A DNA stretch of 64,000 bases from Octopus bimaculoides (GCF_001194135.2 NC_068994.1:3187135-3251134); one strand, 5' to 3'. Counted from the stretch's first letter, positions 1-64,000 are shown. A program made the numbers and translations. The notes: a model not told the origin generated them from the sequence alone.

Positions 1-10300: not shown

Positions 10301-12539
10301 GTAGACAGAGAAGAGAATGAAAGAGACAAACAAGACAGCAATATAATTTCTTTCAAAAACACAACAATAACAAAGGTTCTTTGTTTTAATGGTTACTTTA
10401 TTGTTAATTTTTTGATTATTTTAAACAGTTTTTAGTGGAACAATGATGAATGAGACAGACACAGGGCCTGAGATGGATTGAGACTGTATACATATATATG
10501 TGTGTATGCATGTATGTATATGTGTGTGTGGTGTGTGTAGTGGCGAGTGGGAGAATAAGTTCCCTAGTTTAGAAGCTGTGTGTATATATAAATATATACA
10601 CACACACACACACATCTGTGTAGGCACACACATGTAAATTAGTGTATATAATTATATATATATATATATATATAAAGATATGTGTGTGTGTGTATATATG
10701 TAAAGCTATGTCATTAATTTACTGAAATTGATTAAAAAGTGGACTACCATAGCTTTGTTATTTAAAAGTTTGCACTACAACTCCTGAATCATAATGCAAA
10801 CTTTTAAATAATATATATATACATACACATACACAAATAAATGGTGTATGTATGTATATGTACATATGCACATATATATTGTTAAATTAGTTATACACAC
10901 ACATAACTAAAGGTGTATGTTATTGATAACAGGATTTGCTACAATCAACAAAAGTACTCAATGCTAGGAATGCAGAGCTAAAGTAATCATTCATGGACTT
11001 CTCACTCTGATGGGAATCATTTTAAAATGAAACAAGTGTTTTGAAGAACGAAGGTATTATATACATGCATACATACACATGAACATATATAATTCAAGTA
11101 TGTGTGTATGTAGGTGTGAGGAGAGAGACAGAAAGTGCATAGTTGTGTGTATGTAAACATTTATAAAGATATATCAGTCGATAGCCACATGATCTTTTTC
11201 TTTCTCCATCAGAAAGATGGCTCTGTTATTACTCTAAACAAGGCCTAATTCTATTTTTATGGAGGACTGGAAGTTGAACAACCAGATGGTGTAGGCCATT
11301 GGGATAGCGAGGAATATGGCACAGGTTAACGTTAAACACCCACACACCCAGAATTTGGTGATGTGAACGGTGATAGCGTGAAAAAATACATGTATAGAAA
11401 CATTGTACATATACACACACACACACACATTTGCTGATATCATACAATATGTTTAGTGTATCTGACCCATGGATAAATCACACAGGCCTCTACACTTACT
11501 GTGGAAATATGTTTTATTAATTATGTTGTTTATGGTTTCAATATTCATTTATAAACATGCTGTGATGGCAATATAGATACAGACATACATAAATATATAT
11601 ATATATGTATATATATATAAGTACAGTATCGATCCATTGTATGTGTTGTGGATAAATATACAAAGTCATAGATGTGTAAGTATTTAGTATTTCTGTTTCT
11701 CAGCAGTATGAAATATCAATGAAGTCAGTCAATATGTTCTTCACCCACAGCTGACAAAAAGAGGACCCCCTCCATGGGGCCTAATTTCACAGTGGGATGA
11801 AATATATAGAATTATTCAGATTTTAGTCAATGCTGCATGATGTAGTGTAGAGATATGTACACCTGGTCCTTATACACACTGTATAATGTAACATAGACAG
11901 ATATATAAACACCTGCTCTCTATATACTGTATAAATAAAAATACATCCATATATTTACACTAGTCTCAATATACTGTATTATGTAATATAGGCATATATA
12001 TATATATATATACATACCTGATCTCTATACAGTATATAAGTGTGGACAGTAATAAAAAGTCAGCTGTATTAGGTTCAATCACTGTATAAGGATTTCATCA
12101 GTGGCTGTGTGTCCCCTTTTTAACAGTCTCCATTAGAACTACAAATAAACCCACTATTATTAAGGGCTTCAGTATATTGGGGAGATCCAATTTGCATATA
12201 ATACTTCATCAAAAGCTCCACTGATTAATGAATCATCAGTGAATCAACAGGGTTTTTGTTTCATTAGAAGACTATTCTAGATAACAATCATTTCTTTCTA
12301 TCTATGTCTGTGGTAAACAGGAGTTAAATTTACAAAAGCTGATGACACAGCATTTACTGAGTTGCTGCACAGAAACTCAGAGTCCTGAATACGAGTGTTC
12401 CATACCTGTGTCATTTTATATATGTGTGCAGAAAGAGAGAGAGAGAGAGAATCAATAAATAAAAATAAAGATGGGCCCAATGCAGAGGTCTCTTGCAATA
12501 TTTGTGTATGTGATTAAATATATTTTTATTAGTGATCAG

Positions 12540-12686
12540 CAGAAGTTACAGAATGCCTCAAAGGCTGAGGGTTTCATGCAATAGAACTTACCAAACTGGT
12601 ATCAAATTAATCCCCATAATGTGAAACCAGTTTGCTAAGTTCCAGTGCACGAAACTCTAAGCCTTTGAGTCACACTGTGACTTCTG
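12540..12686. repeat. 147-nt imperfect palindrome (foldback/MITE-like)
   Basis: 61-nt arms (12540-12600 and 12626-12686) with 51/61 identity. Confidence 0.9.
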
Positions 12687-12695
12687 CAGATTAAT

Positions 12696-12733
<38 letters not shown>

Positions 12734-12882
12734 TGTTTTGAGTTCTATTTATTCTATTTTCCTGTTTATATCATCAATAAATATGTATATGATATATACA
12801 TACATATCATGTGTGTGCATATTTATACACAAGAAGTTCAATATGTATGTACATATGCATACACACACACATATATATACAT

Positions 12883-12945
<63 letters not shown>

Positions 12946-13078
12946 TCATATATGATATATATACATATCATGTATATATATATATATACAATATATGGGT
13001 GCATATGTTTGTATACATGAGCATATTTGTACATAAGTTCAATATGTATGTACATATGCACACACACATATATACTTG

Positions 13079-13110
<32 letters not shown>

Positions 13111-14057
13111 CATGCATATGTGCCTCGATATAGAACCAATATATATACAGAGAGAGATTTATATATCTTTATTCATATGGAGATAGTAATGCAGATAAAC
13201 TTTAACTGTATTCATCTATACATGTGTGTGTATAAGTATATACATGGTGTATTGTGTCTGTACACATCCATGTGTGTGTGTGTGTGTGTGCAGTGGTGTT
13301 ATTATTTGCTGACCTCTGGCAAACCCTATTTCTTGCAGATCACTTCACCCCCCCCCACCCTCATGCTATAATGTCAGCGTTGGCTAATTCATGGTACACC
13401 AATAATAATGATGATGATGACAACAATGATGATGATGATGATGATGATGGTGCTGGTGTCTGACTACTACAGACATTGCCATTGCTGATGATGATGATAA
13501 TGATGATGGCGATAATGTTTTGCTTTGACCGATGGCTTCTCTGTCAATTGATCCTATGTCCTGTAGAAAGAATATGCTGCTATACTACACAGCAGGGTAC
13601 ATCATATAAACAGACTACATGGTTGACAAATGTTGTTGTTCTTGTTATATTATCATTGAGAGAGCAGTGTTATGAGTGGAGCTGAGCTGGGATGGCTGGC
13701 TGGCTGGCTGGTTGTTTAGTTTGCATGGGGGAGGGGGAGGATATCATCGTTTTTGTTTACCTTATTTTCCCATTTTTACTTTCACTTTTAAATCCCAGAA
13801 CAATTAAATACAATGTGTTTGTATATGACGTTATGTGTGTGTGTGTTTCTCCCCCATAAGTATGGTGAGCTAAGTCAAGCGTGTGTCCATACAAATAAAT
13901 ATTACAGTATCGTTTGAGCAGATAACAAAACTCAGTCAATGTGAACAGGCCATTTTTCATTGATATAGCTAACTTACTATAATACACATACACAACTATA
14001 CCTACCACATACAGTACAGAACCATGCTATATACATACCTATATGTATGTATGTATG

Positions 14058-14101
<44 letters not shown>

Positions 14102-14602
14102 AACATATATACACACACGTGTATATATATACATATATATAAATACATACACACATATATATGCATATACTTATGTGTATATATATATATACACATACAT
14201 GTGTGCATATATATACACATATATGTATATATATATACACATATATGTATATATATATACACGCACAAACGTATATATATATATATATATATATATATNN
14301 NNNNNNNNTCTTTTTATTATATTTATCTTATGATATTTACTTTACTTTATATTATACTCATTTATTGTGCTTTTAATTATTAATTTTTCTATATGTGATA
14401 GTGGATTTTCATCGATGAGTTCTTGAAAATTGGTTATTTTCCCTAAAACTATATATATTTTATATATACTTTATCTATAAGGCTCAATTTAATTTTTTAT
14501 AAATTGATTTTAATTGAGTTTTTTACCTGTAATTTTGGATTTTGTCCCTAATAATATTATTATATATATATATATATATATTGTTCTTAAACATTAATTT
14601 TA

Positions 14603-14778
14603 TTGACAGTGCCTTTGAAGTTTCGACCAGTTAAGCCATCATTGGACTGGCCAAAACTTCAAAGTCACTGGCAATGATATTCTTGTTTAAGAATAACAAA
14701 TTTTTACTTTTCGAGTAATCCATCAGATAAATGTAAAATTGTTTTTTTTATAACTGAACATAAAACAAACATTAACAC
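14603..14778. mobile_element. Penelope-like element derivative: head-to-head inverted hammerhead-like motifs, locus 2
   Basis: Minus copy CAGT-CCAATGA-TGGCTTAACTGGTC-GAAAC-TTCAAA-GGC-ACTGTCAA abuts a plus-strand 3' half (ACTGGCC-AAAAC-TTCAAA-GTC-ACTG) and the shared flank. Confidence 0.6.
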
Positions 14779-15491
14779 ACACACACACACACACACAGAC
14801 ATTCGTATATATATTCACTGGGTTTAAGATGGAGAACATAGAAACCCCTATTTTGTAAGTTTGCTTCTCACATGTTAGGGATTCGTCATGAAGGAATACT
14901 TGAATTTCCTACAGAATTTTTGCACCACTAACTCTGTGTGTGTGTGTGTGTGTGATTGTCAAGGGACATTAATTTGGTCTTTAGGGCCTGACCCTTGCTG
15001 TATATATGTATCACAACTGCCCAATGAACGGGAACATGAAACTCTGAGTAGCAGTTCTTTTGTGATGGTTTTGCAGCTTTTATAAAAAAACATGCTACTC
15101 TACCTTCGGTATTCGAGTACTGTTTTTGCCACCTTGTTTTGCATTTATGTGCTTACTCATGTGTGTGTGTGTGTGTGTGTATGCAACAACTGCTGCTATT
15201 ACTTTACATAACCCCTAAATGATCCCTTAGAAATATCTTGTTTGTCTCAGATAAAAATAAAGCCAGTGATAGAAAGGGATTTTTTTTAGTCAGAGAAGCA
15301 GAGATGTGGCCCTCAGGACTTCTTGTGGCTAGTATGAGGAAAGGGGTTAAAGGTCAAATGAGGAGGGGAGGAATTGATAAGTTGTGGCAATGATGCCTCT
15401 CTTCAAACATGCAGGAAATGGTGCAATTTGTAAAAGGTTCCCAGATTTCATTTACTATTTATCTTACACACACACAAATATGCCCTATGAT

Positions 15492-15690
15492 AATCATTTC
15501 CACTATAGGCACGAGGCCTGAAATTTTGGGGGAGGGTGAAAGTTGATTACATTGGCTCCCAATATTCAACTGGTACGTATTTTATTGACCCCAAAATAAT
15601 GAAAGGCAAAAGTTGGCCTCAGCAGAATTTGAACTCAGAATGTAAAGCTAGAAGAAACACTGCTAAGAATTATGTCCACCACACTGCCTT
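15492..15690 (-). mobile_element. SINE family A (diverged; more decayed copies follow to ~16390)
   Basis: ggcacgaggcctgaaatt...gaaaggcaaagttggcctc..gaatttgaactcagaa. Confidence 0.75.
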
Positions 15691-16198
15691 AATATGCTCT
15701 TAGTAGTAGTAGTAGTAGTAGTAATGGTTCCTAACTTTGGCACAAACACATACAATGTTTTAGGGGTAGAGGAAAGCCCTAAATTATTAAACTGACTCCA
15801 TTGTATGACTGGTACTTACATATTTTATCCCTACCCCTACATACTTGGAAGGATGAGAATTAAAGTTCAATTCCCCAACCTCCATGCAATTTGAATTCAG
15901 AAGATAAAAGGATGGAGGTAAATACCACAAGGTATTTTATCTGATGCTCTACTGATTCTATCATTGACCAATAACAGTAATAATATAACAATAAGGATAC
16001 TAATATTGATCTCATAATTATAAGCTCAAGAGGAGGGCAGGGAATATAGTGAACCCCTTAGTTGTCCTGGGAACTGCTTGATCAGCCCCTGGAGGATTGA
16101 AAGGCAAAGCTGAAATTGGCTGGATTAGAAATCAGAAGGTAGAAGGATGAAATGGCATTTATGTCAAGGTTTTATTGATTCATGTATCAAGGTTAACC

Positions 16199-16234
<36 letters not shown>

Positions 16235-17996
16235 TTCTAACATAGACACAAGGCCGCAAATTTATAGGGGTGATTATAGTCAATTACATGGACCACAGCA
16301 ACTGACAGGAATTTATTTTATGGACCCCAGGAGTATGAAATGGAAAGCTGATCCCTAATATGATTTGAACCCAGATCATAACAGACTGAAACTAAAATAG
16401 TTTAATGTAATTAAACTAGATACTGGATCATTTCTGGCAAATATTAATGGTGGTGGTCATGATGATGATGATGATGATATCTGACTGACTTGCTAAGTAC
16501 AATGTTTTGGATTTATGAGAGAAGAAAAACGAGTCCTTAAAGCACAATGCCCTATATTTCTAAAGGAGAAGAGGTATAGGTTATATGAAGGTCATGCCTC
16601 CCTTGAGGGTGTTAGCAAATACAATTGAAGTGGATTCAGCTCACTGGGATAGTACCTCTTCTTGTATGGTGCTCACCATTCCAAACTGAGGTGGAACTAA
16701 TAAGAACTGACAAAAATAATACAAAATCTTTTAGATTAGATTTTCAATTATAGTCCCATTTCCATCTCAGATGTTTTAGAGGAATATTAATTTAATACTT
16801 GATACTTAACTCATTGAACCTGGAAGCAGAAAGCTAACTTCACCATGATTTGAACTAAAAATATAAAGAGTGGTACCTAGATAACAGATATTTTGTGTAA
16901 AGCCCTGAAGAGTCTGCCAAATCAACCAGTCACTACTGCAATATTGAGGGGTTTTAGTACTTGTAGATCTTAGTTAGTCTAGGACCATAACTATGGAAGA
17001 ACATCAACTGGCAACACAGATCCATGGAAAGATCCATGCAAGGAATTACCCAACCTCGTTTAATATTAAGAAAGCTAAGAGAGTTTACATCAAGGACATT
17101 AGGACACCTCACAGAGGTGGGGAGTGTCTGTGTGTGAAAAGATGAAGGACCTTAATCCAATCAGATCCACCTTTGTCCCACCCACCAATGATAACCCCAC
17201 ACATTGCTCCCCACTAACTATTTGCTAAGTGACTGACAAGAACAGAATGAAGGGTCCACATCTACTGTATCCTCACAGCTGGTTTATGTTACGCAGAGGA
17301 GCAAGTGACAACTGTAACCAGTCAAAACTGGTTAACTCCCTACTGATGATAGATGACAATGGTGATGATGATGGCAGGGGAAAATTTTTTTTTTTTTATG
17401 TTAATATTTTTTTTAATTTACAAATAAATTATAACTTTTGCTAGAAATAATTTTCAAAAATGCTTCCATTTTTTTTTTGTAAGTATATTTTTTTATATTT
17501 TATTTCATTTCCTCCCCACCCAGGAAGGTAGGCAAAGTGGGGTATGTTAAGGGTGATGTTTAACCAATGAGGATATACCAGGATGTTAACAAGAAATATT
17601 TAATCAATTAGGATTGTCCACATCATTCCTATTTACAGCTAAACAGATTTTCTATAGGACCAAGGGGCCTAAAGTGAAACTAAACTACAAAACAACCGGG
17701 TCACTAGTTTGTCAAATGTTGATCTTTGACAGAATTTTACAGAACTAATTCAGAAGAATCGAGTCAAAAACTCACTAAGAAAAATTGATGGAAGAATGAT
17801 TGAAAGATAAAGTTGTTCTTAGAAACACTTTAGGGCCAGAAGACACATCAATTCCATTTGTTATTATTTAGTAATAACAATTCAGAGCCACCAAGAGACT
17901 AATGGTGAGCAACATGCAATAGTAAAACTGCCCCTGACCCAGGTGGTTGTTTCCCTGTAGAAGCCATAAACTTCTCACACGACTACCAATTAACTA

Positions 17997-19659
17997 CTAA
18001 TATATAGTCTGCCATAAAATTGTATTTAATGGGGTGTACTCTTTAACATTTTTACATGAATTAGCAGCAGTTGTAGTCCCAGCCCCTAAACCAGCCCCTA
18101 AAGTAGAACCAACAGCTCCACTCGCACTGCTTTTTCTTAGTTGCTTATGTGTTCGTCTGTGTCGTTGTAGTTTGCCCGTCTGGGAGAAAGCTTTACCACA
18201 CACTTCACAATGGAAAGGTTTTTCTCCAGTGTGAGTCCTTCGGTGGATTTGTAACGTGTCCCGGCGGGCAAACCTCTGGATACACAGATCACACGGGTAT
18301 GGTTTTAGCCCTGTGTGGGTTCGTTGGTGTAGCTGGAGGCGGTCCCGCTGGGCAAATCGGCGCATGCAAACTCCACACTCGTATGGTTTCTCACCAGAAT
18401 GTACCCTGTGGTGGATCTGTAGCTTATCCTTGCGGGAAAATTGCCGAGGACAAAGGGAACAACAAAACGGTTTTTCCCCAGAATGAGTTCTTTGGTGCAT
18501 CTGCAGTTTATCTCTCCGTGCAAACTTCTTTGGACAAACGCTGCATTGAAACGGTTTCTCTCCCGTATGGGTTCGTGTATGAATTTGCAAGTGGTCTTTA
18601 CGAGCAAATTGTTTCGGACAAAGTTGACACTGGAAAGGTTTCTCTCCGGAATGAGTGAGTTTATGGGTTTGAAGAGTATTTCGTTGGGCAAAACATTTGG
18701 AACATATATCACAAGAATATGGCTTCTCTCCAGTATGAGTTCTGCGATGCATTCGTAGCTTGTCTCTCTGCGCAAACTGTTTACAGCAGAAATCACAAGG
18801 AAATGGTTTCTCGCCGGTATGTGAACGCCTGTGGATTTGGAGTTTGTCATTTCTGGCAAACTTTTTTTGACAAAACTCGCAGGTGAATGGTTTCTCACCT
18901 GAGTGAATACGTTGGTGAATTTTCAAGTTGTCACGTCGAGCAAACTGCTTGGAACAAGTGTCACAGTGGAATGGTTTTTCTCCTGTGTGCGATCTCTTGT
19001 GAATCTGAAGAGTATGTCTCTGAGCAAACTGCTTCGGACAATCTGTACAATGGAAAGGCTTCACACATTTTACATTCTTTTCCTCACTGTTGTTGTTGTT
19101 GTTGTTGTTGTTGATGTTTTTGCTGATGTCATTGTTGCTGTTATTGTTGTTGTTGCTACTATTGTTGTTGTTGTTGTTGTTGCTGATTTTGCTGCTGTTA
19201 TTACTGCTGCTGCTGCTGTTGTTGTTATTACTAATATTGTTGCTGTTGCTGCTGTTGGTGGTGGGGGTGCTGCTGCAGGCAGGAGGTGTAGGAGTAGGAG
19301 TAGGAGTGATACAGTTTGGTGTAGCATTGTTTGCTCTGCAGCTACTACCACCACCACCACCACCACCACCACCACCACCACCACCACAGCAACTATTATT
19401 ATTGTTGGTGCTATTATGAATGTGATGATGATGATGATAGCTAATACTATGACTACCGTGGGGATGGTGATGGTGGTGGTGGTGGTGGTGAAGGTGGTTG
19501 GGAGGAAGCAGTGTCTTCGGGGAGGGGGGGTGGCTTACAAACGGTTTGGCAGCTTCTGGTTGTTGTTGTTGTTGTTGTTGAGGTTGTGTTTGTTGTTGCT
19601 GTTGTTGCTGTTGCTGTTGTTGTTGTTGCCGTTGTTGTTGTTGTTGTTGCTGTTGTTGC

Positions 19660-19692
<33 letters not shown>

Positions 19693-20171
19693 TGACAAGC
19701 TGATTCGGTAGAACTGCTTCTGGGCGACAGCAGAGACGGTTTTTCAATGGAGAGTGGTTCCATCACCTGACCGTGATGACTCTGATTTGAAATGTGCTGG
19801 TCATGGGCCTGCCTCAGAACTGACCCTTGCAGGGGACTTTGAGGGGGATGCGATGTGGTCATGTGAACAGGACTTTGTTGACAACGCTGGTCGTTCAAAG
19901 ACAGAGAAGCTGCAGCTGCTTGCAGGTAACAGTTCTGAGATGCGTATTGCTTAGCATAGATGTTGCTGCAGGGTACAATCATTGGTCTGTCGTGGGAGAC
20001 AGCAGCTTGGAAATAACAGCTCTGAGCAAACTGTTTGCTGCACATGTCCATAGAGAATTGCTTTTCAGCTGCATGTGACATCCTGCCATGTGTTGGCAGA
20101 GCGTAATGAGGTTGGAACTGTTGGCTGGGAACATTGCAATGGATGGTTTTCTCACTCATGTAACCATCCAT
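17997..20171 (-). CDS. C2H2 zinc-finger protein ZF-B (724 aa; 11 tandem fingers, polyQ/H/G/N linker)
   Basis: Uninterrupted ORF with 11 C-x2-C-x12-H-x3-H units joined by TGEKP-type linkers at 18147-19052. The in-frame trinucleotide repeats keep the frame open. Confidence 0.95.
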
Positions 20172-21144
20172 TTTTAAACTTTAACCTGGTTTTAATTAAA
20201 CCATACAAGAAATTTTGCACTGTGGTTTTGTGGTCAATATCGGCTCAATATGTAAAAGATTAATTGGTTTGTAGGGGATAAACTGTGTGTAATAAATTAA
20301 ATGATTGTATAGATCCAGTGGATGTAGAGATTAATCAGGAAAATATTACATGTGAGATATCACACCTCCTGTTATAGCAACAGAGATCACAGTGACTGTC
20401 ATGGTCGGACACTGATAAAATGGGGTTTGGTTCAAGATTAATCACAAGTGTGTATGTGTGTATGTGTGCGCATATACATATACAAGTTAAGTTATTCAAT
20501 GTATGTGTGTATATGTATAGATATATGTGTGTATGTGTGTGTGCTTTATGTATTTTAATATATATTTATGTTCATATACATGTAATATATATTGTGTCAC
20601 TTAATATATATATACATATAGATGTATGCTGTATGTCTGAATTGAAGATGTAACCTATCTGAGTTTTTTTTTTTTTTGAAAACTGATGTTTTAACAGAGA
20701 TGGTTCACTATTTTCTTCCAAAGACAGTGTGTGTGTGTGTGTGTTTGGTGAAAGTCTCTTAGCACTTTTTTTATTCAATATTCTTTAGACAGAGACTTTC
20801 ATTGCTCCTTTTGCAGCCTGATTTTACAACTGGAAGATTTCGCTGATCCCACATTAATTAATCCATCAATCATGTAAGAGTAATTAATAAATTTGATGGG
20901 TTTTTCTTCGCACATCACAATCATGAGGCTGGCAATATTTTATTGTTGTCTTCCACCAGTAAATATCTTCAAATCAAATTGCTAAATTCAGAAATTAAAT
21001 AATTACTAAAAAAAAATATATGAATAAATGTAACGGAGAATAGAGACTACGTAAAGTCAATGATGGTGCTTGATAATAATAAACACGGAGGTTGTAGAGC
21101 AGTTGATCGGAGCATAGTGACCATATTTTATCAAATATAATTAC

Positions 21145-21196
21145 TTCGGTGTCACTCAAACAACAGATATGGAGTCCATCTTGAGAATGTCTTTGT
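21145..21196 (-). other. Putative 52-nt 5'UTR exon of ZF-B
   Basis: On the minus strand: acceptor ccttttattttgcAG and donor GAA|GTAATT, about 1 kb upstream of the ZF-B ATG. Confidence 0.35.
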
Positions 21197-21299
21197 CTGC
21201 AAAATAAAAGGTGGAAAATAAGCATAATATATAGATAAATGTTACATATTAATACACATGGCATATAAATAAACATTGTAAATAAATAAATACATAAAC

Positions 21300-21510
21300 A
21301 TTCTTTTCTACTCTAGGCACAGGGCCTGAAATTTTGGGGAAGGAGGCCAGTCAATTAGATCAACCCCAGTACGCAAATGGTACTTAGTTTATTGACCCCA
21401 AAAGGATGAAAGGCAAAGTTGACCTTGGCGGAATTTGAACCCAGAACCCAGATGAAATACTGCTAAGCATTTCGTCCAGTGTGCTAACCATTCTGCCAGC
21501 TCGCTGCCTT
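21300..21510 (-). mobile_element. SINE family A
   Basis: Full-length match to the copies at 23317 and 30049. Confidence 0.85.
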
Positions 21511-22489
21511 CACATGTATCATTGATAAACATATAACAATAAACACTGTCTATTAATAAACATTATATATTAATAAATATTGTATGTAAATAAGAATTAC
21601 ATGTAAATCCACACTGTAAAACATAAGACAAAAGGGTCTGAGCAGAACAGATTGCCTGCTGTAGAAGAGAAACATGACTGTAGACATGTGGAAGAGAGGG
21701 TGTGCATTGGTGGAGGTGCAAAGAGATAAAAAAAAATGTGGTGACGAGGTATCAGAGTGAGTGGGGAATAGGGGATGACTGATAGTGTAGAGCAGCAGAA
21801 TAGAGTGTGTGTAGTTAGATGTATGTAGCAGGTCTCTGCTCCAACTTGAACCTGGATTCTTTTTCCTATTAGAAGGTTTTAGCAAATAACAAATCGTTCA
21901 AACTGAGTGATGACATCAGGAAAAATGTAACCATTGACACCCAAATGACTGCACATCAAATTCTTGTACTGACAACACCAAACATTGTTGACTGAAAATC
22001 AGTGAAGCATTGACTGATCTAAACTCAGCTGATAAAAAGTGAAGCAAAGAATAGGCAAATGGGCTGAAGGACAGGGTCACAAACAGAGCTGGACAAACAG
22101 ACAGACAAAGAGATGCACTCATGCATTAAGTTAACTTCAAAATCAGTTGTTTTTCAGCAATTAAATAGGTCAGCATAAACATTATGCAACACCTTATGTC
22201 CAAACTGCTTCTGACTAAATTACAAAGCTAATCACAAGATTCTCTTATAGAATCAGGCCACAATGTTGATCTAATTTTTCTGACCTTATTTTGTAATTTT
22301 CTTCCTGGGAACAGCCATGTTCCATTTTCAACTTTTATGAATAAAACAAGATGATGAACTTAACAAACTGCTTTTATTTTCTTATGGAGCTGTTCATTTT
22401 TGTTAAATCAATTTTTTTCTCAATCACACATGGAGATACACATACATACATATTCATACACACACCCATATATGTACATACGTATGCAT

Positions 22490-23170
22490 AATATTGACAG
22501 GAAGTCTTGTGGCATCTTTTGAACTTATTAATAATACATTACATTGGAATTGAGAGGTTCAGTGTCTCAAGAGCAGGTGATAGCTACAAAATACATATTG
22601 AACACAAAAAGGGACAGTAAGAGCCTTTAACCCCTGCCCCAGAAGCAACTGGAAATGTCAATTACATCCCATTTCAGTGGAAGATAATACACATGTGACC
22701 ATCAGCTACCCCACAAAATGTCATTAAGGTAATACCTTCCAATACATCATCACCATCATCATGTTGTTAATACCATAATGTTGGAAAACTGTTCCCCACC
22801 TCCGATGGACAAATACAAAAGCTATATCTGGCATGGAGTACATACATTCATTTCAAGATAAATTTTGGAGGAACATTCCCCTCAAAACATAACAGGCTTC
22901 TCATATTGTTTGGATCAGAAAAGAAAAATTATGTGTTATTATACAAGTCATTTTCCCTACAGATATGAACATTTTTTCTCAATCAGGGAGAAAGAGAGAA
23001 TTTATGGAGAACTGCATCAAAAACTACAGCTTCTCTAGCTAGATCATCAATTTAAATTTCCACCTGCAATTATTGGTGCACTTGGTTACCTTACTAAATG
23101 TCTATGTGGTAAAATTGAAAAGCTGAGCTTTGCAGACAAAGACTGTGACCAGTTTCCAAAGGGTGAACCA
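22490..23170 (+). pseudogene. RLE-type (R4/Dong/NeSL-like) non-LTR retrotransposon remnant: zinc knuckle plus restriction-like endonuclease
   Basis: Frameshifted translation gives EQVIATKYIL, KCQLHPISVEDNTH, KMSLR*YLP, KFWRNIPLKT, KHNR, IVWIRKEKLCVIIQVIFPTDMN and EKERIYGELHQKLQLL..FKFPPAIIGALGYLTKCL. Confidence 0.7.
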
Positions 23171-23316
23171 CCAGTGCAGTCATTCCCATATTGTAGCTGA
23201 TTGATCAGTTCAGATGTGAGATTGATGGTGGCTTGCAACCTTCTGTGGTTAATTGTCACTTCTGCTCACTTTCCATTCCTTTCTGCATAACTGTATGCTT
23301 ACACAGATGGTGAAAG

Positions 23317-23535
23317 ATATTCTTTTCTACTCTAGGCACAAGGCCTGAAATTTAGGAGGAGGGGACCAGTTGGTTAGATCAACCCCAGTATGCAACTGGT
23401 ACTTAATTTATCGACCCCGAAAGGATGAAAGGCAAAGTTGACTTCAGTGGAATTTGAACTCAGAACGTAATGGCAGACGAAATACTGCCAAGCATTTCGC
23501 CCAGCCTCCTAACGGTTCTGCCAGCTCACCACCTT
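23317..23535 (-). mobile_element. SINE family A with near-perfect TSD
   Basis: Flanked by gatg(g/a)tgaaagatatt. Confidence 0.85.
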
Positions 23536-24389
23536 GATGATGAAAGATATTAAACAAGAGAAGCCTTGCTTAATTTCTTTTTCACTTTAGGGAATTTGGG
23601 TGAGCAACCAATCCCTCTAAGAATATTCCACAAATATTCTGTTGACAATGTCTCAAAACACTAAGATACATCCCCAAAAGACAGACCCCCAAATACAATA
23701 AACAGCTTCTAGTTAATATCATGGACTGGTCTGTCCCACATTTGGCTCCCATCACTGCATGAAGGAGGAGAGCATATTTCAGGTCAGCTCACCTGACCAT
23801 GATGTCATCAATAAGATGTCAGTACTTGGATTTTGTTACATCCATTATAGCTTTGAAAATATAACTGTTAAAATCGAACTGCACTCTTCAAAACTTGCAC
23901 TAAGAATAAAAACAAGGTAAAATTGCTACCTGCTTTTATAGCAAGTTGATGCAGGTAGTTTATCCCATCCCCCTCCGACTTTTAGTTCATACAATCGAAA
24001 GATCACATTATTTACGGGATGACCCAATACTTGATATTCTTCTGAAGTTGCAAAATCACCTGAATTTTGATAAAATCCATACTTTAGCCCCTTTTCTTCA
24101 CTTGGATACAAAAAGAACATCACTTATTTTGTTCTTAAAATAAAATTTTCAAACCAGTTTTATTCATTTTGGTGATTTTCGACAGGTAAAATCTTGACAC
24201 TGTTCATATACCATTTATTTGGACATTTGTCCCAAATTCAAAATGTCATAAAATTTCTTAAAAATCAAGCTTTTGATCAATTCTTTTTCATGTTAACTCA
24301 GACATTTATTGTAGTTTTCAGAAATTACAACAAAACATGCATTTGGGCACCTTCAGTTTTTTAAAATGTCCAGCCCTGGGTCCACTGTG

Positions 24390-24570
24390 AGTGGTATGTA
24401 CAATGTAAGTGGTATGGTGGTATGTACAATTTACAGTGGTATGTCAGTGGTATGTACAATGTACAGTGATATGCTGATGGTATGTATAACATACAGCAGT
24501 ATGGCTGAGGTAGATGGTAGTGTACACCATGCAGTGGTATGGTGATGGTATGTACAACATACAATGACAC
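24390..24570 (+). repeat. Minisatellite of (a)gtggtatgtacaatgta-like units
   Basis: About 6-7 imperfect ~25-30-nt units. Confidence 0.7.
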
Positions 24571-26489
24571 TGAACTGATTAGAAAATGGAAGAGCAAGGA
24601 AATTGATTATTGATTTGTATAAATTATTGTTTGAATGGTAAAACAGTGTGGAATATTCTCACAGCTTATCATCAATGACGACATTGTGGCTACAGTTGGG
24701 CTGTGTCTGTGTGTGTGGTGCTTAGTGTGCGTGTGTGTGTGTGTGAGTGTGTGTATGTGAGTGTGTGTGTATGCAAGTGTGTGTGTGTTGTATATGTGTG
24801 TACGTGTGTTGTATACAAGTGTGTGTGTGTGTGTAGTATGTGTAGTGCTTAGCGTGTGTGTTGTATACATGTGTGTATATATGTGTGTGTGTTCTATACA
24901 AATGTGCATGTGTGTGGTGATGTGTGTACTGCTTAGTGAATGTGTGGTAGTGTGTGTGTTAGAATTCTACTCCTCCCTCCTTCCCCTCCCACTACCCTGT
25001 TTGACATAACTACAACCATCAACCACCATACTCCAAGCCAGTAGTCACACGATCTGCAAGAAACAGCAGCTAAACTTCCCTCAAATCACACCTTGCTTTC
25101 TTACAAGTGCAGAAGCACAGTGATCATGGATATACACTGCTATCTGAGATGTAAGACAGGATGGTCATGGCTTGAACTGCTTTGATCATAGTTTTACTGG
25201 GGGGGGAGCACTGACCTAGGGTTAAACAACACCCACATCAGCCATTACCCAGCACAATCACCACTACCTTCTACTACAACTAACACTCATCCACCACCAC
25301 CACCACCACCTCTAATACTACAACTACTATCTCCACAACTATCTCCAAACCCACTACAACCAAACCACAATCACAACCACCACCACCAACTACAACAACC
25401 TCTACCACCACCACCACCACCACCACCACCACCATATCCAATGAGGGGAGATATTAAAATGTAGTTGATATAGCTGAGAGCGTTTTGAAAAATTCTGAAT
25501 GTTTGTATTGATTTTTGTGATTGTAATTAGAATAGGGAGGGGGGGAGATGAGGAAAAGTGTGCGTGTGTGTGTAGAGAGGTCGATGTGTATGTGTATGAA
25601 GGGGCTGATATATATGTTACTATGTGTGAGGTGTGTGTGTGTGTGTTTGTGCATATATATTACTGTGTGTGTGTGTATAGAAAGGTTGCTGTATGTGTGC
25701 ATATGTATGTGTTCATGTTACTGTGTGTGTATGAAGGGGTTGAGGAGTCTGTTACTGTATGCGTGTGCATGTTTCTTGGTGTGTGTGTGTGTGTGTAAAG
25801 AGGTTGCTATGTATATATTTGTTCCTGTGTGAAACGGAAATATGATGTACGAGAGGGGGGAGAGAGAGAGAGAAGGAGAGAGAGAGAGGCAAAGAGAGAG
25901 AGAGGCAGAGAGAGAGAAGGAAAGAGACTGAGGTGCTTGTGCATGTGTCTGCTACACTGTGTGTGTGTATGTGTGTATTTTACCTTAAATGTGTATGTGC
26001 TATGATACACACACATACTCACATACCAATTAGAATGTGAAATGGGGAGGGAGAAAACTGTGTGTGTGTGTGTGTGTGTTTATGTGTGTGCATGCTATAT
26101 ATATTATAACATGCGCATAGCAATTAAATAGCATGTGTAGGAGAAGGATCCATGTTTGTGTAAGTGTGTATGTCTGTATGTGTGTGTGTGTATGTGTTAC
26201 TGTGAGTGTGTATTAGTGTGTATGTGTGTGTATAAGTGTTTGTGGAGGATCAGGATAGACATGTGTTACTCTGAGTGTGTGAGAGTGTATGTACACACAA
26301 AATGTATTATAAACACCCACTTGGCAATTAATCTGTCATAAGAAGTACAAGAGGGAAGGAACCAGTGTGTAACTGTACATACCTGATACTACAAATACAC
26401 ACACACACATTTAGTTTTTACAAAAAGGAGAGCGAACTCAATACATAAATCAGAGTGCATGTGCATATATATATATATATATATATATA

Positions 26490-27330
26490 NNNNNNNNNNN
26501 NNNNNNNNNNNNNNNNNNNNNNNNNNNNNNNNNNNNNNNNNNNNNNNNNNNNNNNNNNNNNNNNNNNNNNNNNNNNNNNNNNNNNNNNNNNNNNNNNNNN
26601 NNNNNNNNNNNNNNNNNNNNNNNNNNNNNNNNNNNNNNNNNNNNNNNNNNNNNNNNNNNNNNNNNNNNNNNNNNNNNNNNNNNNNNNNNNNNNNNNNNNN
26701 NNNNNNNNNNNNNNNNNNNNNNNNNNNNNNNNNNNNNNNNNNNNNNNNNNNNNNNNNNNNNNNNNNNNNNNNNNNNNNNNNNNNNNNNNNNNNNNNNNNN
26801 NNNNNNNNNNNNNNNNNNNNNNNNNNNNNNNNNNNNNNNNNNNNNNNNNNNNNNNNNNNNNNNNNNNNNNNNNNNNNNNNNNNNNNNNNNNNNNNNNNNN
26901 NNNNNNNNNNNNNNNNNNNNNNNNNNNNNNNNNNNNNNNNNNNNNNNNNNNNNNNNNNNNNNNNNNNNNNNNNNNNNNNNNNNNNNNNNNNNNNNNNNNN
27001 NNNNNNNNNNNNNNNNNNNNNNNNNNNNNNNNNNNNNNNNNNNNNNNNNNNNNNNNNNNNNNNNNNNNNNNNNNNNNNNNNNNNNNNNNNNNNNNNNNNN
27101 NNNNNNNNNNNNNNNNNNNNNNNNNNNNNNNNNNNNNNNNNNNNNNNNNNNNNNNNNNNNNNNNNNNNNNNNNNNNNNNNNNNNNNNNNNNNNNNNNNNN
27201 NNNNNNNNNNNNNNNNNNNNNNNNNNNNNNNNNNNNNNNNNNNNNNNNNNNNNNNNNNNNNNNNNNNNNNNNNNNNNNNNNNNNNNNNNNNNNNNNNNNN
27301 NNNNNNNNNNNNNNNNNNNNNNNNNNNNNN
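26490..27330. other. Assembly gap (others: 4940-4949, 7658-7869, 14299-14308, 30402-30719, 32316-32325, 37095-37594, 39616-39625)
   Basis: N runs, most of them bordered by (AT)n microsatellite. Confidence 1.
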
Positions 27331-27381
<51 letters not shown>

Positions 27382-28026
27382 AATTATTATTATTATTATT
27401 ATTATGAGCTGAGAATAACATTTTCAGTTAATCAATAAATGTATATACACAAATACAAACTACATAACATATACAAATAGATAGATAGATAGATAGATAG
27501 AGGGGGGAGAGAGAAGAGGAAAGAGAGGAAATCACTTGTACTTAATCATGTGCATATATGTTTATACAATATGTATGTATGTACGTATGTCTATGTTTGT
27601 ATGTATGTATACAGATATGTATGTATGTATATGACATAAAGGTATTGCTATGTACAGAATGCCTATGAAATTTCTTCCACTGAATTATTTAGAGTAGAAG
27701 TTATTAGAATGATTTAACCATTAATACATAAACATACAAAACTACACTGACAGAAGCATATATACTCATACACACACACACGGATAATATGTACATACAT
27801 CAACATATACACACACATGGCTGACGGAGGAACAATGAACATGTATGAACATATATACACTCAGGGATAATATGTACATGTCAACATATACACACACATA
27901 AATGCTTATACATATAAATGTGAACAATATGGATGAGATAAGTAAAACTGTAGGTGAGCATGTATATATTCCTGATATATCTATATAAGTGTACTGTTAC
28001 ACTTTTATTTATTATCAGTATCTCAC

Positions 28027-28061
<35 letters not shown>

Positions 28062-28081
28062 ATGTATGTATGTATGTATGT

Positions 28082-28215
28082 ACATAGTTCAAATTCACAG
28101 AAAACAAGACGAAGACAAGTGTAGGAACAGCAAGCAGGTGTATTAGTTTAATGCTGGGGAGAAATGGAAAAGTGTTTTATGTTTCGAGCCTATGCTCTTC
28201 AACAGAAAGGATTAA
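28082..28215 (-). mobile_element. Second Penelope-like short repeat with a minimal hammerhead-like motif
   Basis: Minus strand reads CTGTTGA-A-GAGC-ATAG-GCTC-GAAAC-ATA-AAA at 28174-28210. It sits next to a (TATG)n/(TCTG)n microsatellite. Confidence 0.4.
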
Positions 28216-28269
28216 GAGGAAAAAAATGGAGAGAGAATGAAAAAAATAGAAAGAGAAAAAGTGTGCAGA

Positions 28270-28505
28270 TTTCAATGGTCCAACATGGTAAGATATTGGT
28301 GTTAATGTTTGTTTTTATGTTTAGTTATAATAAAAAACAATTTCATATTAATCTAATGGGTCACTCTATACTTTTGTAGAGTACAAATTTATTATTCTTA
28401 AACAAGAATATTACTGACATTGACTTTGAAGTTTCAGCCAGTTAAGCCATTATCAGACTGCCAATGGTTTAACTGGCCAAAACTTCAAAGTCACTGTCAA
28501 CAATA
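28270..28505. mobile_element. Penelope-like element derivative: head-to-head inverted hammerhead-like motifs, locus 3
   Basis: Minus copy TTGGCAGT-CTGATAA-TGGCTTAACTGGCT-GAAAC-TTCAAA-GTC-AATGTCAG at 28414-28464, a plus partial copy at 28463-28500, and the shared flank inverted. Confidence 0.6.
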
Positions 28506-28512
28506 TACTTGT

Positions 28513-28700
28513 TTAACCCTTTCATTACTGAATTTCTTTTGAGATGCTCTGTGCTTCTTTCAATTACTTTAAATACAACAAAGAATTTAGTAAAATAACT
28601 TAGTTATCATTCAGCTAGTGTTAGGAACATAAATTGTAACTAAGGTTTGGTGGAAGATTTTAATTCAAAACTTATGAAAACAAGACATCTGTTTCATAAG
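28513..28700 (+). mobile_element. piggyBac-like MITE (family F)
   Basis: Starts TTAAccctttc. It is a close reverse-complement match to 49790-49980. Confidence 0.55.
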
Positions 28701-28893
28701 GGACAAGAGCTGAAATTGCAAAGATAATTTGGAACTCGACTGAGGAAAGAAAACTTCAAATGACCCATCCATTTTTTCTTCTCCCTCTTTCATATCATCT
28801 GTTTGGATGTTCTGTTGTCCCTTTTTTGTATCATCTAGCTGTCTGGATGTTTTACGTTCTTGTCCCATTTTTTGTATTCCTTTTTATATATAC

Positions 28894-28929
<36 letters not shown>

Positions 28930-29234
28930 CATATACATACACACCATGCACGCATATATACATACATAAATGCACATATGAATGTGTGTGTTTGAACACA
29001 AATATAGGATTTCAGTAAGATCTTTTAATCATGTTTTTATACATTTTCTGTCACCAACAAAGACAAAGCATGTCCAGTATTTTAATGTAATATGTAATTA
29101 CTAATCATTACAGCCACCATAAACCAATGAAAAAAATCATTATGTAGTCACTCAGCCTGCTAGAAATAACAGCCAAATCTTTCTCATCTAACACCCAATG
29201 GTCTTAAAAACAGAAGAAAGAGGATAATGTAGTG

Positions 29235-29294
<60 letters not shown>

Positions 29295-30048
29295 AAAAGA
29301 TGGGATGGTCATACCAGGTACATCTTTGGTCATAAGTTCACTAAATAAGAACTGACCTGGGAGAAAACAAACATCATCTTCTACTATAATCCCCACCACT
29401 AATAACTACAGTTCACACCACTAACTACAACTGCCTCTACTACAACTACAGCCACCAATACCAATTGTTACAATCACCAATAACGAAACCAATATAATCA
29501 CCATTTGTAATCATTATATTCACCAATACTGGTTAATACAGGTATCAATATCTCCTATACACACCAATATTAATTATTATATCAAGTAATTATTTTTATA
29601 GCCATAATAATAATATTAAATATTACAGCTTCCAATGTCTCTGAAAGAAATGATGTCGCTAAGCAACTGTTATTGCAAATGGATTTCTATTTTGTTTCTT
29701 TGCAACTGGGTTTTAATGTCTCCCTCTAACCTGTAATAATTGAACCAAACAATAATTTAAATGCTGGGTTAATATTTCTATCTAACCTGTAATAACTCTA
29801 GGTTAATGCTTCTGCTCTAACCTGTAATGACCTCAACAAACAATTTAACCCTTGGGTTAAAGATCTCAAAGCTGTAATAACTCACCAATGATTTAAATAT
29901 AGAATACTTGGGTTGATTAAATCAACTGACACCAGTGTCTCAGTGTGTCACAGACCTCTTCTAGCAAGAGGCTACAACAAAGAATTCTCAAATTTTCTAG
30001 TGGTGATTGTGGGCTAAGGATGACTAAAGGTGACTAATGGCCACAATA

Positions 30049-30263
30049 TTCTTTTCTACTCTAAGCACAAGGCCTGAAATTTGGGGGGGTAGGGCAATCA
30101 ATAAGATCGACCCCAGTACGCAACTCATACTTAATTTATCGACCCCAAAAGAATGAAAGGCAAAGTCAACCTCAGTGGAATTTGAACTCAGAATGTAAAG
30201 ACAGACGAAACACTGCTAAGCATTTCGCCCGGCGTGCTAACCACTCTGCCAGCCTGCCACCTT
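30049..30263 (-). mobile_element. SINE family A with 15-bp TSD
   Basis: Direct repeat ctaatggccacaata at 30034-30048 and 30264-30278. Confidence 0.9.
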
Positions 30264-30719
30264 CTAATGGCCACAATACTGCAGTAAGAACCTCGTACAC
30301 CCTTCAACATTAGAATGAAAAGATGAAACTATCAGAAATGCAAGTCTGGCAGGGATTCACAGTTCCAAGGAAGTTCTGCCAACCAAAACAGAAAACTGAA
30401 TNNNNNNNNNNNNNNNNNNNNNNNNNNNNNNNNNNNNNNNNNNNNNNNNNNNNNNNNNNNNNNNNNNNNNNNNNNNNNNNNNNNNNNNNNNNNNNNNNNN
30501 NNNNNNNNNNNNNNNNNNNNNNNNNNNNNNNNNNNNNNNNNNNNNNNNNNNNNNNNNNNNNNNNNNNNNNNNNNNNNNNNNNNNNNNNNNNNNNNNNNNN
30601 NNNNNNNNNNNNNNNNNNNNNNNNNNNNNNNNNNNNNNNNNNNNNNNNNNNNNNNNNNNNNNNNNNNNNNNNNNNNNNNNNNNNNNNNNNNNNNNNNNNN
30701 NNNNNNNNNNNNNNNNNNN

Positions 30720-30830
30720 GGGGTCGATAAATTAAGTACCAGTTACGTACTGGGGTCAATGTAATTGACTTAATCCCTTTGTCTGTCTTTGTTTGTCCCT
30801 CTATGTTTAGCCCCTTGTGGGCAATAAAAA
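30720..30830 (+). mobile_element. SINE family A, 3' half (5' end probably in the gap)
   Basis: gggtcgataaattaagtaccagtt..gtctgtc..ttagccccttgtgggcaataaa. Confidence 0.7.
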
Positions 30831-30847
30831 AAAATTTTTTTTTAAAT

Positions 30848-31236
30848 TAAAAAAAATAAGAAGCTTGCTTCCCAACCACATGGTTCCAGGTTCAGTCCCA
30901 CTGCATAGCACCTTGGGCAGGGTGTCTTCTACTATAGCCTCAGGCCGACCAAAGCCTCGTGAGTGGATTTGGTAGATGGAAACTGAAAGAAACCTGTCGT
31001 ATACATATATGTATATGTATGTATGTATGTATTTGTGTCTCTGTTTGTCCCCCCCCCGCCACCATCGCTTGACAACCGATGTTAGTGTCATTTAACAGTT
31101 CATCAAAAAGTGACTGATAGAATAACTACTAGGCTTACAAAGAATAAGTCCTGGAATCAATTTGTTTGACTAAAAGTGGTGCTCCAGCATGGCCGCAGTG
31201 AAAATGGACTAAAACAAGTAAAAGAATAAAAGAATA
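30848..31236 (+). mobile_element. SINE family B
   Basis: Match to the reverse complement of 6656-7062 and 37975-38404. Confidence 0.85.
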
Positions 31237-31261
31237 TAGGCACTGGCACGGCTTATAGATG

Positions 31262-31680
31262 CAGTCATGGCTGTGTGGTTAAGAAGTTTACTTTCCAAGC
31301 ACAGAGTTTTGGGGGTTCAATCCCACTGCATAGCACTCTGAGCGAGTGTCCCCTACTACAGTCCTGAACCAACCAATCTTTGGGAGTAGACTTAACAGAG
31401 AGAAACAGAAAAAAGCTTGTCGTGTGTGTTTGTGTTTATGTCTTGTCTTGATGTCACATGGCAGTTGTAAATGAGTGTCACTGTCGTACAAGCAGTGTTA
31501 TCCAGTAGAAATATGTCTGATCATGGGGAAAATATTATCTTGTTTGGAAATAAGTGAGGGTTGGTGACAGGAAGGGCATCCAGAAAATCTGCCTCAATTG
31601 ACCCCATCCGACCCATGCAAGCATGGAAAAGCGGATGTTAATCAATGATGCCACCGCCGATGATGATGATGATGATGATA
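31262..31680 (+). mobile_element. SINE with family-B head and RTE-like (GAT)n tail
   Basis: Head catggctgtgtggttaagaag and tail ggaagggcatccag..cccatgcaagcatggaaaagcggatgtt..gatgatgat. Confidence 0.7.
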
Positions 31681-32394
31681 AACATGTATTAAGTCTCCCT
31701 GCAAAAATATAATCAATAGCTAAAGGTGAGGAATTGGCCAATAATTGTTCCATTTTTCTTGAAACCCATCAAGGTTGCTTCTCTCATCTCCCAATTACCA
31801 AAGTTACAAAGGACATACACACACACACATACATACAAACACATGCACACACACACACACACACACACACTTATGCGTGATTCCTTGACTGTTGCTGTTG
31901 TAATGATGTCAATGAATCCAGAGGAGCTGGAATGAAAATGAGATGACAGATGAGAGATGGGAGATAAAGATGAAAAGAGAGGATACACAGTGAGATAAAG
32001 AGACGAGAGATGTGGTGCTACACCCTGTAGCAGTTCTCCATCTGTCTAGGACATCCGACAATGAAGACATAATCACTGGCAACATGGCTTCTCCACTACA
32101 ACTCCCACCCACCACCCTTTCCTTCCTTCCTCATTGATGCTAGGGAATCGATAGACAAACTGCTGCCACCGCTGCCACCGCTGCTGCTGCTGCTGCTGCT
32201 GCCTCTCTACACTTTAACATATTTCAAATTTAAATACACACACACACGCACACAGCATACACTCACTGCACACACTACATATTACACACACTATATATAC
32301 ATAAACAAATACACANNNNNNNNNNATAAACAAATACACACACACACACACACACACACACATAAATCTAGCATTTGCATCAACATGCATGCAT

Positions 32395-32440
<46 letters not shown>

Positions 32441-32924
32441 ACACAATCGAAAAATATTGCCAAACACACACACACACACACACTGAAAACAATCAAACAT
32501 GTAAACACTCACACAAACACAACACACAGCCAAGAATAACTTTTGCAACATACACATACAAGTACTCACACACACACACACACACACAACAACAAAAAAA
32601 AGAGAGACAACTCCTTTCTGTGGCACATGGAAAGCGGAGGGGAGGGGGCATAAAAGTTGCTTGATCAGAGTTCAAGATGTAATTACTGGTATTTGTTTAA
32701 TTAATCAACCAGGTGAGATGAATGAGTGAAGTGAACTCTGGATGGATTCAAACTCACAATAATTGAGAACTCAGACCAAAGGACTGAGAAAAATCTAGTC
32801 TGGTGCCATGGTGACAGCAAATAATTGGATGGAGTTGGAATATATTTCAGTAAATTTATGTCTATGTTGGTTATGTATATGGGAGAGCTATGACTGTTGA
32901 ACACCACCATGGGACACCGTCATC

Positions 32925-33340
32925 AAACACTATCTCTGGCATGGGTGGACTGTTTGACTGGGGACTGGCAAGCTAGGAAGCCACACCAGGCTCCAATCTG
33001 ATCTGGCAAGGTTTCTACAGCTGGATGCCCTTCCTAACCCCAACCACTCCAAGAGTGTAGTGGGTACTTTTTACATGCCAGCAGCATGGGGAGCCAGTCA
33101 GGCAACACTGGTATCGGCCATGTTTGGATGGTGCTATTTACGTGCTACTGGCATAGGGGCCAGTTGGGACAGGTGGGGCTGGCATCGACTACATTCGGAT
33201 GGTGCTTTTTACGTGCCACCAGCATGGGGAGCCAGTCAGGCAGCACTGGCAATGACCCACGCATGCATGGTGCTTATTGTGTGCCACCAGCACGGGAGCC
33301 AGTCAGGTGGCACTGGCATCAGCCACAACTACAAATTTCC
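32925..33340 (-). mobile_element. RTE-tail repeat family C with internal ~70-bp tandem units
   Basis: ctacagctggatgcccttcctaac..ccact, followed by 3-4 units of gtgcttt(t)acgtgccaccagca..gagccagtcagg. Confidence 0.75.
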
Positions 33341-35164
33341 ATTTGATTTTGATTTGATTTGATTTTGATTTTGATTTTAATTTTACTTCACTCAATAGGT
33401 CGTCTCCTCAAGCATGGAATGTTGCCCAACAATTCAAAGGTACTTTTTAAATGGACTGGTTATGCGACACTGGTGTAGGCTATGGCTGTGATCTCACTTT
33501 ACTTGCCGGGTCTTCTCAATCAATGTCTACTAATCCCTTTATTGTATTCTCTCTCTCTTTTTTTTATCTTTTACTGCCATTGGGCTTGATAGATTAAAAG
33601 AGAATATTTATTATGCCAAGATACAAAGACATTACAAGTCACAGATGCCAACATCCTCAAGCTACTAATTTCATTTTACATCCAAATAAGGCGACAACCA
33701 CTAAAACTGAACGTTGAGAAATAAAGATAATCATTAGTTTAAGAAATAACGAGCAATTAATCTGGGGAAATTTCAAGATCTTTGCAAGCTTTTCTTCTCA
33801 TGTAAGATGAGTGAAGTTGTGACATAGAAAACAGAAAATGGCTTCCACAAAGACTATTGTTAGAAAAGTCAGTGAAAGAACTGCTGCTCCTCCATCTGTT
33901 GCCCATGACAAGTTTATTGGAAGTGACCAGTGACCAGTGGTGTAGGAAGTAGCAATTAATGCCAGTTAATCACCAACCAGTAGACACATCACAACATCTG
34001 TTGTACAGAGGAAAACCACTGCCACAGTCAGTCTGACATTAATGGTCAAACAGTGACAAAAGAAGAAAGAAATAAAAAGAAGAAAAGACGGGGGGGGGAC
34101 ACATACTACCAGTGGTTGATAACTGCAGAACCATTGTTTGTACTGACTGGTTCTAGTAGTAGTAGTAGTAGTAGTAGTAGTAGCAGTAGTAGTAGTACTA
34201 GTAGTTGTTGTTGACGTTGTCTGTTGTTGCTATGGTTGTCATTGATCTTGTGGTCATTTAGCCTAGTATCAACAATCCTGACTGAATTAGACCAATGATC
34301 AAAGACATTCCAGCTGTGGCCATCCCTACCTTTCCAGGAATATAGAGAAGTACATAACCTAATCTTCCTTCTTTCCACCAACATAATGGATGCAGTTTCA
34401 AGGAGATTTGGCTGCTATTTCTGAATAACCAAACACCCATGCAAAGATTCCTTTGTTTCACATTTCTCTTGTTATTTAACCCCAGGTCAGCCTGGATTCA
34501 GCAGAACTCTGATCGAAGGTATTCCAGCCATGATCAATTATAGGAATAAGTGGTCATATACCATGTCTTTATGTCCCCTAACTGGACCCTATTTTGTAAT
34601 TACTGATTATAGGGGCAAAGTGGTCTTTTGATGTATGCTTTCATGGTTCCTACATGCTCCCCTAGTATTGACATAAGGAGGAAGGTAGTCATATCTTCAT
34701 AGCCCCTAAATGGCTCCCATTTGATCCCTAATCAGTATTCACTAGTTATAAAGAGAAGGTGCTCATCTGATGTATGTCTCATTGACCCCTGCTCAGTTAT
34801 AGAAGGAAGGTCATATGATATAATATGTGTTTGTGGCCCTTAAATAAAACACTAAGGACAGTTTTATCAGTGGCATTTATTGTTCAGCAGTGCTGAAAAT
34901 TGGTTCTTTGGATTAGCATTGGACCATTTCTAGTAAACAAAATCCTGTAAATTCCTCTCCAAGCCTTCCTTGATTGCAATTACAATTTGTACAAGGTTTT
35001 GGTTTTGTTTCTACCAAAATATAAAAACATAACAAGTGAGAGATGTCAAATGTTTGAGTTAAAGAGGTGATTGGTTATTAAAAGCCGTTGGTGATCAATA
35101 GAGAACAGAGGCTTTACTATAACAATATTGATGTCACATCATTGGACTATATTATCTAATGTAT

Positions 35165-35772
35165 TCTTCCTTGTTTCAGTCATTGGATGGCAGCCATGAT
35201 GCAGCACCACCTTGAAGGGTTTTGAGCTGAACAAATCAACCCCTGTACTTATGTTTTATTAAGTCTGGTATGTACTTTTTTGTCTCTTTTGCCAAACTGC
35301 TAACTTAAAGGAACATAAACAAACCAACACCTGCTGTTAAGTAGTGGTGAAGATGGAGTGAGTGTTGCAAACACAGACACAAAGATACATACAGATAGAC
35401 ATATGTGTATGTATTGGCTGACATGGAAGGTTGGAAGCCATCAAAATATTGGGGAAGAGTTACTGGTCTCATGATGATTGGCACCAGGTATCGAAATGCT
35501 GACATCATGACTGCTGCCCAATACTTTTATTTTTGGATGAGATATAGTGTTTTCTTTTCCTTTTATACAAACTGTCAAATTTAACCTGAACACCCCGTAT
35601 ATATACACACAGAATGGCTTCCACACAGTTTTCACCTACTAAATTCACTTGCAAGGCATTGGTCAGTCCTGAGACTATAGCAGAAGAAACTTGCCCAAGG
35701 TGCCAAGCATTGGGACTGAACCCAAAACCACATGGCTACAAAGTGAACTTCTTGACCACACAGCCATTCTGG
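35165..35772 (-). mobile_element. SINE family B interrupted by a transposon derivative
   Basis: The tail is at 35165-35410 and the head at 35600-35772, split at the internal microsatellite. Confidence 0.7.
35425..35599 (+). mobile_element. Internally deleted maT/Tc1-mariner derivative nested in a SINE
   Basis: The 5' part matches 39985-40070 (ggaagccatc..aatattggg.aagagttac) and the 3' part matches 40676-40758 (gatgagatat.gtgttttcttttcc...gta). Confidence 0.6.
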
Positions 35773-36699
35773 CATTTTGTAGTGTGAGGGACACTTGACT
35801 GCTATTTTTAATTGGTTGCATGTTTTAAGACATAAATGTAGGACACAAAGATAACAAAGTCATATACACCCTGTGGGAATAAAAAAAAAAACAATCATGA
35901 GAAATGCTCTTTATAGGTCTGCCAAATGAATCCTGACCTAGGGCTAAACAACAACATAACCATTTCGAGGAGTCCTTCCTTGACATCCCTTTTGTTTATA
36001 GTTTCCAACAGGGACAGGTCTGTAAATCTCGTCTTCAGGCCTGTTTGATACAATGTAAGTCAAGAGAACTGACAGCTGTACATGATGGTTTGGTCTTGAC
36101 AATCAACTGACCTAAATCGCAGATTAATGATCGGAATGAACTGGGCCAAAGATTGAAAGAAAAATGGTCACCATCTGTTGAATATAGGCTGACAACTGCT
36201 TCAGTGCTGTTAGAAGAGAGGGGAGGGGGGAGATTTGTCTAGAAATCACATCTGAGCAAAACATTATAATGCTGAGTCATCAAAAACATGGAGTAATCTT
36301 GATTTATAGAATGTCTCTTTGTATTTTCACTGCATAAAATTAATGAGCTATTTCATTAACTTTAAAAAAATGTTCACTACTTATCAACGTTTGTGTGTGT
36401 GTGTGTGTTGGTAATAATAATAATAATGTTAGTGAGAAGAAATGAAGGAACTGTAAAAAAAAACCCTTCGGATGGAGAAAGATGAAGGCTGTTCACAGGA
36501 CTCAAACACACATCTGAGAACATGACAGACATTCTACAAGTTTTCTGTTCAAAGGGTCTTTTTTTAACACAATATTTACCATGTTATTATTTATAGCTTC
36601 ATCCACTTCAAGTTAAAAACAGATTATTTCATGTTTCTTGAAGTTTCTAAATTCTTATGACGTAAACAATTAAAAAGAAGTAAAGACCCCTTTCAATTT

Positions 36700-37003
36700 A
36701 AACAGAGGTAAAGACCCCTTTCTGTCATGAATGACCATCGAATTGTACCTAGAAAGTTACCCTCCGAGGCATAAGTTTGGACAAGGTTGTTTTATGGAAA
36801 GCCAGTAGTCACCCATGCATACCAACCTCCCTTCTCCACACCACTGATGTTATCCAAGGGAAAGGCAAAGGGGCCGATACAGCTTGGCACCAGTGACATT
36901 GCAGCTCATTTCTACAGCTGAGTGAACTGGAGCAATGTAAAATAAAGTGTCTTGCTCAAGAACACAACACACAGCCATGTCCAGGAATTGAACTCACTAC
37001 CTT
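36700..37003 (-). mobile_element. SINE family D (tRNA/CORE-like; related head fragment at 5480-5610 on +)
   Basis: gaattgaactc, gtgtcttgctcaagaacacaac and agctgagtgaactggagcaa motifs. Confidence 0.65.
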
Positions 37004-37594
37004 TTAGTACCTGGAACCATTTCACTGTAATCTATCATTCTCAATACTCTCCTGTCCCCAAAATTTTACACTGATCACCACGGCCTCCCCCCCCNNNNNN
37101 NNNNNNNNNNNNNNNNNNNNNNNNNNNNNNNNNNNNNNNNNNNNNNNNNNNNNNNNNNNNNNNNNNNNNNNNNNNNNNNNNNNNNNNNNNNNNNNNNNNN
37201 NNNNNNNNNNNNNNNNNNNNNNNNNNNNNNNNNNNNNNNNNNNNNNNNNNNNNNNNNNNNNNNNNNNNNNNNNNNNNNNNNNNNNNNNNNNNNNNNNNNN
37301 NNNNNNNNNNNNNNNNNNNNNNNNNNNNNNNNNNNNNNNNNNNNNNNNNNNNNNNNNNNNNNNNNNNNNNNNNNNNNNNNNNNNNNNNNNNNNNNNNNNN
37401 NNNNNNNNNNNNNNNNNNNNNNNNNNNNNNNNNNNNNNNNNNNNNNNNNNNNNNNNNNNNNNNNNNNNNNNNNNNNNNNNNNNNNNNNNNNNNNNNNNNN
37501 NNNNNNNNNNNNNNNNNNNNNNNNNNNNNNNNNNNNNNNNNNNNNNNNNNNNNNNNNNNNNNNNNNNNNNNNNNNNNNNNNNNNNNNNNNNNNN

Positions 37595-37645
<51 letters not shown>

Positions 37646-37974
37646 CGTGTGTGTGTAAATGCTTATATATCTAGTTGTGTGTATATGTATATGTGTACTC
37701 CTATATAATGAATACATGCACACACATGAATATGTGTGTGTGTGTGTGTGTATAGTACCCAGTATACTCTGTGATGCGTATGATTAGAGGCAGGACAACC
37801 AGTCAAAATGACATGCAGCAGAGACGGTCTCCAAAAGCACTGACTCCCAGCATGAACTGAATCAGATCATACTGACCTACCAAATATGTGTCAGCAAAGG
37901 AAGCCGATGCAGCATAATGAGCATCACACACACACACACACGTGTTTGTATATATCTTTAATTATGTTTTATAC

Positions 37975-38200
37975 ACTTTTACTCTTTTACTTGTTTCAGT
38001 CATTTGACTGTGGCCATGCTGGAGCACCGCCATTAGTCGAGCAAATCGACCCCAGGACTTATTCTTTGTAAGCCTTGTACTTATTCTATCAGTCTCTTTT
38101 GCCGAACTGCTAAGATACGGAGACGTAAACACACCAGCATCGGTTGTCAAGCGATGTTGGGGGAACAAACACAGACACACAAACACATACATATATATAC

Positions 38201-38233
<33 letters not shown>

Positions 38234-38404
38234 CATATATACATATACACCAGGCTTCTTTCAGTTTCCGTCTACCAAATCCACTCACAAGGCTTTGGTC
38301 GACCCGAGGCTATAGTAGAAGACACTTACCCAAGGTGCCACGCAGTGGGACTGAACCCAGAACCATGTGGTTGATAAGCAAGCTACTTACCACACAGCCA
38401 CTCC
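37975..38404 (-). mobile_element. SINE family B, full length
   Basis: Near-consensus copy. Confidence 0.9.
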
Positions 38405-38789
38405 TATGCCTGAATATATTTAATATATAACTTAGGTTTTGTCCATTATTGGCCAAGGCAATGTATACCTTAATAGTACTGCCTGCAGTAATCTTTTGAG
38501 ACAAGTTTTAGGACACCAGAGCCTACTGGAATAAGAGGTCACTGTTCACCAAAATGTATGTGAGTGTTTGTGGCCTGTCTGGTATTTCTAAGAGGAATTT
38601 GTCCAGGTATCATTTGAATATAATGGGATCTTCTCCTTCTTTGATTTTCTTCTGAGTAATGTTGAGTAAAGCATGACAAGTCAAGGTAAGGAAGTTGTGT
38701 CACAACACTCATATGATGTCACAGTGACTTCTGTAGAAGGTGGGGGGTTGGGGTCAGAGCATATGGTACAGAGGCCTCCTAACCTTAGG

Positions 38790-39300
38790 TGACTTGTCAG
38801 CGACTGGTGAGCCAGATGGCTGTACCAGGCTTCAATCTGATTTGGTAGTTTCTACAGCTGGATGCCCTTCCTAACACCAACCACTCCGAAAGTGTAGTGG
38901 GTGCTTCTACGTGCCACCGTCACAAAGGCCAGTCAGGCGGTACTGGCAACAGCCACACTCAAAATGGTGTATTTTATGTGCTACCTGCACATGAGCCAGT
39001 CCAGCAGCACTGGCAATGATCTCACTCGAATGACTTTTCACGTGCCACCGGCACAAGTGCCAGGAAGGCGACGCTGGTAACGATCATGCTCGAACGGTGG
39101 TGCCATTTCAATTTCATATATATATACAAATAATATGTGAGTATATGCATATATACGTACGTGCCTTGTGCCGGTGGCACGTAAAAGCACCCACTACACT
39201 CTCGGAGTGGTTGGTGTTAGGAAGGGCATCCAGATTGGAGCCTGGTGCAGCCATCTGGTTCGCCAGTCCTCAATCAAATCGTCCAACCCATGCTAGCAAG
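38790..39300. mobile_element. Two family C copies in inverted orientation
   Basis: Minus copy at 38790-39100 and plus copy at 39160-39300. Confidence 0.8.
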
Positions 39301-39335
39301 GATTATGGCAGCATTCACCAACTTAAACAAAATGA

Positions 39336-39537
39336 CCGTCCAGAAGAGTTCCTGGAGATTCCGAAGTCAGCTGGAGGCTGCGGTTGAAGCTAATGGCTAT
39401 TTTATTGAATAAATTTACTCTTTATTATTTCAAGATATTTTTATGTTATTTTGGTAAATATATTTGTTAAAATGAGATGTCAGTGTTATTTTCATTTTTG
39501 TGTAATTTAGACGACAATGTGTTCACTGCACCCTATA
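39336..39537 (+). pseudogene. maT/Tc1-like transposase 3' end fragment
   Basis: Translation VQKSSWRFRSQLEAAVEANGYFIE*, followed by a terminus-like caccctata. Confidence 0.6.
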
Positions 39538-39842
39538 TATATAGGGCATAGAAGAGATCCATATATTCTCAGTATATAAGTCACTTAGTAGTGTTCAAAA
39601 GATTCAAACTTAGACNNNNNNNNNNATATATATAAAGTTCTTTTATTGGCACTTAAATTGAGATTTTGTTTTGCAACAAGTTTTATACTGCTGTAATCTT
39701 CAGCCAACAACAACACACACACTTAATGACAGCAACTCCTTTTGAAAATAAGAGATGGTTCAACTCATCCCACCATGCAACAAGGGCATCAAAAGATGAT
39801 CATCATCGGCATGATGTAACATATGTATATAATATTATACAA

Positions 39843-40758
39843 TACACAGAGTATTGGGGCTAAATTTGAAAATATTTTATATCTCCTTTTTTTCAGGAAA
39901 AGCTTGATGTATTGGTGAGCAGTCAATGGTATTGGAGAGCATAAAGATTAGAGCTGTAGTTGAGTAAAAGACAGATGACATGGAGGACTGGAAGCCATCT
40001 GAATATTGGGAAAGAGTTACCTGTATCAACATGATTCACACTTGATATGAAAGTGCTGATGTCATGACTGAAACTCAATGTTCTATGAACATTGTGAAGG
40101 CTGTAAGATGTGACATGGACAGCTGCAATGAAGACTAAGAAGCTGTGGTCAGAAGGAAGGGGCACAGCAGGTGTTCTGTGTCCACATGGTGGAATTCATC
40201 CTCACATCTTTGAATAGGGCCTTGGGCTCAATTGAGAGGGTTATCTGAAGCTGCTGGAAACAGTCGTCAAACTGTGACAAGAGAACCTTGCTGCTTGAAT
40301 GCCATATGTGTGGCAGTAGGATTCGGTTCCGTGCCATACTTTCAGAAAGAGTCAGAAATGGTTTTTTGGAGAATTTCTACAATTTCACCAGCCCCAATTT
40401 CAAGCTTCTGAATTCTTCCCAATTATAATCCCATGGATTACTTTGTGTGGAGCATGATTCGGAAAGATACCAGCTGCTCTGCCTGTAACACTCAGGCCAA
40501 ACTCGTGGTCAAGATCAAGGAGATGTTTGAAGATCTTCCAAGGGACACAGTGAGGAATGCATGCGCCAGGTTCTGGAGCCATTTTGAAGACATAGCAGAA
40601 GCTGAGGGCAGCTACTTTAAGTAAACTGTTATCAGCCAGCCATAATCTAGTTGATGTTTTTTTAAATTCTTTTTATCATGCTTTTACTTTTAGATGAGAT
40701 ATTGTGTTTTCTTTTCCATTTATGCAAACTGTAAAATTTAGCCCAAACAGCCTGTATA
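39843..40758 (+). pseudogene. Decayed maT (DD37D-like) DNA transposon
   Basis: Translations include YLKLLETVV, PYVWQ*DSVPCH, QKWFLENFYNF and NPMDYFVWSMI...EMFEDLPRDTVRNACARF..EAEGSYFK. Degenerate TIRs contain gggctaaattt / aaatttagccc. Confidence 0.75.
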
Positions 40759-40789
40759 TCATATATATAATATATATAATATATATATA

Positions 40790-41170
40790 TAACTCCCAGC
40801 TAACTCACCCTGTCCAATCCTCTGTATCAATCCACTAACATTAGCCTCCTTCTATGTTAAGGGTAAACTCAGGCACATCCAGACTATTTTCTCTCTCATA
40901 TTCTCTCTGACACCTGTTTCTGTCTTTCTGTCATAGTCTAGCCTGTCATCATCCCCTGCACACGGCCACCCACCCCAATATCACTCCCTCTCTCAGCTGA
41001 GGAGTCTTTGCCTTGTAAGGTATTTGGTGACCTCACCAGTACTGGGTGCCATATAAAGAGACACCCAACACAAAGCTGACAGTAACACTTGGTGCAGTCT
41101 TCTGGCATGGCAGTCCCTAACAAACTGTCCAACCCATGCCAGTGTGCAAAGCGTACGTTAGATGATGATG
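40790..41170 (+). mobile_element. Family C / RTE 3'UTR-like fragment
   Basis: Ends ccaacccatgccagtg..cgttagatgatgatg. Confidence 0.6.
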
Positions 41171-41171
41171 A

Positions 41172-41217
<46 letters not shown>

Positions 41218-41260
41218 TGAAAATATGTATGTATGTATGTATACTACATAAATACATATC

Positions 41261-41291
<31 letters not shown>

Positions 41292-42334
41292 GTATACGTA
41301 CATAAGTACATATACATACACACATAAATATAGTTACTTCTATGATATACATTACATATATATGTTGTATTATATAAAATACATTAAATATATTGTTATA
41401 TATGTAATATATTTCATATATGATATCTGTAATATCATATTCATATATATATATATATATATATATCAATATAAACATATATATAAAATGGATATCATAT
41501 ACATACAGATATCTTATACATGCATGTGTGTGTGTGTGTGTTAAACGTATGTTGAGTCCCTTATTACAAGTGCAACGATGAGTGTTTAAATCTTTCTTTT
41601 TTTCTTTTTTTTTTCATCATTATAGACACATACACATGAGAGCATATAATATCAGATACATAAACACTGCAAATGTAGTGCTGACATATGCATGAAATAT
41701 CTTACATTCACATATACAGTGGTTGTATCAACACATTATACTTACAAACACATACATATACACACACTCACACACATGTATGTATATACGTTTGTCTTGC
41801 ATACAATATATATATATATATATAACATCTGCGGATGTATAATGCCTGAGAACAATTTATAAAGTGATTTAAAGGCCTGTTTCTGTCTAGGTGTGTCGTG
41901 TTACTGTGTGTACACATATCTGTATGTGTATATGTACATGTGTATGTATACATGTGTGTGAGTAACATTAGCATGTGTTTATTGTTGTTGTTGTTTGGCC
42001 TTCGGCCAACAGCTTATCAAAAACGTTCCAGTACTGAAAATGCACTATTATTTCCAGGTTAATATACACACAGGATTATATTATCCCATTATTCTGCATC
42101 TGTCCGTCCTTGTTTAAGGCTGCAGGTTGTGATTTTGATGGGCCTTTAGCTACTATTTCTGTAGATCGCACGACCACATAGGGGACAGACAGTGGTTAGA
42201 CGAAGGGTGTGTGTGATCTGGTGAAGAGTTTAGCTGTAGGGGTACTTTATAGAGGAGCAGAGGAGTGAGAATTTGCAGACAGGACAGGCCACTGGGACTA
42301 TTACAAGCTGGAATTGACGTGTAAACTGATAACA

Positions 42335-42371
<37 letters not shown>

Positions 42372-42778
42372 TTTACACAGACATTAGACGTACATCGTTT
42401 ACATATGTATGTGTAACGCGTAAATATTCGTACATATAAACGTTTTTTAGATCACACACACACACACACACACACAGATTACACATGTATATGTGTATAC
42501 TGATAGCGGGAGACAGCGAGTGGTGGGAGTGAGGGGTGTGCGTCTGACTGTAAGAGGTGGGAGGGGAGGAGCAAGGGTCAGTATGAAGTACACATGACAC
42601 AACATACACACATAAATACACATACATACATACATATACACATACATAACAAAATCGCGCACAGATTGAACTAAAAACAAGAAAAAAACAAATACATTGA
42701 AGATAACAAAACGACTCAGACACACACATATATATATATATGTATGTACACACACACTAATGGAAATATAGATATACA

Positions 42779-42809
<31 letters not shown>

Positions 42810-43424
42810 TTCATAGAGGGAGGCCCAACACTGACACACGCACACACACTCATAAACACAGTGACACATACTCACACTTGCAGTACCACACACTATGACA
42901 CACACATACAGAGCCCCACCACACACACACACACACATCCACAGCACACACATTATACTAAGTGGAAAAGCTTGCTTACCCACACGTCTCTAAAACAGAA
43001 GTGTCCCTGGTGGTTCCCCGCCTCCAACTTGGCACCTTTCACTGACAAGGCCACCCCACCACACTACTCACACAGCACTCCGAGGTCGGCCAGCTTATTC
43101 AGGAGCAATTCTCAGCAAGTCTCCATGTCATCTCCACACACACACTCTCACAGACAGCAGACACACACACACTCACTCACACACTCTCACACATCTCCAC
43201 AGACGGCTGCTGTGTGTCCGTCTTCCATCTCTAAAGTGCTTTGTACGTCTTCTCTGGAGATCTTAAGATAAACCTGGCGGCGGCGGAGACGACGGCGGCG
43301 GCGATGAAGAAGCAGGAGGAGGAGGAGGAGGAGACGGTAGATAGGCAGATAGAGACAGAGTAATAGTTAGAGATAGAGAGAGACAGACAAACAGACAGAG
43401 AAGTAGATAGACATATAGATAGAT

Positions 43425-43680
43425 AGAGACCGTAAAAGAAGGGGGAGGAAGGTGAATAAGAGAAAGTTAGATAATAAAGAGGGGAAGGGAGAGATAGATA
43501 GAAATAGAGACGGTAAAGGAACGGGGAGGAATGTGAAGAAGAGAAAGTTAGATAATAGAGAGATAAAGAGAGGAAGGGAGAGATAGAGAAAGATAGACAC
43601 GTAGAGGTGGTGAGGGGGAGTAGGTATGTGGAGGAGAGGAAGTCAGATAATAGAGAGATAAAGAGGGGAGGGAGAGATCT
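43425..43680 (+). repeat. Three ~85-nt purine-rich tandem units
   Basis: Recurrent aagagaaagttagataata..gaggggaagggagagat. Confidence 0.75.
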
Positions 43681-43695
43681 TTATGGAAGTCGGAG

Positions 43696-43734
<39 letters not shown>

Positions 43735-43779
43735 CACACACATGTACATAAATCGAACCAAAGGAGCCTCTACGTGGTC

Positions 43780-43970
43780 GACCGACCTGTTAGAAACAGC
43801 AGCCAAATCTCCCTCAAATCACCCCTACCCCATTGTCTTAAGCAAGAATGGACATATTAGATAATGTATAGTCCCAATTGCCCTTCCACAAAAAAAAATG
43901 ACGGGATGGTCGTGGTTGGAATAGCTTTGATCATAGACTAACTGGATCGGGGTGACCTGGGGCTAAAAAC
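43780..43970 (+). mobile_element. Short interspersed repeat family H (other copies ~1335-1540, 25060-25232, 29150-29370, 34300-34535 on -, 52620-52800)
   Basis: Shared core gaaa(t/c)agcagccaaatctccctcaaatcacac..gatggtc.tgg.tggaat.cctttgatcata..ctgacctgggg.taaa. Confidence 0.7.
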
Positions 43971-44419
43971 TATACATGTGTGTATATGTGCATGTGTGTA
44001 TGCTATAGAAGAGGAGGAGGAGGAGAGGGATGACTGACAGGTAGATAGATAGATAGATATATAGATAGATAGAGACAAAGTCATAGAGGTGGAGAGAGGG
44101 GATGTAGTATGAGAGAGAGAGAGAGAGAGGAGAGTGAAGGTGTGAGGTATGTACGGTAGAGGTGGAGGCTGCTTGCTCGGCAACAGAGGCAGCAGCAGCG
44201 ATGATGGCCCAGATGAGGTGAAACCGGTGGGGAGGATGGTGGAGAAGTTTGGTGAGCGATTGCTCATGTCTGGGGCAGCAGCAGCAACAACAACAACAAC
44301 AACACTATCATCATCAAATGAAGGCAGACAAACTGAAGCAGTTATACCGTGGATGAGAATAAACATAGAAACACACAAGCTAAGCATTACAAACAAACTA
44401 AAGTCGGGCGTAAATAGAT

Positions 44420-46020
44420 ATTCACCCTCCATCTTTCCTTTCCACCTCCCTCCATTTACTTCTCTCTTCCTGTTTAAAACCTCTAACTACCACCACTATC
44501 TCCCTCTTACACTTTTTTTTATTTCTTCTACTCTCTCTCTCTCTAACGCTTCTCGTTTTTCTTTTTCCCTTTTCCTTTTACTCTCATTCAGACACCTTCT
44601 CTCTATCTTCTATTTTCTTTCTTTTCTACATCTTCCTCTTTCTCACCCTCTTGGTCACAAACACGTACACATACGCACTCTCTCTCTCTTTTCTTCTTTC
44701 TCTTTTCCCTCTTCCTTTTTCTCTCTGTCGTTCAAGCTTCTCGCTTTCTCACTCTCTATTTCCATTCTTTTCTCTGTATTTCTAAATTCACTCTCTGTCA
44801 TACTCTCTACCTTTCTATTTTTCTCCACGGGGTAGTGGTGGGGTTTTATTCCTCTAACCCTTCTGCTCCCTACTTTCGTTTTCTTCATCCTTTCTTTTTG
44901 CCTTCTTTCTCTTACCCTTTTCCTTCTTACTCTCCTTTCTCTTTCCATTTCCGATTTTCCTCTTCCTCCTCCCAATAATTTTTCCTCCTTCTCTTAGTAC
45001 CTCTCTTACTTCTCATTATTTTCCTCTCCTCTCTCCTCTCTCCATCACTACCTCTCTAATTCTCTCCTCCCATTTCCCCCGAAAACGGTTTCCCTTTTAC
45101 ACTTTCTTGCCTTCACCACTTTTCCCCCACTTCCTCCTACTTTCTCTGATTCTCTTCCTCTTCCTCATAATCCCTTTTCCTTATCCTCACTCATCTATCC
45201 TCCTTCCACTCCTCTCTCTCTGTATATATAAGACGTTACCGTCTGCTAACATTACACGCTGTTTGCTTTTCCTCCTCCTACTGTCTATAAGTTCTTTTTT
45301 CACTATTTCTATATCCCTTTCACTACTACTCTCACTCTGACTCCGCCCTCTTGGATTTTGATTCTCTTTACTCTCTTTTCCTTTCTAGCTCATCAGTTGA
45401 CGTGACGTACTTACTCCATTTTTAGCCTCCCACTACTACTCACACATTCCCTACACTCTTTCGCTTTACTTCCTCTTCCTTTTTATCTCCGTCTCTGTCT
45501 TCCTCTTTTCTTCTATAGATCTAACGAGAGAGGAAGAGGATAAGAGAAAAGGAGGGAGATAGATGAGAGGAGAGGTTGCCATAAAGAAATTAAAAGGAGA
45601 GATCGGGAGAGTAAGAGGGTGAGAGAGAGAAAGAGAGACTTATTGTCCTCCTCCCTCCCTGGTTTTTTACTCTTCCTCCTCTTTTTGTCTCCTTTTACTT
45701 TCCCCCTTCTTATTTCGCCACCTTGCATCTTACACGTTTACTCTTTATGTCTTTCCCTCCCTTCTTCACTTCTTCCCTTCACTTTCTCACATAGTTACTA
45801 TCTTTCTCTCTCTACTTAATCCCCACCCTCCTTTCTCTTTCCCTTCTCTATCTCCCTCTCTATCATACTGCTAGCTCTATTCGTCTTCTCCCTCTCCTCT
45901 CTCCCCTATTTTATTCAACCTGCTCCCTCTCTCTTACCCTCTCTGTCACTCCTTTCTCACAACCACTTACTCAATATTCCTCCTACCTCTCTACACTCAC
46001 TCTTTCTCTCTCTCCATGCC
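44420..46020 (+). repeat. Long polypyrimidine (CT-rich) low-complexity tract
   Basis: About 1.6 kb dominated by C/T, apart from a purine island at 45520-45645. Confidence 0.85.
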
Positions 46021-46769
46021 CTACTCTTCCCCCTCTCACACTTTTTATCCCGTTACATTCAATGTCCCCCCCACCATCAACATGTCAGCCACTTCTCTGC
46101 ACATTTACACAATCAGGTCTACCAAAGTACATGCGCACACATACACATATATAAACACACACATTTATATACATACATACATACACACACGGTATCTACC
46201 AACAATCACACGACCCTTCTTCCTCCAACAGGCATGTCTACATTTTCCACACAGATACATGTAACCCTAACCCTAACACACCACTTTCTACCAATTGACA
46301 ATTATACTACTTCCACACACACAGATACATACCTCCCATTAAACTCTCATATTCTACACACACACACACACCTCTTTCTACCTACAAACATGTGTGCATT
46401 CTGTATACATATTTTTCACACACATTTCCACAGCATACATACACATATTTCCACATTTATAAGTATGGGTCTTTAACAATAACACACACACAAACATTTT
46501 CTGGACGTACATACACATACAGCCACCTATCAACCCACACCCTTCACACACATACAGGATCATGCTAGAAGAGTACTGTACATTCACCAAAGATGGTAAA
46601 TTTTCTTTATAATATATTCAGTTCTTGCAGGAATACCATGATATAATCTTCACAATTCGCTTCAATCTAACAATACACATTTAGAAATAAATATAAAGTC
46701 AACTTGAAGATGTATTATGGATAGAAATAGTCTAAAGTTTATGTTTGCATGCATGTGTGTGGTTCTTCT

Positions 46770-46935
46770 CTGTTTTTCATTATTTAAATTCCTCCTTTAA
46801 GGAAAGAGTTGATTTCTAACAAAGACACGAAGCTGCATTGTTGGAATGTAGATAATGAAAACAATGTCGCATTTTAAACTTGAGAAAAGTCTTGCATATT
46901 TTTACTGTTCCACTTATAGATTCTATTTGTGATAT
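46770..46935 (-). pseudogene. RLE-type LINE extreme 3' end
   Basis: Minus translation QIESISGTVKICKTFLKFK is the conserved C-terminus of R4/Dong-like ORFs. It is adjacent to a (TA)n tract. Confidence 0.6.
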
Positions 46936-47569
46936 ATCAATGTATATATATATATAGCAAATAAGAAAATGGGGAGGATACAAAACGACATACATCATCC
47001 AGTAGACATTCCAGTGTGTCTATTTATTCCAAAGCACTATGTTACACACACGTTACAGAAAAGAGCAAAAGATCAGTTCCTTACAGCCGTTTCTGCCAAC
47101 CTCTAACTCTCACAGAAATATACAAGAGTATTATTATAGTAGATTATCTCAGTACCCATGGGAGCTATGAAAAAAATACAAAGCCCAGCAACACATCTGC
47201 TTGAGAATCATGAAAACTGCCATTCATAATAATTTTGTTAGACATAGAGTTTGAAAAATAGTTTTCTGTAGCTGTTCCTATATTTTTCATAATAAAACAT
47301 AATCTTTTACCGGATATTATTAATTGAAGCAGACCTCAAGTGGAATCCTTCTGTAGATGAAGACTAGCTTAGTCCTTCCTGCACCATTCAGGTGAAGCAC
47401 ACAGGATAAGGGGCAAAATGCTAGGAACCTAGAGATAGCAGCTGACATGAAAAGATTTCTAGCATTGCAATAGATTTACAAGAGCTTGCAAAGCCTCTTG
47501 AGTAGCACCTGCAGGTTTTGTGTGGGGCAAAGCATCTCAGCTGTTTATTTCACCTATCAGTAATAGAAA

Positions 47570-47882
47570 CCCAGGCATGTACAAAGCACCATTCGAGCGT
47601 GGTTGATGCCAATGCAGCCTGACTGGTCCCATGCCAGTGGCACATGAAAAGCACCATTCCAGTGTGGTCGATGCTAGTACCACCTGACTGGCCCTTGTGC
47701 CGGTGGCACATAAAAAGCATCCACTACACTCTCGGAGTGGTTGGCGTTAGGAAGGGCATCCAACTGTAGAAACTTTGCCAGATCAGATTGGAGCCTGGTG
47801 CAGCCTTCTGGCTTGCCAGCCCTGTCAAACCGTCCAACCCATGCCAGCATGGAAAGCAGATGTTAAATAACGATGATGATGA
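47570..47882 (+). mobile_element. Family C
   Basis: Ends ccgtccaacccatgccagcatggaaagcagatgttaaataacgatgatgatga. Confidence 0.8.
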
Positions 47883-47959
47883 CAAGGTGCATCAGTTATT
47901 TTATTTCTATGCGAGGTGCATCAGCAAGTTTCTCCTTGATCTCCAGTCTCCCACTGAAT

Positions 47960-48110
47960 TCAAAAACATTCAGAATACCCGATAAATAGGTAATAACAGC
48001 CAAATGAACTTCCTATCACACACTACAGTCTTATAAAAATGAAGAGCACATCTTCGATCCTCTGTATCTGAAAAGAAGACAGAATGATCATGGCTGCAAC
48101 TACACATCTT
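47960..48110 (+). pseudogene. Possible hAT dimerization-domain remnant
   Basis: Fragmentary FRI..VITAK*TSY..RAHLRSSVSE resembles LTLPVTTAS.ERSFS..KT.LRSSMSE. Confidence 0.3.
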
Positions 48111-49761
48111 GATCAACAGCGCTAGGGGGCACTGAGGGAAGTGGGGTGCCACAGGAATGGTAAATGATTTATAACAAAAAAGAAATCATTTAAAACTTGT
48201 TAAAATAATATTCAAAATGGTTTATCTGATTGGAAATATAATTTTGAAGTGTTCATGGTATGTCAGAGTGTGGATCTGATCAAAGACTTTGCAATTAAAA
48301 AACATTTCAAATATAAATGAAATAAAAGTATACAAAAATGAACATTATTTTCTATCTTACTCTTAGTTTTGTTTCATTATGAAAAATATAAATTCATATT
48401 ATGGTTTATTATTGTTTATATTTTGAATAACATAAATATTGGGGGGGAGGGGTACCAAAATCTTTCAAGTGCCTAGGGCCTCAATCCAGCCCTGTTGATC
48501 AAGGTTGAGTTGGGGTAAATAATAACAAATCCAGAATGATGTAGTTTGACAGCAAACACGACCAGCTGTAACAATGAAACCAAAGAGCTGAACAAGAGAT
48601 TTATTTGCAACAATCAGTTGAAGATCAATACAAGTTTTACATCAAACAGTTTTCTGTTTCTCTTTACATTTACTTCCAATGTTTATAGATTTAGTTGTCT
48701 TAATCATTTTTAAATTTTATTTTATTCTTCATTTATTTAGGTTTTTTTTTCCAGTTTGATTTTTTTAAAATTCATTCTCTTTAGCGATGATGTTCTGTTG
48801 ATACTTTTTCTCACTCTTTTATTTATTCACCTCAGACTTTTACAGATTCTGACATTAAATGTTTTAAAAAAATTATTTTACATATTCTTACCTTTCCCTC
48901 CCTTGAGGTCTACCTGTCGTTAAGAGAAGACCTCATCAAAAAAGGAAGGAAATGGAGAAAGAATTAACAGGTGTTATTGCCAGGATAAATGACACTGAGT
49001 GAATCCAAATACTCAGTCTTCAGACAACACAGCAGTGCTAAGAAAATCTTTAAAAAAAAAAAATTAATTCCATTTACAGTGAAGATCTGTGATGAGGCAG
49101 GACTAAAAACAACGGTTTATATAGTTATATCATTACAAGCCAGTCCCATGGTGGGATACCAACTGTTTGCTTGTGCTTTTGTTTAGCCAGGGTGATGGAC
49201 TAACTCAGGGGAAAGTTTCTACAACAACTCAGCTTCATCTCACTAACAGACACCAGAGAGATGAAATCTGTAACAGCAGCTGCTGCCAGTAAGGATTGAA
49301 CCAGCAGTACTAGAGTTCAAAAAAAAAGCCTTTCAAACTAAACCTACATTAACATTTGTAGGTTGAGGAGTGTGGAGATTTACAGTTTATAACAATATAC
49401 ACAATCTGAATGTGTGTGTGTGTGTGTGTGTGTTAAGATATGATTGGTTGTTAGAATAATAGAGACAATAAAATGAGTAAAAGGACTCAATACTAGTTAA
49501 TAGAGTCAATGCAATTTATTACTATCTTTGTTGGTGAAAGATCTATGATCCGTTTTCATCCTTTGATAGGGAACCAACTCACTGGGACAGATCAGAAGTC
49601 TGTCAACAAAGATAATGATACACAATACACAATATATATATATTTACACACACTCAAACACACATAGAGAGAAAGAAAGAAAGACAGAGACAGACAAACA
49701 TTAAAATCTATTGGTAATGTATGTGTGTCTATTTCTATATCATTATAGAAAGATGTATTTA

Positions 49762-49980
49762 ACCCGGCTGAAACCGGCTCTGGCTCTGAGTACAAATGTC
49801 TTGTTTTCATAAGTTTTGAATGAAAATGAGGTGACGCATCCACCAAACCTTAGTCACAATTTATGTTCCTAACACTAGCTGAATGATAACTAAGTTATTT
49901 TACTAAATTCTTTGTTATATTTAAAATTAATTGAAAGAAACACAGAGCATCTCAACAGAAATACGGTAACGAAAGGGTTA
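49762..49980 (-). mobile_element. piggyBac-like MITE (family F)
   Basis: Ends cggtaacgaaagggTTAA. Homologous to 28513-28700. Confidence 0.55.
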
Positions 49981-51861
49981 AGCTTGTGTATCTATGGGCC
50001 AGCTGAGATGGTTGACGTCTCTTATTTACGGTGACTTTTTCATATTCTGGTTTTAAATATAATAAAAACAGTTTTGTCTTAACTCTATGAGACTCGACTA
50101 CAAAACAAGAGAATCCAAAGAGCCAGTCTTTAGAGAAAGAGACTAACGATAATCTCTAGATAAATGTGTGTGTGTGTGTCACCGGAAATGAATTGACAAT
50201 GTCTATAATGTACAGCCACGAAGGTGAAGAACGAGTAGGAGATAATAATGAAAGAAGAAGTGTCTTAGAGAATGGATGTGCATGAAGTCTTTCAAAGGAT
50301 TGGGGGTGGGGAATTGAGAGAATTGATAAGAGAGAAAGTGAGAAAAATCTAACAAAGTGTGAGGTCAACAAATTACACGGCATACATAAATCCAAATACA
50401 GACCCATACACATGCCACATACATAGACTCATATATACATCTGTTAAAAGACTAAATGCAAAACAAATGTTTACAAACATGGCTACAAATGTATATGCAT
50501 AAAACAAGAGTCCCATAACCTCTTAATGTATTACTAGATCACTGATGAAGGTCAAGGGAGTTTATATATAAGTTGTTGTGTTGGATCTTACACATTTGTC
50601 ACTTTGCTTTTTACTACTAACTAAAAAGGAAACTAGCTACAAATCCTTTCTTTCCTTTAAATTCTCCCCCTCCTCTACTGCAAGGAGTGAGTGAGGCTAG
50701 GTTAAAAGACAAAGAGGCAAAGGAGAAACTGAGAGAAAAAAACCGTGTGGGAGAATAAAAAAAAGAGGAAATGGATGGAGGAAAGATGTAAAAAAAGAAG
50801 ATGCACACACAAACACATATACACACAAACACATACTATAACATGTAAAATTTAATATACATATGATTTTACTAAGTCATATAATTTTTATATTTTGCAC
50901 AATAAGAGTAAATCTGTGCTATTTCTTTTTTTTATTCAGCAGATGTTACAGGTAATAATTATAATCTGGATCAATCAATCTATATTAATTAAATTAACAA
51001 CAAAAATCAGAATAACTATATTTTAAAAACTCCATTTTATCCTCTCTTATATTATTTCTTCAGTTTTGTTAATTAATTAAGTTTTCCTAAAACTCCTTCC
51101 AAAGCATTCAGGATACTCCACATATTTTTAAATAAAAAAGTAAACACTCATACTATATCAGTTGATAAGAAAAATATACACGTAACTTTTCTATTTACAT
51201 CCATGCGTTACTCTAGACTAATCACCTGAAAATTAATTTTGTCTATTACAGAAGACATTTGTTTATTTCCAAGGTTATAATAATGCAAACACAACAAGTG
51301 ATAAACAGTGAGAGAAGAAGACAGTCTGGGAGAATAAAGAACAGCGAAAGGGTGTAATGATGCATAACAAATGGGAGAAGAGTGTGATTGAGAAAATGAA
51401 AACCATGCCCTATCAGTTTATCTTCCACTTGCAATATATATAAGTCAGTGAATTGTTATATCCATTTGAGCATCGGATGGAATGCCTTGGAAGATTTGTT
51501 CCAACTACAATCTGAATTCAACTCCTGCTGAGGATTGTTTTAAGATCACTAATTAGAATAGCAGTCCAGGGTGGTGGATTGGCAGAAATGTTGGGAAATT
51601 GGGCAAGATGCCTTGCGGCATCTTTTCAAGCTCTTTCTCTTTTGATTGTTATATCGAGAAGACACAGTGGTGATCTGCTTTATTGGCCCTTGCCAGACCA
51701 TTAAACAACATCAGCAGCATCTAAAGGACAGGGCTGCATACAGGTTTAAGGACCCTTCCATTACCCTAAAGACACGTGTATATATACACACACACACACA
51801 CATCTATATATATACATATATATACACATACATACATATATATTTTTAAGCATACATATAC

Positions 51862-52025
51862 ATCATCATCATCATCATCGTTTAACGTCCGCTTTCCATG
51901 CTAGCATGGGTTGGACGATTTGACTGAGGACTGGTGAAACCGGATGGCAACACCAGGCTCCAGTCTGATTTGGCAGAGTTTCTACAGCTGGATGCCCTTC
52001 CTAACGCCAACCACTCAGAGAGTGT
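51862..52025 (-). mobile_element. Family C 3' end
   Basis: (cat)n-cgtttaacgtccgctttccatgctagcatgggttggacg. A further decayed copy lies at 8800-9010. Confidence 0.8.
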
Positions 52026-52027
52026 AG

Positions 52028-52059
<32 letters not shown>

Positions 52060-52091
52060 TACATATACACATTTATATACATATACATACA

Positions 52092-52137
<46 letters not shown>

Positions 52138-52141
52138 AGAT

Positions 52142-52348
52142 GATCTGCCATCATGAGCTCATGTAAGTTTATAAAGCCATGAGACTGGAACGAAGTCGTC
52201 TTCTCCTGCGTCAGATTGCTGAAGGCATGCTGCCCAGCCTGGTCTGCACTGATGAAAAGAAATTTGGCATCGATCAGACAGTAAATCACCAGAATGACTT
52301 TGACAAAACTGAAAAAAGCTGGTTGCCTTCATTTGGGGACACCCTGTA
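52142..52348 (+). pseudogene. maT/Tc1-mariner deletion derivative
   Basis: RSRLLLRQI..LVCTDEKKFGIDQTVNHQND (first catalytic Asp) is fused directly to a terminus ending ggggacaccctgTA. It is flanked by TA microsatellites. Confidence 0.65.
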
Positions 52349-53399
52349 TATACATATACACACATACACAAGCATATATATATATATAAAATATGTTCTT
52401 CAGTACATACTTCCATATATATATATGTGTAAACACACACACACTGTGTTAGATCTAAAGTAGTAGTAGCTCACATTAATATTGTTAGCCCAGTATATCT
52501 GGTAGAAGGGTACATTTAGGGTACAAATGTTCAGTCACTCCCCAGAAATATGAAGGAAATAGGGGGTGGAAGAAGTGTGCTTATATGACCATAATGGTAA
52601 CAGGGGGAATGTGGTCAACTGAAATGCTAAAAATGACAGCCGAATCTCTCTGAAATTACACCCTACCATCTAAAATAAGGAAGAATGTGTTAGGACTTTC
52701 CCTGATATACAAAAAAATTAACAGGGATGGTTATGGCTGGAACGCCTTTTATCGAATGTCTGCTCAATTAGAAGAGTTAAACAATAACAATAATAACAAC
52801 TACAGGAAGGTGGATGGTTCAGCATTGCAGAGATTCCATGTTTACCCTCAGTTTCAAAACCACATTTGACATTACAGGGAGCCTTTACTCACTGACTCAA
52901 CCTGCTAGAAATAGTAGCCAAATTCCAGGCCATTTCTACACTATTGTAAAAAGGAAACAAGTCTGTATATGTGTATCTATGCACATGTTTGCCAGTGTTT
53001 ATATGTGTGTATAGTATATGTGCATCCTGTATATGCTTGTATTTGCATGTATGTTTGCCTATGTATGAATATGTGTAGGTTTTTGTCTATATATGTATAT
53101 ATGTTTACTTATGTTCATATGTGTGCATGAATATGTGTATATATTGTGCATGCATATATGTGTGTATATGTGTATGTATGTAATTATAAATGTACGAATA
53201 TATGCATGTCTATATATACATGTATGAGTTTATGTGTGTGTGTGTATATATATAATATATACATATATATATAAGATACATCAGTGTACCATAGATTTGA
53301 CCCAGCCTATATCAGTGATGGTTAGCAAAAACAATAACAAGAACGTATTTGAAGACAGTTATGGCTGGCGACACAGTGAGATGGCTATGCTTCAAGTAG

Positions 53400-53670
53400 C
53401 CTTATAACTGTGATGAGAGTTAGAGAGTTGGGGGAGGGGCGGGAATTTGGTCTGAAGGAAGCGGGTAGGGTTGTGTTCAAGGCCTTCACAGGCTCACTGA
53501 CACCAGTGAAATAAATGTGCTTAATGTGGCTCTTGAAAAGTTGCAAGATGACAGTTGTCGGTAAAACATTGACATGGAGAGGATTCCAGAGGGATGCCAT
53601 GTGGGAGGGGGAGGGGACAAAGGACGGGGAGACAAACAAGTCAGAATTGCCTGAGTAGGGGTAGCACAAG
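53400..53670 (-). pseudogene. CR1/L2/Jockey-group LINE ORF2 C-terminal remnant
   Basis: Minus translation SFVPSPSHMASLWNPLHVNVLPTTVILQLFKSHIK matches the SFFPRT..LWNSLP..VFP....L..FKS motif. Confidence 0.55.
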
Positions 53671-53793
53671 ATCAGTCAACTCTGAAGAGCAGAGGCTACA
53701 ATCGTAGCAGTAGAAAATGTGAAGAGAGGACACAACACATGCTAATTACTGCATCACAGGTAAGTTTGTGATTGTGAAGAGGGGGATACACGA

Positions 53794-56700
53794 TTAAATA
53801 GTGTGCCACAGGTAGTTAGTGACTGATGGAAATTCATGGATAGGTTTCTCAGCCTTGTCTCCTTCCTCTGCTTCTTCTTCTTCTGTCCCTGCCGTCTCAG
53901 CTGACACAATATCTCCACCTTCCTGTAAGACATATTCTTCAGTCTTTGGAGAAACATCGCATAACATGGTCAATTCTTTCTCCCTTGTTTCACTATTGTT
54001 CTCATTCCCATTACCATTGTCACTACCGCCGTTATCATGAACTGAATCTTTATGAATTTGCAGCTTCTCCATATTTATAAACTTCCTACCACAGATTTCA
54101 CAGGGGACAGGGTGTATCCCCATGTGAGTACGCAAGTGTATCTGCAGGGTGTCCTGGCGAGCAAATTTCTGACCACATTTTTCGCAATGGAATGGTTTCT
54201 CTCCAGTATGTGTTCGCCTGTGAATCACTAAATAATTCCGCTGAGCAAAGTTCTTATGGCAGATTTCACATTTGAAAGGCTTTTCTCCAGTATGAATTCG
54301 AAGATGAAGCTGCAATGTATTTCGCTGTGAAAATTGCCTGTTACAATAATCACAACAAAATGGCTTTTCGCCCGAGTGTGTACGCTTGTGAATTTGAAGT
54401 TTGTCTTTCTGGGCAAACAGTTGGTTACAGATCTCACATTGGAATGGTTTTTCACCTGTGTGCGTTCGCTTGTGAACCTGAAGAGTATCTCTACGAGCGA
54501 AACGTTTCAGGCAGACTTCACAGCTGAATGGTTTCTCTCCAGTATGAACCCGTTGATGAATATGAAGGTAATATTTCTGTGCAAATGGCTTCTGGCAATA
54601 ATTACATTTGAATGGTTTCTCGTCTGAGTGTGACTGCATGTGGATGTGCAGATAATAACGCTGAGCAAACTGTTTCTGACACACGTTACACTGATGCGAT
54701 TTCTTGCGAATGTGTGTTCGTTTATGGATGTGCAATTTACTTCTCTGTGCAAACATCTTGTGACAAAAATTACACTCGAATGGCTTTTCACCTGTGTGAA
54801 TACGTCTGTGAATAACTAACGTATCTTTACGAGAAAACTTCTGAATACACATGTCACATTGAAATGGTTTCTCACCTGTGTGACTACGCCTGTGAATTTG
54901 AAGGTAATCTTTATGGGTAAACTGTTCTTTACAGATATCACATTCATAATGTTTCTGGCCAGTGTGTGTCTTTTGATGGACCTGCAAGTAATGTCTCTGA
55001 GCAAAATGTTTGAAGCATATATCACATTTGAATGGCTTTTCATTGCTGTGAGTTTTTTCATGGATCAGTAAATAATGTTTTTGTGCAAAATGTTTCAGAC
55101 AAATATCACACTGAAATGGTCTTTCACCAGTGTGGGAGCGTCTGTGGATTTGTAGAGAATCTTTCCGTACAAATTGTTTTGGACAGAGATCGCAGTGGAA
55201 CGGCTTCTCTCCTGTGTGTATCCGGTGATGGATTTGTAAGTAATAGCGCTGAGCAAACTGCTTCAGGCAGATCTTACACTGGAAGCTTTTCGCTGCGGAA
55301 CCATTGCATTTGGAGTCAAAGTTAGAGTCATGACTATTTGACATGTGGGGAGAATAATTATCATTGAGGCTCAATTGAAATGGTTTGTCTTTTTTAAAAT
55401 CATCTTGTAAATCAGAAGTTTCTAGGAATGAAGAATTTGCAAGTGAACAGTCATTATAACTGTTCATGGTACTGAGAGATGGTTTTTCATCATGGTTGGA
55501 ATTATTTTCCAGAGACAACTGCATTGGTGGATTCAAAGATTCTGGGAGAAATTCCTCCCCCTCAGTAGAAGTTTTGAGTAAATCAATTGATTTCTTATCC
55601 AAATCTATAAGCACCGGACCGACAGGCTCTTGGTGGTAACCCACAGGATAATCCTCTTTCTTATTGCTAACCAGATCGAGTTCTTTATCCTTAACCACTG
55701 CATTAGAAATAGAAGACACCACAGGAGTGGAATGGTACACTGTTTCAGATGACAGATCATTGGAACCAACATTATTGAGCATTGATTTCTTTGACACATC
55801 CAATGGAGCATTTTGATAATCAGAACTGTCGGCCATTTGTTTATTGTAAATGCTGGATTGAAATGTTTGAGTGTGTTTATTTGGCATGAAATGATACCAG
55901 CTGGGTAAGTTTTTGTCCCGTACAAAGCTGCTATGAACAGATATTGGTGGGTTGCTGTAGTCTTTGGGGTAAATATTTTTGTCGTTGGCTTGATGTGCTT
56001 GACTTATCTGAGACTTGGAAGTATAATGGTGATTGCTAGTAGACAAATCTTTACTGTCATACCGGTTACTAGAAATACTGTCTTTAACAATATTATGTAA
56101 GAGATCTTTGTTGTAATGTTTATTGTCAATGGTGCTTTCTGTGTTAGAATAAAATTTAGAGGTCTTCATACTCTGGGAATAGTCCCTGTTTTGTCTGCGA
56201 TGGGATGATTTGTATGAAATTTGCTTCAATATGGGATATGTGTACCTTTGTATGGTCTCTTTAGAATAGTTAATCTGAGATGAATCTTTGGTATTTTCTG
56301 GAGATATTGAAGACTGTTGCTCCAAGTTGTTGGACACATCTTCTTTGTAACTGCTATTTTGGTAGATTTTGTTGGTGCTGTCTTGACTTCTGGATGTTGG
56401 AAGCCGTTGAGAGTAATCTTTAGGATAAGCATCACTTTGAGACATTTTGCTACTTGTTGTGGAACGAGATTTGTGATGCTGAGATTTAGAGTATCTCATA
56501 GAAAGATCTTTGGAATATAGGTCATTGTTCTGCACAGTTTTCTCAAGGCCAGAGGACATTCTTTGAGACAAATACGAATGTCTTTGGGCAAGTTCTTTTG
56601 AGTACAAATTTGAATGGAAAGCTTTTTCAACAAGATGGGGCAAATGTAAGGAAGATCTTTGGGCAAATTCTTTCAAATACATATTGGTATAAAATGCTGT

Positions 56701-56880
56701 GTTATCAACTGTGTATGGAAGGCCAGTGATTGGTAAACTAGGTCTGCCATAAATATCAATTGGAAATGTTGGCTTCTCCATCAGGTTTGAAAATTTCTGC
56801 ATCTGTAAATTGTGTCTTTGGGGACAGTCTTGTCCACAAATCTTTGAACACAAAGTTTTATTGTCTGTATACTGTTCCAT
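53794..56880 (-). CDS. C2H2 zinc-finger protein ZF-C (1028 aa; 15 tandem fingers, acidic tail)
   Basis: Uninterrupted ORF with 15 fingers at 54037-55281 (the last is H-x4-H) and TGEKPF linkers. A splice acceptor (cttcacttcttacAG) lies 44 nt upstream of the ATG. Confidence 0.95.
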   Translation of the reverse strand: MEQYTDNKTLCSKICGQDCPQRHNLQMQKFSNLMEKPTFPIDIYGRPSLPITGLPYTVDNTAFYTNMYLKEFAQRSSLHLPHLVEKAFHSNLYSKELAQRHSYLSQRMSSGLEKTVQNNDLYSKDLSMRYSKSQHHKSRSTTSSKMSQSDAYPKDYSQRLPTSRSQDSTNKIYQNSSYKEDVSNNLEQQSSISPENTKDSSQINYSKETIQRYTYPILKQISYKSSHRRQNRDYSQSMKTSKFYSNTESTIDNKHYNKDLLHNIVKDSISSNRYDSKDLSTSNHHYTSKSQISQAHQANDKNIYPKDYSNPPISVHSSFVRDKNLPSWYHFMPNKHTQTFQSSIYNKQMADSSDYQNAPLDVSKKSMLNNVGSNDLSSETVYHSTPVVSSISNAVVKDKELDLVSNKKEDYPVGYHQEPVGPVLIDLDKKSIDLLKTSTEGEEFLPESLNPPMQLSLENNSNHDEKPSLSTMNSYNDCSLANSSFLETSDLQDDFKKDKPFQLSLNDNYSPHMSNSHDSNFDSKCNGSAAKSFQCKICLKQFAQRYYLQIHHRIHTGEKPFHCDLCPKQFVRKDSLQIHRRSHTGERPFQCDICLKHFAQKHYLLIHEKTHSNEKPFKCDICFKHFAQRHYLQVHQKTHTGQKHYECDICKEQFTHKDYLQIHRRSHTGEKPFQCDMCIQKFSRKDTLVIHRRIHTGEKPFECNFCHKMFAQRSKLHIHKRTHIRKKSHQCNVCQKQFAQRYYLHIHMQSHSDEKPFKCNYCQKPFAQKYYLHIHQRVHTGEKPFSCEVCLKRFARRDTLQVHKRTHTGEKPFQCEICNQLFAQKDKLQIHKRTHSGEKPFCCDYCNRQFSQRNTLQLHLRIHTGEKPFKCEICHKNFAQRNYLVIHRRTHTGEKPFHCEKCGQKFARQDTLQIHLRTHMGIHPVPCEICGRKFINMEKLQIHKDSVHDNGGSDNGNGNENNSETREKELTMLCDVSPKTEEYVLQEGGDIVSAETAGTEEEEAEEGDKAEKPIHEFPSVTNYLWHTI

Positions 56881-57022
56881 GTTAACATCAGCAGTGAAAC
56901 ATCAGCTTAAGACAACAAACTGAGCTGTAAGAAGTGAAGCTATTTCACTGTTTCGATTGGCTGTGCCTTGCTTTACTTTTCTTCAAAACTTTGTAAAGAA
57001 TAATTTACCAGAATTCAAATAC

Positions 57023-57061
57023 CTCCAACTGGTTTTTATTTCACAGTTTGCAATTTGGAAT
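57023..57061 (-). other. Putative 39-nt 5'UTR exon of ZF-C
   Basis: On the minus strand: strong acceptor ttctttcttcctattttAG, then donor GAG|GTATTT. A 98-nt intron would lead to the acceptor at 56925. Confidence 0.5.
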
Positions 57062-57878
57062 CTAAAATAGGAAGAAAGAAAGAGTCAGAAATATTAGAAG
57101 AATAGAAAACTGTAATTGTTGGTTAAAATAAACACCAAAATCTGAGGGATCACACTTCTTGACCCTTTCCCCCCACATGGTTACACATATTGAATCAGAT
57201 ATTGGAGCACGATGTGATCCTCCAGTTCACTGGATCCTGTTGGAAGCTTTGTGATTGAATTTAGTAAGCAGAAACTGAAGGCCCATTGTGTGTATGTGTG
57301 TGTGTGTGTTAACATCTCATGATACTTGTATATGAGTGTCACTGACACACAACTGGTGCCCCTGGTTTCCAATCTTTCATGAAGAAATGTCCAACCATGG
57401 GAAAGTATAACCAGTTTTGGAAACACGAGGGTTAGCAACAGGAAGGGCATCCAGTCACAGAAAATCTGCGTTAACCATGAAAGTATGGGAATTTTATCTG
57501 GCCTAAGCAAGTAAGGGAAAGATGGGAAAGTGAACATGATGATAAATATACATACATATATACACACAAGCATCTAGGCTTGTGTGCATATTTTTCCTGT
57601 TACTCCCCCACCTAAAACTTGCTTCCTTCAATTACCTCCCCATTCTTCTCTCCTATTCTTCACTGACATAACAATTCTCTCTCACTACTCACAGTCTATA
57701 TATCCACCACTTCACTACTACCACAATCACCACCATGGTTCTGCCAGAAACTGAAGGCTTCCCTTTCTCACAGAAAAATCCTTTCTCCCATTCTGTGAAC
57801 CATTCCTATTCATTGTTCACCAAAACAGACCATCTTCAGGCTCCATTGCCTCACTAACACTAAAAGGGAAGCACTTAC

Positions 57879-57932
57879 CTGTCTAGTTTCCAATACAAGT
57901 TCCTCATGATTGTATTCCTGCTGTGACAAATG
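57879..57932 (-). other. Putative 54-nt 5'UTR exon of ZF-C
   Basis: On the minus strand: acceptor ttttaattaattgcAG and a consensus donor CAG|GTAAGT. Confidence 0.5.
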
Positions 57933-58089
57933 CTGCAATTAATTAAAACATATATATAAACAAACATATAAATAAATATATAAAGAAAATAATAATGTTT
58001 TCTTTATCAAATATAAAATGATTACAAAGAGAGAATAAAAATAGATAATATATTTGTCACTCAAATTAAAATTGTGTGTGTGTGTGTGT

Positions 58090-58262
58090 GTGCCTTGTTT
58101 TTAGACTTTTCAACTTATACTACCCTACAATATTATTCTAAAAATTAACAATCACATCATTGAAATCTCAAAGCTACATACTAACCACATGACTAATTGA
58201 AATCAATGTGGATAGATAAGCATTACATTTGATAGAGAAATTTGATGTGCGAAAGGGTTAAA
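58090..58262 (-). mobile_element. piggyBac-like MITE fragment (family G)
   Basis: Ends gaaagggTTAA (CCC terminus plus TTAA target site). Homologous to 2079-2240. Confidence 0.5.
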
Positions 58263-58289
58263 GAAAGATCTGCTGACATGGACATTAAT

Positions 58290-58631
58290 TCTGTAATGGC
58301 TCAACAGCCAGCATCAGAAATTTATATAAGAAAGAGATCTGGCATTTGGTAGATATTGTAGATAGACTATTTGAATGAAGAAATAGCCAATGGCAATGTA
58401 AACAGTTCCTGATAATTCCTGTAACATTGGCCACAGCTGAACAAACTACTTTCTCTTGTAAAATGAGTAAAGTCATGTCTTTGGTTTAGAATGACATCAG
58501 AAAGATTAAATTCTCCGGTGGCTACAATTTTGTATCACAAAGGATGGACAGACAAAATAAATCCAATCACAGTTGCTGAGGAATTTGCTTCTCCAAATGA
58601 GATTAAGCAAAAGAATATTGGCAGATTCTGA
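58290..58631 (+). pseudogene. hAT transposase C-terminal dimerization-domain remnant
   Basis: FLIIPVTLATAEQTTFS, then after a frameshift RMTSERLNSPVATILYHKGWTDKINPITVAEEFASPNEIKQKNIGRF*. Confidence 0.6.
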
Positions 58632-58985
58632 TTGGCTTAACAAGAAATTGAGTTAAATAACGAAGTTTTATAATTGCAACTGGATTTCTCAATTGTCATC
58701 ATGTAAATATTTTATTATCCATACCTTATAAATATTAATCAACTTGCAAACCTCTCAGTCACAAAATATTACAGGTTGTGGCTAAAGAGAATTCCTATTT
58801 TCATCTCAGGCTTCTGGCTACATTTGATTTGCCTTTTAATGGAAATTTACATAAAGTAAATTTGCTACAAACGTCTGCATAAAGTAGGGAGATTAGCAAA
58901 GGTTTTGGCCATTTTTGATACAAACTAACATATTCTGTTTATCCCATCACACACACACATACAAACAGCTCCATGGCACCATATG

Positions 58986-59023
<38 letters not shown>

Positions 59024-59309
59024 TTATATCTGGAGTTGAAATAAATAAATAGACAAAATCCTTTCACTTTTATAATATTCTCTAACCAAAACCCTCAAAC
59101 AATACACACCAATACACATATAATAAAATATAGAAAGTAATAATACGCAATTACAACATATAAATAAATAAATTTAAAAAATGTGAAAACCCCTAAAAAA
59201 TATTTTCTAATGTCAATATAGGATCATTTAGATTTAAAAAGTATGGAAGACCTAACATACAAAACAAAACTATGTACATACAACAAATGAGAGAAAAAAA
59301 CCCATGTAA

Positions 59310-59490
59310 ATCACTGTTTTTCCCGGTTTGTCCATTTATGCAGAAGCTCTGGGCAAAATGTTATAGTACATGACCATCCTTGGCACAAAAGTAATGCATG
59401 TGTAAAGTTTGGTGAAAATTGGTTGAGAAATGTAGAAATGTATGTGTTAGTAAATATATACACACACATACTGTGATTTATATATACTAA
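59310..59490 (+). mobile_element. Possible Helitron-like non-autonomous 3' end
   Basis: gtaaagtttggtgaaaattggttgagaaatg..acacacac..gatttatatatac resembles the ends of non-autonomous Helitron/Helentron elements. Confidence 0.3.
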
Positions 59491-60036
59491 ATAACAGGGT
59501 AAAGTCATTAGTGAGAGGTTAGGAAAGATAAAGGAGAAAGATGAAATTAAATAAGATAAGCTAAAACAAGATAAATTACAATAATAGAAAGTAGTAGAGC
59601 AGAAGGAAGTATGTGGAGGAGATTTAGTTTTCTGTAATAGCTTTATGGATATAAAAGTTTTAAAGGACCAGGGATGTAAGTGATTAAGGATTTATGGATA
59701 TAAAAAATAGATCTAAATATACAAAGGTGATCTTGCTGAAAATGTTGACTTTGAAAATGTCCTCGACCTCTGGTACAAAAGTGGCAGAGCATCTTAAACA
59801 AAATCAAGTGAAATGAAATAAATTAACATCTGACAAAAAAACAAAATCATTCTGAAATAACAAGAGATCTCTGTCCAAAAAGTTGTTTACTCAGTTTTAA
59901 CATAATAACATTTACGTATTGTTAGTATTTTTTCTTTCACACATAAAACAGATTGCATTATAGTTGTCCACGAGAAATCTATAACAGTCTCCCATGATGT
60001 TACAGTATTTGATGGTTGTAAATAAAACTATAAAAT

Positions 60037-60256
60037 ATATTGGTTTCACATTTTGGCACAAGGCCAGCGATTTCGAAGAAGGGGCTAAGTCGATTACATC
60101 GACCTCAGTGTCCAACTAGTATTTGTTTTATCGACCTCGAAAGGAAGAAAGGCAAAGTTGACCTCAGCAGAATTTGAAATTAGAACATAAAAAATGGATA
60201 AAATGTCACTAAACATTCTGTCCGTCATGTTAATGATTCTGCCAGCTCTCTGCCTT
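60037..60256 (-). mobile_element. SINE family A
   Basis: Full-length, with the ttggtttc..ttttggcacaaggcc tail variant. Confidence 0.8.
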
Positions 60257-60499
60257 GCAAAACTGCAAAATATATTAACAATAAAACTTACATCTGAAAA
60301 ACAAAGCAAAAAACAAAAAACAATAATGGCTGCCTCTACAAGATATTTGAATGTCATGCCATACCACTTTAATAAGTTATTTTGGCAAAGATTTTGCTTA
60401 GCATCTCACAAACAGCTATACTGGTGTTATTTGAGATCTATTTTCGTTGTAATAACATGGTAATTTATTTCATTTAACTCTGTTTCAATGCATGTTTTT

Positions 60500-61194
60500 C
60501 ATGATCTGCTGAAAGGAGATGAAATGTGGGTTTATCTTTATGATCCAGAACCAGAGACCTAGTTTATGGAATGGTGTCATACCTTTCATCCAAGACCTAA
60601 GAAGTTCAAGAGCCAGGGATTGGCAGATGAGGTAATGGTGGCTGTTTGGGGAATGACAAAGACATTATTCTCCTTGATTTCCTGGAATGTGGCTGTACCA
60701 TGAACAACGAGCAGGATACTGGGACACTCAAGAAGCTTAAAGAAACCATTAAGAGGAAGAGGTTGAACATGAAGCTGTAATCAGTCCCACATTCATTTTG
60801 ACAATGTGTGACCACACTTATCTTTGGCAATAAATCAGGCAATCAACAAAATTAAACCGGTCACTGGTTCCCTATCCACCATATAGTTTGGATCTGGCAC
60901 CATTCACCTTCCCCTTGTTCGGCCCAATGAAGGACAGTTTTCAGGGACAATATTTGATGACACAAAGTAAAATTGGAAGAAATAGGAACAACCAGTGCAC
61001 ACCTAAATTTTTACAAAAAGGTTTTAAGGCTTGAGTTCAACAGGATAAATGCATCACTTGTAGGAAGGAGGAGGAGGAGGGGTACATTTGTCTGGAGGAA
61101 GAGTTACTCTGCCAATATGTGCAACTTAACCTATGTCAATAAATAAAAAAGTTATGGCCTACTTCTCCATTAGTTGTGGAATAATGCTTGAGTA
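60500..61194 (+). pseudogene. mariner (DD34D-type) transposase remnant
   Basis: GDEMWVYLYDPE, PRPKKFK, IILLDFLE, HFDNV*PH and PYPPYSLDLAP..PLFGPMK, with stops and frameshifts. Confidence 0.8.
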
Positions 61195-61365
61195 TAGAAT
61201 ATATTTTTATACATGATATATATACACACACACACACACACATACACAGACATGACAGAAGTAGATACCCCATAAAACATTGTTTTATGTTTATTTTAAC
61301 TTGAAAAGGTTTATGTTTTTTATTGACATTTTTATGTTTCAGGTTCTATATGTGACTGTTTAATC

Positions 61366-62075
61366 ATGCCACGTACAAAAGAAGCCTTGGAACTGTCCAA
61401 ATTTCAAAGAGGTCGCATTGTAGGTCAATCTGAAGGTGGACTTAGCGTAAAATCACAGAAAACCTTGGGACCCCACTTTCTACAGTTAATAGGGTGATTG
61501 TGCAATTCACCAGAGAGGGGAAGGTGTCCACATCACCTCACCCAGGTTGATCAGAGCCCTCTGACAGGACTCTTTGTTTTGTTAAGAGGATAATCCTCAT
61601 TGCAAGGCCTCTGACGTAGCAGAACAAGTTGATGTCAGTCTGAGAACAGCTGCCAGGTATCTCTGCAAAATTGGCTACTATGGCAGAACAGCAAGAAGGA
61701 AGCCACCTCTTCAACCAGCCAATATCAAGTGGAGAAAAGATTGAGTCAGTGAGATGGTGGAGAGGTCACTAGCATTTTGGGACACTATCATATTTTCTGA
61801 TGAGTCCAGGTTTGCTTTATTTTCTGACAGTGGTCGAGCGTGGGTCTGGAGACACAGTGATCAAGAATTTGACATGAAAAGATTATTGCCAACAATGATA
61901 CAAGGCAGCTATTCTGTGACGGTCTGGGGAGCAGTTTAGAGCAGTTGTTGATCAGAGCTGGTGAAGCGTGAGGAAAACACAAACTTAGATAAATATGTGT
62001 CCATATCACAGAAAGGACTCCTTCCAATTTTCTCCAATGGTAAAATGATTAAAGAAGACTCTTTATTTAAGGTCA
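61366..62075 (+). pseudogene. Tc1-like transposase remnant (HTH plus N-terminal DDE part)
   Basis: [35 protein letters not shown] and WDTIIFSDESRFALFSDSGRAWVWR..SVTVWGAV*. It is truncated. Confidence 0.85.
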
Positions 62076-62127
62076 GAAGCCATAAGAGCCATTGCCTGGG
62101 ACTGCATTAAGGAATTATTATTATTAT

Positions 62128-63010
62128 ATGGTAAGCTGGCAGAATCATTAGCACGCTGGACGAAATGCTTAGCGGTATTTTGCCCGTCACTCCGATCTGA
62201 GTTCAAATTCCGCTGAGGTTGACTTTGCCGTATATCCTTTCGGGGTTGATAAAATAATTACCAGTTGAACACTGGGGTCGATGTAATCGACACATCCCCT
62301 CCCCCAAAACTGCTGCCCTTGAGGCAAAATTTGAAACCATTCTTATTATTATTTGGCAGCAAACTGGCAGAATTGTTAGCACGCCGGGCAAAAGGCTTCC
62401 TGGCATTTCACCTGACTTTATGTTCGTTCAAATGCCACTGGGGTCAATTTTGCCTTGCATCCTTTCAGGGTCAATAAAATAAGTACTAGTTGAAAACTGG
62501 GGTCAATGTAATCAACATAACCCCTCCCTGCAAATTTCATGCCATGTGCCATTAGTAGAAAGCTGGCAGAGTCATTAGCACGCTGGACAAAATTCTTAGC
62601 AGTATTTCATCCATCTTTACATTCTGAGTTCAGATTCCACCAAGGTTAACTTTGCTTCTCATCCTTTCAGGGTTGATAAAATAAAAACCAGTCAAGCACT
62701 GGGGGGAGGGAGAGGGTGAAGTGAGTAATTAACCTCCTCCCTCGAAATTGACGGTGTTGTGCCAAAATTTGAAACCCTTATTATTAAGGCGGTGAGGTGG
62801 CAGGGTCGTTAGCATGTCAGGTGAAATGCTTAGCGGCATTTCATCATCTTTACATTCTGAGTTCAAATTCTGCTGAGGTTCACTTTGTCTTTCATCCTTT
62901 TGGGGTCAATAAATCAAGTACCAGTGAAACATTGAGGTCAATGTAATCAGCTATCCCCCTCTCCTCAAATTCCAAGCCTTGTGCTTTCAGCAGAAATATT
63001 ATCATCATCA
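62128..63010 (+). mobile_element. Four head-to-tail SINE family A copies
   Basis: Units at about 62128-62352, 62354-62560, 62561-62784 and 62785-63010, each starting with (g)ctggcag or gtggcag and carrying a B-box-like gttcaaattc. Confidence 0.85.
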
Positions 63011-63699
63011 TCATAATAACAGAGTGACTTTGACCTCATATTTCCAACTATAACAAGTTAGTCTGACAAGCCATCACAGTTGAAACTTAGAAGTCCCAAT
63101 CACTCTGCATTTTTGGTATAACGAAACATTTGAACTTCAACATGCACATCGAATCCTATCTTCAGTGAATTTTACTTGCGGCTTCAATTTACCTTTAAAA
63201 TACCAATCATACTAATATCGAAAATGTGTGTGTGTGTGTGTGTGTGGATGGTGGGGGAGGGGAGAGTCAGAAAGCTTGTGCACAAATACGACACACATAC
63301 ACATACATTCACGAGGCAGACACACCAAGATAGAAATACACATTTAAGTGCACAGATAAAGCACTTGAGTGTGTATATGTGTGTGTGTGCTTACGTGTGT
63401 AAAGACACAGCGACCAGTGTATATACGTTCAGACAGAGACCACTAACGACGGCCGACTGACCAAACATGCAGTTGTATAAATCTACATATTATGCATATA
63501 ATAGACACATAGGCACGCGGAGAGAAATATACATCCGCGGTGCACGCTGTACAAATACATATTAAGATAAAAAGAAAGACAGGAAGACGGACAGAAAGAA
63601 AGAATGGACGAGTAGGAATTAAATATCCAGACAACCATCTGTCGCATGTAGCCATATATATCGGCAGCATATTTAAACACACACACACATCATCAATAT

Positions 63700-64000
63700 A
63701 TATATATATATATATACACAGAGACATATCAATATATACACACACACGTCAATATATATATACACACAGACATACCAATATATATATACACATACACACA
63801 CACACATCAATATATATACACATACACACACATCAATATATATACACATACACACACATCAATATATACATACACACACACACATCAATATATTTATACA
63901 CATACATATCAATATATATATACACACATATCAATATATGTACACACACATATCAATATATATACACACACATACATCAATATACACACACACACACATC
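63700..64000 (+). repeat. Tandem catcaatatata(ta)cacac-type minisatellite
   Basis: About 12 units of 22-28 nt, running off the window end. Confidence 0.85.

What the first reader, a model, noticed from the sequence alone, without database searches (positions are those of the whole stretch)
55825..56850. A ~340-aa array of ghost zinc fingers with systematic Cys2-to-Tyr replacement in ZF-C
The motif x-x-Y-x-K-[DEQ]-[FLY]-[AS]-Q-R recurs with the Cys2-equivalent at residues C15, Y44, Y68, Y93, Y122, Y152, Y178, Y205, Q230, Y256, ~Y274, Y304 and Y345. Most spacings are 24-30 aa, close to the 28-aa finger period. Examples are AFHSNLYSKELAQRH versus the intact PFHCDLCPKQFVRK, and FQSSIYNKQM versus FQCKICLKQF; EK linker remnants persist. 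Zn ligands are gone, yet the frame is open for over 1 kb and Tyr is retained in about 10 units. This suggests a finger array exapted into a new Tyr-Lys-Asp repeat domain (phospho-Tyr sites, aromatic stickers for condensates, or an interaction scaffold). ZF-B shows an earlier stage of the same decay.
Basis: partly seen in the sequence, partly recalled or inferred. Interest (0 to 1): 0.8.

Follow-up and report, generated by a model that had tools for sequence, protein, structure and literature searches.

The report
Zinc-free finger-derived tyrosine repeat domain
The N-terminal third of an octopus 15-finger transcription factor is a row of about ten former zinc fingers that lost their metal-binding residues but kept a tyrosine-x-lysine-acid motif, still under selection in a distant cephalopod relative, so it looks like a new protein domain made from old fingers.

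Summary
The window is Octopus bimaculoides. The finding covers aa 11-352 of a single-exon 1028-aa gene (53794-56880, minus strand), named 'zinc finger protein 45-like' in O. vulgaris and O. sinensis. Y-x-K-[DEQ] occurs 8 times against 0.4 expected (0 of 20,000 shuffles). Unit spacing is 27.5 aa (CV 0.19). A profile of 16 Tyr units aligns to the protein's own intact fingers with Tyr on Cys2 (hhalign score 22.4; permuted controls reach at most 9.0).

Two distant orthologues of unknown species, from Logan contigs with saturated dS, carry the same array at a cleaner 27-aa period. Tyr is identical in 7 of 9 units. One unit pairs octopus Tyr with Cys, and another pairs octopus Gln230 with a Tyr-bearing unit. 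Lys(+2) and the acidic +3 residue are kept, whereas the Cys1-equivalent is not (3 of 9).

dN/dS is 0.14 and 0.15 in two independent close species pairs (pooled P = 7e-13), so the array is translated and constrained and is not decaying neutrally. Units 11-13 are not conserved. Pfam, the PDB and 1.84 billion representative proteins show no other relative, and AlphaFold2 gives pLDDT 36.

Finger origin and selection are shown. Function is inferred: most likely a disordered, multivalent interaction or effector module. The claim about ZF-B is only weakly supported.

The parts
53794..56880 (-). Complete single-exon CDS (1028 aa). Named 'zinc finger protein 45-like' in O. vulgaris and O. sinensis.
   Evidence: ORF listed. 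The same 1028-aa product is a called gene on O. bimaculoides GCA_001194135.2 CM046614.1.
56077..56856 (-). Deeply conserved part of the ghost-finger array, units U1-U10 (aa 9-268). U1 keeps Cys. U2-U10 carry Tyr (Gln in U9) at the Cys2 position.
   Evidence: Unit coordinates. Orthologue alignments. Per-offset conservation. PSSM and hhalign tests.
56767..56856 (-). U1, TLCSKICGQDCPQRHNLQMQKFSNLMEKPT. It keeps two Cys (at C-x3-C spacing) and the EKP linker but has lost both His. C11, C15, C19 and H23 are invariant.
   Evidence: Among the top three PSSM hits in every scan (scores 12.7 and 13.9), above all 1000 shuffles. Invariant columns.
56620..56694 (-). U3, FYTNMYLKEFAQRSSLHLPHLVEKA. It is the most finger-like Tyr unit. 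Y68, K70, F72, L78, H79 and H82 and the EK linker residues E85 and K86 are invariant.
   Evidence: PSSM score 17.8 to 21.8, above all shuffles. Invariant columns.
56533..56619 (-). U4, FHSNLYSKELAQRHSYLSQRMSSGLEKTV.
   Evidence: U3 and U4 also share a 43-nt DNA self-match at 77% identity.
56209..56532 (-). U5-U8 (Y122, Y152, Y178, Y205). Y152 aligns with Cys in the distant orthologue.
56077..56208 (-). U9 (Q230, where the distant orthologue has NIYTKDF) and U10 (Y256).
55801..56076 (-). U11-U13 (Y274, Y304, Y345). The motif is present in Octopus species, but this stretch is not conserved in the distant orthologue (22% identity).
55291..55800 (-). Acidic Ser/Asn/Asp-rich spacer (aa 361-530, pI 4.5).
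   Evidence: dN/dS 0.15-0.32.
54040..55290 (-). Intact array of 15 C2H2 fingers (aa 531-947), orthologous one-to-one in all five sequences.
   Evidence: Pfam zf-C2H2 matches 15 stretches, E 3e-58. Alignment. dN/dS 0.01-0.03.
53797..53847 (-). Conserved C-terminal tail KPIHEFPSVTNYLWHTI.
   Evidence: K1012 to T1021 and Y1023 to W1025 are invariant in the five orthologues.
57062..57080 (-). Polypyrimidine tract plus AG. This is an acceptor-like site 181 nt 5' of the ATG, so the whole CDS would lie in one terminal exon. An in-frame TAA lies 27 nt upstream of the ATG.
   Evidence: Read directly. The X2 and X5 contigs have a similar ttttttttccag about 146 nt before their ATG. It is a consensus resemblance only.

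Best explanation
The N-terminal ~260-350 residues of this 15-finger protein are a tandem array of former C2H2 fingers. All or nearly all zinc ligands are gone. What remains is the second beta-strand and the start of the helix, in the form [DN]-[IL]-Y-x-K-[DE]-phi-x-Q-R, repeated every ~27 residues. The former helix and linker have become a polar Ser/Asn/Gln/Thr spacer.

Shown here:
- The units are homologous to the protein's own fingers, with Tyr in the Cys2 register.
- The array existed before the split from a distant cephalopod lineage.
- It is translated and under purifying selection.
- The constraint is concentrated on Tyr(0), Lys(+2) and the acidic residue(+3).

Inferred:
- The array no longer binds zinc as fingers do, with U1 a possible exception.
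- It is largely disordered.
- It works as a multivalent module. Ten regularly spaced Tyr-Lys-acid short linear motifs in a basic, polar chain would recruit a partner or self-associate, with Tyr and Lys as stickers or as modification sites.
- It would therefore serve as the effector or interaction domain of a DNA-binding factor that has no other recognisable effector domain.

The Tyr residues probably arose by the one-step TGY to TAY transition. They were then fixed by selection or copied by unit duplication. The shared acidic +3 residue points to a common altered ancestor unit. The Cys/Tyr differences between orthologues and between paralogues show that some changes were independent.
For: Finger origin:
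- PSSM scan against shuffles.
- hhalign gives 88-94% probability, score 22.4 against at most 9.0 in 200 permuted controls.
- tblastn aligns aa 4-159 to the protein's own finger array, E 4.5e-6.
- The period is 27 aa.
- EK linker remnants remain, and U1 still holds Cys.

Real repeat: Y.K[DEQ] occurs 8 times against 0.4 expected in octopus, and 7 against 0.21 in the distant orthologue. No shuffle out of 20,000 reached either count.

Selection:
- dN/dS is 0.14 for O. bimaculoides vs O. vulgaris (24 synonymous, 15 nonsynonymous changes).
- dN/dS is 0.15 for X2 vs X5.
- The pooled binomial test gives P = 7e-13.
- The ORF, the start and the unit order are all conserved.

Motif-specific constraint:
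- Tyr is identical in 7 of 9 units, and one further unit is a Tyr/Cys pair.
- Lys is identical in 6 of 9 units and similar in 8 of 9.
- The +3 residue is acidic in 8 of 9 units.
- The Cys1-equivalent is identical in only 3 of 9 units and is never Tyr.

Derived character: the +3 residue is never acidic in 41 intact fingers, but it is acidic in nearly all ghost units.

No longer a finger: there is no Pfam hit in aa 1-527 at E <= 10 and no PDB sequence relative.

Consistent with disorder: AlphaFold2 mean pLDDT is 36. The region is 66% polar residues, with GRAVY -1.16 and pI 9.3.

Lineage restriction: only two 50%-identity clusters in 1.84 billion representative proteins carry the N-terminal region.
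Against: - Function is entirely inferred. No partner, modification or expression data were available.
- The constraint (dN/dS ~0.15) is no stronger than in the neighbouring acidic spacer (0.15-0.32).
- Motif-core positions exceed non-core positions only modestly: 44% vs 33% identity (Fisher P = 0.08) and 61% vs 42% similarity (P = 0.01).
- Only two deep lineages were available, and the species of the distant one is unknown.
- Units 11-13 are not conserved.
- The AlphaFold2 model used a 3-sequence alignment. Low confidence has been wrong before for a 'degenerate' finger, ZNF750 (PMC10465944).
- From my memory of ELM classes, the motif matches no linear-motif class I could recall, such as SUMO psi-K-x-E or the Y-x-x-phi type SH2, LIR or endocytic motifs.
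Confidence: 0.55

Rival explanations
1. It is a slowly decaying relic. The array is translated only because the conserved start codon lies upstream. Its modest constraint is the generic constraint on any disordered linker (composition, solubility, length). The Tyr residues persist through ancestry and the mutational accessibility of TGY to TAY, not through a motif-specific function.
For: - Units 11-13 have decayed beyond recognition in the distant orthologue: 22% identity and dN about 1.0.
- dN/dS of the array equals that of the adjacent spacer.
- The core against non-core identity difference is only marginal (P = 0.08).
- In octopus, U2 and U9 have already lost the motif.
Against: - dS between the two lineages is saturated, yet Tyr is identical in 7 of 9 units, while Cys1-equivalents, starting from the same kind of codon, are identical in 3 of 9 and are never Tyr.
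- The +3 residue is acidic in nearly all ghost units and in none of 41 intact fingers. That is a directional change, not random decay.
- Purifying selection is seen in two independent recent lineages (P = 7e-13).
- The ~27-aa spacing is preserved with CV 0.10-0.19.
Confidence: 0.17
2. The array is a basic disordered arm that binds nucleic acid or chromatin non-specifically. It retains the finger's phosphate-contacting Lys and the Gln-Arg start of the recognition helix, and Tyr could stack on bases. It would help the 15 intact fingers search for or hold DNA or RNA, rather than recruit proteins.
For: - pI is 9.3, with K+R at 12.8%.
- The retained segment is the K-x-phi-x-Q-R part of the finger.
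- The array sits in cis to a large DNA-binding array.
Against: - An acidic residue has been gained and conserved next to the Lys in every unit. This works against phosphate binding.
- Net charge is only mildly positive (D+E 9.2%).
Confidence: 0.13
3. Some units still fold as mini-domains. This could happen without zinc, with Tyr filling the former metal site as a core residue alongside the conserved Phe and Leu. It could also happen with alternative ligands, for example C11-C15-C19-H23 in U1 or H79/H82 in U3.
For: - U1 has four invariant ligand-type residues, and U3 keeps F63, Y68, F72, L78, H79 and H82 invariant.
- Fingers that UniProt calls 'degenerate' have been shown to fold with altered ligand sets, in cases where AlphaFold2 gave low confidence (PMC10465944).
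Against: - U5-U13 have polar spacers in place of the helix and no hydrophobic Leu/His positions.
- AlphaFold2 predicts no beta-hairpin, and pLDDT is 30-57 throughout.
- There is no Pfam match.
Confidence: 0.1
4. The Tyr codons (TAY) at the Cys2 position are substrates for coleoid A-to-I RNA editing. Editing would recode Tyr to Cys in some tissues and conditionally change the array.
For: Only that TAY to TGY is a single A-to-G change, and that extensive recoding by editing is known in coleoids (my own background knowledge, not checked here).
Against: - The other three ligands are missing in U2-U13, so editing could not rebuild a zinc site.
- No RNA data were available.
- The distant orthologue encodes Cys genomically in one unit, which needs no editing.
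Confidence: 0.02

Closest known systems
'Degenerate' C2H2 zinc fingers in poly-zinc-finger proteins (UniProt 'C2H2-type; degenerate'; degenerate fingers of KRAB-ZNF genes, PMC2865497, PMC10465944)
   Same: They are finger-derived units in tandem with an intact array, with loss of canonical Cys or His ligands. The origin is unit duplication followed by point substitution.
   Different: - Known cases are usually single fingers missing one ligand. PMC2865497 counted only units with at least two of four ligands, and some still bind zinc.
- Here about ten consecutive units have lost three or four ligands and fall below Pfam detection.
- They share new derived residues (Tyr at Cys2, acidic at +3).
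- They are conserved as an array across a deep split under purifying selection.
Tyr-rich low-complexity or prion-like domains N-terminal to nucleic-acid-binding modules (FET family: FUS, EWS, TAF15). This comparison is from my own knowledge.
   Same: Regularly spaced Tyr in a polar, probably disordered N-terminal region of a nucleic-acid-binding protein. Multivalent Tyr 'stickers' are a plausible mode of action.
   Different: - The period is ~27 aa, not ~6-10.
- The motif is Y-x-K-[DE], not [G/S]Y[G/S].
- Gly is 1.1%, and 22% of residues are charged.
- There is no sequence relationship, and the evolutionary origin (fingers) is different.
Lineage-specific N-terminal effector domains of expanded ZNF families (KRAB, and FiNZ of cyprinid fish, PMC10547256)
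   Same: An N-terminal, lineage-restricted conserved sequence attached to a C2H2 array. It is the presumed effector part of the protein.
   Different: - KRAB and FiNZ are single short domains shared by hundreds of paralogues.
- This array is found in only one orthogroup (two 50%-identity clusters among 1.84 billion representative proteins).
- It is itself derived from fingers.
Zinc-independent finger folds (designed FSD-1; zinc-lacking Ros/MucR-type prokaryotic fingers). This comparison is from my own knowledge.
   Same: Metal ligands are replaced by other side chains in a finger-derived sequence.
   Different: Those proteins keep a complete hydrophobic core and fold. Most units here have a polar spacer where the helix was, and no fold is predicted.

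Membership tests
C2H2 zinc finger (Pfam PF00096 zf-C2H2) | Four zinc ligands in the pattern C-x2-4-C-x12-H-x3-5-H | tested here: not met
   U2-U13 have Tyr (or Gln) at Cys2 and Ser, Asn, Thr, Gln, Ile, His or Lys at Cys1, with no His pair in register. U1 keeps two Cys at C-x3-C spacing but has no His in register.
C2H2 zinc finger (Pfam PF00096 zf-C2H2) | Match to the family HMM | tested here: not met
   No Pfam family matches aa 1-527 even at E <= 10. The same scan finds 15 fingers in aa 531-947.
C2H2 zinc finger (homology, not membership) | Common descent from fingers: profile similarity in register, ~28-aa tandem period, linker remnants | tested here: met
   hhalign gives 88-94% probability and score 22.4, against at most 9.0 in 200 permuted controls. 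PSSM scan against shuffles. tblastn to the protein's own array, E 4.5e-6. Period 27.0-27.5 aa. EK remnants at aa 35, 85 and 113.
'Degenerate' C2H2 finger as usually catalogued | [quoted passage not shown] | tested here: not met
   Only U1 (two Cys) and arguably U3 (H79 and H82, shortened spacing) retain two ligand-type residues. The other units retain none or one.
'Degenerate' C2H2 finger as usually catalogued | Loss of zinc binding | not testable with these tools
   This needs metal-binding assays. PMC10465944 shows that sequence-based calls can be wrong.
Prion-like / FET-type Tyr-rich low-complexity domain | Composition dominated by Gly, Ser, Gln and Tyr, few charged residues, [G/S]Y[G/S] repeats | tested here: not met
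   Gly 1.1%, K+R 12.8%, D+E 9.2%. The Tyr context is [IL]-Y-x-K-[DE].
SUMOylation consensus sites (psi-K-x-[DE]) | Hydrophobic residue directly before Lys and acidic residue two positions after it | tested here: not met
   In the units the acidic residue is directly after Lys (K+1), and the residue before Lys is Ser, Pro, Asn, Leu or Ala. The consensus itself is recalled from memory.
Intrinsically disordered multivalent linear-motif array (functional class, not a sequence family) | Lack of stable fold; repeated conserved short motifs separated by variable spacers | tested here: inconclusive
   Motif conservation against spacer variability was shown. Disorder is suggested only by pLDDT 36 from a 3-sequence alignment and by composition.

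The most novel reading that the evidence does not exclude
A new protein domain was born from zinc fingers. A ten-unit, zinc-free Tyr-x-Lys-acid repeat is conserved across deep cephalopod lineages and acts as the effector or interaction module of its own DNA-binding array, for instance as a multivalent docking, phospho-Tyr or self-association platform. This would be a documented case of a poly-zinc-finger protein making its N-terminal effector domain out of its own degenerate fingers.
Probability: 0.4. Interest if true: 0.65.

Novelty: new variant of a known kind. Interest (0 to 1): 0.5.

Why it matters
Poly-zinc-finger genes are the largest transcription-factor family in animals and are hugely expanded in coleoid cephalopods. 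Where their non-finger effector domains come from is mostly unknown.

This locus shows a full intermediate. An array that is still recognisably finger-derived has been stripped of its metal ligands and given two new shared residues (Tyr at Cys2, an acidic residue at +3). It has been held under purifying selection across a deep cephalopod split. If the Tyr-Lys-acid units are functional motifs, this is a clear example of domain birth by exaptation of degenerate repeats.

It also gives a defined, testable motif in an animal group with almost no characterised transcription-factor effector domains. It is a caution for annotation as well: Pfam sees nothing in one third of this protein.

Tried and rejected
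- The search for homologous proteins with the N-terminal 532 aa and with a 3-sequence N-terminal alignment returned nothing. It missed even the 98%-identical O. vulgaris protein, so that index does not reach these proteins. Orthologues came instead from the search of protein representatives, the listing of cluster members and the look-up of encoding contigs.
- The species of the distant orthologues (Logan runs ERR3431203 and ERR12370320) could not be identified. No paper holds the accessions, and the Sepia genome paper gave no link.
- Pfam at E <= 10 and PDB sequences at E <= 10 gave nothing for the array.
- AlphaFold2 on aa 1-370 gave pLDDT 36. I therefore ran no fold search, because matches from such a model would be meaningless.
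- Tandem Repeats Finder sees the 84-bp finger period in the intact array but no DNA-level repeat in the ghost array. blastn finds only one 43-nt U3/U4 self-match. The array is therefore old, not a recent duplication.
- BLASTP does not support the by-eye similarity of the ZF-B and ZF-C C-terminal tails.
- I considered SUMO, SH2/ITIM, LIR, Yxx-phi and KEN-type motifs from memory and rejected them, because the spacing of the hydrophobic or acidic residues does not fit.
- Y-to-C RNA editing was considered and ranked very low, because the other ligands are absent.
- Papers on cephalopod and metazoan C2H2 expansions (PMC12513265, PMC10547256) do not mention degenerate fingers or this motif. Several phrase searches for degenerate-finger literature returned little.
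Full report
**What is there**

The window is Octopus bimaculoides, chromosome CM046614.1 of GCA_001194135.2. The finding lies in one uninterrupted 1028-aa ORF on the minus strand, 53794..56880. That exact product is a called gene in the assembly. Its 98%-identical orthologues in O. vulgaris (CAI9733419.1) and O. sinensis (XP_029644614.1) are named 'zinc finger protein 45-like'.

The protein has four parts:
- aa 9-360: the repeat region in question.
- aa 361-530: an acidic Ser/Asn/Asp-rich spacer (pI 4.5).
- aa 531-947: 15 canonical C2H2 fingers (Pfam zf-C2H2, 15 stretches, E 3e-58).
- An acidic tail ending KPIHEFPSVTNYLWHTI.

The ATG at 56880 has an in-frame TAA 27 nt upstream. An acceptor-like polypyrimidine-AG lies 181 nt upstream.

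**Checking the observation**

| Test | Result |
|---|---|
| Y-x-K-[DEQ] in aa 1-360 | 8 observed, 0.40 expected |
| Y-x-K-[DEQ]-[FLYM] in aa 1-360 | 7 observed, 0.07 expected |
| Shuffles reaching either count | 0 of 20,000 |
| Mean spacing of the 13 proposed units | 27.5 aa |
| Spacing CV | 0.19, against 0.88 for random placement (P < 5e-5) |

Three independent tests tie the units to fingers.
- A PSSM from the protein's own 14 regular fingers, with the four ligand columns removed, scores the units at aa 10, 63 and 88 above all 1000 composition-preserving shuffles. It recovers the units at 117, 147, 200 and 340 in register, with Tyr in the Cys2 column.
- Profile-profile comparison of 16 Tyr units from two species, excluding the Cys-retaining U1, against the intact fingers gives 88% probability and score 22.4, with the Tyr column on Cys2. 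Two hundred column-permuted controls averaged 5.2 and reached at most 9.0.
- Plain tblastn aligns aa 4-159 collinearly with the protein's own intact array (E 4.5e-6) and with that of the neighbouring paralogue (E 2.3e-5).

EK linker remnants survive at aa 35-36, 85-86 and 113-114.

**Related sequences**

A HMMER scan of 1.84 billion representative proteins with aa 1-530 found only two clusters. One is the Octopus cluster. The other holds two proteins of 1059 and 1065 aa (P0002 and P0005, here X2 and X5). They come from Logan assemblies of runs ERR3431203 and ERR12370320.

Their contigs are genomic, because they include an acceptor-like site about 146 nt upstream of the ATG. I could not identify the species. 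Synonymous sites against octopus are saturated, and the finger array is 71% identical, so the split is deep.

All 15 fingers are orthologous one-to-one, and so is the C-terminal tail. The N-terminal array is collinear and cleaner in X2. Its units sit at 15, 44, 65, 91, 117, 148, 173, 203, 231, 258 and 285, with mean spacing 27.0 aa and CV 0.10. Examples are DIYSKEFLQRHS, DIYLKDF, ELYAKDL, DIYSKEYLQRHS, ELYNKEYMQR, NIYTKDF and TYSKEYIQR.

Octopus IDIYGRPSL (Y44) is DIYSKEFLQRHS in X2. Octopus Q230 corresponds to the X2 unit NIYTKDF. Octopus Y152 (DAYPKDYSQR) aligns with a Cys in X2 (DRCQKEYAHR), which is direct evidence for the Cys/Tyr equivalence.

**Selection**

| Region | O. bimaculoides vs O. 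vulgaris | X2 vs X5 |
|---|---|---|
| Ghost array, aa 1-360 | 0.14 (24 synonymous, 15 nonsynonymous) | 0.15 |
| Acidic spacer, aa 361-530 | 0.15-0.18 | 0.32 |
| Intact fingers | 0.01 | 0.03 |

The values are dN/dS by Nei-Gojobori. The nonsynonymous fraction in the array is 0.39 against 0.80 expected under neutrality (pooled binomial P = 7e-13).

Across the deep split, identity is 58% in U1, 35% in aa 39-270, 22% in aa 271-360 and 27% in the spacer.

Per-offset conservation over nine units peaks sharply at three positions:
- Tyr(0): 7 of 9 identical, plus one Tyr/Cys pair.
- Lys(+2): 6 of 9 identical, 8 of 9 similar.
- +3: acidic in 8 of 9.

The Cys1-equivalent position is identical in only 3 of 9 units and is never Tyr. 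It started from the same kind of codon, so it serves as an internal control against a purely mutational explanation.

The +3 position is acidic in nearly all ghost units but in none of 41 intact fingers from three proteins. The ghost units therefore share two derived characters.

The signal has limits. Core against non-core identity differs only modestly: 44% vs 33% (P = 0.08) for identity and 61% vs 42% (P = 0.01) for similarity. Units 11-13 are not conserved.

**How the Tyr residues arose**

TGY to TAY is a single transition, and the motif Tyr codons are a mix of TAT and TAC. The shared acidic +3 residue argues for amplification of an already altered unit, or for convergent selection.

Some changes were independent or reversible. 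There is a Cys in X2 where octopus has Y152. There is also a Cys in the paralogue ZF-B (MCSKQFAQ) where ZF-C has Y68 (pairwise alignment E 0.008).

No DNA-level tandem repeat remains in the array, and only one 43-nt U3/U4 self-match is found. The array is therefore old.

**What it most likely does**

The array is no longer a finger by any membership test. It lacks the ligand pattern, has no Pfam hit at E <= 10, and has no PDB sequence relative. AlphaFold2 with the three available sequences gives mean pLDDT 36, with low-confidence helices only in aa 7-131.

The region is 66% polar residues, with GRAVY -1.16, pI 9.3 and 10% aromatic residues. The retained piece corresponds to the finger's second beta-strand and helix start (Y-x-K-[DE]-phi-x-Q-R). 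The former helix end and linker have become a variable polar spacer.

The best-supported reading is a disordered, multivalent array of about ten Tyr-Lys-acid short motifs that serves as the interaction or effector part of the factor. No other effector domain is detectable in the protein. This step is inference.

The main rivals are a relic under only generic linker constraint, a basic arm that binds nucleic acid non-specifically, and residual folding with or without metal. Residual folding is most plausible for U1, with its invariant C11, C15, C19 and H23, and for U3. Published work on ZNF750 shows that both sequence-based 'degenerate' calls and low AlphaFold confidence can be wrong for such units (PMC10465944). 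Y-to-C RNA editing was considered but cannot rebuild a zinc site.

**Comparison with what is known**

Degenerate fingers are well known in poly-ZNF proteins (PMC2865497; PMC10465944). The catalogued cases are typically isolated units lacking one ligand. This case differs in four ways:
- About ten consecutive units have lost three or four ligands.
- They share new residues.
- They are undetectable by Pfam.
- They are conserved as an array under purifying selection.

It works more like a Tyr-sticker low-complexity domain or a lineage-specific N-terminal ZNF effector domain (KRAB; FiNZ, PMC10547256). It fails the compositional definition of FET-type domains (Gly 1.1%, 22% charged residues), and it occurs in only one orthogroup. 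Papers on the cephalopod C2H2 expansion do not mention it.

I class it as a new variant of a known kind.

**The ZF-B claim**

ZF-B (17997..20171, minus strand) has a similar start (MDGYMSEK..HC against MEQYTDNK.LC). It has two or three weak ghost units at aa 10, 39 and 67: one keeps Cys2, and one has Cys1 plus Tyr at Cys2. The rest of its N-terminus is polyQ, polyH, polyG and polyN. It is a paralogue with a different fate, not clearly an earlier stage of the same decay.

**Verdict**

Finger origin, translation and purifying selection are shown, and Tyr retention is shown for seven to eight units. The mechanism is inferred. Interest is moderate at 0.5.

Noticed in passing
window 56767-56856 (-), aa 9-38 (U1): U1 carries C11, C15, C19 and H23 in a regular C-x3-C-x3-C-x3-H pattern. 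All four, plus G16, D18, P20, Q21 and R22, are invariant in the five orthologues. This could be a non-canonical metal site or a helix-face motif.
   Followed up: partly
window 53797-53847 (-), aa 1012-1028; also ZF-B C-terminus near window 17997-18040 (-): The extreme C-terminus KPIHEFPSVT[NS]YLW is invariant across the deep split. The paralogue ZF-B ends ...KEYTPLNTILWQTIY, which looks similar by eye, but BLASTP finds no alignment. It may be a C-terminal docking motif of this small subfamily.
   Followed up: partly
window 17997-20171 (-), ZF-B: This is a 724-aa paralogue with 11 fingers. Its N-terminal half is dominated by long polyQ, polyH, polyG and polyN/S tracts. It has 2-3 weak ghost-finger units at aa 10-90, one with Cys1 retained and Tyr at Cys2 (PCSNIYAKQYASQ).
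   Followed up: partly
window 57062-57080 (-); L002 ~215-228, L003 ~315-328: An acceptor-like polypyrimidine-AG lies 181 nt 5' of the ATG in octopus and about 146 nt 5' of it in the distant orthologues. This suggests a conserved gene structure with the entire CDS in one terminal exon and one or more upstream 5'-UTR exons.
   Followed up: partly
window 2974-4308 (+), ZF-A: This ORF has three C2H2 fingers flanked by polyH and polyQ tracts and by repeated 'AQIFPTTIQM'-like and 'VSTEVLPV' units. It is probably one exon of a different ZNF gene. The listed start is a GTG, so the true start lies elsewhere.
   Followed up: no
window ~7.6 kb, 26.5-27.4 kb, 30.3-30.7 kb, 37.1-37.7 kb: Runs of N (1911 in total) are flanked by (TA)n and (CA)n-type microsatellites. 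They are assembly gaps at simple repeats.
   Followed up: no
window 54779-55124 (-): Tandem Repeats Finder detects the 84-bp (28-aa) finger period at 76% identity only in part of the intact array, and finds none in the ghost array. This is consistent with the ghost array being much older than any recent finger duplication.
   Followed up: yes
L003 452-471: X5 has an upstream in-frame ATG that adds MNVSSI before the conserved MDPY start. X2 has CTG at that position, so the conserved start is the MDPY/MEQY methionine.
   Followed up: yes
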